DNA from: an uncultured Candidatus Saccharibacteria bacterium
GTDB taxonomy: Bacteria; Patescibacteriota; Minisyncoccia; Phycocordibacterales; Zambryskibacteraceae
DNA length: 63,895 nt
Reading direction: 5' to 3'
Assembly (NCBI GenBank): GCA_964504255.1
Contig: CAZDDU010000003.1
Span: 1-63,895 of the forward strand
The notes beneath the pieces are model-generated. The model saw nothing but the letters and a program-made list of their open reading frames with translations, ran no database searches and was not told where the DNA came from. Positions 1 through 63,895 of this stretch are shown in pieces. The position numbers were made by a program, and so were the translations under genes. Every line of letters begins with the position of its first letter. Within the stretch, counting starts at the first letter, position 1.

Positions 1-112
1 TCTGCTTCATTAAAGTCTCTATTTGAGACTTTAATTCTGTGATGGAGGGGGTTTGAGAGAAGAGGGATAGAGGAAGAAGGAAAAGTAAACCAAAAAATAA
101 TGAGCGCTTCAT
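1..112 (-). CDS. N-terminal fragment of a secreted protein, running off the left edge
   Basis: ATG at 112-110 gives MKRSLFFGLLFLLPLSLFSQTPSITELKSQIETLMKQ..., a signal-peptide-like start. The frame is open to position 1. Confidence 0.7.
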   Translation of the reverse strand, partial: MKRSLFFGLLFLLPLSLFSQTPSITELKSQIETLMKQ

Positions 113-184
113 TAAAGATAATAATAACATACTGAGTTAGCGGAAACATTTTGGGCTATTAATATTTGAAATTAAATATAATCG

Positions 185-193
185 TGGTATAAT
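185..193 (+). promoter_or_regulatory. Extended -10 promoter of rnpB
   Basis: TGGTATAAT (TGn-TATAAT) lies 7 nt upstream of the RNase P RNA 5' stem. Confidence 0.7.
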
Positions 194-199
194 AATAGA

Positions 200-593
200 G
201 GTGTCGGATAGTTACTCTACCTTCGGGTAGGGAGGAAAGTCCGAACATTCAGTTGTGTGTGTCTGCATATGCTCATACACAACAAGAGTAGCAGGTAACT
301 CCTGTCGGGAGTAATCCTAGAGATGCGAACAGAAACGATCCGGTTAAGTCCGGCTGAAACGGCAAAATTCTTACTTGAATGCAAGGCCGTGCCCCTATGG
401 GGAGTGCCGCTAGATCTAGGTCGTGATACCTAGACCAGATAAATAGCTATCGCCAATTTTGTTCACTATAGGTGAATACAAAATTGAGCGTCCCGAACGG
501 AGTGAGGGGCAATCCTTCGACTTCGCTCAGGATACTCAGTTTTGCACCACCTTTAGTGGGCAAAACTGGTACAGAATTCGGCTTATAGACACC
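200..593 (+). ncRNA. rnpB: RNase P RNA with an expanded P19 region
   Basis: P4 signature GAGGAAAGTCCG at 232-243 and 3' ACAGAATTCGGCTTA at 571-585. P1 is GGTGTC/GACACC, P2 is GATAGTTA/TAGCTATC, and the ACAGAAAC and GAAACGGCAAA loop motifs are present. Confidence 0.93.
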
Positions 594-626
594 CAAACAC
601 CCACCAATAACTTTGGTGGGTGTTTG
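594..626 (+). terminator. Hairpin terminator after rnpB
   Basis: CAAACACCCACCA...TGGTGGGTGTTTG inverted repeat followed by a T-rich tract. Confidence 0.65.
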
Positions 627-670
627 TTTGTGATAAAATATGCACACATTAGAAATAAATATTAAAAATA

Positions 671-2995
671 ATGCAGCAAGACAGTAAGATCAGTTTCAAT
701 GTGCTTTTGGCTCTAGTATTCCTTTTGCCTATTTTCTTCTTACCTACTCAAGTTATACCGCTTGGTTTGGCTAAGATCTCAATCTTAGTTATAGCGAGCA
801 TTGTTTGTTTTACGGTTCTTGCCTACAAAATGTTTAAGGAGAGGTCGGTAGCAGTTGTGGATACCAAACTGATACTAGTAGTACTGGCTTTGCCACTGAT
901 TTATATTGTCTCCTCTCTCACGAGTGCGAGCCCAATGTTCTCTATGTTTGGGTATGCTCTTGAGAGCACTACTGCGGGATCGATCCTGGTCCTCTCTCTT
1001 CTTTTGCTTGCATCAGCGCAGATCTTCCGAGATCGTTCTAGCCTTATTAAGGTTTTGACATTTTTCTTTGTCTCACTCGTTATTCTTGCAATATTTACAG
1101 TTATAAAAATTGTTACTGGTGACTCCTTTCTTACGCTAAACACCTTCTACGGCAAGATGGGTACTCCTATAGGTGCCTGGACAGATCTAGCCGTAACGAT
1201 GGGACTCTTGTCTGTGATGACTATCTTTGTGACCGAGATGTTGCCCCTCGCAAAAAGGATTAAGTTCTTCACCAAAATTCTTTTCCTCTTGTCTGTAGTA
1301 TTACTTGTAATCATCAATTTCTTTACAGCCTGGATGTTGGTGCTTTGCTCCGCTCTAGTACTCATGATCTACTTCGGTACAGTGGAGAAAGTAGAGGGTA
1401 TCGCTTATAGAAAAAGAGAGGGAGTAAGAATGGCGGCTATCCTACTAGTACTTTCTGCTGTGCTCATTCTCAATCCTAGTGTTAATGGTAAGGATCTAAC
1501 TACTAAAATTTCTGAAGTTACAGGAGTGGTAAACAGTGATGTAAGACCAAACTTGAAGTCGACCATGATAGTTGCTAAAACTACTTTGGCCAAGAATCCG
1601 GTTTTAGGCTCTGGTCCAAACACTTTCGACAAGGAGTGGTTGCTTAGTAAGCCAGCCGAGACTAATGCAACCCCATTTTGGAACATAGCTTTCCCATACG
1701 GATTTGGCTTCATACCTACAGCAGTAGCTACTACTGGAATCCTTGGTACTCTAGCTTGGGCTGCATTCTTCGTCTTCTACATGATGCTCGGCATAAAGGC
1801 TTTGTCAAAGAGTCAGGAAAATAGATCGGACAAATTTATCGTTATATCGACCTTCTTTGTCTCGCTTTTCTTGTGGGTTGGCGCATTCTCTTATGCTCCT
1901 TCGCAGACGGTGATTGCCTTGGCATTCATCTTTACAGGTTTGTTTATCGGAGCCTTGGAGACAACAAATGTATTGAATAGAAAGGAGTACTCGTTTAGTC
2001 AAAGTCGAGTGAAGATGTTTATTGCTCTACTCTTGTTGATTGTTGCAATTGCAGGTGTGGCCGTATTCGGCTTCTTATCAGGCAAGAAGGTGCTTGCCGC
2101 TACTTACTTCCAGAAGGCACTCGTTTATTCGAACGAAGGTAAGACTATGGATCAGATAGAATCAGAACTCGGTAAAGCAATTAACATTTCTCCAGCTGAT
2201 CCATATTGGAGTGCTGTGTCACAAGTTGAATTACGAAGAGCCAACGAAGCACTCACGAATACAACCGCAACCAATGAGGAGAATCAACAAACATTCCAGA
2301 ATGCTTTGGCCGCAAGTATTGCTGCACTACAAAATGCAATCAACCTTAATCCAACTTACCAAAACTGGGTTGCTTTAGGAAACATCTATAGTTCCTTAGT
2401 CCCTAAGCCATTCGCTGTTGAGGGTGCATATGAGAGTGCTAAGGTGGCATACCAATCAGCTTTGAGTAAGCATCCGCTTAGTCCTGAGATTTCTCTTCTA
2501 ATGGCAAGACTTGAAGTAGACAATAAGAACACCAAGGCTGCCAGGGAGTTTATAGCTGAGGCTATAAGTAAGAAGTCTGATTATGCCGAAGCATACTTCT
2601 TCCTCGCTCAGTTAGAGATTGATCAAAATAATTTGGACAGAGCTATAGAATCAGCAGAAACCGGTACACTCCTCTTACCAAATAACCCAGGAGTACTCTT
2701 CCAACTTGGAGTTATGAAGTATTCTAATAGTGATTACAAGGGAGCGGCAGAGGCACTAGTCAGAGCCCTACAACTGGTGCCTGATTATGCTAATGCACAA
2801 TACTACCTAGGACTCTCACTCGACAAGTTGGGTAAGAAGAGCGAGGCAATAGTTCAGTTTGAAAATCTTGCCAAGACTAACCCAGACAATGCTCAAGTAA
2901 CAGATGTTTTGAGGAATCTAAAGTCAGGTAGAGCCGCACTTACCCCAGCTGCCGAGAAGGAGGAAAAGGAATCTGCCCCTATCAAGGGTCAGTAA
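671..2995 (+). CDS. Polytopic membrane protein, O-antigen ligase-like N-terminus plus C-terminal TPR repeats
   Basis: 774 aa with about 12 hydrophobic segments, an LGSGPNTF loop typical of Wzy_C/O-antigen ligase-like proteins, and TPR-like helices (AYFFLAQLE, LFQLGVMKY, AQYYLGLSL). Confidence 0.75.
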   Translation: MQQDSKISFNVLLALVFLLPIFFLPTQVIPLGLAKISILVIASIVCFTVLAYKMFKERSVAVVDTKLILVVLALPLIYIVSSLTSASPMFSMFGYALESTTAGSILVLSLLLLASAQIFRDRSSLIKVLTFFFVSLVILAIFTVIKIVTGDSFLTLNTFYGKMGTPIGAWTDLAVTMGLLSVMTIFVTEMLPLAKRIKFFTKILFLLSVVLLVIINFFTAWMLVLCSALVLMIYFGTVEKVEGIAYRKREGVRMAAILLVLSAVLILNPSVNGKDLTTKISEVTGVVNSDVRPNLKSTMIVAKTTLAKNPVLGSGPNTFDKEWLLSKPAETNATPFWNIAFPYGFGFIPTAVATTGILGTLAWAAFFVFYMMLGIKALSKSQENRSDKFIVISTFFVSLFLWVGAFSYAPSQTVIALAFIFTGLFIGALETTNVLNRKEYSFSQSRVKMFIALLLLIVAIAGVAVFGFLSGKKVLAATYFQKALVYSNEGKTMDQIESELGKAINISPADPYWSAVSQVELRRANEALTNTTATNEENQQTFQNALAASIAALQNAINLNPTYQNWVALGNIYSSLVPKPFAVEGAYESAKVAYQSALSKHPLSPEISLLMARLEVDNKNTKAAREFIAEAISKKSDYAEAYFFLAQLEIDQNNLDRAIESAETGTLLLPNNPGVLFQLGVMKYSNSDYKGAAEALVRALQLVPDYANAQYYLGLSLDKLGKKSEAIVQFENLAKTNPDNAQVTDVLRNLKSGRAALTPAAEKEEKESAPIKGQ

Positions 2996-2997
2996 AA

Positions 2998-4674
2998 ATG
3001 GTTCGACAGATATTTAGCTTCTTCTATAAGGAGACTCACAAGCTCCATCAAGCGGCGTTCCTGCTTGCGTTCTTTTCGCTCATCTCACAAATCTTAGGGT
3101 TTGTTCGAGACAGGTCATTGGCACACTACTTTGGTGCTTCTTCGCATCTCGACATATACTACGCAGCCTTCAAGGTGCCTGACTTGATCTTTGTCACCTT
3201 TGCTTCGGTGGTCTCGCTCTCAGTTCTTGTACCCTTTATTATTGAAAGAGAGTCAGAAGGTAGAGAAAATGTGAAGAAGTTTGTGGATGATATATTCTCC
3301 TTCTTTGCGATCTTTATCTTGGTGTCGTGTCTAGCGTTCTTCTGGTTGATGCCAGAAATATCTAAGATATTGTTTAAGGGATTCGAACCGGAGGCCTTGA
3401 AGGAAGTTGTGTATCTGTCGAGAATCTTACTTCTCTCACCAATTTTCTTGGGTGTATCGAATTTGTTTGGTTCGTTAACTCAGGCTTACAACAGATTTCT
3501 TGTTTACGCTTTCGCGCCAGTGCTGTATAACCTGGGTATTATAGTGGGCATCTTTGCCTTTGCTCGTGGAGGTGCTGTGAGTGGAGTGGCTTGGGGTGTA
3601 ATGCTTGGCTCGATGCTCCACCTGGTTATACAAATACCGTTTGTGATCAAAATGGGGTTGATGCCAAGGTTTAAACTATTCTTTGACTGGAGCTCGATCA
3701 AGAGAGTGGTCATGCACTCACTACCGAGAACTGTCACCTTGTCCCTGAACCAACTTTCTGGAGTATTCTTAGTCTCTTTGGCATCGCTTATGACTGCTGG
3801 ATCTATATCGATCTTCACCTTCGCACAAAATATTTCTTCCGTACCACTTTCAATCATTGGTGTTTCGTACTCCTTGGCTGCTTTCCCCACATTGTCGCGC
3901 CATTTCTCACAAAATAATTTGAAAGATTTCTTCGAGCAGATGTCTATTACCGTGAGGCACATCATCTTCTGGTCACTGCCGATTATTGCACTCTTTGTTG
4001 TACTCCGAGCCCAGATAGTGAGAGTGCTTCTGGGTACAGGTAACTTCGACTGGGCAGATACAAGACTAACTGCGGCAGCTTTGGCTATACTAGCTTTCTC
4101 TGCCCTGTCACAAAGTTTGATCCTGCTATTTATCAGAGCCTTCTACTCAGCAGGATATACTAGGAAGCCATTCCTCATTAGTATCTTCTCAACATTGTTC
4201 CTGGCTGTTGCTTCCTACTTGTTGGTTAAGTTGTTTTATGTTTGGCCAGTACTAGGATTGTTTGTGAGTACGCTACTTAAGGTAGAGGATCTAACAGGAA
4301 CAGTGGTTCTTATGTTGCCACTTGGGTTTGCTATTGGGACGATAATAAGTAGTGTCGTGTATTGGGTAGCCTTCGAGAGAGTCTTTGGTAGGTTCGGTCG
4401 GGAAACTTACCACACCCTATTTGTCTCTCTCTCGACAGCCGTCTTTGTTGGATTAGGATCTTTTGTTGGGCTGAATATTTTTGAAAGTTGGTTTAATCTA
4501 GATACTCTACTTGGTATCTTCGGGCAAGGATTACTCGCTGGGCTTTTGGGTATCGTCCTTGGTGCGGCTGTGCTTTGGTTGCTTGAGTCTGTTGAGTTCA
4601 AGGAGTTGTGGCAGGCACTGCATCAGAAGTTTGGTAAAGTCGAGGCGGTTGCTGAGAACCAAGAAATCGTGTAG
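2998..4674 (+). CDS. murJ: Lipid II flippase MurJ (MviN)
   Basis: SQILGFVRDR, DIYYAAFKVPD, FAPVLYNLGII and PLSIIGVS motifs; 558-aa polytopic protein. Confidence 0.9.
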   Translation: MVRQIFSFFYKETHKLHQAAFLLAFFSLISQILGFVRDRSLAHYFGASSHLDIYYAAFKVPDLIFVTFASVVSLSVLVPFIIERESEGRENVKKFVDDIFSFFAIFILVSCLAFFWLMPEISKILFKGFEPEALKEVVYLSRILLLSPIFLGVSNLFGSLTQAYNRFLVYAFAPVLYNLGIIVGIFAFARGGAVSGVAWGVMLGSMLHLVIQIPFVIKMGLMPRFKLFFDWSSIKRVVMHSLPRTVTLSLNQLSGVFLVSLASLMTAGSISIFTFAQNISSVPLSIIGVSYSLAAFPTLSRHFSQNNLKDFFEQMSITVRHIIFWSLPIIALFVVLRAQIVRVLLGTGNFDWADTRLTAAALAILAFSALSQSLILLFIRAFYSAGYTRKPFLISIFSTLFLAVASYLLVKLFYVWPVLGLFVSTLLKVEDLTGTVVLMLPLGFAIGTIISSVVYWVAFERVFGRFGRETYHTLFVSLSTAVFVGLGSFVGLNIFESWFNLDTLLGIFGQGLLAGLLGIVLGAAVLWLLESVEFKELWQALHQKFGKVEAVAENQEIV

Positions 4675-4687
4675 CGTTCATACTCTC

Positions 4688-6466
4688 ATGGAAAGAATAC
4701 GTAATTTCTCAATTATTGCGCATATTGACCACGGTAAGTCCACACTGGCTGATAGGATGCTTGAGCTGACAAACACCATTGAGAAAAGGAAGATGAAGGA
4801 GCAGGTCCTAGACTCAATGGAGCTCGAGCGTGAGAGGGGTATAACTATTAAGATGCAACCTGTCAGGATGCAGTTCGGTGAGTATGTACTTAACCTCATA
4901 GACACACCTGGACACATAGACTTCTCCTACGAGGTCTCGAGAGCACTCAAGGCAGTAGAGGGCTCAATACTTCTTGTGGATGCCACTCAGGGTGTCCAGG
5001 CTCAGACACTGACAACTCTAGGTATGGCTAAGGATGCTGGACTTGTCATTATCCCAGTAATATCGAAGATCGACTCACCATTAGCTCTAATAGCTGAGGT
5101 GAAGGAAGAGATCATGACCTTGCTTGGTGTCGATGAGTCAGAGATATTAATGGTCTCTGGTAAGACCGGCGAGGGGGTGAAAGATCTCTTAAACGAAATA
5201 GTTAAGAGAGTGCCAGCACCAAAGACAGACGGGGTCAAAGACTTCCGGTCCCTAGTTTTCGATTTCAAATATTCTAATCACAAAGGGGTGATAGTTTTCG
5301 TGCGAGCTATGAGCGGTACTGCGAGGAGGGGGGATGACTTGGTCTTCCAAGTAGCGGATAAGAAGTTCCAGGCTCTTGAGGTTGGGTACTTCGCCCCAGA
5401 GGAGACTCAAGCAGACTCACTAAATGCGGGCGAGACAGGTTACATAGTGACTGGTATTAAAGAGCCGGGGATTGTGTCGGTAGGAGACACCATATCTTTG
5501 ACGACCAATGTCTTGCCACCCCTAGATGGTTATCAGAAGGCTCGCCCCGTGGTATGGGCCTCTATATATCCAGAGAGCCAAGATGACTTTACTCTTCTCA
5601 AACAGGCCCTGATGAAGCTCCGACTATCGGATTCGGCATTCTCCTTCGAGGAGGAGTCTTCTGGCGTTTTGGGTAGGGGATTTAGGTGTGGATTCTTGGG
5701 CATGCTCCACCTAGAGATTATTTCTGAGAGATTAAGGCGCGAGTTCGATCTACCTCTTATCATCACCCTACCTTCTATTACATACATTGTTACTTACAAG
5801 AATGGTAAGACAGAGACTATCTACACTCCATCCTTCTTCCCCGAGGATCACCTAATTGATAAGGTGCGCGAGCCTTGGGTTGAGGCTAAGATCATCACTC
5901 CACCAAAGTTTTTGGGCGACATTTTGAAACTCCTATACGAACATGAGGCTGAAGTGGGAGAGACTCACACCTTGGCAGACAGAACCTCACTTAGCCTACA
6001 GATGCCACTTAGGGAGCTTATGAGAGGGTTCTTCGACAAGCTTAAGAGCACTACCTCTGGCTTCGCATCAATCTCCTACGACATCTTAGGTGAGAGAGAT
6101 GCAGATGTGACGAGACTCGACATATTGGTGGCTGACGAAGCGGTCCCAGCTTTCGCTAAGGTGATCTCAAGGAGGCAAGTCGAAGGGGAAGCTGAGAGTG
6201 CGGTGGAGAAGCTTTCGAAAATCTTGCCAAGGCAAATGTTTACACTAAAGATCCAGGGACAGGCACTGGGACGTATAATTTCTAGCCGAACACTTTCAGG
6301 AATGAAAAAGGATGTGACACAACACATGTATGGAGGAGACATTACTCGCAAAATGAAGTTGAGGGAGAAGCAGAAGAAGGGCAAGAAGAAGATGGCAGCC
6401 CGAGGTAAGGGTAATGTAAACATCCCTCAGGACGTCTTCTTGAAGATGATTAGATCAGATAACTAG
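4688..6466 (+). CDS. lepA: Elongation factor 4 (LepA)
   Basis: [56 protein letters not shown]. Start moved to ATG 4688. Confidence 0.97.
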   Translation: MERIRNFSIIAHIDHGKSTLADRMLELTNTIEKRKMKEQVLDSMELERERGITIKMQPVRMQFGEYVLNLIDTPGHIDFSYEVSRALKAVEGSILLVDATQGVQAQTLTTLGMAKDAGLVIIPVISKIDSPLALIAEVKEEIMTLLGVDESEILMVSGKTGEGVKDLLNEIVKRVPAPKTDGVKDFRSLVFDFKYSNHKGVIVFVRAMSGTARRGDDLVFQVADKKFQALEVGYFAPEETQADSLNAGETGYIVTGIKEPGIVSVGDTISLTTNVLPPLDGYQKARPVVWASIYPESQDDFTLLKQALMKLRLSDSAFSFEEESSGVLGRGFRCGFLGMLHLEIISERLRREFDLPLIITLPSITYIVTYKNGKTETIYTPSFFPEDHLIDKVREPWVEAKIITPPKFLGDILKLLYEHEAEVGETHTLADRTSLSLQMPLRELMRGFFDKLKSTTSGFASISYDILGERDADVTRLDILVADEAVPAFAKVISRRQVEGEAESAVEKLSKILPRQMFTLKIQGQALGRIISSRTLSGMKKDVTQHMYGGDITRKMKLREKQKKGKKKMAARGKGNVNIPQDVFLKMIRSDN

Positions 6467-6468
6467 AG

Positions 6469-6576
6469 TTACTGAAACAGTGGGGTGTATAGGAGCACCA
6501 TCGAGAGGATGATGAGGACGCAGATGATGTACCAGACGGCTTTGATCTTTTGTTTGTGGCGCTTATCGAATAGCAT
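6469..6576 (-). CDS. Small single-pass membrane protein (35 aa), absent from the ORF track
   Basis: MLFDKRHKQKIKAVWYIICVLIILSMVLLYTPLFQ*: basic N-terminus plus one TM helix; fills the lepA intergenic gap. Confidence 0.6.
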   Translation of the reverse strand: MLFDKRHKQKIKAVWYIICVLIILSMVLLYTPLFQ

Positions 6577-6615
6577 GTGAGTCATGTTAGCATAAGACTA
6601 ACCACTTGATAAGAG

Positions 6616-6996
6616 ATGCGAGAACTTCAAAAAAAGCATGTTTTCAGGTCGAAGATGTACTCCCTCCCAGTACTTTTTGTGCTCCTTGTATTGGCGGTCC
6701 TGTCGTTTAGAGGGGCTTACGTTATGATGGCTAAGGAGAAGGAGAGTCTAGCTAAGACTAAGGAGCTTTCTGCCAAATACGAGAGGCTAAAAGTTAGGGA
6801 GGGGGAGCTCAGTCTTGAATTCGAGCGGCTTAAAACTATGCCAGGCATTGAGGAGGAGATTAAGTCCAAGTTCAATGTGGCGAAGGTTGGCGAGATGGTT
6901 GCAGTCATAGTTGATGAGGAAAATAAGGTGCCAACTACCACGTCAGAAAAGGTCTCTTGGTGGAAGCGCTTTTGGGGTGGTATAATCGGCGAATAA
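6616..6996 (+). CDS. Septum formation initiator (FtsB/DivIC-like)
   Basis: TM helix, coiled coil, then GIEEEIKSKFNVAKVGEMVAVIV, resembling the DivIC C-terminal motif. Confidence 0.7.
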   Translation: MRELQKKHVFRSKMYSLPVLFVLLVLAVLSFRGAYVMMAKEKESLAKTKELSAKYERLKVREGELSLEFERLKTMPGIEEEIKSKFNVAKVGEMVAVIVDEENKVPTTTSEKVSWWKRFWGGIIGE

Positions 6997-7008
6997 CAAA
7001 ATAAATTT

Positions 7009-7248
7009 ATGAAAAAAGTAGAAATCTTCTCAACCCCAACGTGTCACTTCTGCCACATGGCTAAGGAATTCTTCAAAGAGAAGGGTGTTGAGTTCACTGA
7101 CCACAATGTTGCAGCCGATACTGCAAGGAGACAAGAAATGATGGACAAGTCAGGTCAACTCGGTGTACCAGTAATCATTATAGACGACAAAGACTTGGTA
7201 ATCGGCTTCGACCAAGCCCAACTCTCGAAACTTTTGGGTATCGCTTAG
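7009..7248 (+). CDS. Glutaredoxin / NrdH-like redoxin
   Basis: STPTCHFC CxxC motif plus GVPVIII and IGFD; 79 aa. Confidence 0.9.
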   Translation: MKKVEIFSTPTCHFCHMAKEFFKEKGVEFTDHNVAADTARRQEMMDKSGQLGVPVIIIDDKDLVIGFDQAQLSKLLGIA

Positions 7249-7250
7249 GG

Positions 7251-7322
7251 TGCTCTCAGTAGGAATCGAACCTACATCTCATCCTTAGGACGGATTTGCT
7301 CTATCCATTGAGCTATGAGAGC
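7251..7322 (-). tRNA. tRNA-Arg(CCT)
   Basis: GCTCTCA...TGAGAGC acceptor, anticodon loop GT-CCT-AA, GGTTCGATTCC T-arm; CCA not encoded. Confidence 0.92.
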
Positions 7323-7349
7323 GTGAAGACAATATAACATACCGACTTT

Positions 7350-7391
7350 CTATCCACAGCATTCCCCACGTTTTCCACAGGTTTATCCACA
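7350..7391 (+). promoter_or_regulatory. Cluster of four co-oriented DnaA-box-like 9-mers
   Basis: CTATCCACA 7350, TTCCCCACG 7362, TTTTCCACA 7371 and the perfect TTATCCACA at 7383. Confidence 0.6.
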
Positions 7392-7410
7392 AGAGATTCG
7401 TTTACAAATG

Positions 7411-7483
7411 TGCTTGGGACCAGGTTCGAACTGGTGACCCTTCCCTCTTCAGGGGAATGCTCTACCAACTGAGCTACCCAAGC
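7411..7483 (-). tRNA. tRNA-Phe(GAA)
   Basis: GCTTGGG acceptor, CT-GAA-GA loop, AGTTCGAACCT T-arm. Confidence 0.93.
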
Positions 7484-7484
7484 A

Positions 7485-7715
7485 TTAAACACTCTTATAC
7501 AACTCTTGAACCTGCTTTAGTGTGTCGTTAAAGCTTCCTAAGTAAGGTTCGAGGTAGAAGTAGGCAATAAGGAACGGAACTACGAAGATTGCAATCTTCA
7601 CGACTCCCCAGATAAAGGTCCATTTGGTATTTCTACGGATCTTACGAAGCATCTCGTTGTTCTCCTCTGTTAGCTTAAGGAGTCTCTCGAATTGATGCTT
7701 TTCCTCGGGATTCAT
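7485..7715 (-). CDS. Small membrane protein, hypothetical
   Basis: 76 aa: short coiled coil (LLKLTEENNEMLRKIRR) plus one TM helix. Confidence 0.75.
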   Translation of the reverse strand: MNPEEKHQFERLLKLTEENNEMLRKIRRNTKWTFIWGVVKIAIFVVPFLIAYFYLEPYLGSFNDTLKQVQELYKSV

Positions 7716-7753
7716 GGGGAGATTCTACCAGAAAGTGGCTAAAACTCAATAAA

Positions 7754-8206
7754 TTAGTTGCCCTTAACCTTTAGCTTGGTTTGCCTGTTCTTGTCGAGCT
7801 TTGGTAGGCGAAGTATGAGGAGTCCGTACTTCTCAACAGCATCTGCTTCGTCTACATCGATTTCTGCAGGGAGGACCACTGTACGGGAGAAGGTACCCCA
7901 ATAGAGCTCTCGATGGAAGTAATCCTCTTTAGCTACAGTTCTGTCTTCCTCTCGTTTACCCCTTATCGTTACCGCCTCTCGACTAATAGCAACGTCTAGA
8001 TCTTCTGGCTTTACCCCCGCCACCATCGTTTTCAAGACTATCTCTGTTGGCGTCTCATAGACATCGACGGTAAGTTGCCCCTCTTCTTCCTCATCTTCAA
8101 AAATATTCTGCTTCTGTGTTGGGGTTATAGCAGGCTCGCTCTCGTATGAGTCATCCTCCAACTTAACCGCACCAGTCAATCGCTCGAAAAAAGATCTTTT
8201 TGTCAT
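7754..8206 (-). CDS. Hsp20 / alpha-crystallin family chaperone
   Basis: VDVYET...VAGVKPEDLDV...RELYWGTFSRTVVLP...GLLILRLPK. Confidence 0.92.
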   Translation of the reverse strand: MTKRSFFERLTGAVKLEDDSYESEPAITPTQKQNIFEDEEEEGQLTVDVYETPTEIVLKTMVAGVKPEDLDVAISREAVTIRGKREEDRTVAKEDYFHRELYWGTFSRTVVLPAEIDVDEADAVEKYGLLILRLPKLDKNRQTKLKVKGN

Positions 8207-8230
8207 AAACTTAATTATATCTCTATATGG

Positions 8231-8947
8231 TTATGGTGCAATTGTTTTTATCTTCTCAAAGATGAGTAGAAGTACTGCTACTCCGAACCAAACACTGCCA
8301 AAAATGACCAAGCTGTATGTGTCGAAATAGTTGTAGACGAACGAGTTGAAGGTTGTGTGTATGGCCATGGCTACAAGTAGTCCAATAAAGCCGTACAGAA
8401 TCTTCTTGCCACGATTCTTGTAGAAGGCGAGTGAGAGTGCTACACCGATAGCACCGGAACTTAGAATGTGGAGTAGACTTGCACCGAGGAATCTTGTTGC
8501 GCCTGTGTTTACCGCTATAGGCACACTCTGCTCAGCGAGTATCAGACCTTCATTGATCAATGGATTCAAGATAAATAGGGTATTCTCGAGTGCTACGAAG
8601 CCTAGCGCAGCCGTAATCATGTAAATAAGTGGGTCTATAGGTTCGTTGTCGTCCTTGCTCCTTAGCGCTGTAGAGTAGGCGCTACCCAACTTCACCAACT
8701 CCTCAAGTGTGCCCCACACGAGGAAGGGGAATACTCCATAGTATGGGAAGTAGAACCACTCTCTTTGTAGATAAAGCACAACCAAAACTGAGATCATGCC
8801 TGCGACAAAAGTCTCGATAATTCTGCCCTTTGGCTCTGGACGATTAGCGTCCTCCCTGAGCCAGAAGAGGAGCCATAGTACTGCAGGCAGCACTCCGCCT
8901 AGGAAGGCGTAGGCAATAGATTCGAAGGTTACGATGCTATTTGTCAT
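8231..8947 (-). CDS. PrsW-family intramembrane metalloprotease
   Basis: EELVK, ALGFVALEN, LLHILSSG and IHTTFN motifs. Confidence 0.88.
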   Translation of the reverse strand: MTNSIVTFESIAYAFLGGVLPAVLWLLFWLREDANRPEPKGRIIETFVAGMISVLVVLYLQREWFYFPYYGVFPFLVWGTLEELVKLGSAYSTALRSKDDNEPIDPLIYMITAALGFVALENTLFILNPLINEGLILAEQSVPIAVNTGATRFLGASLLHILSSGAIGVALSLAFYKNRGKKILYGFIGLLVAMAIHTTFNSFVYNYFDTYSLVIFGSVWFGVAVLLLIFEKIKTIAP

Positions 8948-11054
8948 TTGCTGTTGGCCAAGGTTCTACCATAAGGATCCTCTCTCCATTATAAAGTGTT
9001 CGCCAGATCTCTTCGGTGACGAATGGCATGAATGGGTGCAAGATTTTGAGTGAGTTCTCTAGTATGTAGTTAAGAGTTGCCCCATAACCCTCCTTATCCT
9101 TGCTCTCTTCTATAATCTCGTCGGCAAAGCGGTGCCAGACATAAGCGTAGACCTTCTCCGCTGCTAGATAGAAGCGGTAGTTGTCCATATCACTCGTCAC
9201 CTCCATAACCAAAGCATGAAATTCGTTTATCAAATCAGTTTTGAGCTCACCCGTATTTTCTTGGCTTAATACGAATCGAGTAATGTTCCAAACTTTGTTG
9301 GCGAAATTCTTGTAAGCTTTGATCTTATCGTTCCATATACGAGTGTCGGTCCCTGGAGTGTTACCGATAATTAGGGCCATCCTACCAGCATCAGCCCCGA
9401 ACTCCTTGGCCACATCAAGAGGGTCTATACCGTTCCCCAAGGACTTACTCATCTTCTGACCCTTCTCATCACGCACAGTGCCGTGAAGATATACTGTTTT
9501 GAACGGATTATCTCCAAGAATGTACTTTGTCATAAGGATCATTCTCGCTACCCAGAAGAATAGGATCTCGTGCCCAGTCTCTAGAACATCTGTTGGGTGG
9601 AAGGTCTCAAGATCCTTGGTTTTCTCTGGCCAGCCGAGAGTAGAGAAGGTCCATAGTCCAGAGGAAAACCATGTGTCTAGAGTGTCTTCGTCTTGGACCC
9701 AACCATCTCCCTTAGGTGCTTCAATTCCAGAATATATTTCCTCACCTTGCTCGCCGTGAGCTTCGGTCGAACGGTACCAAACAGGGATCCTGTGGCCGTA
9801 CCAAATCTGTCTTGAGATGCACCAGTCGCGTAGGTTGTCTATCCAGTGGAAGTAAGTCTTATTAAAGTAATCTGGCAGGATCTTGATCTCACCCTTCTCT
9901 ACAGGCTCTCTCATAAGCTCCTTTAGAGTTTTGCCTCCGCGATCCTCAATTGGCTTGTTCACATTAATGAACCACTGCTTCATGATCTGAGGTTCTATCC
10001 TGCCACCGGTGCGCTCTGCGGTAGCAACATTGTGTGTATAGGGTTCATCTTTGATAACAAGGCCTTTCTCTCTAAGTCTTTCTACTATCTTTGCTCTTGC
10101 ATCGGTAATCTTTAATCCAGCGAAATCACCTGCTATAGGCAAGAGTTTGCCAAACTTGTCTATAATCTGCTCCTTGTCCAAAGAATGCCTTTCCGAGATC
10201 TCGAAGTCGGTGACATCGTGCCAGGGGGTGATAGTCATAACCCCAGTACCAAACTCCATGTCTATAGACTCATCTTTGATAATGGTGGCAGCGATAGGTC
10301 CACTTATCCACTCTAGTTCTATCTCCTGACCATGTTCATAATCCTTGTAGCGAGCGTCTTCTGGATGCATGACAACATACTTGTCTCCAAACTTAGTCTC
10401 TGGCCTGGCGGTTGCAATGGTAAATGGTCCATACTTCAAGTAATAGAGAGTAGTTTTCTCCTCTTCGTACACTATTTCATCGTCCGAGATTACCGTCTGA
10501 CCCTTAGGATCCCAATTAACTATCCGACTACCTCGATAAATGAGCCCGTCGTCATACATCCTTTTGAAGACAGTGTTAACAGCGAGAGTCCTTCTCGCGT
10601 CTAAGGTAAAGGCCTCACGAGACCAGTCACACGAAGCACCCAGTACTTTTATCTGCGAGGTTATGGTGTCATGACTTTCTTTGGCAAATATGCCTATGCG
10701 CTTTAGTAGTTCCTCGCGCCCCAAGTCATTTCTGTTCTTGCCCTCCTTCTTGCTGATTTCCTTCTCCACCTTCGACTGTGTCGCGATAGCGGCATGGTCC
10801 GTCCCAGGAAGCCAAAGAGTTTTGAATCCCTGCATTCTTTTGTATCTCACCATAAGATCTTCGATAGTGAGCATCAGGGCGTGACCCATATGGAGCACCC
10901 CAGTCACATTTGGGGGAGGCATAATGATAGTAAATGGGCCCTTGTCAGTACGAAGTAGATTGTCAGGGTTAAAGAAGCCACTCTTCTCCCATAAAGAATA
11001 GATTTTTGGCTCCGTATCGGCGAAGTTGTATGGCTTCAGAAACTTTTCATCCAT
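8937..11054 (-). CDS. valS: Valyl-tRNA synthetase, short form
   Basis: PPPNVTGVLHMGH, DWCISRQIWYGHRIP, DTLDTWFSS and KMSKS. Start set at MDEKF (11054). Confidence 0.95.
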   Translation of the reverse strand: MDEKFLKPYNFADTEPKIYSLWEKSGFFNPDNLLRTDKGPFTIIMPPPNVTGVLHMGHALMLTIEDLMVRYKRMQGFKTLWLPGTDHAAIATQSKVEKEISKKEGKNRNDLGREELLKRIGIFAKESHDTITSQIKVLGASCDWSREAFTLDARRTLAVNTVFKRMYDDGLIYRGSRIVNWDPKGQTVISDDEIVYEEEKTTLYYLKYGPFTIATARPETKFGDKYVVMHPEDARYKDYEHGQEIELEWISGPIAATIIKDESIDMEFGTGVMTITPWHDVTDFEISERHSLDKEQIIDKFGKLLPIAGDFAGLKITDARAKIVERLREKGLVIKDEPYTHNVATAERTGGRIEPQIMKQWFINVNKPIEDRGGKTLKELMREPVEKGEIKILPDYFNKTYFHWIDNLRDWCISRQIWYGHRIPVWYRSTEAHGEQGEEIYSGIEAPKGDGWVQDEDTLDTWFSSGLWTFSTLGWPEKTKDLETFHPTDVLETGHEILFFWVARMILMTKYILGDNPFKTVYLHGTVRDEKGQKMSKSLGNGIDPLDVAKEFGADAGRMALIIGNTPGTDTRIWNDKIKAYKNFANKVWNITRFVLSQENTGELKTDLINEFHALVMEVTSDMDNYRFYLAAEKVYAYVWHRFADEIIEESKDKEGYGATLNYILENSLKILHPFMPFVTEEIWRTLYNGERILMVEPWPTANDK

Positions 11055-11091
11055 GTGGGCTAATATTATCACAAATTAGATGGGGAACTTA

Positions 11092-11189
11092 ATAAAGGAC
11101 ATAGAAATATAAAGGACAAATATGGATATTTTGGTATTTTGTCCTTTATAAATTTAGCACTTGACTTATTTAATACAAAGATGTAATGT
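11092..11189 (+). promoter_or_regulatory. Sigma70 promoter with upstream direct and inverted AAAGGACA sites
   Basis: TTGACT-17-TAATGT at 11161-11189. ATAAAGGACA at 11092 and 11109, with an inverted copy TGTCCTTTAT at 11140. Confidence 0.5.
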
Positions 11190-11202
11190 GCTGTGGCTAC
11201 AT

Positions 11203-13155
11203 ATGAAAAGTCTTTTAAGACAAGAAATTTGGAAGAACACTATTACCACATTTATGGTGGCTATCGTTGTACTTACCTCATTCCCAATTTCAGCTTCCGC
11301 CGTGCTTCTCGTAGACGTTAAGGCTAATGGCCAAGACACTCTTGCTCTAGCAACCTCAACAGACAACTTCGTTATCTCACTTGTCAGTACTGATGCAACT
11401 GCGTGTCAGATCACAGCACCTGTGCTCTCTGGATTCACAATAGGAAGTACTCTTACTGTTAACCCAGGAGATGTCCTTTATCCAATAGCTGGTGGTAGTA
11501 CTACCTTCACCGTCACTTGTATGGATGCAACCACCGCAACACTTTCGGACAGTGTCACAGTGTCTCTACCTGCTCCAGTTGCTCCAGTCGCCCCTACCAT
11601 AGACGTTCAAGCTAATGGATCAAATGGTCCAGTCACTCTAAACGCAGGCGACACTTATACATATACATGGAACTCAACCAACTCTACTGCTTGCGAGCAG
11701 ACCAGTCCTGTCACCTCAGGTATTACTCTTAACGGAGCAAGTGCAACTATTAGTTCTGCTGACGCCTTCTACCCAAGTACTACTACTCCTGTGACTATCA
11801 CAGTTAGCTGTACTAATGGTACTGACACTGCTACTGACTCAGTTGTTATAAGCTTGGCTTCAGTTGTGCTCCCACCTCCTCCGGGCGGCGGCGGTGGTCT
11901 CCCAGCCCCTACCATAGACGTTCAAGCTAATGGATCAAATGGTCCAGTCACTCTAAACGCAGGCGACACTTATACATATACATGGAACTCAACCAACTCT
12001 ACTGCTTGCGAGCAGACCAGTCCTGTCACCTCAGGTATTACTCTTAACGGAGCAAGTGCAACTATTAGTTCTGCTGACGCCTTCTACCCAAGTACTACTA
12101 CTCCTGTGACTATCACAGTTAGCTGTACTAATGGTACTGACACTGCTACTGACTCAGTTGTTATAAGCTTGGCTTCTTCAACAACCACTACTACTCCACC
12201 TACAGTTACTCCTCCATCAGGCGGTGGTGGCGGCAGAGGTGGTCGTGGAGGTAGAGCATCTACTCCAGTCCTTCCACTACAATGTCCTTTAATCAAGGAT
12301 TACATGAGGATCGACTTTGCCAATGATCCTATTGAGGTAATGAAGTTGCAAGCCTTTCTTAAGGTATTCGAGGGTCACGACTATGTGACTATAAATGGCG
12401 TGTTTGACCAGGCTACATATCAAGCTGTTGGCACCTTCCAAGAGAAGTATATGAGTGAGGTTCTTACCCCTTGGGGCCATACTGAGGCTACTCATTATGT
12501 ATACATGCTTACTCAAAAGAAGATAAATGAGATCTACTGTCAGACTGTGTACCAGCTATCAACTGATCAACTAAACGAAATAGACGCATTCAGAGCTCTA
12601 TACCAAAACATTGGCAATACCCCGGACCTACCAATTGTGGGGACTGTTGATGGTTCCGGCACAGATAATGGTCAGCCAGAGGTTGGTATAGAGGATAAAG
12701 GACAAATTAGACAGTTCGCTGCAGCTGTACTCTCCTTCCCAGAAACTCTAAGAGACAAAATGCAATGTCTGTACGAAGTCGTGCTGATACTATTTGTCCT
12801 TTATGTCCTTGGATCACTACTTGCTGATGTCCTTTATAAGAAGGAAATAGATAAGCCTTATAGGAGATTCGGCTATAAATGGTTTGTGATTGTAGTTGGA
12901 CTTATAGTAGCCGTAGCGCTTGCGTACCTCTTTGGAGAGTTCTGTCTTCTCTTACCACTCCTTATAGCTCTCTTGCTAAGTGCTGTGTGGATAGCTGTAT
13001 ATCCAAAGCACAATAGTGTTAAGTCTAGAGCTCGCAGGTTCCACGTTGCACTCAAGAACAGACTCTCTATTCAAAAGAAGACTAAGGCTGAATCAGAGGA
13101 CCTAAATCTCCCTGGTGTTATCGAGATTAAGGACGGCGACAAACTCGATTTCTAA
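11203..13155 (+). CDS. Cell-surface protein: signal/TM segment, three Cys-containing Ig-like repeats, Pro/Gly/Thr linkers, peptidoglycan-binding-like domain, C-terminal TM helices
   Basis: Repeats with ACxx...YP...TxTVxC; a DPIEVMKLQAFL...GVFDQATYQAVGTFQ PG-binding-like segment; three hydrophobic helices near the C-terminus. Start set at ATG 11203. Confidence 0.75.
   Translation: MKSLLRQEIWKNTITTFMVAIVVLTSFPISASAVLLVDVKANGQDTLALATSTDNFVISLVSTDATACQITAPVLSGFTIGSTLTVNPGDVLYPIAGGSTTFTVTCMDATTATLSDSVTVSLPAPVAPVAPTIDVQANGSNGPVTLNAGDTYTYTWNSTNSTACEQTSPVTSGITLNGASATISSADAFYPSTTTPVTITVSCTNGTDTATDSVVISLASVVLPPPPGGGGGLPAPTIDVQANGSNGPVTLNAGDTYTYTWNSTNSTACEQTSPVTSGITLNGASATISSADAFYPSTTTPVTITVSCTNGTDTATDSVVISLASSTTTTTPPTVTPPSGGGGGRGGRGGRASTPVLPLQCPLIKDYMRIDFANDPIEVMKLQAFLKVFEGHDYVTINGVFDQATYQAVGTFQEKYMSEVLTPWGHTEATHYVYMLTQKKINEIYCQTVYQLSTDQLNEIDAFRALYQNIGNTPDLPIVGTVDGSGTDNGQPEVGIEDKGQIRQFAAAVLSFPETLRDKMQCLYEVVLILFVLYVLGSLLADVLYKKEIDKPYRRFGYKWFVIVVGLIVAVALAYLFGEFCLLLPLLIALLLSAVWIAVYPKHNSVKSRARRFHVALKNRLSIQKKTKAESEDLNLPGVIEIKDGDKLDF
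11590..12176 (+). repeat. Exact 272-bp intragenic duplication (period 315 bp)
   Basis: 11590-11861 reads identical to 11905-12176. Confidence 0.92.
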
Positions 13156-13157
13156 AC

Positions 13158-14207
13158 TTAGGCTTCTAGGCTTAAATTCCCTTTGGCCACTATCTGATCT
13201 TGATAGGCCACTCTGTTGGTTTGGATTCTAATATAGGCTACGACAGCTATCATCACGGCGTTGTCGGTACTCATGTCTTTCTTTGGAGTATGCAGGGGTA
13301 GGGAGTATTCGTCACTTAACTTTCTCAACTCACTTTGTAGATAAGTGTTCGCCGATACTCCACCTCCGAGGATAATACTTTTAACTCCAAATTCTTCTAT
13401 AGCCGACTTTGTTTTGTACACAAGAGGTTCTATGGCCGCTTCTTCGAAGCCTCTGGCAATGTCTTCTTTGGTCTCGTCATTAATGGTCCCGAGCTTTTGA
13501 ATGGTGTATAACACCGAGGTTTTTAGTCCGGAATAAGAGAAGTCGTAGTCGGAGGTCTTCATCATAGGGCGTGGGAAGTTGAACGCGCTATTCCTATTAT
13601 TTTTTCTTGCTTTATCGGCTAACTCAGAGATTCTTGGTCCACCTGGGTAGGGCAGGTCAAGCAGGCGGGCGACCTTGTCGAAAGCTTCACCCACAGCATC
13701 GTCTCTTGTGCGGCCAATAATTCTAAATTTATCAAAGCTTTCAGCTAACACGAGTTCGGTATGTCCGCCAGACACAAGTAGTGCGATAGCGGGGAACTCG
13801 AGTGGGTCTGTGTTCTCAAATATTGAGGAGAAGAGGTGCCCCTCCATGTGGTTAATAGGTATAACTTTCTTACCCCACTTTTTACCAAGTTCTTCGGCAA
13901 AGACGATGCCGGTCCAGAGAGCTGGTTCGAGTCCGGGGCCCGAGGTGACAGCAATGTAGTCTATGTTGGGGTTATTTGGATCTTCTAGAGCATCCTTAAA
14001 AACCTTTTCAAGAATGATTGGCAAGTTCTTGGTGTGCTCACGCTTAGCTAGCATAGGGAAGACACCTCCAAACTCCTTATGGATATCTATCTGCGATATG
14101 AGAGAGTTCGCAATGACTTTGAAAGTAGGCGAGGGGAGTGAGTCAGAGCACTCCAAAAGGCATATTGCAGTCTCATCACACGAGGTCTCTATGGCAAGTA
14201 TTTTCAT
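13158..14207 (-). CDS. tsaD: tRNA N6-threonylcarbamoyladenosine biosynthesis protein TsaD
   Basis: MKILAIETSCDETA, HMEGH, VSGGHTEL, DDAVGEAFDK, FSYSGLKT and DNAVMIA. True start at 14207. Confidence 0.96.
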   Translation of the reverse strand: MKILAIETSCDETAICLLECSDSLPSPTFKVIANSLISQIDIHKEFGGVFPMLAKREHTKNLPIILEKVFKDALEDPNNPNIDYIAVTSGPGLEPALWTGIVFAEELGKKWGKKVIPINHMEGHLFSSIFENTDPLEFPAIALLVSGGHTELVLAESFDKFRIIGRTRDDAVGEAFDKVARLLDLPYPGGPRISELADKARKNNRNSAFNFPRPMMKTSDYDFSYSGLKTSVLYTIQKLGTINDETKEDIARGFEEAAIEPLVYKTKSAIEEFGVKSIILGGGVSANTYLQSELRKLSDEYSLPLHTPKKDMSTDNAVMIAVVAYIRIQTNRVAYQDQIVAKGNLSLEA

Positions 14208-14232
14208 TGGTTTATCCTGAGCTCGTCGAAGA
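14208..14232 (-). repeat. REP-like half-palindrome (CTTCGACGAGCTCAGGAT) between tRNA-Val and tsaD
   Basis: Closely resembles CTTCGACTTCGCTCAGGAT inside rnpB (515-533). Confidence 0.5.
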
Positions 14233-14233
14233 G

Positions 14234-14306
14234 TGCGCGATAGAGGATTCGAACCTCTGACCCTCCCCACGTCAAGGGGATGCTCTACCAACTGAGCTAA
14301 CCGCGC
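14234..14306 (-). tRNA. tRNA-Val(GAC)
   Basis: GCGCGGT acceptor, TT-GAC-GT loop, GGTTCGAATCC. Confidence 0.93.
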
Positions 14307-14333
14307 ATAGCCCCGCTCACCGCGGCGGCAGTG

Positions 14334-14405
14334 TGACCCTACCGGGAGTCGAACCCGGCTTTAAAGCTTGAAAAGCTTTCGTCCTAACCGATAGACGATA
14401 GGGCC
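14334..14405 (-). tRNA. tRNA-Glu(TTC)
   Basis: GGCCCTA/TAGGGTC acceptor, TT-TTC-AA loop, GGTTCGACTCC. Confidence 0.92.
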
Positions 14406-14458
14406 TTAAACATGCGTTATAGTACCATTTTATGCCTAAAATGCTATATTTGGCTTAA

Positions 14459-14545
14459 GGAAGAGTGGCTGAGTGGTTGAAGGCACTGGTTTCGAAAACC
14501 AGCAGGCTCGTAAGGGTCTCGAGAGTTCAAATCTCTCCTCTTCCG
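14459..14545 (+). tRNA. tRNA-Ser(CGA)
   Basis: GGAAGAG/CTCTTCC acceptor, TT-CGA-AA loop, long variable arm. Confidence 0.92.
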
Positions 14546-14617
14546 CTAGGGCTTTACAAGATCGCTATTTTGTTATAGTATATAGAAAGAACCCATAACT
14601 CACTTTAGGAGGTAGGG

Positions 14618-15202
14618 ATGTTCCGTAACACGTTTCTTGCACTCGCTCTCGCGGCCTTGCCCTCGGTGCTCACAGCCCAGGTCAGTCAGTCCGCGCCCAG
14701 GGATACCTCGTCCATGCGGTTCTGCCGGAACTTCGAGTACATGGTACCGAACGACACGGCGGCGCGTCGCGACACCTCCGGTGTCTCGAGGCTCGTGCCG
14801 AAGACTGACTCGTCCTGTGCTCGGGCAACGATTTCGCAGACGCGTCCGACCACTCGTTCGCAGTCCTCCGGTGCCCCCCGTACGGCACCCCGGGTGGTTA
14901 CTCAGACCCGGACGATCCCCGAAGTGGCCAAGACAGTCCCGACGGAATCGCCTCGTCAGAGCGGTGCGCCGGCGCAACACTTGACGCACATTACGCATAG
15001 CGACACAACGGTGGTGAGTATCAATCTCATCAACCCGAATGTCGTCGATCGAGGGCCGTCGAGGTTCGACCGCTTCTTCGCCCACGTGGAGAGGCATAAG
15101 TTGGTCTACGGCGCAGTTGCCGTCGGGCTCACTGTCTGGTGTGTCAAGGCATGTGGCGGCGATGTCAATCAGACGACGAACGTGAACGTCAACGTTCCGT
15201 AA
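14618..15202 (+). CDS. GC-rich hypothetical secreted/membrane protein
   Basis: SD GGAGGT, signal peptide MFRNTFLALALAALPSVLTA, S/T/P/R-rich middle and a hydrophobic helix near the C-terminus. Own promoter TTTACA-17-TAGTAT and own terminator. Confidence 0.7.
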   Translation: MFRNTFLALALAALPSVLTAQVSQSAPRDTSSMRFCRNFEYMVPNDTAARRDTSGVSRLVPKTDSSCARATISQTRPTTRSQSSGAPRTAPRVVTQTRTIPEVAKTVPTESPRQSGAPAQHLTHITHSDTTVVSINLINPNVVDRGPSRFDRFFAHVERHKLVYGAVAVGLTVWCVKACGGDVNQTTNVNVNVP

Positions 15203-15223
15203 GGAAGAAGGTTGCATTAGTAA

Positions 15224-15258
15224 AGGGCGAGTCCTCACGGACTCGCCCTCTTCTTTTT
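15224..15258 (+). terminator. Intrinsic terminator, probably bidirectional
   Basis: AGGGCGAGTCC/GGACTCGCCCT stem followed by a T-tract. Confidence 0.8.
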
Positions 15259-15272
15259 ATTTTTTTAATTCG

Positions 15273-16196
15273 CTATCTACCTGTCCTTATGTACATATAG
15301 ATATTTTCGAGTGCCCTCACTGCATCGCCTGAGGCAATATTGTTCTGGTGGTACATGGTGTCCGTCACATCTCCTGCAGCCCAGACGCCAAGTGTCTCAG
15401 TACGACCAGTACGAGGATCTGCAATGATCTGCTTGAACTCATTCATCGGTACTAACCCGTCGACGAATGAAGTGTTCGGTACAAGACCAATCTCGACGAA
15501 GACTCCAGAGGCAGGTATCTCCACATTCTCGCCAGTCATCTTATCGGTATAGACTATCGAGCTTACAAACTTGTCCCCCTTGATCTCGAAAGGTAGAGCA
15601 TTAAGCACACCTTTCATTTTTGGATTACCTAAGACCTTCTCTACAGTCATCTCGTCGGCTCTGAACTTGTCGGCTCTGTGTAGGAGAGTTACAGACTTAG
15701 CATAAGAGAGGAGTTGGGCCGCTGTCTCGAACCCCGCATTGCCTCCACCTATCACCACTGTGTCCATGTCTGCGAAGAGTGGGCCGTCGCAAGATGCGCA
15801 GTAGGTGATACCTTTGTTCTCAAACTCCTTACCGCCAGGTATGTCAAGCTTTCTTCTTGAAGAACCTGATGTTACGAGTACTGTGGTCGCTTTCATTACC
15901 TCTTCACCTATAGTTACAGAGAAAATGTCGCCAACCTTCTCAACCTTACTCACTCTAACTCCTGTCTTGATCACCACAGACTCGTTCTCGTAACTCCTTA
16001 GATGACTCTCGAGTTGCTTCGCAAGGTCAGGACCAGAAATCTTTTGAGTACCTATCCAGTTCTCTATACCCATGGAGTCTACCGACTGACCACCAAAGCT
16101 CTCGGTAACTATAAGAGTCTTTAGCCTCTTTCTCGCTGCGTATACTCCTGCTGACACACCTGCTGGGCCCCCTCCAATGATGATCAAATCGTACAT
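15273..16196 (-). CDS. trxB: Thioredoxin reductase / AhpF-like FAD oxidoreductase
   Basis: YDLIIIGGGPAG, CASCDG, GGGNAG and WAAGD. Start at 16196. Confidence 0.88.
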   Translation of the reverse strand: MYDLIIIGGGPAGVSAGVYAARKRLKTLIVTESFGGQSVDSMGIENWIGTQKISGPDLAKQLESHLRSYENESVVIKTGVRVSKVEKVGDIFSVTIGEEVMKATTVLVTSGSSRRKLDIPGGKEFENKGITYCASCDGPLFADMDTVVIGGGNAGFETAAQLLSYAKSVTLLHRADKFRADEMTVEKVLGNPKMKGVLNALPFEIKGDKFVSSIVYTDKMTGENVEIPASGVFVEIGLVPNTSFVDGLVPMNEFKQIIADPRTGRTETLGVWAAGDVTDTMYHQNNIASGDAVRALENIYMYIRTGR

Positions 16197-16255
16197 AGTT
16201 GAATAAGGATACCAGAATATTTTTAATGACACAAAAAGTCCGCCGTAGGGGCGGA

Positions 16256-16396
16256 CTAGGGGTTGCTCTTTTTCTTTTTGCCAAGCCAAGGCTCCTTAAT
16301 GAGGAGCACAATGAGCATGAACGCACCGAGACAGAGTAGCATGAGATCGTACAAGAACTTCGACAGCCTGGATTGCTCCTTATTCCTTTCAGTCAC
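16256..16396 (-). CDS. Small membrane protein (46 aa), absent from the ORF track
   Basis: AGGAG SD then GTG; MTERNKEQSRLSKFLYDLMLLCLGAFMLIVLLIKEPWLGKKKKSNP*; terminator GTCCGCC/GGCGGAC directly after the stop. Confidence 0.55.
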   Translation of the reverse strand: MTERNKEQSRLSKFLYDLMLLCLGAFMLIVLLIKEPWLGKKKKSNP

Positions 16397-16450
16397 CCGG
16401 TCTCCTGGTTAAGAACTATTGTCATAATAGTACATACTCCTATATTTATC

Positions 16451-16486
16451 TACCGAGGCCCGGCCTTGGTAAAAAACTGTGGATAA
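16451..16486. repeat. 21-bp palindrome plus DnaA box, copy 1
   Basis: TACCGAGGCCCGGCCTTGGTA followed by TGTGGATAA at 16478-16486. Confidence 0.75.
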
Positions 16487-16489
16487 GTT

Positions 16490-16792
16490 ATGAGTTTTTG
16501 GTACGGTAAATGGAGACTCAACGAGGAGGTATTTTTGATTGATTCATATGTCGGTCCCACTGAGGAACAGACAAGAGCCTTTCTCATTGCTTTCGCTACT
16601 GCCAAGGGTTATATCTCACCCCTCGCAACTGACATGGAGTCAGTGGGACGGCGAGAGGAAGCTCTTCGCAAAGTACGAGCAGAGGTGGCCCCACTTATCG
16701 AAGCCTCAAGAAGGGCAGAGAGGATGACACAAGACGATCATCGAATCCTGATTGACCTTCATCCGTCATTCGGTATTGGTGGAGTCAGATAG
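16490..16792 (+). CDS. Hypothetical protein
   Basis: 100-aa ORF with no recognised motif, followed by the terminator AAACCAG/CTGGTTT. Confidence 0.55.
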   Translation: MSFWYGKWRLNEEVFLIDSYVGPTEEQTRAFLIAFATAKGYISPLATDMESVGRREEALRKVRAEVAPLIEASRRAERMTQDDHRILIDLHPSFGIGGVR

Positions 16793-16826
16793 CAAACCAG
16801 CCCCGTATGGGACTGGTTTTTCTTTC

Positions 16827-18035
16827 TTACTTTAGTTTCGACCTTCTGAGGAAGGAGGGGACTGCACCCCAATCATCTTCGTCATCGTTTACCACCACAG
16901 GCTCAACTTTTTTTGCTGGAGCAACTGGTGCTGGCGCAGGGGTGGGAGGGGTTACCGGTTCAGACTGCTTTTCTGGTTTTGGAGAGGAAGTAAAGTTGCC
17001 AAATATTTTGTTTCTACCTTTATCTTCATCGTCATTTAGTTCCTTGGCAGGGAAGAGAGAAGTAACACGTTTCTGCACACCTTCTGGGAAGCTTGAGGCA
17101 ATAACTGTAATCTTGACCTCGCCTTTCTTTAGCTTGTCGTCGTGTACTGTACCGAAGATGATGCGAGCGTTAGGGTCAACTGACTCGGTAATAACCTTAG
17201 CGGCATCCTGGATCTCAAACATAGTAAGATCGTCACCCCCGGCGATGGAGAAGAGGACGCCCTTAGCTCCATTGATAGAGATCTCAAGAAGTGGGGAGGA
17301 GATGGCAGCACGAGCGGCATCCTCAGCACGCTTGTCACCCTGGCCTAGTCCTATACCCATAAGAGCAGCACCCGCGTCTTGCATGACGGCTCTGATGTCG
17401 GCGAAGTCTATGTTGATAATACCCGGCATAGTGATGAGGTCAGAGATACCTTCTACCGCTTCCTTCAGTATGTTGTCGCAGATGGCGAAAGCGTTCCTAG
17501 CACTCGTGTCCTTATCAATTGTCGAGAGGAGTCGGTCGTTAGGGATGATGATGATGGCGTCTACAACTTGTTTCAGCTCTTCGATGCCTTGCTCAGCAAT
17601 GCGCATACGCTGCACTCCCTCAAAGTAGAAGGGTTTGGTCACGACAGCTACTGTGAGTATGCCATTCTCCTTAGCAGTACGAGCTATGACGGGTGCAGCA
17701 CCTGTACCAGTACCTCCTCCCATACCACCAGCGATGAAGACCATATCTGCACCTTTAATGACCTCCTGTATTTCCTCCTTAGTTTCCTCTACTGCCTTTC
17801 GACCGAGTTCTGGATTCATGCCAGCGCCAAGACCTCTGGTTAGATTCTTGCCGATGTGCACCTTTTTCTTAGCGAGAGAGTTATGCAAATCTTGCGCATC
17901 AGTGTTCACCGCGACGAAATCAACTCCACGAACTTTTGAGTTGATCATGTGGTTCACTGCATTCTTGCCAGAACCTCCAACACCGATGACCTTGATACGA
18001 GCGAATGATTCTATCTCTGGTTTGACTTGTGGCAT
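16827..18035 (-). CDS. ftsZ: Cell division protein FtsZ
   Basis: IKVIGVGGSG, GGGTGTG tubulin signature, NIDFAD, and a C-terminal VPSFLRR peptide. Confidence 0.98.
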   Translation of the reverse strand: MPQVKPEIESFARIKVIGVGGSGKNAVNHMINSKVRGVDFVAVNTDAQDLHNSLAKKKVHIGKNLTRGLGAGMNPELGRKAVEETKEEIQEVIKGADMVFIAGGMGGGTGTGAAPVIARTAKENGILTVAVVTKPFYFEGVQRMRIAEQGIEELKQVVDAIIIIPNDRLLSTIDKDTSARNAFAICDNILKEAVEGISDLITMPGIINIDFADIRAVMQDAGAALMGIGLGQGDKRAEDAARAAISSPLLEISINGAKGVLFSIAGGDDLTMFEIQDAAKVITESVDPNARIIFGTVHDDKLKKGEVKITVIASSFPEGVQKRVTSLFPAKELNDDEDKGRNKIFGNFTSSPKPEKQSEPVTPPTPAPAPVAPAKKVEPVVVNDDEDDWGAVPSFLRRSKLK

Positions 18036-18285
18036 AAGTATGTTTTTGTGAGAATTGTGCCTCTAAGATTTGAGGTGCAAACATAGTACATGAGCAATAG
18101 GAAAAAATAAACAGTTGACACTCGCATAAAACAGGTTCGATTATTCTATAAAAAAACTAACCTCTAAATATGTTGAATTGAGGCTGAAATATATTGTATC
18201 AGAGCCTTAAAATTGTGTTTGACTTCCTCTTTTAGAATGTTTTATTCAGAAAAACCGGTTTTATAAAATTTATTATATAGGAATT

Positions 18286-19488
18286 TTAAGGAAGAAACTT
18301 GGAGAACCAATCGGAAATGACCCGGAGACCCTTCTTCCCGCCCTCTGCAAATTTGTCCAAACCCTGTTGACCGACAGGACCTCGTTCGTTGTCTGAGTTG
18401 AAGCCGACTACAGCAAGTCCGTACGCTGTTGACCATGGCAAGTCCTTGTTCGATGTCTTCTCCTCCTCTCCAAAATGTATTGTGCCAACACGAGCGGGGA
18501 GTCTGAGAGCGCTCTCGGCGAAATCCTTGAGTCCATACTGGGCACATGCGCCACCGGTAAGGATTACTCCAGCGGGGAGGAGTTGGTTCCTGTTGATCTT
18601 CTTTAAATGATTCTCCACTAATTCAAAGATGTTTGAGAGTCTCCTGCCAATGATGTCATCGAGCTTCTTCTTCGGATATTCGGCACGGGTGTATGAACCA
18701 AGTTTGACTGACTCCGCTTCCTCAAGAGAGATTTTTAGTCCAAGTGCAATGTCGTTTGTGAGATCGGCACCTCCGACATCAAACACTTCGAGTGAGTGAG
18801 GGTTCGAGTTCTCAAACACGACCATGGACGTTGTTTCGGCACCGATGTTTAAGAGGAGGCATCCAGCACGCTTCTGCTTCTTTGAGAGGATAACGAATGA
18901 TGAGGCGATAGGTCCTGCAACTACATCTACCACTTCGACTCCAGCTTCCTCAACTGATTTGATCAAATCCTCTAGATGATGTTCGAGACAGGTAATGAAA
19001 AGCATTTTTACCTCGAGCTTGCTCCCGCGCATGCCCTCTACACGGGTGAGGGCTGGTTTACCGTCGAGCTTTGTTTCGAGTGGGATACTGTTGATGATCT
19101 TCCTGTTGATCGAGAGTGCCTCGGGGATAGAGTTCTCCGCAGCTTCGTGTGCATTCTCTATATCGAGCATTGTGACCTCAAGGTCGGCCCTAGAGACAGC
19201 TACAGAGCCTGTGGCGACTGCACTACCTAGTCCTGCACCGCTGACTGAGACATAGGCTCGCTTGACCTCGACTCCGGCCTGCTTCTCTGCCTTGCTCACA
19301 GCCATCTGTACGCATCTAGCCACTTCGGGGATGCTTACAATAAGACCTTTGTCGATACCACGAGTCTCGGCGAGTCCTGTGCCGATAATCTTCTGCACAC
19401 TTCTTGCTCCATCACGAACTTCTTCGGCTATAACAACCTTAATGTTTAAACTACCTATGTCGATGCCGACTGAAATGTGTTTGGCCAT
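18286..19488 (-). CDS. ftsA: Cell division protein FtsA
   Basis: VGIDIGS, LLNIGAETT, GGADLTNDIA and VILTGG; adjacent to ftsZ. Confidence 0.93.
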   Translation of the reverse strand: MAKHISVGIDIGSLNIKVVIAEEVRDGARSVQKIIGTGLAETRGIDKGLIVSIPEVARCVQMAVSKAEKQAGVEVKRAYVSVSGAGLGSAVATGSVAVSRADLEVTMLDIENAHEAAENSIPEALSINRKIINSIPLETKLDGKPALTRVEGMRGSKLEVKMLFITCLEHHLEDLIKSVEEAGVEVVDVVAGPIASSFVILSKKQKRAGCLLLNIGAETTSMVVFENSNPHSLEVFDVGGADLTNDIALGLKISLEEAESVKLGSYTRAEYPKKKLDDIIGRRLSNIFELVENHLKKINRNQLLPAGVILTGGACAQYGLKDFAESALRLPARVGTIHFGEEEKTSNKDLPWSTAYGLAVVGFNSDNERGPVGQQGLDKFAEGGKKGLRVISDWFSKFLP

Positions 19489-19828
19489 TAAATAATTTCA
19501 AAAGTCTTTGTTCTTCACTCTCCATCTTACCGCCATGTTGCATCCCTTTCAAATGAAGTAAGCCGTGGATAAAGAGATGTATGGTGCTAAAAACTTTTGT
19601 TTTGTTCAAATCGATGAAAATTTCTCCACTATTTTTTGTAAGAGGGAAGGAGAGGACATTCGCAGGTTTGTCCTTGCCTCGATAAGTTAAATTGAGTTTC
19701 CTCGAGCGAGTACTACCAATAAAGACGAGCGAGAGCTCGTACTTAGTACCTAAAATTTTATTCTTTATTTCTTCAAACGGGAGCTTGGGAGCTCTGGAGC
19801 GTGTGAGGTTCTTGATGGAGAGATCCAT
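19451..19828 (-). CDS. ybeY: rRNA maturation RNase YbeY
   Basis: LNLTYRGKDKPANVLSF and IHGLLHLKGMQH. Confidence 0.9.
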   Translation of the reverse strand: MDLSIKNLTRSRAPKLPFEEIKNKILGTKYELSLVFIGSTRSRKLNLTYRGKDKPANVLSFPLTKNSGEIFIDLNKTKVFSTIHLFIHGLLHLKGMQHGGKMESEEQRLLKLFNGQTHFSRHRHR

Positions 19829-19838
19829 CTAGGTAAAA

Positions 19839-20090
19839 TTAGCGTCGCTTCTTGCCGAACTTCTGTACTTCATTCATCTTGCCGAGCTTCATCAACTCTG
19901 CCATCTCATCCTTCCTCTTTAGATAACTTAGGGTCTTGGCGCGCTTCACATTCTCGCTCTTGGTCCTTTCGGTATAACGCTTCTCTCTAACTTTCATAAG
20001 AATACCTGCGTTTTGAACACGCTTCTGGAAGCGTCTGAGGACGCTTAAGTTGTTTTCGTTACCACCTTTGGTTACTTCGATATTTATCAT
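19839..20090 (-). CDS. rpsU: 30S ribosomal protein bS21-like
   Basis: ENNLSVLRRFQKRV...RYTERTKS, basic, 83 aa. Start at ATG 20090. Confidence 0.7.
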   Translation of the reverse strand: MINIEVTKGGNENNLSVLRRFQKRVQNAGILMKVREKRYTERTKSENVKRAKTLSYLKRKDEMAELMKLGKMNEVQKFGKKRR

Positions 20091-20141
20091 TAGTTGGGCC
20101 ATTTTAGCACAAGGTTTAGGCTCAGGCAAGCCCTAAAACGG

Positions 20142-21257
20142 CTACAAAGGTAGGTGCTTGAGGTACTCAGTTAGGTTGTCTAAGGGGATGGTATCTTGAG
20201 CTCGAGTATTGGTATTCCTCACAGTAACGGTGTTGTCGAGCGCCTCCTTCTGACCGACGATGAGGTGGTAGGGAGACTTGGTCGCCTCTGGCATCTGCAT
20301 TTGGGCCACGAGCTTATCCTTGCCTAGGTAATGGTGTATGGGGATCCTGTAGCCTCGAAGGAGCTCGATGAGGTTCAAGGCCTTCATCCTTGCATCGCGT
20401 CCAAGATGGATGAGATAGAACTTCGACTTAGGAGCTTCTTTGTAAATTTTGGTACCCTTAACCTTCTTGCCTCCGTAGATAGTGGCACCGATGAGTGGGA
20501 GCTCTCGCTTGAATCCGAACCGCCTTGAGAGTCTAGAGTATCTGAATCCACCAGCGAGCAAATTATTCTCCGCATCCCTAATAGCGAAAAGAGTTTCCGA
20601 ACAAAGATTCTTGTGGCCCACTAGCTCTGGGGCGAAGCGGTACTCTATCTTCAAAGCATCTAAATAATCTAGTACTTCCTTGAACTGAGCTCGACTCTGA
20701 GAGGTGAGGCTTGCAATAGAGGAAGGCATGTCCTTTTTGAACCCCTTGGCTTCCTCGCTCTCTGACTTGGCAATCTGAAAGGCGTCATCTTTAAATATTT
20801 TCTTCAATTCCTGTGAGAGATTGTGACAGGTCTTGGCTACGAAGCTCTTCAACTCTCTTTCGTACGAGGCTATAGAGTCTTTGTCGCCAATAGAGTTTAT
20901 CTCGACCACCATATCCTTGTAACCCTCCTCGGTTAAGACAGATAGTGCTGTGCGAATGAGTTTGGCTTCAGCTACGCCCACTGGATAGCCTACAAGTTCT
21001 AGTGAGTAGTTGTGACCTCGCTTCCAAGACACCGCTAGTGGGTGAGGGAGGTTCGCCAACTTCTTGTCTACATAGTGCCTGATGAAGGCTGCTTTCTCCG
21101 GAGCGTTACAAACTAGTTGGTTACTGTTCTTGGGTACATCTTCTTCGCAGTCTTTAGTAATTTTAATATCTACTGGAGTGACGGACGGAGCATCGATCGG
21201 CGAGAAGCCGAAGTGTGCTGCTATCCAAAGCGGTTTATCGAATTCAGTTTTTCTCAT
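20142..21257 (-). CDS. Degenerate HisRS/HisZ-like class II aaRS paralog with an anticodon-binding domain
   Basis: Similarity to HisRS (LAGGFRY, HLIVGQKEALDNTVTVRNTNTRAQ), but motif 2 (FRxE) and the motif-3 Arg are missing. Confidence 0.65.
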   Translation of the reverse strand: MRKTEFDKPLWIAAHFGFSPIDAPSVTPVDIKITKDCEEDVPKNSNQLVCNAPEKAAFIRHYVDKKLANLPHPLAVSWKRGHNYSLELVGYPVGVAEAKLIRTALSVLTEEGYKDMVVEINSIGDKDSIASYERELKSFVAKTCHNLSQELKKIFKDDAFQIAKSESEEAKGFKKDMPSSIASLTSQSRAQFKEVLDYLDALKIEYRFAPELVGHKNLCSETLFAIRDAENNLLAGGFRYSRLSRRFGFKRELPLIGATIYGGKKVKGTKIYKEAPKSKFYLIHLGRDARMKALNLIELLRGYRIPIHHYLGKDKLVAQMQMPEATKSPYHLIVGQKEALDNTVTVRNTNTRAQDTIPLDNLTEYLKHLPL

Positions 21258-21819
21258 TTGTGAATTTATCTAAACTTCCTGGCCAGAAACTAAGTGGCCA
21301 GACTCGGAAGATGGGTCGGCCAACAATATTTTTCTCTGGCACAGGGCCCCAAAACCTAGAGTCCGAGCTCCCAGCTCTGTTGTCGCCCATGACGAAGTAT
21401 TCATTCTCAGCTAGTTTGACCGAATGAGAGTCCTCCTTCGCGTATATGATGTAAGGCTCAATCAATTTTAGTCCGTCTGGATTCTCCGCGTTCACTATAG
21501 TTACTTCTCCATTGTTAATCGTCACTTGCTCATTGGGTAGACCAATAACTCTCTTGATGAAAAACTTTTTTGGATCTCTTGGGTACTTAAAGATGAGTAC
21601 CGAACCACGTTCTGGAGTGTTGAAGTGGTAGGTGAGTTCGTCGACTATTAGGTACTGGCTGTTTTTGAAGGTTGGATCCATCGATGCACCGTCAACGATG
21701 AAGGGTTGAGCGATGAAGAGACGGAAGGGGATGACTATAACGACTGCAATGACGACCAATTTCATTAATTCTTTCCAGAAATTCTGTTTTGATTCTTCAG
21801 AAGTAACAATTGGCTCCAT
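21244..21819 (-). CDS. lepB: Signal peptidase I
   Basis: VDGASMDPT, FIKRVIGLP and MGDNRAGSSDSR. Confidence 0.95.
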   Translation of the reverse strand: MEPIVTSEESKQNFWKELMKLVVIAVVIVIPFRLFIAQPFIVDGASMDPTFKNSQYLIVDELTYHFNTPERGSVLIFKYPRDPKKFFIKRVIGLPNEQVTINNGEVTIVNAENPDGLKLIEPYIIYAKEDSHSVKLAENEYFVMGDNRAGSSDSRFWGPVPEKNIVGRPIFRVWPLSFWPGSLDKFTNEKN

Positions 21820-21849
21820 AATTTCGAGACATTGTATTATAATCCTTTC

Positions 21850-22335
21850 ATGTACACAATAATTGGTCTCGGAAACCCAGGTGAGGAGTATGAACTAACC
21901 CGTCACAACACAGGCAAAATGGCTGTTGAGGTCCTAGAAAACAAAGAAGTTAAGGCCAAGTATATTCATCAAGACACTTTCATGAATAAATCAGGAAGTG
22001 CCGTGGCCAAAGTGGTCAAAAGTAAGTCGGCTGCAAGGAAATTGATCGTTATTTATGACGATTTGGACCTCCCACTAGGTACTATGAAGATCTCTTACAA
22101 CAGAGGCTCTGGCGGACACAAAGGTCTCGAGTCTGTAGCGAGGGCGGTGAAGACCAAGGAGTTTATTCGTATCAGGATCGGTATTGGCAAGAAGAGTGAT
22201 ATAGAGAAGCATATTTTGGGCAAGTTCACCCCCAAGGAGCAAGCTGAACTAAAGAAAGTATTTAAGAACTTAGTAACTGCAGTTGAGACTATTATCGAAG
22301 ACGGATACGAGGCAGCGATGACGCAGTTTAATTAA
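21850..22335 (+). CDS. pth: Peptidyl-tRNA hydrolase
   Basis: IIGLGNPG, TRHN, FMNKSG, YDDLDLP and GGHKGL. Confidence 0.95.
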   Translation: MYTIIGLGNPGEEYELTRHNTGKMAVEVLENKEVKAKYIHQDTFMNKSGSAVAKVVKSKSAARKLIVIYDDLDLPLGTMKISYNRGSGGHKGLESVARAVKTKEFIRIRIGIGKKSDIEKHILGKFTPKEQAELKKVFKNLVTAVETIIEDGYEAAMTQFN

Positions 22336-22347
22336 GAAAAGCCGCGC

Positions 22348-22806
22348 CTAATCGGCGCGGTTCGGGACATTCACCAGGGTTTTGTAGCTGTTTACTGCTC
22401 GACCGCAGATCATGAGGAAGAAACTCTTGTCCGAGTCGGTGAGACTCGGGTAGCGTCTCCTCAGCATTCTCTCGGGGGTGTTTAGCCCCTGGCCGATGAT
22501 CCTTACGATATCGTGTATCCCGTCATTATCTTCTTCGATGATGAGGTCCACTGAGAGTCTTCGGAGTACGCCAGTAAGTGCGGGGAATTGCTTGTTGCCT
22601 TCATCGTAGACGAAGCCGATGAGCATGTCGGTGACTGATACCGTGAAATTACATTCTCTCCGAATGTGGTTCATCACACTCTGCAAGACTGTGTGTAGAG
22701 GGGCAACCTCGATCTCTCGCAGGTTGATACGATGGAAGCCGTGCATGAGATAGAGGACGATTATGTGTTGCCAATCCTCTCTTTCGCCATTGTGGAACTT
22801 GGGCAT
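22348..22806 (-). CDS. Hypothetical protein, possible winged-helix (SocA/DUF4065-like)
   Basis: SD AAAGGAG and own promoter. Segment FVYDEGNKQFPALTGVLRRL; the fold call is inference. Confidence 0.6.
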   Translation of the reverse strand: MPKFHNGEREDWQHIIVLYLMHGFHRINLREIEVAPLHTVLQSVMNHIRRECNFTVSVTDMLIGFVYDEGNKQFPALTGVLRRLSVDLIIEEDNDGIHDIVRIIGQGLNTPERMLRRRYPSLTDSDKSFFLMICGRAVNSYKTLVNVPNRAD

Positions 22807-22884
22807 ACAGGGGCTCCTTTGGTGAGTTCAATCTGTCTCTTATATAGCCATAAATTGTGTATTTATGCAAAGAAAAACCCGAAG

Positions 22885-23358
22885 CTACGCTTCGGGCTGG
22901 GCTACTGCCTCTGGAGTGTCTTGAGGTATCTCCCGGATGCCGTCGATCACGACAGGATCATTGGTATTGTCATAGAGGTCGGCAAACCTGGGAAAGATCT
23001 GGAGTACAGCAGCGTAGATTTGCCAGTACTCGGTGAAGACTTTTCTTTCGGTGGTGGTTCCGGTCAATAGACTGAGGGTGCTTGAGCGGTAGATATTGCC
23101 GCGCTCTATCCAGTGGCTAAATACTAGCCGCTGGATAGCTCCTTCGAGTTCGTCCCATATGCGAGTGACGGGGTTTTTCCTGTACCATCTCACATCCACT
23201 CCTTCGATTTTCATCTCCTCGATCAGGTGCCAGCACTCATGGAGCTTTAGGACCGACACCGATCCTCTGCGACCACCCTTGTCTCGAATTAGGCACACTA
23301 GCACAGAGAAAACAATCAGTTCCTTGATGTTGTCATCTTCAAGCATCCGCTTGCTCAT
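22885..23358 (-). CDS. Hypothetical protein, possible winged-helix, distant paralog of 22348-22806
   Basis: SD AGGAGG; segment WYRKNPVTRIWDELEGAIQRLVFSHWIE. Confidence 0.6.
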   Translation of the reverse strand: MSKRMLEDDNIKELIVFSVLVCLIRDKGGRRGSVSVLKLHECWHLIEEMKIEGVDVRWYRKNPVTRIWDELEGAIQRLVFSHWIERGNIYRSSTLSLLTGTTTERKVFTEYWQIYAAVLQIFPRFADLYDNTNDPVVIDGIREIPQDTPEAVAQPEA

Positions 23359-23419
23359 GCTGCCTCCTGTATAAGTTCAGTATCTAACACAACTGTAACA
23401 TTCATTTTAAATTCACAAT

Positions 23420-23449
23420 AAGAAATCCCCACTCTAGTGGGGATTTCTT
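23420..23449. terminator. Terminator of rpsA
   Basis: AAGAAATCCCCAC/GTGGGGATTTCTT perfect 13-bp stem. Confidence 0.8.
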
Positions 23450-23452
23450 TCA

Positions 23453-23484
23453 GATCGAGCTACTCGTAGTGAGCGAAGTCGAAC
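23453..23484 (+). repeat. REP-like relic GAGCGAAGTCGAA next to the rpsA stop
   Basis: 23471-23483 is the exact reverse complement of TTCGACTTCGCTC in the rnpB insertion. Confidence 0.5.
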
Positions 23485-24593
23485 TACTTTTTGCTCTTGT
23501 CTATGTAAGAGAGCGCCATCTTCTGCTCCTTAGGATCAAAGAGCGTGATCTTGAATGAGTATGACTTACCCATCTCAAGAGTTGCTCTTAAGTTGTCCTC
23601 AGAGCCGAACTCAGAGACATGCACAAGGCCCGCAACACCTTCCTCGATAGAGGCGAGTGCACCATGCTTGTTGTATTTGATGATCACACCCTCGACCACA
23701 TCGTCCTTCTTGTAGTTCTTCGATGCATCCTTCCATGGATTCTCCTTCAAGGCCTTGATAGAGAGTGAGATTTTCTCATCCTTGATTTCGATGATCTTCA
23801 CCTTCACCTTTTCTCCAATCTTGAACATTGCTTTAGGATTCTCCACTAGACCCCAATCAATCTCAGAGATGTGTACTAGGCCCTCTAGTCCTTCCTCGAG
23901 CTTCACAAAGACACCGAAGTCGACGAGTCCTGTGATCTCACCCTGGAGCTCATCGCCGAGAGTGTAACGAGCGAGGATGCTCTCCTTGCTCTTGGTCTCA
24001 GGTGACTTCTCAGAGAAGATAAGCTTACCCTCCTTAGGTGCCGCACCGATGATGGTGACAGTGAGCTTCTCACCAACTAACTTCCTTAGCTCGTCTAGGA
24101 TCTTGTCCTTATCGCCATCGTTCACTCTAGGATAATGCTCAGGCTTAAGCTGTGATGCTGGGAGGAATCCTTGGATACCTTGCCAGTTCAAAATAAGTCC
24201 ACCCTTGTTGGCATCAGTAACAAGAATGTCGAAGATTCTCTTGTCGCGGATTGCCTCGTCAGCGTCGCTCCAGATGAGTGCCTGTCTTGCTTCCTTAAGA
24301 GAGATCTCGATGTAGCCGTCTTTGCCACCCATAGAGACCACCTTGCCTGCGACCGCATCGCCGACATTGATCTTCTTGATTATGTCACGAGCGTTCATGA
24401 ACTCGCGTCCGTAGATGATACCGGTGCCGTATGGAGGTAAGTCGATATATACCGCTCCCTTGTCGATGCTTATTACAGAACCTTCCACTACATCCTCAAC
24501 TGCTGGTGGGTTTGGTGACTTAGCCACCAACTGACCCATAAGAGAGTTGTCTACTTCGACAACCTTCTCCTTCTTAACTTTTTCTTTAATCAT
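23484..24593 (-). CDS. rpsA: 30S ribosomal protein bS1, four-domain form
   Basis: Repeated S1 domains (GFLPASQL, DFGVFV, GLVHISEIDW, GLVHVSEF). Start at ATG 24593. Confidence 0.92.
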   Translation of the reverse strand: MIKEKVKKEKVVEVDNSLMGQLVAKSPNPPAVEDVVEGSVISIDKGAVYIDLPPYGTGIIYGREFMNARDIIKKINVGDAVAGKVVSMGGKDGYIEISLKEARQALIWSDADEAIRDKRIFDILVTDANKGGLILNWQGIQGFLPASQLKPEHYPRVNDGDKDKILDELRKLVGEKLTVTIIGAAPKEGKLIFSEKSPETKSKESILARYTLGDELQGEITGLVDFGVFVKLEEGLEGLVHISEIDWGLVENPKAMFKIGEKVKVKIIEIKDEKISLSIKALKENPWKDASKNYKKDDVVEGVIIKYNKHGALASIEEGVAGLVHVSEFGSEDNLRATLEMGKSYSFKITLFDPKEQKMALSYIDKSKK

Positions 24594-24720
24594 TAGTGTG
24601 ATTCTCAGACGGTCCTTCGGCCTCAAGAGTGTTTGCCTAGGCGGGAAGGGGATACGTACCGAGAGTTGCTATTAAACTCACACGAGCCATCAAGGTAACA
24701 GAAAATGATCGGTTTGTAAA
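24594..24720 (-). promoter_or_regulatory. rpsA promoter and structured 5' leader
   Basis: TTTACA-17-TACCTT with a TG extension. The leader's 5' GTGTGA pairs with TCACAC just before the ATG; internal GAGTT/AACTC and GGCC-GAA-GGAC hairpins. Confidence 0.55.
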
Positions 24721-24733
24721 TGTTTTTGTATAT

Positions 24734-25167
24734 AAAAAAGAACAACCCTTGTGGGGGTTGTGTGTGGGGCGGTGGCTCCCGCGGGCCCCGGATCGTGTCC
24801 GGGGCCCGCGGGGTAAAACTATGCCGCGTTTTCGTCTGCTCTGTGTGTTCCAACGCCGGTCCTTGCCGGGACAATGATGGTGTAAGCGGGCCCAGTTACC
24901 TTAACCTGGGTGATTCGTCGGGTAACACCTCCTTTCTTTGTAAACCCCGTGGGGTCGGCGACTGTTGGGCGGAATGCGTCCGGCCCTGCGCGAGCTCCGA
25001 GTCGAGTCTTGGCCGCCGAAGTGGTGCCAATCTGACCGGAGCGGAGTAGCCCGTCACTGTCTCTCCTAGGCTCAGTGGTCTACCGACTGGTAGCCACCTT
25101 GCTGAATTCAGGCGAGAGTGAGGGGCAGCCCCGCACGCCCTGTGGGCATGCGGGCAGGAACTAATCT
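24734..25167 (-). ncRNA. Unassigned large structured RNA candidate (~430 nt)
   Basis: GC-rich non-coding island with a consensus promoter, many strong hairpins (one of 15 bp), a C(UUCG)G loop and a terminator with a U-tract. No ORF with a canonical start looks credible. Confidence 0.65.
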
Positions 25168-25173
25168 ATATTA

Positions 25174-25202
25174 ACCTTAGCACACCCTGTCTATAATGTC
25201 AA
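25174..25202 (-). promoter_or_regulatory. Sigma70 promoter of the 24734-25167 RNA
   Basis: TTGACA-17-TAAGGT with a TG extension. Confidence 0.75.
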
Positions 25203-25265
25203 GCACTTTTTTGCCTTCCACCTTATTTACTGAGGGGAGGGCTCGGGGGAAATATGGGGATAAAT

Positions 25266-25299
25266 TGTGGATAACTCCTACCAAGGCCCGGCCTCGGTA
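25266..25299. repeat. 21-bp palindrome plus DnaA box, copy 2
   Basis: TGTGGATAA at 25266, then TACCAAGGCCCGGCCTCGGTA at 25279-25299. Confidence 0.75.
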
Positions 25300-25328
25300 A
25301 AATAATAGAAAAAGCCCGCTAGTGTGTG

Positions 25329-25556
25329 CTAGCGGGTCTTTGGGGGTACTGTCATCTGATATTTATCGAGCATCGCAGACTCGTCCTGAGAGATGGCGTG
25401 GAATCGACTCCTACGCATCGTAACTGGATCAAGCTTGACAGCTCTTGGAATCTGCTTGCTCAACACCTCTGCGGCTGTTATTGCCGAAGAGATGCCAAGC
25501 ATGAGAACTGTCAGACTCATAGTAGTCCAGAGAGCTCTCTTGATTCCTTGGATCAC
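25329..25556 (-). CDS. Small hypothetical secreted/membrane protein
   Basis: Translationally coupled (GTGA overlap) to 25553-26038; hydrophobic N-terminus. Confidence 0.55.
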   Translation of the reverse strand: MIQGIKRALWTTMSLTVLMLGISSAITAAEVLSKQIPRAVKLDPVTMRRSRFHAISQDESAMLDKYQMTVPPKTR

Positions 25557-26038
25557 TGACCAGCCTTCGTGACGACGAACTTGTCACAGCGAGGGTTCTC
25601 GATGTCGAGGGACGAGGTGAAGGTGAGCATGTAGTTCGGCACCACCGTGTAGGTGATACTCGCGATCGGCTTCCGAGAGCAGATGCGCACTTCACCGGTA
25701 TTCGCGAGGCGGAGTTCTCCGCTCTGGAGTACCTCGATCGTCTGCGGGTCACTCGAGCAGAAGGTCTGTGTGCTGTCAGAGACATCGCAGTCCTTCCGCG
25801 CCGGCTTGAGTACGATAGCCGGAGTTGAGTCGACCTGGGTCGCCGTGTCTGCCACTTCGACTGGTGTAGTGACCGAGTCCTTGCTGTCATTCTGGAAGTA
25901 GGCGAGCGCACGTGGGGTTCCCTTCACTAGGAGCCAAGCTCCGATGCCTATCACAGCGATTGCGGCAATGGTTCGAAGCAGGCCACTGATCCTTCCCCCA
26001 ATCGAGCTACTGGTCCACCAATTACGAAGTTGAAGCAC
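25553..26038 (-). CDS. GC-rich membrane-anchored exported protein with Cys pairs
   Basis: SD AAGGAGG, N-terminal TM helix, Thr/Asp-rich linker and a beta-rich domain with four Cys. Confidence 0.7.
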   Translation of the reverse strand: MLQLRNWWTSSSIGGRISGLLRTIAAIAVIGIGAWLLVKGTPRALAYFQNDSKDSVTTPVEVADTATQVDSTPAIVLKPARKDCDVSDSTQTFCSSDPQTIEVLQSGELRLANTGEVRICSRKPIASITYTVVPNYMLTFTSSLDIENPRCDKFVVTKAGQ

Positions 26039-26158
26039 TTGAGCCTCCTTAAAGGGTCTGGGTTCTGTGGGTATAATGTATTAAATTAGCTCTGTTGTCA
26101 AGCATATTAATAGGTAGAAAGTGCTGGTTTTTGGCCTCAAATATGCTAAAATAGACTT

Positions 26159-26725
26159 ATGATAGTGACCTACCAAGGCCAGTCTTCCTTCAAGATCTCT
26201 CAAGGGTCTCTCTCTTTAAGCATCAACCCCACTTCGAAGACCGCGGCCGACATCACGCTCTTTACTACAGAGAGGAGTGAGACCTCGGAGAAGTCCGGAT
26301 TCGTCATTATGGGCCCGGGGGAATATGAGGTGAAGGATGTCTCGATCAAGGGATTCTTGTCTAAGGGCAAGAAGGATTTGATAAACACTGTATATAAGAT
26401 GAATGTTGAGGGCATGAATATTTGTTTTCTCGGTGATTTGGCTGATGCAGATTTGAGCTCGAATGTGATAGAAGAGTTAGAGGATATTGATCTACTCTTC
26501 GTACCGGTTGGTGGGGGTGGAGTACTCGATCCAAATACGGGTTACAAACTTGCCGTAAAGCTAGAGCCTTCCCTTATCATTCCTATGCATTACGACGCCG
26601 AAAGCTTGAAGAAGTTTATAAAAGAGGCTGGAGAGGATAAGGCTGATGCAATAGATAAATTGGTGATAAAAAAGAAGGACCTGGAAGGCAAGGAGGGCGA
26701 GATAGTGGTGTTGAAAGAAGAGTAG
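26159..26725 (+). CDS. MBL-fold (beta-lactamase-like) protein
   Basis: GPGEYEVKDV, EGMNICFLGDL, DLLFVPVGG and IIPMHY. The usual HxHxDH motif is not evident. Confidence 0.8.
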   Translation: MIVTYQGQSSFKISQGSLSLSINPTSKTAADITLFTTERSETSEKSGFVIMGPGEYEVKDVSIKGFLSKGKKDLINTVYKMNVEGMNICFLGDLADADLSSNVIEELEDIDLLFVPVGGGGVLDPNTGYKLAVKLEPSLIIPMHYDAESLKKFIKEAGEDKADAIDKLVIKKKDLEGKEGEIVVLKEE

Positions 26726-26752
26726 AATAAGGAATAATGAATAGTAAATAAA

Positions 26753-27010
26753 ATGAGAAAGTACTTAAGTGAGCTCCATACCAAGCCAAGACATCACAAG
26801 AGGAGATTTGCCTTCCTTGTTTCTGCTGTTGTCACACTTTCTATATTTGCTATCTGGTCTGGGGTCAAATTTGGTGCGAAGCCGATCGTTGTGAAGAAGG
26901 AGACCGGCACTGTGAATCTCGCTTCAGCTTCGAGTCAAAATAGTTTGGATAAGGTGGTCGGCTCACTCAAAAACTCTTGGAAGAATCTAATAACCAGTGA
27001 TGACAGATAA
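26753..27010 (+). CDS. Small membrane protein
   Basis: [25 protein letters not shown] single TM helix, upstream of gyrA. Confidence 0.7.
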
Positions 27011-29438
27011 CACCGAAGACAGTAAGAGAGTAGTCTCACGTTCGATCGTCTCTGAGATGAAGGACTCCTTTATCGACTACGCGATGTCGGTTATTACAGA
27101 CCGCGCTCTTCCTGATGTAAGGGATGGTCTTAAACCAGTGCACCGTCGCATTCTCTATGCAATGCATCAGATTGGTCTAACCGCTTCAGCCAAGACAAGG
27201 AAGAGTGCTACCGTAGTCGGAGAGGTGCTAGGAAGTTACCATCCACACGGCGATGCCTCAGTGTATGACGCCATGGTCAAGCTTGCTCAAGAGTTCTCTA
27301 CTCGTTATCCACTCGTTATTGGTCAAGGTAACTTTGGTTCTATCGACGGAGACGGAGCTGCTGCCTACCGATACACCGAAGCCAAGATGAGCAGGCTCGC
27401 ACAAGAGCTCTTGGGAGATATAGAGAAGGATACTGTTAACTTCCGCCCTAACTATGACGGTACCAAGAAGGAACCCGTAGTCCTACCTAGTGCTGCACCG
27501 AACCTCTTGCTCAACGGTACTCTTGGTATTGCTGTCGGTATGGCGACAAACATTCCACCTCACAACTTAAATGAGGTTGTAGATGCGACAGTGATGCTTC
27601 TAAACGACCCAGAGGCGACAACTGAAGATCTGCTCGAGTTTGTGAAGGGTCCCGACTTCCCAACTGGAGGCATTATTTATAACCAGAAGGATATTGCTCA
27701 TGCATACGCCACTGGTCGAGGAGGAATACTTACTCGTGGAGTAGCAGAGATAGTGGACGACGGTAAGATCGAGCAGATCATCATTACCGAGATTCCTTAT
27801 AGGGTAAACAAAGCCACTCTTATAGAAAAGATTGCTGAGTTACACAGAGAGAAGAAGGTTGAGGGGATCAAAGCACTTCGCGATGAGTCAACAAAAGACA
27901 TTCGAATTGTGATTGACCTAAAGCAGGGTAGTCAGCCACAAAAGGTCTTGAATGCACTATACAAACACACCCAACTCGAGGACACCTTCCATGTGAACTT
28001 GGTTGCGCTTGTAGACGGTGTGCCACAGACCATGTCTTTGAAGGGCATACTCGAGAGCTTCGTGAAGCATAGAGACGAGGTGATAAGAAGGAGAAGTGCC
28101 TTCGATCTCGCACAAGCCGAGGCAAGAGAACACATTCTTCTTGGACTCAAGAAGGCTCTAGACCATATAGACGAGATAGTGAAGCTTATACGTGCGTCGA
28201 AAACTGTGGATGATGCAAGAGCAGGATTGATGAAGACCTTCAAGTTCTCTGAACTTCAGGCCAATGCCATTCTTGAGATGAGACTGCAGAAGTTAGCCGG
28301 TCTCGAGAGGAAGAAGATTGAAGACGAACTTAAGGAAGTGCAGGCCCTCATTGCTTATCTCAAAGACCTTTTGTCATCTGATAAAAAGATTCGTAATTTA
28401 ATAAAGGAAGAGTTGCTCAAGGTTGAAGAGAAGTACGGTGACGAGCGTCGCACTAAGGTTATTAAGGGCGGGGTGAAGAATATCTCAATGGAGGACTTGA
28501 TCCCTGACGAAGAGCAGGCAATAGTGCTCACCTCAGGTGGTTACATCAAGCGCACAGACCCGCACGAATACAAGAGGCAGAAGCGTGGAGGTGTCGGAGT
28601 GGTGGACCTCGATACTAAAGAAGAGGATTTCGTTACGAACTTCCTTGTTGCTTCTACTCACTCAGACCTACTCTTCTTCACCGACAAGGGTAAGGCGTAT
28701 CAGATCAAGATGTATGACATTCCTGAGGCCAAGCGTGCAACTCGCGGCAAGTCTATTATGAACTTCATCAACCTCAGTGCAGAGGAGAAGGTGACCTCGA
28801 TTCTCGCCATGCCTAAGGATGCGAAGAACATCGAAGGCTCGCTCGTGCTTATAACCAAGGATGGTACAGGTAAGCGTGTTTCCGCCAAGTCTTTTACCGA
28901 TGTTAGGTCGAGCGGGATCATCGCAATACGCCTTGATGCTGGTGACAAGCTTGTCGCAGTAGGTCACGCGGAGAAGGGTGACACAGTGTCTCTCGTCACT
29001 AAGGAGGGTATGTCTATACGATTCAAGGACTCTGACATTCGTGAGATGGGACGCACTGCAGGAGGCGTTAGAGCAATATCACTTGATAAGAAGGACGAGG
29101 TTATCGGGGCGCACGTTATTAAAGGTGCTTGGAAGAACGCGCACCTGCTTGTCATCTCGGCCAACGGTTATGGTAAGAGAACAGAGCTTGATGAATATAA
29201 GATCCAGGGTAGAGGCGGAAGTGGAATACTAACATCTAAAGTGACAGACAAGACCGGAGAGGTGATGGCGAGTCAGATTGTGACAGAGGAAGAGTCGGAG
29301 GTGATAGCCATTTCTAAGAAGTCTCAAGTGGTGCGGGTGGACATTGCAGAAGTGCCAGTACTTGGAAGATCAACTCAAGGAGTGAGGATAATGAAGCTTC
29401 GTGATGGTGACTCTCTCGCATCTCTCATTTGTTTGTAA
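27000..29438 (+). CDS. gyrA: DNA gyrase subunit A
   Basis: [34 protein letters not shown], GyrA-box QKRGGVG and C-terminal beta-pinwheel repeats. Confidence 0.97.
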
Positions 29439-29463
29439 AAGTTTAAACATATAAAAAAGATCA

Positions 29464-29494
29464 GCCCCGCCTGCACAGTGTGTGCGAGCGGGGC
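29464..29494 (-). terminator. Terminator hairpin, copy 1 of a 31-bp repeat
   Basis: GCCCCGCCTGCACAGTGTGTGCGAGCGGGGC, 29/31 identical to 30070-30100. Confidence 0.75.
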
Positions 29495-29501
29495 TTGTTG
29501 A

Positions 29502-29951
29502 TCATCGTCGAGAGATCGTCACGACCGTCTCGGTCGACTTCATGAAGCGATCGATGCAGCCGAACTTGACCGTGGTGGTCTTGCCGGGGGCAGGGTACCA
29601 GCGGTGGTTCGGGTCGATCGAGAAGTTCGATTCGAGGGTGATCCCAGTCGCCGGTTCGTTGTCGGCCGGGTTGTCCACCTGGCAGGCCGTAGCTCGGCTT
29701 GCCTTGAAGAAGAGGTCGACCTTCTCGCCGGAGTTCACCTCGAAGTTTGGTCGGGCCGCGCTCGAGTTGTGATCCATGATGAACGAGTTGTAGCTCGTGC
29801 TCGTGGATGCATTCGTCCGAGTAACCTCGATCACCGGCACGGCGACCTGGATCTTGGTCTGCGCCTCCGCCCGTTCCGCGATGAGTGGGATCAGGATGAT
29901 GGCGAAGATGAGGGTGAGGGGCATGAGCCACAGGGAGTTCGAGTTCTTCAC
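29502..29951 (-). CDS. Secreted single-domain protein homologous to the Ig-like repeats of 11203-13155
   Basis: SD AAAGGAG then GTG at 29951; signal peptide; ATACQ...GITL...WYP..G.TTT.KFGCID. Promoter TTGACA-17-TATGAT. Confidence 0.7.
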   Translation of the reverse strand: MKNSNSLWLMPLTLIFAIILIPLIAERAEAQTKIQVAVPVIEVTRTNASTSTSYNSFIMDHNSSAARPNFEVNSGEKVDLFFKASRATACQVDNPADNEPATGITLESNFSIDPNHRWYPAPGKTTTVKFGCIDRFMKSTETVVTISRR

Positions 29952-30069
29952 TGACTTCTCCTTTCTATGAGGGGTACAGAGTTGGTCGAGGAATTCGACC
30001 AATACTTTGTATATCATACACACAAATTAGTATTTTGTCAATCCAGTAATAAATATATAAAAGTTGAAA

Positions 30070-30100
30070 GCCCCGCTTGCACAGTGTGTGCAAGCGGGGC
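30070..30100 (-). terminator. Terminator hairpin, copy 2 of a 31-bp repeat
   Basis: Perfect 13-bp stem GCCCCGCTTGCAC/GTGCAAGCGGGGC. Confidence 0.78.
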
Positions 30101-30141
30101 TTGTGCCTCTCTGCGAGCGTTAGCTCACAAGGAGGTCTTGG

Positions 30142-30600
30142 TCAACATCGGCTCACGATGTTCCGATCGACGAGGGAGATGGCCTTGTCGTCGTTCTTCG
30201 CCGCCGCCGGGTACCCCATGGTACTTCGCGTGTTGATCGCCGCCGCCTTCTTCACCTTCCGCGAATTCATACGGGTGGACGAGGTGGGCATGGCCGCGAG
30301 ATCGCCCGAAGGGCTCACCTCCTGGTCGACGACGACCATGGTGGCGGCGAGACGGGAGACGTTGTACGTGCGATGCTCGGAGAGACCGACCATCTTGAGG
30401 TCGGGCATCGCCGGGTTGGAGGTGAGGATGAAGTTGAGGGACGAGAACTGCTCGGCGTCCGTCACCATGGCGGTGCCGGGGTCGATCGGCGTCTTGGCGT
30501 CGAAGAAGTCCTTGGACTTCCTGGTCTCGGCAGCCGCGGTCGGCGGCATGGCGAGCGAAACGGCGATCAGCGCGAGGGGCAGGAGACGCTTCAGCATCAT
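30142..30600 (-). CDS. GC-rich hypothetical secreted protein
   Basis: GGAG SD; signal peptide MMLKRLLPLALIAVSLAMPPTAAA; promoter TTTACA...TATCAT. Confidence 0.65.
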   Translation of the reverse strand: MMLKRLLPLALIAVSLAMPPTAAAETRKSKDFFDAKTPIDPGTAMVTDAEQFSSLNFILTSNPAMPDLKMVGLSEHRTYNVSRLAATMVVVDQEVSPSGDLAAMPTSSTRMNSRKVKKAAAINTRSTMGYPAAAKNDDKAISLVDRNIVSRC

Positions 30601-30705
30601 GTGCACACTCCGTGTGTGAAAGGTACAAGCAATGATCGACCTTGTTCGATCATTCTGCGAAGTATGATACCCTAATATAAATATTTGTAAAGCGAGGTAT
30701 AAAAA

Positions 30706-30737
30706 TGCCCTGATTCCGAATCTTCGGAATCAGGGCA
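30706..30737 (-). terminator. Intrinsic terminator
   Basis: TGCCCTGATTCCGA/TCGGAATCAGGGCA 14-bp stem, with a T-tract on the minus strand. Confidence 0.8.
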
Positions 30738-30757
30738 GGCCTGAGGATTCAGGGCTC

Positions 30758-31006
30758 CTAGTTGTTAGAAATGCTCCGGGTGAAGAAGCATATGCCGTCT
30801 GTGTGTAGGAGCTTGGCTGTAGCATGCTCAGCGACATGATCGGGGACGGGGGCACCTCTTGGTACGAAGATGGGTCGATCGTCGAGATCGTTCGCGATCT
30901 TGAGACTTCCATCTTCTATGTAGTGTAGACCCCTGTCCTTGCGAACGACCTGTCGAAGTTTGCCTAGGGTGGTGGCGGAATCCCGGGTTTCCGTCGATGT
31001 TGGCAT
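30758..31006 (-). CDS. Small hypothetical protein (82 aa)
   Basis: Start reassigned to ATG 31006 (GAGGG upstream); promoter TTGACA-17-TATTAT. Confidence 0.55.
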   Translation of the reverse strand: MPTSTETRDSATTLGKLRQVVRKDRGLHYIEDGSLKIANDLDDRPIFVPRGAPVPDHVAEHATAKLLHTDGICFFTRSISNN

Positions 31007-31126
31007 TTCTTGACTACCCTCTTGCATGTGGTTTGAACTGTACTGCGGGGAACAACTCCATTTATAATAATAATCCATTTTTACCCTTTTGTCAAATGTG
31101 GATAAGGTTAGTGTTATAATAATCTC

Positions 31127-31669
31127 ATGTTCAGTGACCCAAAGAAGAATGTTATAGAGTTCGGCTTCATCCCCGGGCAGAGGGTGGTCGACTTGGGGAG
31201 TGGCGCAGGACACTATTCTCTCGCCCTTTCGGCTTCTCTGGGAGAGGGGGGCAAGGTGGTTGCGGTAGACATAGACAAACCCCTACTTTCTAAACTTAAG
31301 AATGAATCAATTCTTCTTGGACAGACGAACGTCGATGTCCTCGACGGTAATATAGAGAAGATGGGCGGGGTGAAGCTCCGTGACGGATACTCAGATGGTG
31401 TCGTATTCTCTAATGTGTTGTTCCAGTTAAATAGTATCCCCACCGCACTTGATGAGGCGAAGAGGTTGCTCAAACCAGGAGGTAAGGCCTGTGTCGTTGA
31501 GTGGACTGACCTTACGGTGCTTACTGGCAAAAAGGACTTCATCCAAGGCAAGGCCATAACCGAAGTAGATACGAAAAAGTTTTTCGAAAAGGCTGGGTTC
31601 GTCTTCGAGAGGAGCTTCAACGCAGGGGAGAAGCACTATGGTCTAATCTTTAAGAAACCTCTACAATAG
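31127..31669 (+). CDS. Class I SAM-dependent methyltransferase
   Basis: VVDLGSGAG, VVAVDID and LLKPGG. Confidence 0.88.
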   Translation: MFSDPKKNVIEFGFIPGQRVVDLGSGAGHYSLALSASLGEGGKVVAVDIDKPLLSKLKNESILLGQTNVDVLDGNIEKMGGVKLRDGYSDGVVFSNVLFQLNSIPTALDEAKRLLKPGGKACVVEWTDLTVLTGKKDFIQGKAITEVDTKKFFEKAGFVFERSFNAGEKHYGLIFKKPLQ

Positions 31670-31675
31670 AATCAA

Positions 31676-32959
31676 ATGTCGAAATTTCAAGTAGTGCTCT
31701 TGGTTGTCTTCGGAGCCTTCATTGTCATTGCTGTCATCCTCTTCTCACAGAGCAGGGGCAGCAGCGTCTCTAAGACCAACTTAACTATCTGGGGTTCGCT
31801 TTCTAGTTACGACTTCCGTGAGTTAGTCAGTACCGCCACTCAGTTGAAGGATGGCACAGTCACTTATAATTATGTAGAGAAGTCAGAGAGTACATTGTCC
31901 AAGGATTTTACCGACGCTTTGGCGGTGGGTAAGGGACCAGATCTAATAATTCTCGGAGTGGATAGTGTAATGTCCGAGAGAGAGAAGCTCATGCTTATCC
32001 CGAATGAGAGTGTGAAGCCGGCCGACTATGCCTCTACCTTTATTAAGGAGGCCGAGCTCTTCCAGACACCTCTTGGTACCTACGCTCTTCCACTCTACGT
32101 AGATCCGATGGTTATGTATTGGAATAGAGAGATGTTCGCCAAGGCATCACTTGCAGTTCCTCCTGTGTATTGGGACCAAATTTATACATATATTACTAAG
32201 TTGACCACTAAGGATGGTGCGGGGAATGTCATCCAGTCTGCAATGGCTCTCGGCGAGGCCAAGAACATTCCTCATGTGAAGGAGATTATGACCCTACTCC
32301 TTCTTCAGGCCGGTACACCGGTTACTATTTCTTCGGGTGAGAGTCTGCGCTCTACTCTACTCGAGAGTACTGGTGGTGCCCAGATACCAAGTTTCTCCGC
32401 GCTTGAGTTCTATACTCAGTTCGCCAATCCACAAAAGTCCTATTACTCTTGGAACCGCTCACAGGTGTCTGCAGAGAACCACTTTACCAGTGGTAAGAGT
32501 GGTATGTACTTAGGTTTCGCAAGCGAGTTACCAATACTTAAGGCGAAGAACCCAACCATGGACATTGGAGTTTCTCCAGTGCCTCAGTCCAGGGCTTCTG
32601 GGAAGAGCATTACGGCAGGCAAATTATTTGGTATTGCTCTCGTCCGATCCACCAGAGACCCAGCAGGCGCTATATTGGGTGCACTTGCACTAGTGTCCAA
32701 TGAGTCTGTGAGTGTGCTTACGAAGATCACACCAGTCATACCTGCTAGAAGAGACTTGTTGTCGTTAACACCTACGGATCCAGCGGGCTTCACCTTCTAC
32801 GGAGCAGCTCTCCAGTCTGCCTGGTGGCGAGATCCAGAGCCCAAGGAGACGAGAAAGATCTTTGTCGAGATGGTCGAGGCGGTTACCTCTGGTCGTGCCA
32901 GAGTAGATGAGGCAGTCAGTACCGCTAACACCGCTCTTAATAACTTGTTAGAAAAATAA
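31676..32959 (+). CDS. Extracellular solute-binding protein (sugar ABC-type fold), membrane-anchored
   Basis: N-terminal TM helix, GKGPDLII, YALPLYVDPMVMYWNREMF and FTSGKSGMYLG. Confidence 0.8.
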   Translation: MSKFQVVLLVVFGAFIVIAVILFSQSRGSSVSKTNLTIWGSLSSYDFRELVSTATQLKDGTVTYNYVEKSESTLSKDFTDALAVGKGPDLIILGVDSVMSEREKLMLIPNESVKPADYASTFIKEAELFQTPLGTYALPLYVDPMVMYWNREMFAKASLAVPPVYWDQIYTYITKLTTKDGAGNVIQSAMALGEAKNIPHVKEIMTLLLLQAGTPVTISSGESLRSTLLESTGGAQIPSFSALEFYTQFANPQKSYYSWNRSQVSAENHFTSGKSGMYLGFASELPILKAKNPTMDIGVSPVPQSRASGKSITAGKLFGIALVRSTRDPAGAILGALALVSNESVSVLTKITPVIPARRDLLSLTPTDPAGFTFYGAALQSAWWRDPEPKETRKIFVEMVEAVTSGRARVDEAVSTANTALNNLLEK

Positions 32960-32962
32960 TTT

Positions 32963-33289
32963 ATGGACCGCATCTGGCAACCACTTATAGTTTGCGACGG
33001 AGCATTGGGAACGAGTGATCCTTGTGGCTACGATGACTTGATCGAGCTTGCAAATGTGATTATCAATAACTTTACAGTGATTGCTGTACTAGGTGCTTCT
33101 ATCGCCTTTATCTATGTTGGTATCAAGTTGCTTACCTCAGGGGGAGATGTGGGAGCGATGAAAGACGCCAAGGATACAGGCACCAATGTTCTTAAGGGTT
33201 TGTTTTTCGTCCTCGCCGCTTGGGTAATTGTAAAGACTATTACCACAGTCTTGCTTAGCGAGGAATTCTTAAGTGGTAGTATAATTTAG
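32963..33289 (+). CDS. VirB2/TrbC-like pilin 1
   Basis: Two TM helices with a GIKLLTSGGD...KDAK loop typical of CPR pilins. Confidence 0.75.
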   Translation: MDRIWQPLIVCDGALGTSDPCGYDDLIELANVIINNFTVIAVLGASIAFIYVGIKLLTSGGDVGAMKDAKDTGTNVLKGLFFVLAAWVIVKTITTVLLSEEFLSGSII

Positions 33290-33291
33290 AC

Positions 33292-33681
33292 ATGAGAAAA
33301 TTTGTCCCACATTTGTTTGCCTTCCTCATAGTGTTTTCTATTGGAGTAACTTTAGTTAGTGCTCAGTCAGGTGGAAGAACAGGGACAAACAGTGGTTCAA
33401 TACCCAATCCATTCAACTGTGGTGGTGCTGGGGGGGATTGTAATCTCTTTATGTTCATCAATACTATTGTGGATAAGGTTCTTATCCCAATTGGTGGGGT
33501 CTTGGTGATCTTGTCCTTCATCTACTCTGGGTTTATGTATGTCATGGCACAGGGTAAGCCAGGCGACATCGAGAAGGCCAACAGAGCACTTCTCTACACA
33601 GCTATTGGTGCAGCTATTCTTCTAGGAGCAAAGGTCCTCACCACCGTTATAGAGAATACTGTTAACTCACTTAGAGCATAA
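33292..33681 (+). CDS. VirB2/TrbC-like pilin 2
   Basis: Signal peptide; IYSGFMYVMAQG...EKA..AL.Y..IG. Confidence 0.78.
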   Translation: MRKFVPHLFAFLIVFSIGVTLVSAQSGGRTGTNSGSIPNPFNCGGAGGDCNLFMFINTIVDKVLIPIGGVLVILSFIYSGFMYVMAQGKPGDIEKANRALLYTAIGAAILLGAKVLTTVIENTVNSLRA

Positions 33682-33968
33682 TGCCCACAGATCTAAGAAG
33701 TTTAATAAACATCTTTCTCGGGTTAATTAACCCACTTATTTTGGTCTTGGCAGGGCTTTCACTACTCATGTTCTTTAGAGGACTACTCAACTTTATTGTT
33801 AAGTCAGATGACACCAAGAGTCTTGAGGAAGGGAAGGAGATGATGAAGTGGGGGCTCATAGGTCTCTTCGTCATGGTATCTATCTGGGGGATACTCACCA
33901 CCTTCACCACCACCTTTGGCTTCGGACAAATGGGTTTCCCGCTACTACCAGAGAACGGTAGAGTGTAA
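33681..33968 (+). CDS. VirB2/TrbC-like pilin 3
   Basis: FFRGLLNFI...EEGKEMMKWGLIGLFVMVSIWG. Confidence 0.78.
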   Translation: MPTDLRSLINIFLGLINPLILVLAGLSLLMFFRGLLNFIVKSDDTKSLEEGKEMMKWGLIGLFVMVSIWGILTTFTTTFGFGQMGFPLLPENGRV

Positions 33969-33980
33969 TAAAATATATTT

Positions 33981-34256
33981 ATGCAAAATTTAAGAACATT
34001 GATATTAGAATTCGGTAACTTGGTGAAGCTGGCTATACCTATAGTGGTTGGTCTAGCACTTCTTGGATTCTTCTGGGGATTAGCTAAGTACATCTTCTCT
34101 CAAGGTAATGAGAAGTCAACAATGGAGGGCAAGAAGGTTATGCTCTACGGCTTAGTGGCACTCTTTGTCATGGTTTCTGTGTGGGGGATTATCGGCTTCT
34201 TCCAGAGGGACTTGAATATCGAAGGAGGTGGTATTATCCAGATTCAGTCTATATAG
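33981..34256 (+). CDS. VirB2/TrbC-like pilin 4
   Basis: FFWGLAKYI...GKKVMLYGLVALFVMVSVWG. Confidence 0.78.
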   Translation: MQNLRTLILEFGNLVKLAIPIVVGLALLGFFWGLAKYIFSQGNEKSTMEGKKVMLYGLVALFVMVSVWGIIGFFQRDLNIEGGGIIQIQSI

Positions 34257-34355
34257 AATCTGTGGAGTACTTGAGTGTGAAGTTGGGGATATAAGGTATT
34301 ATTATAGAGTACCTGTCGCGGTATATTACAAACAATTTACGAATTAAAGTTATAC

Positions 34356-34700
34356 ATGAAAAAGTTACTATACACAGCTCTTGCATTCGGACCAAGCATT
34401 GCTTTCGCTCAGAATCTTGGTGGTGTTGATAGACTTCTAACATCAATTGGTCGTCTAGTTAATGCTGCTACACCGATTGTTGTTGGTCTAGCACTTCTTG
34501 GATTCTTCTGGGGCTTGATGAAGTTCATCTTCGCAGCAGGTAGCGAGGACTCAAAGGCAGATGGTAAGAAGATTATGATCATGGGCATCATTGCTCTCTT
34601 CGTTATGGTTTCAGTCTGGGGTCTAGTTGGATTCATTGCCGGCAACCTAGATCTAGACAACAGTAGTTCTGTTGTTGTTCCATCTGTACCTATAAATTAG
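34356..34700 (+). CDS. VirB2/TrbC-like pilin 5
   Basis: Signal peptide; FFWGLMKFI...GKKIMIMGIIALFVMVSVWG. Confidence 0.78.
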   Translation: MKKLLYTALAFGPSIAFAQNLGGVDRLLTSIGRLVNAATPIVVGLALLGFFWGLMKFIFAAGSEDSKADGKKIMIMGIIALFVMVSVWGLVGFIAGNLDLDNSSSVVVPSVPIN

Positions 34701-34715
34701 ATCTAATCTAATTAG

Positions 34716-34991
34716 ATGGACATCTCTCGGTTCTTAAACAGTGTTAATGCTGTCATCATTAACCCGATCATCGTGCTCGTCTTCGCCATAGCCTTTCTCG
34801 TATTCTTCTGGGGTCTGTATCAATTCATCTCACAGGCGGGGGAGAGCACCAAGAGAGAGGAGGGGAAGAAGAAGATCCTCTACGGGTTAATTGGGATGTT
34901 CGTCATGTTCTCTGCATATGGCTTGATGAAACTAGTTCTCAATACCTTCGGTATCTCGAGCCCGCAATACCTAAACAGCCAAATTAGATAA
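34716..34991 (+). CDS. VirB2/TrbC-like pilin 6
   Basis: FFWGLYQFI...EEGKKKILYGLIGMFVMFSAYG. Confidence 0.78.
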   Translation: MDISRFLNSVNAVIINPIIVLVFAIAFLVFFWGLYQFISQAGESTKREEGKKKILYGLIGMFVMFSAYGLMKLVLNTFGISSPQYLNSQIR

Positions 34992-35674
34992 GTAACAGCC
35001 CCCGCAATGATGCGGGGGCCTTTGTTGGGGTTGATTTGGCTCTCGAGAGGCTTCGTCGACATGAAGATGATGCGGACGGGGTTCTCCTCGAGGGAGACGA
35101 ACTCGACCTTCTTCAAATTCGGTGGGACGAGGGCAGTACCCTTGATGTCCTTCAGGAACTTGATGCTGCCAGTCTGGCCGTTCGTGGTCTCGTAGTTCAT
35201 GGCGTAGGAGACGTACTCCATCCGCTCGAAGACAACCTTCGCGCCCTTGGGGATCTCGATCTGGCGTGAGCCAGTCCTCGTCACCTGGATGGTCAGAGTG
35301 TCGACGAAGCGCTCGGCATCATCCTTCTTCATCAGGTTCGCTTCGGCGATCGCGTTCGCGAGCGCACGAGTAGCATCGGTGTTCTTCACGATCTTGTCAC
35401 CTCGGGTGTAAGTACCCCAGAGGATGAAGATAATGAGTACGCTCATCACGAGCGAACCGAAGACAGATCCCTTCTGAGTGCTTGAGCTTGTCGGTGTCTT
35501 CTTCCCTCGGGACATCTTGATCATGCCCCAGACGAGAAGTGTCGAAACAGCGACGATGCCGAGCGTCCAGAGGAAGATCTTTATGACTGGGATCTCTCTA
35601 CTTTCGACCACATAGATCGAAAGAAGGGGGAAGATCACTGCCAATCCGATCCAGAACACGTTCTTGAACTTCAT
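34880..35674 (-). CDS. GC-rich membrane protein, three TM helices plus an exported domain; the frame runs through its own terminator
   Basis: SD AAGGAG; promoter TTGACA-17-TATTAT. The last ~45 codons cross a terminator hairpin and overlap pilin 6 in antisense. Confidence 0.65.
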   Translation of the reverse strand: MKFKNVFWIGLAVIFPLLSIYVVESREIPVIKIFLWTLGIVAVSTLLVWGMIKMSRGKKTPTSSSTQKGSVFGSLVMSVLIIFILWGTYTRGDKIVKNTDATRALANAIAEANLMKKDDAERFVDTLTIQVTRTGSRQIEIPKGAKVVFERMEYVSYAMNYETTNGQTGSIKFLKDIKGTALVPPNLKKVEFVSLEENPVRIIFMSTKPLESQINPNKGPRIIAGAVTYLIWLFRYCGLEIPKVLRTSFIKPYAENMTNIPINP

Positions 35675-35775
35675 TACTGACTCTCCTTGTGAAAGAATTT
35701 CTTAGTTAATAATAGCACACATTATCATATTTTGTCAAGTAAAAGGCCCAGACGCATTGCGCTGGGCCTGACCCT

Positions 35776-36816
35776 CTACTTCAAATTCACAATTCCTGAA
35801 CCACCGATGACCTGAGGCTTGGCTTCCTTGATGGCCTCAGCCATGGATATCATGCCACCGTCAGGGACTGAGCCACGAGCAGCGAATTCAGCACGGATGC
35901 CTTCAGCCTCGATCTTGCGACGATTGCTTTCGGCCTCCGCCTTGATTCGAGTTTCCTCTGCACGAGTAGTTGCAGTTTTTACATCTTCAACAGCGATGGC
36001 ATTACGACGCATAGCCTCGTTCATCTCCTTGTTGCCAGATTCGAGATCGAATCCGGTGTAGAAGAGACCTTGGATCTCCAGACCTCGACCATTTTTTAGG
36101 CCTACAGTCTGGTTCTCGTCCTCATTTGCCTTGAGGATGAAGTCGACCATGTCTTCTCTGCCTGGAGTGTCACGTTCATCACGGAGGTCCTTGACGGACT
36201 TGGCCGAGATGTATGCGCGAGCTCGAGCTGTGACAGCTGCTACAGCTTGCACATCCGATTTACCGGCAAGGAACTCCGCCTTCTCCGGATGGATCATCAG
36301 GACATTGAAGACGAGAGTGATACTGGCGGGGTAGTTCTCACTGGTGGGGATGTTCACCAACTCGATCGCCATGGTTGTGGCGAAATAGAAGAGGTGCTCC
36401 TCACCAGGCTTCGTCTCAGTTCTGACTACTGCGTATTCACTTGATCCAGGCTTGAGCTCGTATGTGTCGTACCTGCGACGTCTACGGTAATACTTCTTGA
36501 AGAAGCCGACATTCACCACACCGAGCTTGGCGAGAGGTCCAACATGTGGAGGTTGGGTGCCAGGCTCGAACTGTCTAGTGGTTTCGTTGTATCCCCACTC
36601 GGGAATGGTCGTCGGGAGGACGCTGTGGAATGGCCCATCCTTACTAGCCTTGACCATCATGACCACCTTTCCTGGTGGTGACATGGTCCTGAATGGTGAC
36701 CAAGGTTTGTCTTGCTCGGCCAACCAGACGATTGTTGCTGGGACACCATACTCCACTGCGAGGAAGAGAATCCCCACGAAGAGTAGTGCCACAATGAGAA
36801 CAATCACGACCTCCAT
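35776..36816 (-). CDS. SPFH/Band-7-like membrane protein
   Basis: N-terminal TM helix, an SPFH-like core and an Ala/Glu-rich coiled coil (AEETRIKAEAE...EAEG). SD AAGGAGG. Confidence 0.65.
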   Translation of the reverse strand: MEVVIVLIVALLFVGILFLAVEYGVPATIVWLAEQDKPWSPFRTMSPPGKVVMMVKASKDGPFHSVLPTTIPEWGYNETTRQFEPGTQPPHVGPLAKLGVVNVGFFKKYYRRRRRYDTYELKPGSSEYAVVRTETKPGEEHLFYFATTMAIELVNIPTSENYPASITLVFNVLMIHPEKAEFLAGKSDVQAVAAVTARARAYISAKSVKDLRDERDTPGREDMVDFILKANEDENQTVGLKNGRGLEIQGLFYTGFDLESGNKEMNEAMRRNAIAVEDVKTATTRAEETRIKAEAESNRRKIEAEGIRAEFAARGSVPDGGMISMAEAIKEAKPQVIGGSGIVNLK

Positions 36817-36929
36817 ACGCCCCTCCTTAAGGGATTTGTGAATGAGTCAATGAGCTTCTACCACTACTTTATCATAAAAATATACAAAAGTCAAGCTAAA
36901 ACATTATCGAAATATCTAGCTAAAGAAAG

Positions 36930-36965
36930 TTATCCACAGTTTTTTACCGAGGCCGGGCCTAGGTA
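36930..36965. repeat. 21-bp palindrome plus DnaA box, copy 3
   Basis: TTATCCACAGTTTTTTACCGAGGCCGGGCCTAGGTA, near-identical to the reverse complement of 16451-16486. Confidence 0.75.
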
Positions 36966-37100
36966 AATTCTTCTCAAGAAAACATTTATGTGGGCAGGTG
37001 AGCTTGGGTTGGGACCCAAGCGCAAGACTCTGAGCACCGAAGATGCGAAGAGTGTACAGCCTCTGTAAGAGGAGGACGTAGTCCTCGAACGAACACTTTG

Positions 37101-37181
37101 TGGGCGGGAGAGGACTTGAACCTCCACACCTTGCGGCACTTGGTCCTAAGCCAAGCGTGTCTACCATTTCACCACCCGCCC
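37101..37181 (-). tRNA. tRNA-Leu(TAG)
   Basis: GGGCGGG acceptor, CT-TAG-GA loop, variable arm, GGTTCAAGTCC. Confidence 0.92.
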
Positions 37182-37213
37182 GAAGATACAAATGTACCAT
37201 AAGTATGTCTTGT

Positions 37214-37277
37214 GGTCACACATAAAATCCTGTTGGATTTTTGCGCGACCCCGCCTCGGCCCGTCGGCCTCCGGCTT
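37214..37277 (-). mobile_element. Core of the tRNA-associated mini-element (copy without a tRNA 3' duplication)
   Basis: AAGCCGGAGGCCGACGGGCCGAGGCGGGGTCGC-hairpin-GTGACC downstream of tRNA-Lys. Confidence 0.55.
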
Positions 37278-37321
37278 GCACAAACCGAAAAAAGTGCCAC
37301 CGGCACTTTATTTCGTGTTTG

Positions 37322-37394
37322 TGCACCCTGAAGGGATCGAACCTTCGACCTTATCCTTAAGAGGGATCTGCTCTACCAGCTGAGCTAAGGGTGC
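37322..37394 (-). tRNA. tRNA-Lys(CTT)
   Basis: GCACCCT acceptor, CT-CTT-AA loop, GGTTCGATCCC. Confidence 0.92.
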
Positions 37395-37436
37395 AGGTAA
37401 GGGAAACTATATCTAAAATGCTAACACATTTCAATG

Positions 37437-37850
37437 CTATTTCGCCTCTAGAATGTATTCGTACCTGAACTTTTGATTACGGTTTGTGACTTTAAATATC
37501 ATCAGATAATACATTCTTCCATCTATTGTCTCTATGCTAATTATTGAATCAGCCTCTGGTTCTTTGCCGGACAGTGGTTTGTCTTCGATGATCCTTCTAT
37601 CTTTGCCGAAACCAATAGCTTTTATAATTCTTGTCATACCGAATTGGATATCAGAGTAGCTCTCTTTCTTGCCCATATTGAATTGTTTGGACAAAACGTC
37701 TTCCAACCCTTCTTTATTTTCAAATTTAGTGCTTCTTATGTAAGCCTCCACTTCATCTATATTTAAATCCGATGACTCGAGACGGCTTGCACGAATCTCT
37801 TCTTGTGGGACTGGCTCCGGTATAAGTGGAAATTCTCCTGATTCTCTCAT
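37437..37850 (-). CDS. Hypothetical protein inside the tRNA cluster
   Basis: Start reassigned to ATG 37850, just after tRNA-Gly; AT-rich, no recognised motif. Confidence 0.6.
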   Translation of the reverse strand: MRESGEFPLIPEPVPQEEIRASRLESSDLNIDEVEAYIRSTKFENKEGLEDVLSKQFNMGKKESYSDIQFGMTRIIKAIGFGKDRRIIEDKPLSGKEPEADSIISIETIDGRMYYLMIFKVTNRNQKFRYEYILEAK

Positions 37851-37871
37851 ACGTTTAATTCTATCATGCAG

Positions 37872-37942
37872 TGCGAGATGGGAGAATCGAACTCCCGCCC
37901 GATGCTTGGGAAGCACCAGTTCTACCACTAAACTAATCTCGC
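37872..37942 (-). tRNA. tRNA-Gly(CCC)
   Basis: GCGAGAT acceptor, TT-CCC-AA loop, AGTTCGATTCT. Confidence 0.9.
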
Positions 37943-37943
37943 T

Positions 37944-38028
37944 TGGTGCCCGAGGTGGGGGTCGAACCCACATCCCTTGCGAGACACGATTTTAAGTCGT
38001 GCGCGTATACCAATTCCGCCACTCGGGC
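37944..38028 (-). tRNA. tRNA-Leu(TAA)
   Basis: GCCCGAG acceptor, CT-TAA-AA loop, CCA encoded. Confidence 0.93.
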
Positions 38029-38051
38029 AATGTCCCGTAATAACGGGAGGG

Positions 38052-38123
38052 AGGCCTAGGGCGGAATCGCACCGCCGCATAACTCTTTTGCAGAGAGTTG
38101 CCTTACTACTTGGCGACTAGGCC
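38052..38123 (-). tRNA. tRNA-Cys(GCA)
   Basis: GGCCTAG acceptor, CT-GCA-AA loop, U73; the T-loop reads TGCGATT. Confidence 0.88.
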
Positions 38124-38158
38124 GAAATACTTATAGAACATGCTCTACATTATCACAT

Positions 38159-38485
38159 TTAGATCTCTCGACTAATCTCGTCTAACCTTTGACGATTCCT
38201 CTCACCATAGTCAATTTGGAAGCGGAGGTGGGGGATGATGCCGATACGAGCCTTACGCTTTAGATGTTCCTTAAACTCTGGTGCTTTCCTGTCTAGAAAC
38301 TTTTTAGCAGTATCTTCCTCGCTCTCAGGTATGGTGGTGAAGAAGATTATAGCGTCCTTGCCGGAGGTATTAAGTACTACTCTGGTCACAGTGATGAGTG
38401 ATGAGATGCCAGAGTTCTCTAGGATGAATTTGGCAGCTTCGCGGTGGAGAGTCTCTTCTACTTTGTCGTGTTTTAGTTGTCGCAT
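38159..38485 (-). CDS. rbfA: Ribosome-binding factor A
   Basis: ITVTRVVL...DAIIFFT...IPHLRFQID; directly downstream of infB. Confidence 0.85.
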   Translation of the reverse strand: MRQLKHDKVEETLHREAAKFILENSGISSLITVTRVVLNTSGKDAIIFFTTIPESEEDTAKKFLDRKAPEFKEHLKRKARIGIIPHLRFQIDYGERNRQRLDEISREI

Positions 38486-38511
38486 GTTTATAGGGAGTTT
38501 ATCGAACTATT

Positions 38512-40008
38512 TTACTTGGTGACCATTACGATTCTTTCTAGGTGGTCCCCAGGAGCTATCTCGGTCTTAGACTCTACAAGCATGCCGAACTCGTTGCCCT
38601 CTCCTATACTATCTACTACAACCTTAGACTGTTGGAGCTCCTTCACCTTGCCTCGACCCACTTCTTCCTCTCTTCTTATGATGCGGAAGTTTGATTTACC
38701 TTCAAGTAATCCTGTCTCCATTCTTGCCCCCAATACTTGTTTGTCCTTAGTCTTGCTAAAGCACTTGAGTACCTTAGCTCTACCCATGACCTCCTCTGTT
38801 TCGAACTTAGGCGCCTTTTCGTTCAATAATTCCTCAACTCTTTCTGTGAGTTTATAGATAATGTCATACAGCTCTATCGAAATAGTTTCAGTACGTTCTG
38901 CCAAGGCCCCAGCTTGTGCATCTATCTTAGTGTTGAAACCGAAAATGATAGTCCCTGGAGTGGTCATACCGGTCTTCACATCGCTCTCGCTTATTGTGCC
39001 GACATCTGCACTAACTATTTTTATAGAAATTTTATCTTTATTAATTTTCCCCAATTCATATTTAATAGCCTCTAGACTCCCGGCTGCGTCTGCTTTGATG
39101 ATAATTGGTAGAGATATAGATCCATCCTCAGCACTAGCTTGGGGCATTTCGTTCTTTGGTACATGTGCTTTGATTGCTTCTGAGTCAGCGTAGAATTGTG
39201 CAGCCCTCTTGTCATCGAAAATTTCGAAAGTTGCACCAACGAGAGGTAGTCTGTCCCAACCAATTATTTGTACTGGAGAAGAGAAGGTGAGTGACTCAAT
39301 CTTTGTGCCCATGGCATCAAGGATAAATCGGAGTGGAGCAATGGTGCCTATGGATGCTGCTACTTGGCCAGTTTTTATCGTTCCATCTTTGAGTACTCCA
39401 ACGGCAGTGATGCCCTTTTTGGCATCGAGCCTACTCTCGATGATCACTCCGGATCCAAGTCGATCTGCCTCACCGGTGCAATGCTCAACTTCTGCGAGAA
39501 GAAGTACCAGGTCTAGGAAATCGTTTATACCAACTCCAGTCTTTGCTGAGAGTGCAACCATGGGCACATCTCCACCGTATCCTTCGACGAAGACATCATT
39601 CTCCGCAAGAGATTGTTTAGCCATCTCGACGTTAGCTGATGGTTTGTCGATTTTAGTGATAGCAACAATCATTGGCACGCTTGCCTCCCTGATTCTCTTA
39701 AGTGCTTCGATGGTCTGAGGCTTCACCCCATCTTCTGCGGAGACAACCAAGACACCAATGTCCGCAGCTTTGGCACCACGAGCACGAATGGAGTTGAAGG
39801 CTTCGTGTCCAGGAGTATCGAGGAAGGTGATCTTCTCTGTCGCGCCATCGCTATTTGTATGTGCTATTTCGTATGCAGAGACATGCTGAGTTATGCCACC
39901 AGCCTCTTTATCGACAGTATTTGCCTTCCTGATGTAGTCAAGGAGGGTGGACTTGCCGTGGTCAATATGACCCATTATTGCTACTACTGGTGGCCTTCTA
40001 GACTTCAT
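38512..40008 (-). CDS. infB: Translation initiation factor IF-2, lacking the N-terminal domains
   Basis: [31 protein letters not shown] and [12 protein letters not shown]. Confidence 0.95.
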
Positions 40009-40068
40009 AGTACGGGCACTTTAGCACAAAAAAGTTGCAAAATCACGCTTTATTTCTAGAATGAGTCA

Positions 40069-41139
40069 ATGGGAATCTTTAAAAGAGCTAGAATTTTCTT
40101 GGATTTTGCAGGTGGGCAAAGCAACCCCTCGGCTATTCATGCTGAGGGGGTGAGGGCAAGGTCGAGTTTGGAAGACTCTCGTTTACGTCTGGCGAGGTTG
40201 CTTGGGGTGCAAAAGAAGGAGGTTGTCTTCACCTCTGGGGGGACCGAGTCAGACAACATGGCCATCTTGGGCATTTTTGAGGCCGCTAGAAAAAATATTT
40301 CGAGACCACACATCATAATCTCGAGAGTTGAGCATAGTGCTGTCAGCGAAGCAGCTAAGGAAGTGGAGAGACGTGGTGGCGAAGTAACGATAGTCGAGCT
40401 TGAGGATGGGGTAGTGAATGCCAACACAGTTTTGGAATCAATTAAGGAGAATACGGTCTTGATATCTATTGTTTACGCCAACAGTCACACTGGAGGCATT
40501 AACCCAATTCAGAAGATCACTAGACTGGTTAGGGATATAAGAAACAAAAGTAATTCCAAATATCCCCTTGTACACACTGATGCCACTCAAGCACTCGGCT
40601 ACTTGCCGGTGGGTTTCCCCAAGCTTGGTGCAGACCTGATTACTCTAGACGCATCAAAGATAAGAGGACCGAAGGGTGTCTCTGCTCTAGTGGTACGAGG
40701 AAATGTAAATATAAGACCAATAATCTTTGGTGGTGGACAAGAGTTTGGTCTAAGGAGTGGTACAGAGAATGTAGAAGAAATAAAGAAGTTTGCCGAAGTG
40801 GTAGAAGAGAGTGAAAGAGATAGAGAGAAGAATTTCTCGAGGTTAAAAATCTTGAAAAATTTATTTCTAAGTGAGGTGGAGAACTCGGTGCCACAAGCGG
40901 TGGTAAATTCTCCGGAACAGAGCCTGCCCAATATTGTGAGCCTAAGTATCCCAAATGCCTTACATGAGTTTCTAGTGATTAAGTTAGATGCTAGTGGTGT
41001 ATCGGCCTCTACTGGGAGCGCCTGCCTTTTTAGGAAGAGTGACTCTGATACTGATGCAATCCGTTTTTCTTTTGGTTCAAAAACTAATGAAAGTGAGATA
41101 AAAAGAGTTGTTAGAATCTTGAAAGACGTTGTGTTATAA
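40069..41139 (+). CDS. Cysteine desulfurase (IscS/NifS family)
   Basis: FTSGGTESDN, HTDATQ, PLP lysine in DASKIRGPKG, RSGTEN and STGSAC. Confidence 0.88.
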   Translation: MGIFKRARIFLDFAGGQSNPSAIHAEGVRARSSLEDSRLRLARLLGVQKKEVVFTSGGTESDNMAILGIFEAARKNISRPHIIISRVEHSAVSEAAKEVERRGGEVTIVELEDGVVNANTVLESIKENTVLISIVYANSHTGGINPIQKITRLVRDIRNKSNSKYPLVHTDATQALGYLPVGFPKLGADLITLDASKIRGPKGVSALVVRGNVNIRPIIFGGGQEFGLRSGTENVEEIKKFAEVVEESERDREKNFSRLKILKNLFLSEVENSVPQAVVNSPEQSLPNIVSLSIPNALHEFLVIKLDASGVSASTGSACLFRKSDSDTDAIRFSFGSKTNESEIKRVVRILKDVVL

Positions 41140-41936
41140 TGAGTTTTATGACAACGATGGAAGATCTCACAAAGACTCAAATCGTTCTTCTAACGCTTTT
41201 AGTGAGCTTTATCACTTCGATTGCGACAGGGATCATTACCACCTCGCTCTTGGCAGAGGCTCCTCAAGGAGTAACTCAGACTATTGACCGAGTTGTAGAG
41301 CGCACAGTCGAGAGGGTGACAACTCCATCAGGCGGAGGAACGGTTAAGGAGGTAACAGTGGTCAAGGAGGGCGACGCAATAGTGTCGGCTATTGAGGCTA
41401 ACACCAAAGCAGTTGTCCGTATCAAGTCACCAGCAGGAGTAGATGGAATTCAACATTTCTACGGTCTTGGAGTGGTGGTGAACAAACAAGGCCTAGTACT
41501 TTCTGATAGGAGAGATATTATCCAAGGTAGTACTTACTCAGTAGTCTTCTCCGATGGTACTGAGCTCGGAGCAACGATTCACAAGGTTAGCTACACAGGT
41601 AGCATGATACTCTTTAGATTAGTTGCAGATGATTCTAAACTCCGTACACTTTCAACCGTCTCGATGTCTGAGTCTGACCCAAAGCTTGGTCAGACTGTAG
41701 TAGCTATCGAAGGTAGCGAGAGGAATGCTATTAATGTAGGTAGGATCCTCTCGCTGAACCCGGCTACAGGTTTCGCAGTGACCGACATAGATAGCAGCGA
41801 GACAGCAGGAGGACCACTACTCAACCTATCGGGCGAGTTAGTCGGGTTGAAGACTTCAAACAACGACCTCTCAATAACTCAAGGTTTATACACATCGGTT
41901 AGTTCGCTCAAGGAATTTATTGCTAATAACTCTTAA
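41139..41936 (+). CDS. Membrane-anchored trypsin-like (HtrA/S1C) protein with a degenerate catalytic triad
   Basis: Fold motifs GLGVVV, LGQTVVAI and TAGGPLLNLSGELVG. The His and Ser motifs are replaced. Confidence 0.7.
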   Translation: MSFMTTMEDLTKTQIVLLTLLVSFITSIATGIITTSLLAEAPQGVTQTIDRVVERTVERVTTPSGGGTVKEVTVVKEGDAIVSAIEANTKAVVRIKSPAGVDGIQHFYGLGVVVNKQGLVLSDRRDIIQGSTYSVVFSDGTELGATIHKVSYTGSMILFRLVADDSKLRTLSTVSMSESDPKLGQTVVAIEGSERNAINVGRILSLNPATGFAVTDIDSSETAGGPLLNLSGELVGLKTSNNDLSITQGLYTSVSSLKEFIANNS

Positions 41937-41954
41937 CAGAGATTACAAAACAAT

Positions 41955-44627
41955 ATGCCACCATTCAACCATTTTACGACGAAGGCTAAAGAGGCAATAA
42001 GAAGAGCTCACGAGCTTGCTATTGAGCGTGGACAAAACCATGTGAACCCTATTCATCTCCTGGCAGCGCTCATTCTCCAAGAGGAGAGCATGGTCATCTC
42101 GATTATCGACAAGTTGGATATTGATTCAATTCTTCTAACAGACAATGTACTTGAGGCAATTGAGAGTCGAGAGTCCTCGCAAACACTTTCACCTTCGTAT
42201 CAGATATATCTCACTCCAGAGTTGGCAAATATTATCGACACTTCCTCGAAGATCGCCCAAGGTCTTGGTGATGAATTTGTCTCAACCGAACATCTCTTCC
42301 TCTCTGTCCTCGAGTCTCCTGGCGAGGCCAAGGAACTCTTGACCAAGTTCAAGATCGACAAGGGGACAGTTGTTAGGATTATTGAGGAACTTAAGAAGTC
42401 GGGTGCAGCCGAGCCAAAGGCCGAGAAGAAGTTTAAATCTCTTATCAAATACACCAGGAGTTTGACCAAGCTTGCCAAGCAGAACAAACTTGACCCAGTC
42501 ATTGGTCGTGACCAAGAGATCTCGCGTATTATCCAGATCCTCTCTCGTCGTACCAAGAACAATCCAATTCTTATTGGGGAGGCCGGTGTTGGTAAGACCG
42601 CCATTGCAGAAGGTTTGGCACTCAGGATGGCGAACGGCAATGTACCAGAGTCTCTAAGAGATAAGGAGCTGGTGTCTTTAGACCTAGGACTTCTTATTGC
42701 AGGCACTAAGTATCGTGGAGAGTTCGAGGAGCGACTCAAAAATATTATTAAAGAGATTGAGAAGTCCGAGGGTAAGATTATTCTTTTCATCGATGAGATC
42801 CACACTATCGTTGGTGCTGGTGCAGCAGAGGGCTCGATAGATGCTTCAAACATGATGAAGCCACCACTTGCTCGTGGTGAACTTCGCGCTATCGGCGCAA
42901 CTACTATTCGCGAATATCAGAAGCATATAGAGAAGGATCCTGCGTTGACCCGTCGCTTCCAGCCAGTGTATGTGAACGAACCTTCTATCGAGGATGCTAT
43001 GACTATACTCAGGGGTCTTAAGGAGCGCTACGAGCTCTACCACGGAGTTCATATAACGGATGATGCTATAAGAGCCGCTGTTGCCCTCTCCTCTCGTTAT
43101 ATTACCGACAGGTTCCTCCCCGACAAGGCGGTTGACCTTATTGATGAAGCCGCATCCTTCTTGAAGATTTCTCTTGAGAACATGCCACCAGTCCTACAAG
43201 AAACACATTCTAAGGTTGTGAAGCTAGAGATCGAGCGAGAGGCACTTAAGCGCGAGACCAAGAATCCAAAGGTAACTGCGAGACTTAAAGTTATTGATAA
43301 GGAGATTGCTGATCTTCGAGAGAAGACCTCAGAGATAGAGCTCAAGTGGAAGAATGAGAAGGAGACTGTAGGCGAGATCAAGAGTATCAAGAAGTTGCTC
43401 GAGACATCCCGCTTAGAGGCAGAGGCAGCAGAAGCAAGTGCTGACCTAGCTCGTGCTGCAGAGCTTAGGTACGGGGAGATCCCACAGCTCGAGCGCGATC
43501 TAGATACTAAAGCTAAGAGATTAAAGAAGCTCCAAAGTTCAAGAAGGATTCTTAAGGAAGAGATTACCGAAGAAGATATTGCTTTGGTTGTTAGTCGTTG
43601 GACCAATATCCCAGTATCGAGGATGCTAGAGGAAGAAGCAGAGAAGTTGAATAGAATGGAAGAGTACCTCAAGCGTCGTATTGTTGGTCAGGATGAGGCG
43701 GTGAAAAAGATCGCCGACACGGTGAAGAGGAGTCGTGCGGGGATCTCAGACCCACAAAGACCGATCGGCTCCTTCATGTTCCTTGGTCCTACAGGAGTAG
43801 GTAAGACCGAGCTTACCAAGGCATTGGCCGAGTTTATGTTCGACGATGATAAGGCCTTGATACGAGTTGATATGAGTGAGTTCATGGAGAAGCACTCGGT
43901 GTCCAAGCTCATTGGTGCGCCACCAGGTTATGTCGGTCATGAGGAGGGAGGGACCTTCACCGAGACGGTCCGTCACAGACCTTACTCTGTCATTCTCTTC
44001 GATGAGATAGAGAAGGCGCACCCTGAGGTCTTTAACATTCTTCTTCAAGTACTCGATAATGGTCGCTTGACTGACGCTAAGGGTAGAGTGGTGAACTTCA
44101 AGAACACTATTATTGTCATGACCTCAAATGTGGGCGCACAATACATCGACAAAATGCAGTCAATAGGTTTCTCGAAAGGCGAGAAGGAGAATTATGCTGG
44201 AGTTAAGGATAAGGTTCTGGATGCACTCAAGGATCAATTCCGACCTGAGTTCTTAAACAGACTAGATGACATAATTGTCTTCGATGTTCTAGATAGAGAG
44301 ACCATTCGAAACATCGTGAACATCCAAGTGGAGTCGGTGAAGAAGAGGTTAGCCGACAAGGAGATCGAGCTCGTGATCTCAGACTCTGTATTAGAAGAGC
44401 TTGGTCATGAGGGTTATAACCCACAATACGGAGCAAGACCTCTCAAGCGTCTCATCCAGACCAAGATTCTTAATCCTGTGGCCACCATGATGATCAGCAA
44501 CAAGATCCTTTCTGGTGGAACTGTCTTGGTGGATAAGAAAAACGGTGAGTACACCTTCGATGTGAAGAAGGGTAGGAGGAGTGGTAGTGTGAGCTCAATG
44601 GTTGATAAACAGCGTACGACCCGTTAA
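41955..44627 (+). CDS. clpB: ClpB / Clp AAA+ chaperone
   Basis: Two Walker A motifs ([16 protein letters not shown]), LDPVIGRD, a long middle domain and [10 protein letters not shown]. Confidence 0.93.
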
Positions 44628-44638
44628 TATAGGCTTAC

Positions 44639-44724
44639 GCGTCGGTGGTAGAGTGGTCAATTACAACAGACTGTAAATCTGTCGGCTTCGGCCTACGAAG
44701 GTTCGAATCCTTCCCGGCGCACCA
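44639..44724 (+). tRNA. tRNA-Tyr(GTA)
   Basis: CT-GTA-AA loop, variable arm, CCA encoded. Confidence 0.93.
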
Positions 44725-44728
44725 AATT

Positions 44729-45025
44729 ATGGAAAATATTCCAAATCAACCAATAAACCTAGAACGATATTACGCATTCAAAGCTAAGTTTGATAACTAC
44801 ATTAGTAGTGCAGATCCAGACTTTGTTGATGAGATTTTTTTAGAAATATTTCCACAGCAACAAGCCAGTTTATTGGCAAGGTATCCAGATGCTACTTCCT
44901 ATGCGTTCTTCCATATTCTGGGAGGTAGTACGTTCAACGATTCAATAAGAGCAATTGAACACGAGGATTTCCCAGGAAATGACTCAGTTGAGCTCTTTAT
45001 TGACAATCTAATGAATCAAAAGTAA
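44729..45025 (+). CDS. Hypothetical protein downstream of tRNA-Tyr
   Basis: Start reassigned to ATG 44729; 98 aa, AT-rich. Confidence 0.55.
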   Translation: MENIPNQPINLERYYAFKAKFDNYISSADPDFVDEIFLEIFPQQQASLLARYPDATSYAFFHILGGSTFNDSIRAIEHEDFPGNDSVELFIDNLMNQK

Positions 45026-45036
45026 TATAGCAGTCT

Positions 45037-45210
45037 ATGTCACAAGTCCACTTAATAAAGCTAGTCTCAGTCGGAGACGCAAAAGGCCTCGGTAAGGGTC
45101 ACACTTACTATTCTCGTAAGAACAAGAAGTCAGTCGAGAGGAAGATCGAGCTCAAGAAGTACAACCCAATAGCCAAGAAGCACACAGTTTATAAGGAGAA
45201 GAAGGCCTAA
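45037..45210 (+). CDS. rpmG: 50S ribosomal protein bL33, Cys-less form; absent from the ORF track
   Basis: MSQVHLIKLVS...GHTYYSRKNKK...KIELKKYNPIAKKHTVYKEKKA*. Confidence 0.9.
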   Translation: MSQVHLIKLVSVGDAKGLGKGHTYYSRKNKKSVERKIELKKYNPIAKKHTVYKEKKA

Positions 45211-45278
45211 ATAAGTAAAGATAAATCACCCCGAAAGGGGCGATTTTCTTACCTTTTGTGTTAATATGCCAGTTATAA

Positions 45279-45349
45279 GGGCGATTAGTTTAATGGTAGA
45301 ACAGCGGTCTCCAAAACCGCTGGTGAGGGTTCGATTCCTTCATCGCCCG
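45279..45349 (+). tRNA. tRNA-Trp(CCA)
   Basis: GGGCGAT/ATCGCCC acceptor, CT-CCA-AA loop. Confidence 0.93.
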
Positions 45350-45499
45350 CAATGATCCACGAGGAAGCCTGGCACGGCTTCTGTGTGGGGCATCAGCGCG
45401 TGGCTATGAGGAATCGAAAGCCGGAGCGCGACGGCGCGAGGCGGGGTCGCAGACCTCACGAGCACGTTAGGATCTGTGACCGATTCCTTCATCGCCCGC
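45332..45499 (+). mobile_element. tRNA-Trp T-loop mini-element bounded by a 19-bp direct repeat
   Basis: CGATTCCTTCATCGCCCGC at 45332-45350 and 45481-45499, with the conserved core CGACGG..CGAGGCGGGGTCGC..GTGACC inside. Confidence 0.7.
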
Positions 45500-45506
45500 C
45501 TTCTCA

Positions 45507-54902: not shown

Positions 54903-55757
54903 TTAGAAAGTCTTTCTTACTAATCCGAGCTCTTCAACTATAAGTCCTTTGATCTCAAGTAATGACATTGTGGCGGTAGCTTTGTGCGTTTCGAGGCCTG
55001 ATTCTCTGACCAAAGTGTCTCTCTCTTTAGGAGTGTCTAGTAGCTCGATTATTGCCTTCTCTACATCACTTAGATCATCTGTATTTATAAGTGTGTCGTG
55101 ACCCTCTGATCTCAAACTAAGAAGTTCAAGGATGTCTTCTGAGTCCCTAATGAGTGCAGCACCTAGGCGTATTAGCATGTGTGGACCCTCCGAGGTTGAG
55201 GAGCTTATGGGCCCGGGCACAGCACCTACCTCTCTATTATATTCAGTAGCTAGGCGAGAGGTGATAAGGGTACCACTCTTCTTCTCTGCTTCTATAACTA
55301 TCGTCGCGTGGCACATCCCAGCCATGATTCTGTTTCTTCTGGGGAAGGCCCAGGCGCCTGAGGGCATAGTGTCGTCGTATTCTGATATTAGTCCACCACC
55401 CTCTCTCACAATTTCCTCAGCTAGAGCGACATGAGAGTGTGGGTGGAGCACTGTCCTATCGAGTCCTGACCCTGGCACCCCAATAGTCTGGAGTCCAGCA
55501 CGCATAGCACTCCTATGTGCAATAGAGTCTATGCCTAAGGCTAGGCCCGAGACGATGGTAATGGGGTAACCTGCCAGACCTTGTATAAGAGAGGAGCAGA
55601 CTTCTTGCCCGTAAGAGGTAAATTTTCTTGAACCGACTATGGCTAGGAGCTTGTTGCTCTCTACGGGAGGCACTCCCCACAGACGAAGGCTCTTGGGTGG
55701 GTCGTTAATTTCCTTCAAAAGTTCTGGCCACTCTTCCTCTAGAAGGTCCCGAATCAT
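54903..55757 (-). CDS. dprA: DNA processing protein DprA
   Basis: LAIVGSR, IVSGLALGIDSIAH, FPRRNRI and SGTLIT. Confidence 0.95.
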   Translation of the reverse strand: MIRDLLEEEWPELLKEINDPPKSLRLWGVPPVESNKLLAIVGSRKFTSYGQEVCSSLIQGLAGYPITIVSGLALGIDSIAHRSAMRAGLQTIGVPGSGLDRTVLHPHSHVALAEEIVREGGGLISEYDDTMPSGAWAFPRRNRIMAGMCHATIVIEAEKKSGTLITSRLATEYNREVGAVPGPISSSTSEGPHMLIRLGAALIRDSEDILELLSLRSEGHDTLINTDDLSDVEKAIIELLDTPKERDTLVRESGLETHKATATMSLLEIKGLIVEELGLVRKTF

Positions 55758-55774
55758 GTGGTAATATTCTAGCA

Positions 55775-57055
55775 ATGTTAGACATCAAATTCATCAGGGA
55801 GAACAAGGACCTAGTAGCCATGGCGGCGAAGAAGAAACATATAGACTTTGATGTAGAGAAGCTCCTAGAAGTAGATGATAAGAGAAGGGGTTTGCTCCAG
55901 AAGGTTGAGGAGAAGCGTGGTGAGCAAAACACCGCGAGCCGAGAGATCATGAGCGCCTCAGGTCCAGAGCGAGCGAATATCTTGGAGAAGATGAAGTTCG
56001 TGAAGGAAGAACTACAAAAGGGCGAGGAGGATCTTAAGGAAGTAATGAAGGAGTGGCAAGGGCTTATGCTCCAAGTACCCAACGTCCCAGACATCTCGGT
56101 TCCTGATGGTGTAAGTGATGAGCAGAATCTTGAGGTGAGGAAGTGGGGTGACTTACCAAGATTCGACTTCGAACCCAAGAGTCATGTGGAGCTCATGGAG
56201 AACCTGGGGATGCTAGACCTCGAGCGGGGGACCAAGGTCGCGGGATTTAGAGGTTACTTCCTCAAGGGTGATGGTGCGAGACTGCAATTTGCACTCTGGA
56301 GATTTGTTCAAGACTACTTTGCGAAGAAGAGGGATTATGTACCGATGATAGTACCGTCTCTAATTAAGAGAGAAGTGTTTTTTGGTACCGGCTACTTACC
56401 ACAAGGCGAAGAGGATTTGTATAAGACACAAGATGGAGAGTACTTGTCTGGTACTGCAGAGGTGGCGACTATGGGTTATTACATGGATGAAGTTTTGGAT
56501 AAAAAAGATTTGCCCATAAAGCACCTGTCATTCTCCGACGCCTTTCGTCGCGAGGCGGGGAGTCACGGCAAGGATACTCGGGGGATACTCAGAGTCCATG
56601 AATTTTATAAATTCGAGCAAGTAATCCTCTGTGAGGCTAACCACGAGGAGTCGGTCAAGTTCCATGAGGAGATCCAGAGAAATGTTGAAGAGATCACCGA
56701 GGCTCTCGGACTTCCTTACAGAGTGGTTGTTAACTGTGGTGGAGATCTAGGACTTGGACAGGTCAAGAAGTATGACACAGAGGTTTGGTTACCTTCAGAG
56801 AAGAAGTATCGAGAGACTGGATCGGCATCTTACTTCCATGACTTCCAGACAAGGAGACTTGGTATCCGTTACAAGGATACAGACGGCACTCTCAAGTTTG
56901 CCCACTCACTTAACAACACAGCTCTCTCAGGACGACCGCTTATTATGTTGGTAGAGAATAATCAGCAAGCAGATGGCAGTATAAATATTCCTGAAGTGTT
57001 ACAACCTTATTTCGGGAAGGATAAAATCAGCCGAGATGAAACTAGTCGGCAGTAA
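55775..57055 (+). CDS. serS: Seryl-tRNA synthetase
   Basis: MLDIKFIREN, FRREAG, KKYDTEVWLP and HSLNNT. Confidence 0.96.
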   Translation: MLDIKFIRENKDLVAMAAKKKHIDFDVEKLLEVDDKRRGLLQKVEEKRGEQNTASREIMSASGPERANILEKMKFVKEELQKGEEDLKEVMKEWQGLMLQVPNVPDISVPDGVSDEQNLEVRKWGDLPRFDFEPKSHVELMENLGMLDLERGTKVAGFRGYFLKGDGARLQFALWRFVQDYFAKKRDYVPMIVPSLIKREVFFGTGYLPQGEEDLYKTQDGEYLSGTAEVATMGYYMDEVLDKKDLPIKHLSFSDAFRREAGSHGKDTRGILRVHEFYKFEQVILCEANHEESVKFHEEIQRNVEEITEALGLPYRVVVNCGGDLGLGQVKKYDTEVWLPSEKKYRETGSASYFHDFQTRRLGIRYKDTDGTLKFAHSLNNTALSGRPLIMLVENNQQADGSINIPEVLQPYFGKDKISRDETSRQ

Positions 57056-57860
57056 AGGAGCTGTCCGCTCCGCAGAGTTCCACAAGAAGAAGGAGAGAGA
57101 GAAGAAGTTTTATCAATTCCTTTTCATACTTGTATTTCTAATTGTATTAGTTGGACCTGTTTTTGTCCTTAGGAGCGAGAAGCTAAAGGTAAGCCAAGTG
57201 AGTGTGAGCGGTAATGCAGTGACACAGAGTAGCGAGGTTGAGTCATTGGTGAGAGAGAGGCTCAGTGGCTATTACCTCGGTCTAATACCTAGGTCGAGTA
57301 CGCTATTCTACCCAAAGAACGAGATAATGGATGCGCTTGATAAGCAGATACCAAGACTTGCGAGTGTGAGCGTCTCACTCGACGGATTTCGGGGAGTAAG
57401 TGTTGAGGTTATAGAGAGAGAACCTTCTGCGCTATATTGTGCTGAGTTGAACGATGGTGAGGAGTGCTACTTCTTAGATAACTCTGGGTATATATACTCT
57501 GAGGCACCTGACTTTACCACTGGTGTGTATTTAATTTATAGAAGAGAACCAAGTTTGGAGAACCCAGTAGATAAATATTTCTTGGACAAGAATGAGTTTG
57601 TTAAGGTGAACAAGTTTATAAATAGTTTGAGCAAGCTTGAGATAGAGCCTGTGGGTATTCTGTACAAGGATAGTGAGTATTTCTTAACTCAAGCAAGTGG
57701 TCCAAAGATAATGTGGAACAGTAATCAAGATTCAGACAAGCTTTTGATCGATTTGGAGTCCTTTCTCAAGGGTTCAAAGCTGAAAGCTGAGGAAATTAGC
57801 AACATGTCATATCTCGATCTTAGGTTCGACAACAAGATTTACTACAAAGCCAGGGAATAG
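57036..57860 (+). CDS. FtsQ/DivIB-like protein
   Basis: TM helix, POTRA-like segment (VSVSGN...EVIEREP) and C-terminal YLDLRFDNKIY. Confidence 0.75.
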   Translation: MKLVGSKGAVRSAEFHKKKEREKKFYQFLFILVFLIVLVGPVFVLRSEKLKVSQVSVSGNAVTQSSEVESLVRERLSGYYLGLIPRSSTLFYPKNEIMDALDKQIPRLASVSVSLDGFRGVSVEVIEREPSALYCAELNDGEECYFLDNSGYIYSEAPDFTTGVYLIYRREPSLENPVDKYFLDKNEFVKVNKFINSLSKLEIEPVGILYKDSEYFLTQASGPKIMWNSNQDSDKLLIDLESFLKGSKLKAEEISNMSYLDLRFDNKIYYKARE

Positions 57861-57868
57861 GATATTAT

Positions 57869-57897
57869 TTGACAATTTCTGAGGGGGGGTGTAGAGT
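57869..57897 (+). promoter_or_regulatory. Sigma70 promoter with a G7 tract in the spacer
   Basis: TTGACA-17-TAGAGT; the spacer contains GGGGGGG at 57883-57889. Confidence 0.7.
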
Positions 57898-57902
57898 ATT
57901 AC

Positions 57903-58241
57903 AAGAATGTTCATTCGGGTAGTTGCTAGCTCTGAGATAGATTGTTCAACAGTCCTATGGAATGTTGACGAGATATCAACGAGGTGTACAGATGACTGTA
58001 AAGCACGCAGATAGGCCAATCTGGTCCAAGCGAAAGGGTTCTCCCTAAAGTTTGTACTAGGACTAAAGGGAACCGGCCCCGGTCTCCCTCACATCGCAAA
58101 TGGTCGATACACTGCGGATCGCTAACCTTCATTTGTCTCGGGGAAATCGATACTTGAATTCAGGGCCTCCGAAAGGCGCCCAGAGCAAGCCTCCTAGCAA
58201 CTCCCCACCCCCCTTCACCCTCGACAAGTTCGAGGGTGTTT
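57903..58241 (+). ncRNA. Unassigned large structured RNA candidate (~300-340 nt)
   Basis: Ends closed by AGTTGCTAG/CTAGCAACT and CTCTG/CAGAG; internal hairpins, a GAAA tetraloop and a 7-bp loop-loop complement; own promoter and terminator. Confidence 0.6.
58215..58241 (+). terminator. Terminator with REP-like sequence
   Basis: CACCCTCGA/TCGAGGGTG stem followed by TTTT. Confidence 0.65.
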
Positions 58242-58263
58242 TCATATCTAGTACAATACACAA

Positions 58264-59217
58264 ATGAATTTCTGGAAGAATCTTAAGAGACCAATATTTG
58301 TTCTAGCACCGATGGCCGATGTTACTGACTCGGCATTTCGTGCTGTTATAGCCAGGTATGGTAAACCCGATGTTACTTGGACCGAGTTCGTCTCGGCTGA
58401 TGGTTTGGCACTTGCTCCAGAGGAGGGAAGGAAGAAGCTTTTGAAAGATCTTGAATTTACTAGCGCAGAGCGTCCTATAGTCGCACAGTTCTTCACCTCA
58501 AAACCTGAGAACATGCGTAAGGCTGCAGAGCTTGCTAAGGAGCTCGGCTTCGACGGTATAGACATCAACATGGGCTGTCCAGACAGGAGTATTGAGAAGC
58601 AGGGTGCGGGTGCAGCCATGATGAAGAACCCGAAACTCGCGAGGGAGGTGCTAAGAGCTGCTATAGAGGGCGCTGCTGGATTGCCTGTGTCTGTCAAAAC
58701 CCGTATTGGTTACAACAAGGTAGAACTTGAGGAGTGGTTGCCCGAGATACTCAAGGAGAATCCAGCTGTTGTCACTATCCATGCTCGTACTAGGAAGGAG
58801 ATGAGTAAGGTTCCTGCTAGATGGGAGTTTGTGAAGCGAGCTGTGGAGATAAGGAATGAACTTGGTTCGAACACCTTGATACTTGGTAACGGCGACGCCT
58901 TGAGTATTGAAGATGCTAGAAGGAAGTGTGAGGAGACGGGTGCAGATGGAGTAATGTTGGGTAGAGCTATTTTCGGAATGCCGTGGCTCTTTAGTGAGAA
59001 TGTGCCAACTTTAGAAGAAAAGCTTTTAGTAATGGTCGAACACACAAAGTTGTTTGAGAAGAACTTGGGCAGGGTAAAGAACTTCGCCGTGATGAAGAAA
59101 CACTACAAGGCGTATGTGAATGGCTTTGATGGAGCAGGGGATTTGAGGGGGAGATTGATGGAGGCTAGCAATGCACAAGAGATAGAGGACATTGTAGAAA
59201 ACTTTTTGTATAATTAG
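58264..59217 (+). CDS. tRNA-dihydrouridine synthase (Dus family)
   Basis: LAPMADVTD, IDINMGCP, VSVKTRIG, TIHART and GVMLGRA. Confidence 0.93.
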   Translation: MNFWKNLKRPIFVLAPMADVTDSAFRAVIARYGKPDVTWTEFVSADGLALAPEEGRKKLLKDLEFTSAERPIVAQFFTSKPENMRKAAELAKELGFDGIDINMGCPDRSIEKQGAGAAMMKNPKLAREVLRAAIEGAAGLPVSVKTRIGYNKVELEEWLPEILKENPAVVTIHARTRKEMSKVPARWEFVKRAVEIRNELGSNTLILGNGDALSIEDARRKCEETGADGVMLGRAIFGMPWLFSENVPTLEEKLLVMVEHTKLFEKNLGRVKNFAVMKKHYKAYVNGFDGAGDLRGRLMEASNAQEIEDIVENFLYN

Positions 59218-59438
59218 AGTTCACCTTTCCACGAGGTCTGCATGGCACGCAAGTTGCCGAAGGGTTGGCGTACCAATCGCTCGAACAAGAAGGGTCGCAC
59301 GGCCAAGTCGAAGATCGCGAAGAAGGGACGCGGCGGCGGGGCCATCTGATCGTAGATCGCTCGAAGACAGGGTGCCGGTACGGAGGGTTTGGGGGGGACT
59401 CCGTGCCGGTTACTCTGGTCCACTGTGCTCTTGGGCAC
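59214..59438 (-). CDS. Possible small GC-rich hypothetical protein (74 aa)
   Basis: GTG start at 59438 (MPKSTVDQ...WKGEL), convergent with dus. The longer 135-aa call crosses a promoter and is unlikely. Confidence 0.35.
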   Translation of the reverse strand: MPKSTVDQSNRHGVPPKPSVPAPCLRAIYDQMAPPPRPFFAIFDLAVRPFLFERLVRQPFGNLRAMQTSWKGEL

Positions 59439-59507
59439 ACAACAACACCACTCTGTGGTGTTTATTTTATACTTGACAAATAATTTAAGTAGGTTTATAA
59501 TAGTATA

Positions 59508-59704
59508 CAGAAAAGTAGTATTAGAGAAGTGCCCAAAAGGCAGGACATAAGCATGGCAACAAAGCCTTAGGCCACGGTACGTGTGCGTTCGTCGTCGAGG
59601 CCCGGAATCCTCGCCGTTCAACCCATACCTCTGCCGTGGTCAGGGCTGGCCATATCCACTTACCTCTGTACACTTTCACTAGGCCCCTATAACACGGGGC
59701 CTTT
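59508..59704 (+). ncRNA. 6S-RNA-like rod-shaped RNA candidate
   Basis: Perfect TTGACA-17-TATAAT promoter (59473-59501), end-to-end nested helices with internal loops, and terminator AGGCCCC/GGGGCCT. Confidence 0.5.
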
Positions 59705-59803
59705 CTCATACCTGAATTTCCCTTTGACAAACTCGTTCTTTTGTGATAATAAGAGGGTAGAACGCGTTCTTCGAAACACACATTTCTTCCACTAGGAGCA
59801 TCA

Positions 59804-61408
59804 ATGCGAACCAGTTGGTCGGCGAGGATGGTGACCTTCTTGGTCGCCCTACTCATGTTCTCTGCTTGCGGAGACAACAAGATGACCACCAATGTGACTG
59901 TGAACGTCTGGTTGCCTCTTGGCACCCGGACGGACACCACGGGCACTTGCGTGCGAACGACGAGGATCGGGACTTCCGACACCTCGAATGTGGCCGGGAT
60001 GAACATCATCCTGCCACAGTCTGAGTCCGACTCACTTATGGTGAGTCAGAGCTTCAACCCTGCGAACTGCGGTACTCCCTACACCTACAGGTGGAGCACG
60101 AGTAACGCAGGTATCGTCTCGGTGACTGCTTACGACTTGGTCTCAGCGCGCATTACTGCTGTCTCTCCGGGGACGGCTGTGATCACAGCTACGGCCATCG
60201 AGAACAGTTCTGTTGTTCTCAGTGTGACGGTGATCGTGCCTGGGGTTACACCCACCACTGTTACTATCACGCCGTCGGTGATTACTCGGTCCTCTGGATT
60301 GAGTTGTACTCGAACTGAGCAGATGACTGCCACTACCGCGAATCCTTCGGGACTCTCGGGTGTGTGGTCAGTCAGTGGTATCGGAGGTGCGAGTGTCAGC
60401 TCGTCTGGACTCGTGTCTTGGGCAGCAAACAGCTCTGGCACACTTACGGTGACCTTCACCGCGAGTAATGGTGCGACTGGTTCGACCACGATCGTGGTCA
60501 ACAGTAACTCCTGTGCTACGGCACCTACCGCTGTCTCGATCTCGGTCGAGCCGGCGACTGCCACGCTCTATGCAGGGCAGACGATGACTCTCGGCACTGG
60601 TCTCTACCGCGTGGTGGTGACCATGTCCGACGGTACCACTCGGATCAACGATCCGAACACCTTCTCTTGCTCGAGTGCAAACACGAGTCAGGTTACGGTG
60701 AACTCTTCTGCCTGCTTGATCTCGGCCATCGTGCCGACGACCTCAGGTGGAGTGGTGGTTACTTACACTGCGCTCGGGGTCACTGGGGTGACTGACACAC
60801 TCGTTGTGAGTGTGAACGCTGTCCCCGTGATCAGCTTGAGTCCCGTGTCGCTTTGCTTTAGCACTGTGGTCGGTACTCCTCAGTCGCATACTGTGACGGT
60901 TACCGTTACGGGTGCGAATGTGAGTGATGTGGTTCTCACGTCGAACACCACTGGTGTCACCGTCTCTGGTTCAGGCTCTACCTGGACTGTGACGAGGACG
61001 GCCGGTAGTGCATTGGCGAACGGGAGCTTGGTCGCGACTCTCACCACGATGAGTGGTGTGGTCACGGCTATCCCGGTGCAGATCATCTCGAGTGTGTGTC
61101 CTGGGACGAATAGTTCCATCGACTTCACACCGAGTGGTGGCCCGCTTCCTGTCGGACTCGATACCCTGACCGCAACCTGCGTCCAGGGTGCCGAGATCCC
61201 GAATGTGTGCGAGCCGTACTGGACTTCGTCTGACCCGAGCATTGCTACGGTCAGGGGCATCACAGCGAAGTCAGTCGGGCCGATGACCTACTGGGTGGGT
61301 GTTACTGCCTACCTTGAGCGTCTCCGACCCGGCACGGTCGAGATCTGTGTGCAGTGGTCACTCACTCAAACGAGTCCACGTAGGTGTTACACCTTCGTGA
61401 ACCCGTAG
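59804..61408 (+). CDS. Lipoprotein with tandem bacterial Ig-like (Big_2-type) domains, a putative adhesin
   Basis: Lipobox LLMFSAC; repeats such as WSTSNAGIVSV...AVSPGTAVITAT and WTSSDPSIATV; T/S/V-rich; SD AGGAG. Confidence 0.75.
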   Translation: MRTSWSARMVTFLVALLMFSACGDNKMTTNVTVNVWLPLGTRTDTTGTCVRTTRIGTSDTSNVAGMNIILPQSESDSLMVSQSFNPANCGTPYTYRWSTSNAGIVSVTAYDLVSARITAVSPGTAVITATAIENSSVVLSVTVIVPGVTPTTVTITPSVITRSSGLSCTRTEQMTATTANPSGLSGVWSVSGIGGASVSSSGLVSWAANSSGTLTVTFTASNGATGSTTIVVNSNSCATAPTAVSISVEPATATLYAGQTMTLGTGLYRVVVTMSDGTTRINDPNTFSCSSANTSQVTVNSSACLISAIVPTTSGGVVVTYTALGVTGVTDTLVVSVNAVPVISLSPVSLCFSTVVGTPQSHTVTVTVTGANVSDVVLTSNTTGVTVSGSGSTWTVTRTAGSALANGSLVATLTTMSGVVTAIPVQIISSVCPGTNSSIDFTPSGGPLPVGLDTLTATCVQGAEIPNVCEPYWTSSDPSIATVRGITAKSVGPMTYWVGVTAYLERLRPGTVEICVQWSLTQTSPRRCYTFVNP

Positions 61409-61465
61409 GAGCAAACCCCAGAGACAAGTTATCGTCTCTGGGGTTTTTCATTTATAATACTCAGC

Positions 61466-62491
61466 ATGTCAGTCCTCTATAGGAAGTACAGGCCAAAGAG
61501 CTTTGATGATGTTATCGGCCAAGAACCGATAGTGAATGTTTTGAAAAACGAGATCAAGCTCGGCACTCTTGCGCACGCATACCTCTTCGCCGGCTCGCGT
61601 GGTACTGGTAAGACCTCTGTGGCGAGAATCTTTGCAAATGAGGTTGGGACCTCGAAGAGCGATATTTATGAAATAGATGCCGCGTCGAACAACGGAGTGG
61701 ATGAGATACGCGCGCTGAATGATGCAGTGCACACGTTACCTTTTGATTCTAAATACAAAGTTTATATCTTGGACGAGGCACACATGCTCTCGAAGGGTGC
61801 ATGGAATGCTTTTCTTAAAACACTTGAGGAACCTCCAGCGCATGTCATCTTTATCCTCGCTACTACAGAGTTAAACAAAGTGCCTGAGACAGTGCAGTCT
61901 AGATGCCAGAGCTTCGTCTTCAAGCGACCGAGTCAAAAGATTTTGCGCGAATTCTCACAGAAGATTGCAAGGGATGAGGGTAGGACGCTAGATGACGACA
62001 GCGCAGAACTAGTTGCGCTACTTGGTGACGGATCATTCCGAGACACACATGGGATATTGGAGAAAGTATTTAGCAGCACCAAAGAGAAGAAGATAGAGAG
62101 ACAAGAGGTAGAAATGGTTACAGGCGCGCCAAGGTCAGGGTTAGTGAGGAGTGTACTAGATGCACTTATCAATGAAGACCTAGAGCAGGGGATGAAGGCG
62201 ATAGCAGAGGCGAGAGAGAATAACGTCGAGGCCAAAGTATTTGCCAAGCTTATCCTCGAGAGACTCCGTTACCTCTTCCTTCTACGACTCAAAGCGGGCA
62301 TGGAGGATTATATATCGAGCGAGACCTCTGACGACGAGTTCGAGTTCTTGAAGGTTCTAGCTTCTAAACCTGCTAAGCATCTAACTTCCGAAGTACTCCT
62401 TCGCTTCATCGAGGCCTCCGAACAATCCGGCCGTTCATCTATCCCAGAACTCCCTCTCGAAATCGCACTAGTCGAGAGTATTAAGAAATAG
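61466..62491 (+). CDS. dnaX: DNA polymerase III subunit gamma/tau, short form
   Basis: LYRKYRP, HAYLFAGSRGTGKTS, YEIDAASN, DEAHML, LKTLEEPP and SRCQ. Confidence 0.95.
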   Translation: MSVLYRKYRPKSFDDVIGQEPIVNVLKNEIKLGTLAHAYLFAGSRGTGKTSVARIFANEVGTSKSDIYEIDAASNNGVDEIRALNDAVHTLPFDSKYKVYILDEAHMLSKGAWNAFLKTLEEPPAHVIFILATTELNKVPETVQSRCQSFVFKRPSQKILREFSQKIARDEGRTLDDDSAELVALLGDGSFRDTHGILEKVFSSTKEKKIERQEVEMVTGAPRSGLVRSVLDALINEDLEQGMKAIAEARENNVEAKVFAKLILERLRYLFLLRLKAGMEDYISSETSDDEFEFLKVLASKPAKHLTSEVLLRFIEASEQSGRSSIPELPLEIALVESIKK

Positions 62492-62576
62492 TCTTTATTG
62501 ACTATTGGTTTTGTATATGGTTTTATCAAGTCAGAGCACTTTGTATTAGTATTCTACTTCAACGCAGGAGTATCTC

Positions 62577-63080
62577 TTGTCGACCCTGTATGCGTTCGAG
62601 TTGCCTATCTGGTCATGGATTGTATTCGGGGTTTATTCTCTGATCGGGTATTTGGTGGTATGTTTTCTGAGCTGGTACGCCATTCAGGCTCTAAACTATG
62701 GTCTGAATAGCGGCCAACTCGGACGCCACTGGCTACTCTTCCCATTCCAGTGTTTCCTGGAAGATCTGAGGTGCTATCTACCCAGTGGCAAGGTGCATCG
62801 CGAAGCATTCATTCGTGATCGAGTCCGTGATTGGGATGGCGTCATGATCGGTAGAAGCCGGTCGTATGATCACAAGGAGATTCGGCAGAACAATCTCTAC
62901 GAAGAAGTTTTCTATGAGATGAGAGGTGGTGGGCTTGGCTTCTGGCTAAGCAACATTGTCTACTTCTTCTTTGGTCCGCTAGCGATTGCATTCTTCATCG
63001 CACTCATTCTGGTCAGCTGGGTTCTTCATTTTCTTGGGATGCTCTTCCCTGAGAAGTTGAAGGAGAAGCTTGGCTTCTAG
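62577..63080 (+). CDS. Hypothetical membrane protein
   Basis: AGGAG SD with a TTG start; two TM regions. Confidence 0.65.
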   Translation: MSTLYAFELPIWSWIVFGVYSLIGYLVVCFLSWYAIQALNYGLNSGQLGRHWLLFPFQCFLEDLRCYLPSGKVHREAFIRDRVRDWDGVMIGRSRSYDHKEIRQNNLYEEVFYEMRGGGLGFWLSNIVYFFFGPLAIAFFIALILVSWVLHFLGMLFPEKLKEKLGF

Positions 63081-63150
63081 TATCGACGCCACCCTAGGGT
63101 GGCTTTTCTTTGTTTTTATAAAAAAGCGAGACATGTGTCTCGCTCGAGTT

Positions 63151-63711
63151 CTAGTCGATCTTGATCACTTCGATTGGCGTTGTCGACCAGGAAATTAGTG
63201 TCACATAGGTGTTGCAGTCATAGGTCTTCCAACCCTTACCTTTGATGAGATCTTCGAGGAAGGGCTCAATCTCACCCCGCAGAGTGACGAACTCTAGGCC
63301 GTAGTCGACGACAACGAAGACTTCATCACTAAAGGGCGAGAGTTTCTTAAAGTCCATGAAGAGATCATTCGCATCTCGTGAGATCCCAGTCAGGAACCTT
63401 GCCCAGACCTGTTTGTCACCGTCTCGGAGAAGCGACATTCTTGACTGAATATTCGCAAGAATGTGGGCATCCTCATCCTCATCATCGAAACCAAAGAGTG
63501 TACGTGATGTGCTGAGACCCTGAGTAGCCAACTTCTTGAGATCCTTATCGGTAGGCTTCTTAAGCCACTTCAAGATCAGGTTGAGATAGCTGACGAACGC
63601 TCTGTTCTCGTCCACCGCCCTTTGCATATCTGTCATGCCATCGCTCATGTGTAGCTCCGCGTGGTTGGAGTATGGAACTAAATCTTCTGGGACAATACCA
63701 CACAAAGCCAT
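63151..63711 (-). CDS. Hypothetical protein
   Basis: 186-aa ORF with no recognised motif. Confidence 0.65.
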   Translation of the reverse strand: MALCGIVPEDLVPYSNHAELHMSDGMTDMQRAVDENRAFVSYLNLILKWLKKPTDKDLKKLATQGLSTSRTLFGFDDEDEDAHILANIQSRMSLLRDGDKQVWARFLTGISRDANDLFMDFKKLSPFSDEVFVVVDYGLEFVTLRGEIEPFLEDLIKGKGWKTYDCNTYVTLISWSTTPIEVIKID

Positions 63712-63765
63712 TCATGAGAAGAGTGGTGTTGAAATAGAGCCAAAATTGAAGTATTCTAGGCGTAT

Positions 63766-63836
63766 TGGGATATCGTCTAATGGTAGGACAGAGGCCTTTG
63801 AAGCCTTTAATTGGGGTTCGAATCCCTGTATCCCAG
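63766..63836 (+). tRNA. tRNA-Gln(TTG)
   Basis: TGGGATA/TATCCCA acceptor, CT-TTG-AA loop, GGTTCGAATCC. Confidence 0.92.
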
Positions 63837-63895
63837 CAGCCATGTGAGATAGACTGAGACGCCTAAATCAGTCATATTTCTCAACATATTTTAAA

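What the first reader, a model, noticed from the sequence alone, without database searches (positions are those of the whole stretch)
24734..25167. Candidate novel ~430-nt ornate non-coding RNA with its own promoter and terminator
Seen: TTGACA-17-TAAGGT promoter (25202-25174) and a terminator with a U6 tract (24761-24734) bracket a GC-rich island (sampled lines 41/60 G+C) in an AT-leaning genome. It is packed with helices: an 11-bp 5' hairpin (25130-25154), GUGG-CUACC/GGUAG-CCAC, GCUCCG/CGGAGC enclosing UUGGC/GCCAA and a C(UUCG)G loop, ACCC/GGGU, CCCAG/CUGGG, and a perfect 15-bp hairpin (24778-24812). The 5' hairpin has a U-G pair on the minus strand but C-A on the plus strand, which supports minus-strand transcription. 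It lacks the hallmarks of tmRNA, RNase P, SRP, 6S and group I/II introns. Inference: a new large ncRNA class of the GOLLD/ROOL/OLE size range, sitting directly upstream of rpsA.
Basis: partly seen in the sequence, partly recalled or inferred. Interest (0 to 1): 0.8.

Follow-up and report, generated by a model that had tools for sequence, protein, structure and literature searches.

The report
Abundant mosaic orphan RNA beside rpsA
This is a real, highly expressed, strongly folded non-coding RNA gene of about 434 bases in an ultra-small (Parcubacteria/CPR) bacterium; it matches no known RNA family, occurs only in a narrow group of relatives, is built from hairpin modules that have been swapped between lineages, and its function is still unknown.

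Summary
Window 24734-25167 (minus strand) is a separate transcription unit with a TTGACA-17-TAAGGT promoter (TG-extended), an intrinsic terminator, 58-62% G+C and a fold far more stable than shuffled sequence (z -5.2).

Four rRNA-depleted metatranscriptomes carry near-identical contigs over 24822-25147 at depth 9-52, while rpsA and the upstream genes read zero.

Rfam 15 (also at E<=10) and ARAGORN give no match. Indels are not in multiples of three, and no ORF is conserved.

Homologues exist only in close relatives, always between two small membrane-protein genes and rpsA. Helices are kept by compensating changes; in the 3' hairpin and terminator, 6 pairs changed on both sides and 0 of 500 shuffles matched.

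The alleles are mosaics. Four segments each come in 2-3 types, found in all combinations, and one allele shares only the 3' domain. Sister lineages carry unrelated structured RNAs, small protein genes or nothing at this site.

So it is a new, lineage-restricted, fast-evolving RNA family, not a widely conserved "ornate" class, a housekeeping RNA or an rpsA leader. Function is not shown; I infer a stable trans-acting scaffold or protein-binding RNA.

The parts
25174..25202 (-). Promoter: -35 TTGACA (25202-25197), 17-nt spacer ending TGC (extended -10), -10 TAAGGT (25179-25174)
   Evidence: Read directly from the sequence. It is conserved in all alleles as TTGACA-N11-GTRTGC-TARGRT. It is not called by the consensus scan, because the -10 matches TATAAT at only 3 of 6 positions.
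24734..25167 (-). The RNA gene itself, 434 nt from the inferred start (AGAUUAG...) to the end of the terminator U-run
   Evidence: Fold z-score -5.2. No Rfam or ARAGORN match. RNA-seq contigs cover 24822-25147 at depth 9-52 while the flanks read zero. The true 5' and 3' ends are not mapped.
25130..25154 (-). H1, an 11-bp 5' hairpin whose base CCCG/CGGG is conserved and whose tip varies
   Evidence: Compensating changes G-C to A-U and C-G to A-U, plus C-G/U-G swaps, in L098 and in L084/L087/L082. L001 and L143 have a different tip on the same base.
25049..25126 (-). Domain I, a long bent hairpin (GCCCCUCACUCUC.../...GAGAGACAGUGACGGGC enclosing GUGGCUACC-AGUC-GGUAGACCAC). It is an optional module.
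   Evidence: Present in the window-type and group-B alleles, remodelled in L143 and absent from L001. G-C to U-A covariation at positions 71-93. In group B an inserted A is paired with a C-to-U change (sequence reading).
24994..25042 (-). H2, with a conserved base GCUCCGG/UCGGAGC and a variable tip (UUGGC...C(UUCG)G...GCCAA in the window)
   Evidence: The G-U pair at the fifth position becomes G-C in L143 and A-U in L084/L087. The tip is replaced in L083, L098, group B and L001.
24967..24986 (-). H3, GGG(C)CGGA-CGCAU-UCCGCCC. With the junction CUCGCGCA before it, this is the most conserved stretch.
   Evidence: Nearly invariant in all window-type alleles. G-C to G-U in group B. L143 loses one pair and gains an A-U pair.
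24943..24956 (-). H4, GACCC-CACG-GGGUU, a small hairpin
   Evidence: Group B shows a coordinated loss of one C and one G, and G-U becomes G-C.
24891..24932 (-). Segment S3: Shine-Dalgarno-like AAAGGAGGUG whose GGUG pairs with the downstream CACC, followed by H6 (CCCAG/CUGGG)
   Evidence: RGGAGGUG is kept in all window-type alleles. The GGUG/CACC partner is CAUC in L098. H6 comes in a short type (win, L084, L087, L001) and a long type (L098, L143, L082) on the same CCC/GGG base. No start codon or conserved frame follows it.
24817..24885 (-). Segment S4, a variable middle module containing the hairpin CCGG-CAAGGA-CCGG at 24856-24869
   Evidence: Three unrelated versions exist among alleles: {win, L098, L001}, {L143, L087, L082} and {L084}, with 55-67% identity between types.
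24778..24812 (-). H8, a perfect 15-bp G+C-rich hairpin
   Evidence: 13 aligned pairs, 99% paired, 5 of them changed on both sides across 8 sequences, with 0 of 500 shuffles as good. It is also present in L101, whose 5' 300 nt are unrelated.
24734..24777 (-). C/A-rich linker (GCCACCGCCCCACAC) plus the intrinsic terminator (ACAACCC-CCACAA-GGGUUGU, U6)
   Evidence: Terminator scan. Conserved in all alleles.
25329..26038 (-). Two co-inherited upstream genes: a 161-aa membrane-anchored Cys-containing protein (25553-26038) and a 75-aa single-helix membrane protein (25329-25556), with their own terminator at 25315-25336
   Evidence: They are present next to the RNA in every RNA-bearing lineage and are themselves fast-evolving and mosaic, at 25-74% identity while S1 is 95-100%. 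No Pfam, PADLOC or PHROGs match. A functional link to the RNA is not shown.

Best explanation
A stand-alone gene for a stable, highly abundant, structured non-coding RNA that founds a new, lineage-restricted family.

It is transcribed on the minus strand from a strong sigma-70-type promoter (perfect -35, TG-extended -10) and ends at an intrinsic terminator about 140 nt before the rpsA start codon. It folds into about eight hairpins. The helix bases and a few junctions are conserved: H1 base, H2 base, H3 with the CUCGCGCA junction, H4, the GGAGGUG hairpin, H6 base, H8 and the C-rich tail. The hairpin tips and whole modules (domain I, S3, S4, H8 type) vary and have been exchanged between lineages by recombination.

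Shown: it is non-coding, transcribed, abundant, base-paired, mosaic in its evolution and narrow in distribution.

Inferred: it works in trans as a stable scaffold or protein-binding (sequestering) RNA. The conserved core would be the functional surface, and the G+C-rich peripheral hairpins would mainly give stability. It is an accessory function, not an essential one, and is possibly tied to the two fast-evolving membrane proteins inherited with it.
For: Transcription unit and fold.

No known family.

Non-coding: 1-nt indels lie inside conserved blocks and no ORF is shared.

Expression:
- Contigs over 24822-25147 at depth 9-52 in X23, X24, X27 and X28, with zero on rpsA and the upstream genes.
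- Only two other loci in about 60 kb are covered comparably.
- About 20 RNA runs from several studies hold the sequence.

Structure kept in evolution:
- 5' domain: 61 pairs, 96% paired, against 28-47% when the partners are slid.
- H8 and terminator: 96.9% paired, 6 pairs changed on both sides, 0 of 500 shuffles as good.
- Further covariation.

Mosaic alleles: the per-segment identity table shows all four S3 x S4 combinations, and three H8 types are distributed independently. L101 shares only the promoter, the first bases and the 3' domain.

Accessory status:
- Only 1 of 80 species-representative loci has it.
- Sister lineages have other RNAs, small protein genes or nothing at this site.

Co-inheritance with the two membrane-protein genes.
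Against: - No direct evidence for any function or partner.
- The 5' and 3' ends are not mapped. The RNA runs are kept as assembler contigs without direction, and they stop at 25145-25147 and 24822-24824, probably at allele branch points.
- Covariation rests on about 10 distinct alleles from one narrow clade, and most pairs are invariant.
- Fast divergence and patchy presence would also fit a weakly constrained transcript.
I therefore could not confirm that RNase P, SRP and 6S RNAs are encoded elsewhere in this genome, or that sister species lack a copy at another site.
- No extended complementarity to neighbouring mRNAs was found, so a simple antisense mechanism is unsupported. That leaves the trans-acting mode undefined.
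Confidence: 0.62

Rival explanations
1. It is a highly divergent housekeeping RNA (RNase P RNA, or less likely SRP, 6S or tmRNA) that Rfam models miss in CPR bacteria. Such RNAs are abundant, about 350-450 nt long, G+C-rich, and have conserved cores with variable peripheral helices.
For: - The abundance is typical of stable housekeeping RNAs.
- The design, a conserved core with variable tips, is similar.
Against: - No Rfam hit to RF00010, RF00011, RF00023, RF00169, RF01854 or RF00013, even at E<=10 with permissive filters, nor for any allele or sister RNA.
- No GAAAGUCC / ACAGAAnCCGGCUUA P4 motifs, and no long-range P4 pairing, could be found by eye (sequence reading).
- The tag-like frame GCA GAC GAA AAC GCG GCA UAG is absent from L001 and group B.
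- The RNA is missing from the same site in species with 87-91% identical S1.
- Whole internal segments are replaced by unrelated sequence, which an essential ribozyme core would not tolerate.
Confidence: 0.06
2. It is a long cis-acting leader or attenuator of rpsA. Transcription from the strong promoter would be terminated or read through at the U6 terminator to control S1 synthesis.
For: - It lies on the same strand directly upstream of rpsA, with the terminator about 140 nt before the start codon.
- Other lineages also have a transcription unit at this position.
Against: - rpsA keeps its own conserved leader hairpin (window about 24611-24652) in all lineages, with or without the RNA.
- The RNA is absent in L002, L096 and L091, and is replaced by unrelated RNAs or by protein genes elsewhere.
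- RNA-seq depth is 9-52 on the RNA and zero on rpsA.
- A -35/-10-like pair (TTTACA-17-TACCTT) follows the terminator (sequence reading).
- No ligand- or protein-sensing element is conserved.
Confidence: 0.05
3. It is the RNA part of a small accessory or mobile cassette, or of a toxin-antitoxin-like module, together with the two small membrane proteins. It could, for example, be an antitoxin or regulator RNA for a membrane-active peptide, sitting in an insertion hotspot.
For: - The small membrane protein(s) + terminator + promoter + RNA layout recurs in the window type and in the unrelated L092-type lineage.
- The site between the MBL-fold gene and rpsA is a variable hotspot.
- The island diverges faster than its flanks.
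- Earlier notes describe recombinase-less cassettes elsewhere in this genome (untested here).
Against: - There is no complementarity between the RNA and the upstream mRNAs beyond chance: the longest run is 11-15 nt, against a shuffled mean of 11-12 and a maximum of 13-16.
- No PADLOC or PHROGs match for the proteins.
- No repeats or att-like duplications were noted, and no copies exist elsewhere in the window.
- No match in phage, plasmid or viral collections.
- At 434 nt it is far larger than known type I or type III antitoxin RNAs.
Confidence: 0.15
4. It is a weakly constrained, essentially functionless transcript. A strong promoter and a terminator would bracket G+C-rich spacer DNA whose hairpins persist only because stable RNAs accumulate.
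For: Narrow distribution, rapid divergence, replacement by unrelated sequence and loss in close relatives.
Against: - Compensating substitutions, and coordinated indels on both strands of helices.
- A near-invariant H2-H3 core and GGAGGUG motif, amid about 68% overall identity.
- A conserved strong promoter and very high steady-state level, in a streamlined genome with little non-coding DNA.
Confidence: 0.12

Closest known systems
Large structured bacterial ncRNAs of unknown function (OLE RF01071, GOLLD RF01998, ROOL RF03087, raiA motif)
   Same: - A stand-alone, non-coding, multi-hairpin RNA several hundred nucleotides long, highly expressed, with no known function.
- GOLLD is also described as having a variable half and a conserved half (my own knowledge, not tested here).
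   Different: - No Rfam match to any of them.
- Smaller (364-458 nt).
- Restricted to a genus-level clade rather than spread over orders or phyla.
- Far fewer conserved nucleotides.
- No phage or prophage association.
- No evidence for multimer formation.
Other orphan 300-500-nt structured RNA genes reported by this scan in Parcubacteria (e1-833353 beside rplE and e1-1220767 before prfB in this same genome; e1-1304986 and e1-3681333 in other genomes)
   Same: - Same organism group.
- Consensus promoter plus terminator, G+C-rich, strongly folded, no Rfam family.
- Present, absent or replaced between close relatives, and often next to translation genes.
   Different: - No sequence similarity to this RNA was detected by the look-up.
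- These are unchecked AI notes.
- The module-by-module mosaic and the metatranscriptome abundance were shown here for this locus only.
Bacterial RNase P RNA (RF00010/RF00011)
   Same: Size, abundance, G+C-richness, and a conserved core with variable peripheral helices.
   Different: - No family score.
- No P4 or CR-I/IV/V signatures.
- Accessory distribution.
- Internal segments replaced wholesale.
Protein-sequestering regulatory RNAs (6S RNA, Ms1, CsrB/RsmZ class)
   Same: Abundant, stable, trans-acting RNAs made from their own promoter and terminator. This is the working model I favour for the mode of action.
   Different: - No rod with a central bubble, as in 6S or Ms1.
- No excess of GGA motifs: 8 were counted by eye in the sequence, against about 8-9 expected from composition (own estimate, no tool run).
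- No Rfam hit.
- The partner is unknown.

Membership tests
RNase P RNA (bacterial type A/B) | Scores against the RF00010/RF00011 covariance models | tested here: not met
   No hit at the gathering threshold or at E<=10 on 24500-25400. None for L001, L101, L143 or the sister RNAs.
RNase P RNA (bacterial type A/B) | Universally conserved P4 pseudoknot strands (GAAAGUCCGG ... ACAGAAnCCGGCUUA) | tested here: not met
   Read by eye in the window RNA and the alleles. There is no such pair of complementary conserved strands. The nearest look-alike, ACGAAAACGCGGCAUA, is not conserved in L001 or group B.
RNase P RNA (bacterial type A/B) | Essential, so present in every relative | tested here: inconclusive
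   Absent at this site in 79 of 80 species loci, but whole genomes could not be searched.
tmRNA | tRNA-like domain with a CCA-ending acceptor stem, plus a tag reading frame | tested here: not met
   ARAGORN and RF00023 are negative. The ADENAA-stop frame in the window is not conserved in L001 or group B.
SRP RNA / 6S RNA | Score against RF00169, RF01854 or RF00013; domain IV motif or a rod with a central bubble | tested here: not met
   No hits. The predicted fold is multi-branched.
GOLLD / ROOL / OLE / raiA / HEARO and other large Rfam ncRNAs | Score against the family covariance model | tested here: not met
   cmscan against all 4227 Rfam 15 families gave only chance-level hairpin matches.
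GOLLD / ROOL / OLE | Homo-oligomeric RNA-only assemblies (cryo-EM; bioRxiv 10.1101/2024.12.08.627333) | not testable with these tools
   Needs in vitro transcription followed by SEC-MALS or cryo-EM.
cis-regulatory leader (riboswitch, attenuator or r-protein leader) of rpsA | Conserved together with the regulated gene and co-transcribed with it | tested here: not met
   rpsA occurs without it in most relatives. RNA-seq depth stops before rpsA.
Type I / type III toxin-antitoxin RNA | Antisense complementarity to the toxin mRNA (type I), or tandem repeats that bind a toxin (type III) | tested here: not met
   No complementarity above shuffled controls. No internal tandem repeats were seen in the sequence, and no PADLOC hit for the neighbours.
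Protein-coding gene (small ORF) | A conserved open frame with indels in multiples of three | tested here: not met
   The longest ORFs (48-58 aa) differ between alleles, and single-base indels lie inside conserved blocks. No Pfam hit for the ORFs that overlap it.

The most novel reading that the evidence does not exclude
The RNA is one representative of an undescribed class of very abundant, module-shuffled RNAs of episymbiotic Paceibacteria. Such RNAs would evolve under diversifying selection together with the adjacent hypervariable membrane proteins. They could be the RNA component of a surface, host-interaction or anti-phage module, or a self-assembling RNA scaffold. The conserved helix-junction core would carry the activity, and the interchangeable hairpins would carry specificity. 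The unrelated-looking RNAs at the same site in sister lineages (L092, L094, L095, L101 5' part, L032), and at other sites (L134 before rplU; the rplE- and prfB-linked RNAs of this genome), would then be members of the same super-family that have diverged beyond sequence recognition.
Probability: 0.15. Interest if true: 0.85.

Novelty: new variant of a known kind. Interest (0 to 1): 0.55.

Why it matters
Patescibacteria (CPR) make up a large share of bacterial diversity and have tiny genomes with little non-coding DNA. Almost nothing is known about their regulatory or structural RNAs.

Here an unannotated RNA is among the three most abundant transcripts from 60 kb of such a genome. Public metatranscriptomes confirm it, compensating changes keep its folds, and it evolves as a mosaic of exchangeable hairpin modules on a conserved junction core.

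If this pattern is general, as several similar orphan RNAs noted in this scan suggest, CPR bacteria carry a hidden layer of fast-evolving, highly expressed RNAs that standard covariance-model libraries cannot see.

The allele series described here is a natural mutagenesis experiment. It shows which parts are dispensable and gives a minimal construct, the 364-nt L001 form, for structural and binding studies.

Tried and rejected
- nhmmer and blastn of the RNA against 80 species-representative rpsA loci: only L001 matched.
- A covariance model of the 3' domain (R1) over the window and 99 loci: beyond the training clade it gave only weak hairpin-plus-terminator look-alikes (at most 24 bits), and no paralogue in the window.
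- Phage and plasmid collections, and two viral-contig pattern scans: nothing.
- The one metagenome scan used the promoter pattern TTGACA-N11-GTRTGM-TARGRT-N6-AGA. It hit at least 120 contigs of many kinds. It yielded one new allele (L143), one partial allele (L159), one L092-type allele (L191) and a look-alike 5' architecture before rplU (L134). Most hits were ordinary genes. Rfam on 20 of these loci found nothing at the promoters.
- tmRNA idea (SD-like motif plus an ADENAA-stop frame): rejected, because the frame is not conserved and no tRNA-like domain exists.
- Diversity-generating retroelement template idea: no second copy of any RNA segment in the window, and no reverse transcriptase was noted near it.
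- Antisense or type I toxin-antitoxin idea: no complementarity above chance. RNAduplex against all start regions gave uninterpretable long duplexes.
- CsrA-sponge idea: GGA count is at expectation.
- Origin-of-replication idea, from the pair of DnaA-box-like 9-mers at 25255-25274: such boxes are scattered over the window (32 against 14 expected) and GC skew is inconclusive.
- S1-decoy idea: there are only short word matches between the RNA and the rpsA leader (AAGGACCG, GGCAA), and they are not conserved among alleles.
- The contig ends at 25145-25147 and 24822 were considered as processing sites. They more likely mark assembly breaks where alleles diverge.
Full report
**What is there**

On the minus strand of window 24734-25167 lies a compact transcription unit.
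- The -35 box TTGACA is at 25202-25197. A 17-nt spacer ends in TGC (an extended -10), and the -10 box TAAGGT is at 25179-25174. An A at 25167 starts the sequence AGAUUAG.
- The unit ends in a terminator hairpin (24761-24742) followed by U6. The terminator scan finds this hairpin, and also the terminator of the upstream gene at 25336-25315.
- The same scan does not list the promoter, because TAAGGT matches TATAAT at only three positions.
- The promoter is nevertheless kept almost unchanged in every relative, as TAAGGT, TAGGAT or TAAGAT.
- G+C is 0.575-0.615, against about 0.45-0.48 around it.
- The 434-nt RNA folds at -190 kcal/mol against -158 +/- 6 for shuffles (z -5.2). The plus strand folds nearly as well (z -4.8), so the strand assignment rests on the promoter, the terminator and G-U pairs.

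**It is not a known RNA and not a protein gene**

- cmscan against all 4227 Rfam 15 families finds only tRNAs in the window.
- At E<=10 on 24500-25400 it finds only chance hairpin matches.
- ARAGORN finds no tmRNA.
- The ORFs overlapping the region have no Pfam match and differ between alleles.
- Single-base indels lie inside conserved blocks.
- The window has an SD-like AAAGGAGGUG and, further on, a frame reading ADENAA-stop. That frame is missing from L001 and from the group-B alleles.
- Most genes in the window lack a Shine-Dalgarno sequence and start directly behind -10 boxes; only 10 of 41 have an SD-like word. This fits the published loss of the anti-SD sequence in a Parcubacteria subgroup (PMC9297842, found, not read here).

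**It is transcribed and abundant**

- About 20 RNA runs from several studies of wastewater, sludge and bioreactors hold the sequence.
- In four rRNA-depleted metatranscriptomes (X23, X24, X27, X28) near-identical contigs cover 24822-25147 at word depth 9-52. rpsA and the upstream genes have depth zero.
- Over about 60 kb of the window, only two other places carry comparable long contigs. One is a secreted-protein gene at 30140-30612. The other is a second unclassified RNA at 57898-58205.
- The runs are kept as assembler contigs, which have no direction. They stop at 25145-25147 and 24822-24824, most likely where co-existing alleles diverge. The ends of the RNA are therefore not mapped.
- A variant allele is expressed in the same sample (X23 record 8).

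**Who has it**

- The organism is a Parcubacteria/Paceibacteria (Zambryskibacteria-like) MAG.
- Of 80 species-representative loci containing rpsA, only L001 has a homologue. L001's S1 is 95% identical to the window's.
- Exact-protein look-ups of S1 variants and one metagenome scan gave more alleles.
  - Group A is nearly identical to the window (L081, L083, L085, L086, L089, L090, L102).
  - The others are L098 (identical to L099 and L100), group B (L084, L087, L082), L143 and L101.
- The flanks of group B and L001 are 80-93% identical to the window. The RNA and the two upstream genes are only about 68-74% identical.
- At the same site, between an MBL-fold gene and rpsA, sister lineages with 87-91% identical S1 carry other contents.
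  - Unrelated G+C-rich RNAs with the same kind of promoter, an AGA start and a terminator: L092/L223/L224/L191 at 323 nt, L094 at 210 nt, L095 at 370 nt and L032 at 682 nt.
  - Only small membrane-protein genes: L091, L023, L027, L035, L093.
  - Nothing: L002, L096.
- None of these RNAs matches Rfam, and all that I folded are strongly structured (z -3.3 to -6.9).
- No match was found in phage, plasmid or viral collections.

**The fold is maintained**

- On the 12-sequence alignment of the 5' 235 nt, my manual model of 61 pairs is 96% paired, against 28-47% when partners are slid by 1-3 columns. The changes are G-C to A-U, C-G to A-U and G-C to U-A, plus several G-U/G-C/A-U swaps. The residual mismatches in group B come from a one-column alignment offset in stem Ia (sequence reading).
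- For the 3' hairpin H8 and the terminator, the tool counts 96.9% of cells paired and 6 pairs changed on both sides. The covariation score is 0.30 against 0.15, and 0 of 500 shuffles reach it.
- H2, H3 and H4 show G-U/G-C/A-U alternation and coordinated loss of one base on each strand.
- The sample is small, about 10 distinct alleles from one clade, and most pairs never vary. This is good support, but not proof, for every helix.

**Mosaic architecture**

I cut the alleles at conserved anchors into five segments, S1 to S5. Each segment falls into discrete types.

| Segment | Type | Alleles |
|---|---|---|
| S3 (GGAGGUG hairpin + H6) | short | win, L085, L084, L087, L001 |
| S3 | long | L098, L143, L082 |
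| S4 | i | win, L098, L001 |
| S4 | ii | L084 |
| S4 | iii | L143, L087, L082 |
| S5 (H8) | alpha | win, L098 |
| S5 | beta | L084, L087, L082, L101 |
| S5 | gamma | L143, L001 |

- Identity is 75-100% within types and 49-67% between S3 and S4 types.
- All four combinations of S3 and S4 types occur: win 1-i, L098 2-i, L087 1-iii, and L082/L143 2-iii. This requires recombination between alleles.
- L001 lacks the 78-nt domain I and has a private 40-nt insert.
- L101 shares only the promoter, the first bases and the 3' domain.
- The conserved parts are the helix bases (H1 CCCG/CGGG, H2 CUCCGG/CCGGAG, H6 CCC/GGG, H8), H3 with the junction CUCGCGCA, H4, the GGAGGUG hairpin and the C/A-rich tail.
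- This is a junction core carrying exchangeable tips.

**Context**

- In every RNA-bearing lineage the RNA follows two genes, a 150-164-aa membrane-anchored, Cys-containing protein and a 53-84-aa single-helix protein.
- These proteins are also fast-evolving and mosaic. L087's protein is window-like at the N-terminus and L084-like at the C-terminus.
- The L092-type lineage has the same layout, with its own small membrane protein and its own RNA behind a homologous promoter.
- The proteins match nothing in Pfam, PADLOC or PHROGs.
- There is no complementarity above chance between the RNA and these mRNAs or the rpsA leader.

**Interpretation**

The evidence shows a new, lineage-restricted family of abundant structured RNA that is accessory and evolves by module exchange.

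- Its narrow range, rapid change and replaceability argue against a housekeeping ribozyme.
- rpsA keeps its own conserved leader hairpin with or without the RNA, which argues against an rpsA leader.
- Compensating changes, an invariant core, a conserved strong promoter and very high abundance in a streamlined genome argue against junk.
- I infer a stable trans-acting scaffold or protein-sequestering RNA, possibly working with the co-inherited membrane proteins. This step is inference only.

I therefore could not locate RNase P, SRP and 6S genes elsewhere, or look for paralogues. Earlier notes of this scan place ssrA elsewhere and describe two more orphan RNAs of similar size in this genome. 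I did not re-test those notes.

I found no paper describing such RNAs in Patescibacteria.

Noticed in passing
window 24611-24652 (minus strand), and the same position in L001, L002 and L091-L096: The rpsA 5' leader forms a hairpin whose stem covaries between lineages and whose loop YGGCAAnCAC, together with a following RGGACCG word, is conserved. It is present with or without the upstream RNA gene. It is a candidate S1 autoregulatory leader with no Rfam match.
   Followed up: partly
window 57898-58205 (+): A second unclassified RNA of about 310 nt with its own TTGACA promoter and terminator. A 308-nt contig covers it at depth 44 in X27, and a 233-nt contig at depth 25 in X24. No Rfam hit at E<=5. 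Like the RNA studied here, it ends in a C-rich tail before the terminator.
   Followed up: partly
window 30142-30606 (-): A G+C-rich gene for a 154-aa protein with a signal peptide. It is the only protein-coding locus in about 60 kb with long metatranscriptome contigs (depth 13-16), so it is very highly expressed.
   Followed up: no
window 25255-25274; also 7350-7391 and scattered: DnaA-box-like 9-mers (TTATCCACA with at most one mismatch) occur 32 times, against 14 expected. A pair sits about 60-90 nt upstream of the RNA promoter and is kept in L097/L098 and L101. Three boxes cluster between tRNA-Arg and tRNA-Phe. Their meaning is unknown (regulator site, origin or repeat).
   Followed up: partly
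window, whole: Most long ORFs lack a Shine-Dalgarno word (10 of 41 have one), and many start codons sit 6-8 nt behind a TAnAAT box. This suggests mainly leaderless mRNAs.
   Followed up: partly
window 25329-26038 (-) and homologues in L001, L082, L084, L087, L098, L101: The two membrane proteins upstream of the RNA diverge much faster than the flanking housekeeping genes and are themselves mosaics of allele types, as surface or interaction proteins often are.
   Followed up: partly
L134 (Ga0137441_1009496), minus strand, downstream of the promoter match at 1014-1051: A roughly 290-nt G+C-rich RNA-like unit upstream of a ribosomal protein L21-like gene. It begins AGAUCAGGUUCUUGCCCG-loop-CGGGCAA ... 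CUCCGGUAC-loop-GUACCGGGG, the same 5' architecture as the L001 and window RNAs. It may be a distant relative at another r-protein gene.
   Followed up: no
It sits in front of protein genes with structured 5' leaders and of several unclassified short RNAs. An AGAUnAGUUC start followed by a hairpin recurs (for example L175, L180, L203, L212).
   Followed up: partly
L097 2720-2818: This NCBI MAG contig has a run of N exactly where the 15-bp hairpin H8 should be, with duplicated flanking sequence. It is probably an assembly or scaffolding artefact caused by the palindrome.
   Followed up: no

What the first reader, a model, noticed from the sequence alone, without database searches (positions are those of the whole stretch)
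57903..58241. Second candidate novel large structured RNA (~300 nt core), end-closed and probably pseudoknotted
Seen: a 400-bp gap between the ftsQ-like gene and dus has a consensus promoter and a terminator. The 5' and 3' ends pair (AGTTGCTAG 57921-57929 with CTAGCAACT 58194-58202, extended by GGG/CCC; CTCTG/CAGAG). Inside are AGATTG/CAATCT, TCAACA/TGTTGA (with a competing GTTGA/TCAAC), GTG-TACAG/CTGTA-CAC, GGTTCTC/GGGAACC, AGCGA/TCGCT and a GAAA-capped hairpin. AGTCCTA (57951-57957) is complementary to TAGGACT (58058-58064), both inside other hairpins, which suggests a kissing or pseudoknot contact. It does not show the SRP helix-8, tmRNA or group I P7 signatures. Inference: an unclassified ribozyme-like or scaffold RNA, or a large riboswitch-like attenuator for dus.
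Basis: partly seen in the sequence, partly recalled or inferred. Interest (0 to 1): 0.72.

Follow-up and report, generated by a model that had tools for sequence, protein, structure and literature searches.

The report
Abundant orphan structured RNA gene cassette
The 400-base gap before the dus gene of this ultra-small (Paceibacteria/CPR) bacterium holds a real gene for a folded non-coding RNA of about 280-310 bases that matches no catalogued RNA family, gives the deepest transcript contig of this organism in four wastewater and bioreactor RNA data sets, and sits in a genomic slot whose contents differ between close relatives.

Summary
A 403-bp ORF-poor gap between an ftsQ-like gene and dus carries a TTGACA/TAGAGT promoter, a 12-13-bp end-closing helix (P1) and an intrinsic terminator. 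No Rfam family matches at E<=10. It is not RNase P RNA, which lies at window 196-600, and ARAGORN finds no tmRNA.

Fourteen metatranscriptome runs from nine studies were laid on it. Each gives one stand-alone contig over roughly 57891/57930-58205/58208, with no contig over the flanking genes. The contig depth is 33-90 in the best runs, the highest of this organism's contigs in the four runs laid on the first 40 kb.

Homologues exist only in a narrow clade. L085 shares 64% identity, including a 24-nt invariant block. P1 has three compensatory double changes across three lineages and no disruptions. A long-range rod has partial covariation. No ORF is conserved.

The closest GTDB relative (L001) has no insert. 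L083 keeps the same promoter/P1/terminator frame with an unrelated interior. A strain with 9-16% diverged flanks has a 98.7% identical RNA.

Best reading: an accessory, exchangeable, trans-acting structured RNA gene of unknown function. It is not a dus riboswitch and not a housekeeping RNA.

The parts
57869..57897 (+). Promoter: TTGACA (57869-57874), 17-nt spacer, TAGAGT (57892-57897). All eight DNA runs laid lack one G of the G7 run at 57883, so the spacer is 16 nt in those strains.
   Evidence: scan; the same TTGACA..TAGAGT occurs in L085, and TTGACA-17-TACTCT in L083. for the G-run indel.
57905..57916 (+). Small 5' leader hairpin GAAU-GUUC-AUUC. The strain variant C57916U keeps the pair as G.U. 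L083 has GAAGA-CAGU-UCUUC at the same place.
57917..57929 (+). P1 5' strand, GGG[U]AGUUGCUAG.
   Evidence: It pairs with 58194-58205. Across window, L085 and L083 there are 3 positions with changes on both sides, 2 wobble changes and no disruption.
57930..57983 (+). P2 irregular hairpin domain (CUC/GAG, GAUA/UAUC, UUGU/ACGA, CAACA/UGUUG; 11-nt loop containing AGUCCUA). The apical part is replaced by a GCGAAAGC hairpin in L085.
57988..58018 (+). 5' strands of the long-range rod: P3 57988-57995, 57998-57999, P4 58002-58004, P5 58006-58010, P6 58014-58018.
   Evidence: P3 has 3 compensatory changes and 2 broken pairs in L085. P6 has 1 compensatory change and 1 GU-to-GC change. P4 and P5 are invariant.
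58021..58060 (+). P7 variable hairpin. It holds 4 of the 6 strain SNPs (58033, 58047, 58051, 58055; a fifth, 58067, lies just 3' of it) and a 28-nt tandem duplication variant.
   Evidence: variants; pairs. U58051C turns G.U into G-C.
58068..58088 (+). P8 hairpin GGGAACCG-GCCC-CGGU(C)UCCC. It is part of a 24-nt block (58068-58091) identical in L085 despite 64% overall identity.
58101..58136 (+). 3' strands of the rod: P6 58101-58105, P5 58112-58116, P4 58121-58123, 58125-58126, P3 58129-58136.
58138..58193 (+). Peripheral 3' region: a weak hairpin, the GGGCC..CCGAA..GGCGCC hairpin (58163-58180), CAGAG and a CCUCC-containing linker. Most of it (39 nt) is absent in L085.
58194..58205 (+). P1 3' strand, CUAGCAACUCCC. 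RNA contigs of the deeper runs end at 58205-58208.
58206..58245 (+). C-rich spacer (CACCCCCCUU) and intrinsic terminator (stem 58216-58238, T run). It is conserved in L085 and L083 and is not covered by any RNA contig.
58252..58257 (+). TACAAT, a -10-like hexamer 6 nt before the dus ATG (58264). It could give a leaderless dus mRNA. It is outside the RNA but bears on the leader hypothesis.
   Evidence: Read from the sequence. Conserved in L081, L083 and L085. No transcript data.

Best explanation
This is an independent gene for a stable, highly expressed, structured non-coding RNA.

Transcription (inferred from motifs): from its own sigma-70-type promoter, ending at an intrinsic terminator.

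The RNA that accumulates (shown at contig level only): about 280-310 nt, with its 3' end at the base of a covarying 12-13-bp closing helix (P1). This implies that the terminator hairpin is trimmed off.

Fold (P1 well supported, the rest partly supported):
- P1 encloses a 5' hairpin domain (P2).
- An irregular long-range rod (P3-P6) ends in a three-way junction.
- One arm of the junction is variable (P7) and one is sequence-invariant (P8).
- Dispensable peripheral hairpins follow.

Status in the genome (shown by comparison): it is not part of the core genome. It is an accessory cassette in the hypervariable ftsQ|dus slot of a narrow Paceibacteria clade, and it is exchanged by recombination inside a conserved promoter/P1/terminator frame.

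Mode of action (inferred, weakest step): it acts in trans, most likely as a protein-bound scaffold or decoy RNA. The invariant P8/junction block would be the recognition site. It does not act as a cis-regulator of dus.
For: Expression:
- At least 20 metatranscriptomes hold at least half of its sampled words.
- All 14 runs laid give one stand-alone contig inside 57891-58208 with zero depth on ftsQ and dus. Depths are 43.8, 89.6, 43.6, 32.6, 48.9 and 36.5 in runs of only 74-314 Mb.
- In the four runs also laid on window 1-40000, it is deeper than the other organism-specific contigs: 24822-25145 at 37/47/11 and 30132-30612 at 16/27/4.
- Seven deeper runs end at 58205-58208, while DNA contigs run through that point.

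Not a known family:
- No Rfam hit at E<=10.
- RNase P RNA is at 196-600.
- ARAGORN finds no tmRNA.

Homology and structure:
- The L085 interior aligns with score 171.5 against 44.8+-7.0 for shuffles, and a 24-nt block is identical.
- P1 has 3 double compensatory changes, 2 wobble changes and no disruption in three lineages.
- RNAalifold gives 84 pairs, 9 of them with compensatory change.
- The fold of the window RNA alone, tested in L085, gives 44 pairs unchanged, 18 changed but canonical (10 on both sides), 18 broken and 22 in gaps.
- All 6 strain SNPs are unpaired or pair-preserving.

Non-coding:
- The 55-aa ORF changes frame across the conserved nucleotide block in L085 and has stops in L083. 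The minus-strand ORF has a stop in L085.

Accessory and exchangeable:
- L001 (Dus 87% identical) has a 30-bp gap.
- L083 shares the frame, but its interior has no similarity (31 against 33.5+-4.6 for shuffles).
- Window against L081: RNA 1.3% diverged, flanks 8.7-16.2% diverged, Fisher p 1e-15. Against L085 the RNA (64%) is less conserved than dus (81%).
- 36 of 64 related loci have more than 60 nt in this slot, up to 3.5 kb.
Against: - Only two really divergent carriers of this cargo exist (window type and L085), so covariation outside P1 is statistically weak. About half of the changed pairs are broken, and the core alone folds only marginally better than shuffles (z -1.8).
- The expression evidence is Logan contigs without strand or true depth profiles.
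- The recurrent 5' contig start at 57930 is also seen in one DNA run (X13). It may be an assembly or polymorphism effect, so the true 5' end and any processing are unproven.
A copy elsewhere in the L001 or L083 genomes, and the presence of a canonical SRP or 6S RNA in this genome, could not be checked.
- No partner protein or target was identified, so the trans-acting scaffold/decoy mechanism is inference only.
Confidence: 0.6

Rival explanations
1. It is a cis-acting leader (riboswitch, T-box-like or attenuator) that controls dus through the terminator at 58216-58245.
For: It has the same orientation as dus and ends about 20 nt before it in a strong terminator. The spacer and terminator are well conserved in L083 and L085.
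Against: - L001 has dus 30 bp after ftsQ without any leader.
- L083 has an unrelated interior in front of the same terminator.
- RNA contigs end at 58205-58208, before the terminator hairpin.
- There is no Rfam riboswitch or T-box hit at E<=10.
- A -10-like TACAAT lies 6 nt before the dus ATG.
- No alternative antiterminator pairing is conserved.
Confidence: 0.06
2. It is a very divergent housekeeping RNA (SRP RNA, 6S RNA or tmRNA) that Rfam and ARAGORN fail to recognise in this CPR lineage.
For: - Abundance is similar to or above the other stable RNAs of the organism.
- It has an end-closing helix.
- This lineage's RNase P RNA also scores below Rfam's gathering threshold (69 against 100 bits), so divergence of housekeeping RNAs is real here.
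- The rod ending in two hairpins loosely recalls an SRP S domain (inference).
Against: - No hit at E<=10 to any SRP, 6S or tmRNA model, and no ARAGORN tmRNA.
- Read from the sequence: no GNAR-tetraloop plus AGCA helix-8 motif, no T-arm or CCA end, no tag ORF ending in hydrophobic residues.
- It is absent from the syntenic site in L001 and replaced by unrelated RNA in L083.
- It is 98.7% identical between strains whose flanks differ by 9-16%. That fits exchange of an accessory cassette better than a vertically inherited core gene.
Confidence: 0.08
3. It is a non-autonomous mobile element (MITE-like, with 12-13-bp terminal inverted repeats) that happens to be transcribed. The RNA fold would then be a by-product.
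For: - Inverted termini flank a roughly 265-bp body.
- There is presence/absence polymorphism between close relatives.
- Copies are near-identical in diverged backgrounds.
- Earlier notes of this scan report mobile hairpin repeats in Paceibacteria (leads only).
Against: - There is a single copy in the 64-kb window.
- It occupies the same site in every carrier, and I saw no target-site duplication when reading the ends.
- There is no similarity in phage, plasmid or viral collections.
- P1 mismatches in L085 and L083 are G.U on the + strand only.
- A strong promoter, 5' hairpin and terminator are conserved.
- The contig depth in metatranscriptomes is very high.
Confidence: 0.1
4. It is an mRNA for a small protein, for example the 55-aa ORF 58100-58267 that overlaps the dus start as ATGA. 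Other lineages have arginine-rich microprotein genes in the same slot.
For: - The ORF exists and is open in the same end frame in L085.
- L088 carries a short basic ORF in this slot, and earlier notes describe such operons (leads only).
Against: - There is no Shine-Dalgarno sequence before the ATG.
- The frame differs across the conserved CACTGCG.ATCGCT block between window and L085, so nucleotides are conserved and residues are not. The frame is stopped in L083.
- The ORF would run through the terminator.
- RNA contigs start about 170-200 nt upstream of the ORF and stop at 58205-58208, which is 60 nt before its stop codon.
Confidence: 0.03

Closest known systems
Orphan structured bacterial ncRNAs of unknown or emerging function (raiA motif RNA, OLE, ROOL, GOLLD)
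   Same: It is a stand-alone gene with its own promoter and terminator. It has a multi-helix fold with long-range pairings and GNRA-type loops. It is highly abundant, has no coding potential and no known function.
   Different: - It does not match any of their Rfam models at E<=10.
- It is much narrower in distribution: one small Paceibacteria clade, with two divergent lineages carrying this cargo.
- It sits in a presence/absence-polymorphic slot, and the cargo is replaced in a close relative.
Precursor stalks of stable RNAs: a helix formed by the sequences flanking the mature RNA, as in the rRNA processing stalks cut by RNase III (established knowledge)
   Same: The 5' and 3' flanks of the body form a covarying 12-13-bp helix. 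The terminator is missing from the accumulated RNA. Several low-depth RNA contigs end at 57930 and 58194-58197, which would fit a staggered cut at the top of P1.
   Different: The cargo is not rRNA. The cut is not demonstrated: the contig ends are ambiguous, and one DNA contig also starts at 57930. The deeper runs keep the P1 3' strand.
6S RNA, SRP (4.5S/7S) RNA, tmRNA and RNase P RNA (abundant housekeeping RNAs)
   Same: Comparable abundance and end-closing helix. Size is similar to large SRP RNA or tmRNA.
   Different: No model match and none of their defining motifs. It is not syntenically conserved. RNase P RNA is identified elsewhere in the window.
Miniature inverted-repeat elements and Rickettsia-type palindromic elements
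   Same: Terminal inverted repeats, patchy presence in close relatives, and near-identity across diverged backgrounds.
   Different: Single copy in the window, fixed site, own promoter and terminator, RNA-type (G.U-tolerant) covariation, and a large complex interior.

Membership tests
Bacterial RNase P RNA (RF00010/RF00011) | Match to the covariance model, including the P4 pseudoknot (GGAAAGUCC ... ACAGAA..CGGCUUA) close to the 3' end. | tested here: not met
   No hit at E<=10 on 57800-58320. The organism's RNase P RNA is at window 196-600 (69 bits, E 7e-19). The AGUCC/GGACU pairing here lies mid-molecule and is not conserved in L085.
tmRNA (RF00023; ARAGORN) | tRNA-like domain (acceptor stem with G.U, T-arm, 3' CCA) plus a tag reading frame ending in hydrophobic residues. 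| tested here: not met
   ARAGORN finds no tmRNA in the window, and there is no Rfam hit. The frame GCA AAU GGU CGA UAC ACU GCG GAU CGC UAA (58096-58125) ends in ADR and is not kept in L085.
SRP RNA (RF00169, RF01854 and relatives) | Helix 8 / domain IV: a GNAR tetraloop with the conserved symmetric loop (..CAGG..GNAR..AGCA..). | tested here: not met
   No Rfam hit at E<=10. The only CAGG..GAAA..AGCA-like stretch (58161-58188) does not form the helix-8 pairing and lies mostly within the segment that L085 lacks.
6S RNA (RF00013) | A rod of about 180-200 nt with a large central bubble flanked by closing and terminal stems. | tested here: not met
   No Rfam hit at E<=10. The consensus fold is multi-branched, with a three-way junction.
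Riboswitch / T-box / attenuator leader | Conserved association with the regulated gene, and a mutually exclusive terminator/antiterminator pairing. | tested here: not met
   dus lacks the element in L001 and in 28 of 64 related loci. The interior is swapped in L083 with the same terminator. There is no Rfam hit. Ligand response is not testable here.
Self-cleaving ribozymes (hammerhead, twister, pistol, hatchet, HDV-like, glmS) | Match to the catalytic core. | tested here: not met
   No Rfam hit at E<=10. CUGAGAU at 57932-57938 does not fit CUGANGA and reads CAGAGAU in L085. Cleavage itself is not testable here.
Structured non-coding RNA gene (generic) | A discrete transcript, no conserved ORF, and base pairs maintained by compensatory change. 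| tested here: met
   Stand-alone RNA contigs in 14 runs. ORFs are not conserved. P1 has 3 compensatory positions and no disruption. The rod is partly supported.
RNase III-processed stalk | Cuts on both strands of the stalk with a 2-nt 3' overhang. | tested here: inconclusive
   Contig starts are at 57930 in 5 RNA runs, and contig ends are at 58194-58197 in 4 low-depth runs. A DNA contig also starts at 57930, and the deeper RNA runs end at 58205-58208. Raw reads are needed.

The most novel reading that the evidence does not exclude
The ftsQ|dus junction of this Paceibacteria clade is a dedicated RNA expression slot. It has a conserved frame: promoter, small 5' hairpin, covarying closing/processing helix P1, C-rich spacer, and a terminator that abuts the dus promoter. 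Into this frame, unrelated structured 'cargo' RNAs are swapped by recombination between strains. The cargo is a multi-domain RNA of about 265 nt in the window and L085, a rod of about 130 nt in L083, and nothing in L001. The cargo RNAs would be strain-specific, very highly expressed determinants, for example for defence or for dealing with the host cell. The system would resemble a gene-cassette system for non-coding RNAs.
Probability: 0.25. Interest if true: 0.75.

Novelty: new variant of a known kind. Interest (0 to 1): 0.52.

Why it matters
CPR/Patescibacteria have tiny genomes with little spare DNA. This organism nevertheless keeps an accessory RNA gene whose transcript contig is deeper than its other contigs in four wastewater, bioreactor and related metatranscriptomes.

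If it is real, it adds a new structured-RNA family to a phylum whose RNA biology is almost unknown. It also gives a concrete, testable example of an exchangeable RNA cassette: the same frame carries different cargo in close relatives.

It also shows that public metatranscriptome assemblies can validate ncRNA candidates from uncultured bacteria.

Its narrow distribution limits comparative proof, and its function remains open.

Tried and rejected
- **Rfam.** At gathering thresholds the whole window gives only tRNAs. At E<=10 on the region there is only a chance miRNA hit. At E<=10 on the whole window, RNase P RNA appears at 196-600 and nothing on this region.
- **ARAGORN.** No tmRNA.
- **Whole-genome searches.** I could not look for SRP, 6S or tmRNA genes or for extra copies in the whole genome.
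- **Related dus loci.** nhmmer and blastn of the RNA against 80 dus loci of GTDB species genomes found nothing. Profile nhmmer and a covariance model of the core (R1) found only window, L081/L082, L086 and L085.
- **JGI metagenomes.** A scan with the invariant 21-mer found one near-identical copy (L086) and one chance hit in a GC-rich coding region.
- **Viral contigs.** Two pattern scans gave 0 and 26 matches. The 26 score as chance with R1.
- **Phage and plasmid collections.** No similarity.
- **Second protein search.** Using L085's FtsQ found no further clade members.
- **More distant FtsQ relatives.** L088-L094 carry unrelated inserts or none.
- **Target search.** Looking for the complement of the invariant block in the window gave chance level only.
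- **Literature.** One search found nothing on this RNA.
- **Runs for L083 and L085.** Their expression is untested.
- **RNase III processing.** I considered it from the contig ends and downgraded it after a DNA contig showed the same start.

Full report
**What is at the site**

The ftsQ-like ORF ends at 57860 and dus starts at 58264. Upstream lie serS and, on the other strand, dprA. The dus relatives place the organism in Patescibacteria/Paceibacteria. The 403-bp gap contains the following.
- TTGACA (57869-57874), 17 nt, then TAGAGT (57892-57897).
- A small hairpin at 57905-57916.
- GGG[U]AGUUGCUAG (57917-57929), which pairs with CUAGCAACUCCC (58194-58205).
- A C-rich spacer.
- A 9-bp terminator stem (58216-58238) followed by a T run.

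The + strand folds better than shuffles (z -3.6). The - strand gives z -1.6. The core alone is only marginal (z -1.8).

**Known families**

- Rfam release 15 gives nothing on this region, either at gathering thresholds or at E<=10.
- A scan of the whole window at E<=10 finds the organism's RNase P RNA at 196-600 (69 bits, below the gathering score of 100, E 7e-19). That settles the most obvious candidate.
- ARAGORN finds 14 tRNAs and no tmRNA.
- Reading the sequence, I found no SRP helix-8 motif, no T-arm or CCA end, and no hammerhead core.
I could not check whether canonical SRP, 6S and tmRNA genes lie elsewhere in the genome.

**Is it transcribed?**

The index of public runs lists at least 20 metatranscriptomes that hold at least half of its sampled words. 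They come from activated sludge, bioreactors and freshwater sediment.

I laid 14 runs from nine studies. Every one gives a single contig confined to the RNA, with zero depth on ftsQ and dus.

| Run | Contig | Depth |
|---|---|---|
| X16 | 57898-58205 | 44 |
| X20 | 57891-58206 | 90 |
| X25 | 57894-58205 | 16 |
| X26 | 57930-58208 | 44 |
| X27 | 57925-58208 | 49 |
| X29 | 57930-58205 | 33 |
| X30 | 57926-58205 | 37 |
| seven others | shorter contigs | lower |

I also laid four of these runs on window 1-40000.
- Only two other organism-specific contigs appear: 24822-25145 (depth 37/47/11) and 30132-30612 (16/27/4).
- The organism's own RNase P RNA is not assembled.
- The '6S-like' candidate at 59473-59704 has no contig in X16 or X20.

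In those four runs this is therefore the deepest contig of the organism. These are Logan contigs: they carry no strand and no true depth profile.

**Contig ends**

- The 3' limit at 58205-58208 recurs in seven runs of different depth, and DNA contigs run straight through it. I take it as a real RNA 3' end at the base of P1, with the terminator removed.
- The 5' limit is less clear. It lies at 57891-57898 in one study and at 57925-57936 in the others, with 57930 in five runs.
- One DNA run (X13) also has a contig starting at 57930. That start may therefore be an assembly or polymorphism effect.
- A staggered RNase III-type cut at the top of P1 (57929|57930 and about 58195|58196) would fit four low-depth contigs. 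It is not established.

**Relatives**

The 80 closest dus loci in GTDB species genomes show no similarity to the RNA. In L001, whose Dus is 87% identical, the serS-ftsQ-dus order is kept with only 30 bp between ftsQ and dus.

Searching the fast-evolving FtsQ protein gave a graded series of relatives, and I fetched their contigs.

| Locus | FtsQ identity | Slot content |
|---|---|---|
| L081/L082, and L086 from JGI (FtsQ identity not computed for L086) | 84% | Near-identical RNA |
| L083/L084 | 78% | 283-bp gap; same frame, different interior |
| L085 | 54% | Clear homologue |
| L088-L094 | 46-48% | Unrelated GC-rich inserts or none |

A second protein search found no further clade members. A JGI metagenome scan with the invariant 21-mer added only L086. 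Scans of viral contigs, phages and plasmids added nothing. The family is therefore narrow.

**Structure**

P1 is the best-supported helix. Across window, L085 and L083, three positions change on both sides (A-U/G-C, A-U/G-C, G-C/A-U) and two change through G.U. None of its 12-13 pairs in the window RNA is broken. The bulged U of the window RNA is paired to an inserted A in the other two.

RNAalifold on window, L081 and L085 gives 84 pairs, nine of them with compensatory change. The fold has these parts.
- P2 is an irregular hairpin (57930-57983) whose tip differs between lineages.
- A long-range rod is made of P3 57988-57995/58129-58136 (three compensatory changes, two broken pairs), P4 and P5 (both invariant), and P6 58014-58018/58101-58105 (one compensatory change, one GU-to-GC change).
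- The rod encloses P7 (58021-58060, variable) and P8 (58068-58088).
- P8 is part of a 24-nt block that is identical in L085.

As a less circular test, I folded the window RNA alone and scored that fold in L085. The result was 44 pairs unchanged, 18 changed but still canonical (10 on both sides), 18 broken and 22 in gaps. This is better than chance but not decisive.

Six strain SNPs were seen: 57916, 58033, 58047, 58051, 58055 and 58067. All are unpaired in this model or preserve a pair (C57916U gives G.U; U58051C gives G-C). A 28-nt tandem duplication inside P7 occurs in RNA from three studies.

The GAAA-capped hairpin and CAGAG fall in or beside a 39-nt segment that L085 lacks.

**Coding potential**

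The 55-aa ORF 58100-58267 is open in L085 too. However, it is read in a different frame across the conserved CACTGCG.ATCGCT block, so the nucleotides are conserved and the residues are not. It has stops in L083. The 68-aa minus-strand ORF has a stop in L085. There is no Shine-Dalgarno sequence before the ATG.

**Core or accessory?**

Four observations point to an accessory, exchangeable cassette.
1. The insert is absent in L001.
2. L083 shares the 3' frame, from the P1 3' strand to the dus ATG, at about 80% identity. It also shares a recognisable 5' frame (TTGACA, a small hairpin, GGGU(A/G)GUUG(C/U)U..). Its interior, a strongly folded rod (z -6.3), has no similarity to ours: local score 31 against 33.5+-4.6 for shuffles. 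L085's interior scores 171.5 against 44.8+-7.0, and the core model R1 does not hit L083.
3. Between the window and L081, serS, ftsQ and dus differ by 8.7%, 16.2% and 14.7%, mostly at third codon positions. The RNA differs at 4 of 308 positions and the spacer-terminator at 0 of 58 (Fisher p 1e-15). Against L085, however, the RNA (64%) is less conserved than dus (81%) or serS (71%). A single rate cannot explain both comparisons. Recent transfer of the cassette between strains, on top of purifying selection, explains them.
4. Among 64 related loci with ftsQ followed by dus, 28 have at most 60 nt between the genes and 36 have 61 nt to 3.5 kb. The contents I looked at are unrelated; L088, for example, carries a short basic ORF.

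Earlier notes of this scan describe similar slot contents in other genomes. I used them only as leads for the ORF test and the slot survey.

**Mechanism**

Shown:
- a discrete, abundant transcript, at contig level;
- no conserved ORF;
- a covarying closing helix;
- a conserved junction and P8 block;
- presence/absence and cargo replacement among close relatives.

Inferred:
- transcription from the predicted promoter;
- 3' trimming back to P1;
- action in trans as a protein-bound scaffold or decoy, with the invariant block as recognition site.

A hairpin that stays sequence-identical while the rest diverges to 64% suggests sequence-specific recognition, not mere folding.

A leader for dus is unlikely. 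dus lacks the element in L001 and in many relatives. The interior is swapped in L083 in front of the same terminator. The RNA contigs stop before the terminator. A -10-like TACAAT lies 6 nt before the dus ATG.

**Verdict**

This is a real RNA gene that matches no Rfam family: a new family within the loose class of orphan structured bacterial RNAs. Its function is unknown. The more interesting possibility, still only about one in four, is a conserved expression and processing frame that carries interchangeable RNA cargos.

Noticed in passing
window 196-600 (+): The organism's RNase P RNA (class A) scores 69 bits, E 7e-19, below Rfam's gathering score of 100. Default annotation would therefore miss it.
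   Followed up: no
window 24822-25145 (- strand candidate): A second stand-alone RNA contig appears in the same metatranscriptomes (depth 37, 47 and 11 in X16, X20 and X26), with small indel variants. It has no Rfam or ARAGORN hit. Another reader flagged it as tmRNA-like.
   Followed up: partly
window 30132-30612: A third abundant transcript contig (depth 16, 27 and 4) coincides almost exactly with the ORF 30142-30606 (-). That ORF encodes 154 aa with a signal-peptide-like N-terminus (MHMMLKRLLPLALIAVSLAMPPTAAA...). It is probably a very highly expressed secreted or surface protein.
   Followed up: partly
window 59473-59704: The '6S-like' RNA candidate downstream of dus has no contig in the two metatranscriptomes laid over it (X16, X20), although the RNA studied here reaches depth 44-90 in them.
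   Followed up: no
window 57880-57889: All eight DNA runs laid lack one G of the G run at 57883, including a run otherwise identical to the window. The promoter spacer is then 16 nt, not 17. The extra G may be a strain variant or an assembly error.
   Followed up: partly
window 58025-58052: A 28-nt tandem duplication of the P7 sub-hairpin, with GAAA in one copy and GGAA in the other, occurs in RNA contigs from three studies and as a loose end in one DNA run.
   Followed up: partly
window 58252-58266; also L081, L083, L085: TACAAT lies 6 nt before the dus ATG, with no Shine-Dalgarno sequence, and is conserved in the relatives. dus may be translated from a leaderless mRNA whose promoter overlaps the upstream terminator.
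   Followed up: no
L083 6884-7047: In the same frame (promoter, 5' hairpin, 17-bp P1, same terminator) this close relative carries an unrelated RNA of about 130 nt that folds as a very stable rod (z -6.3).
   Followed up: partly
L088 3482-3800, L090 3813-3949, L092 2663-3022, and 36 of 64 ftsQ-dus loci: The ftsQ|dus junction of Paceibacteria is hypervariable, from 0 to 3.5 kb. The GC-rich inserts I read are unrelated to this RNA. L088 contains a short arginine-rich ORF (MRGGWGRDPSEVRRGIDKRSIGKRT).
   Followed up: partly
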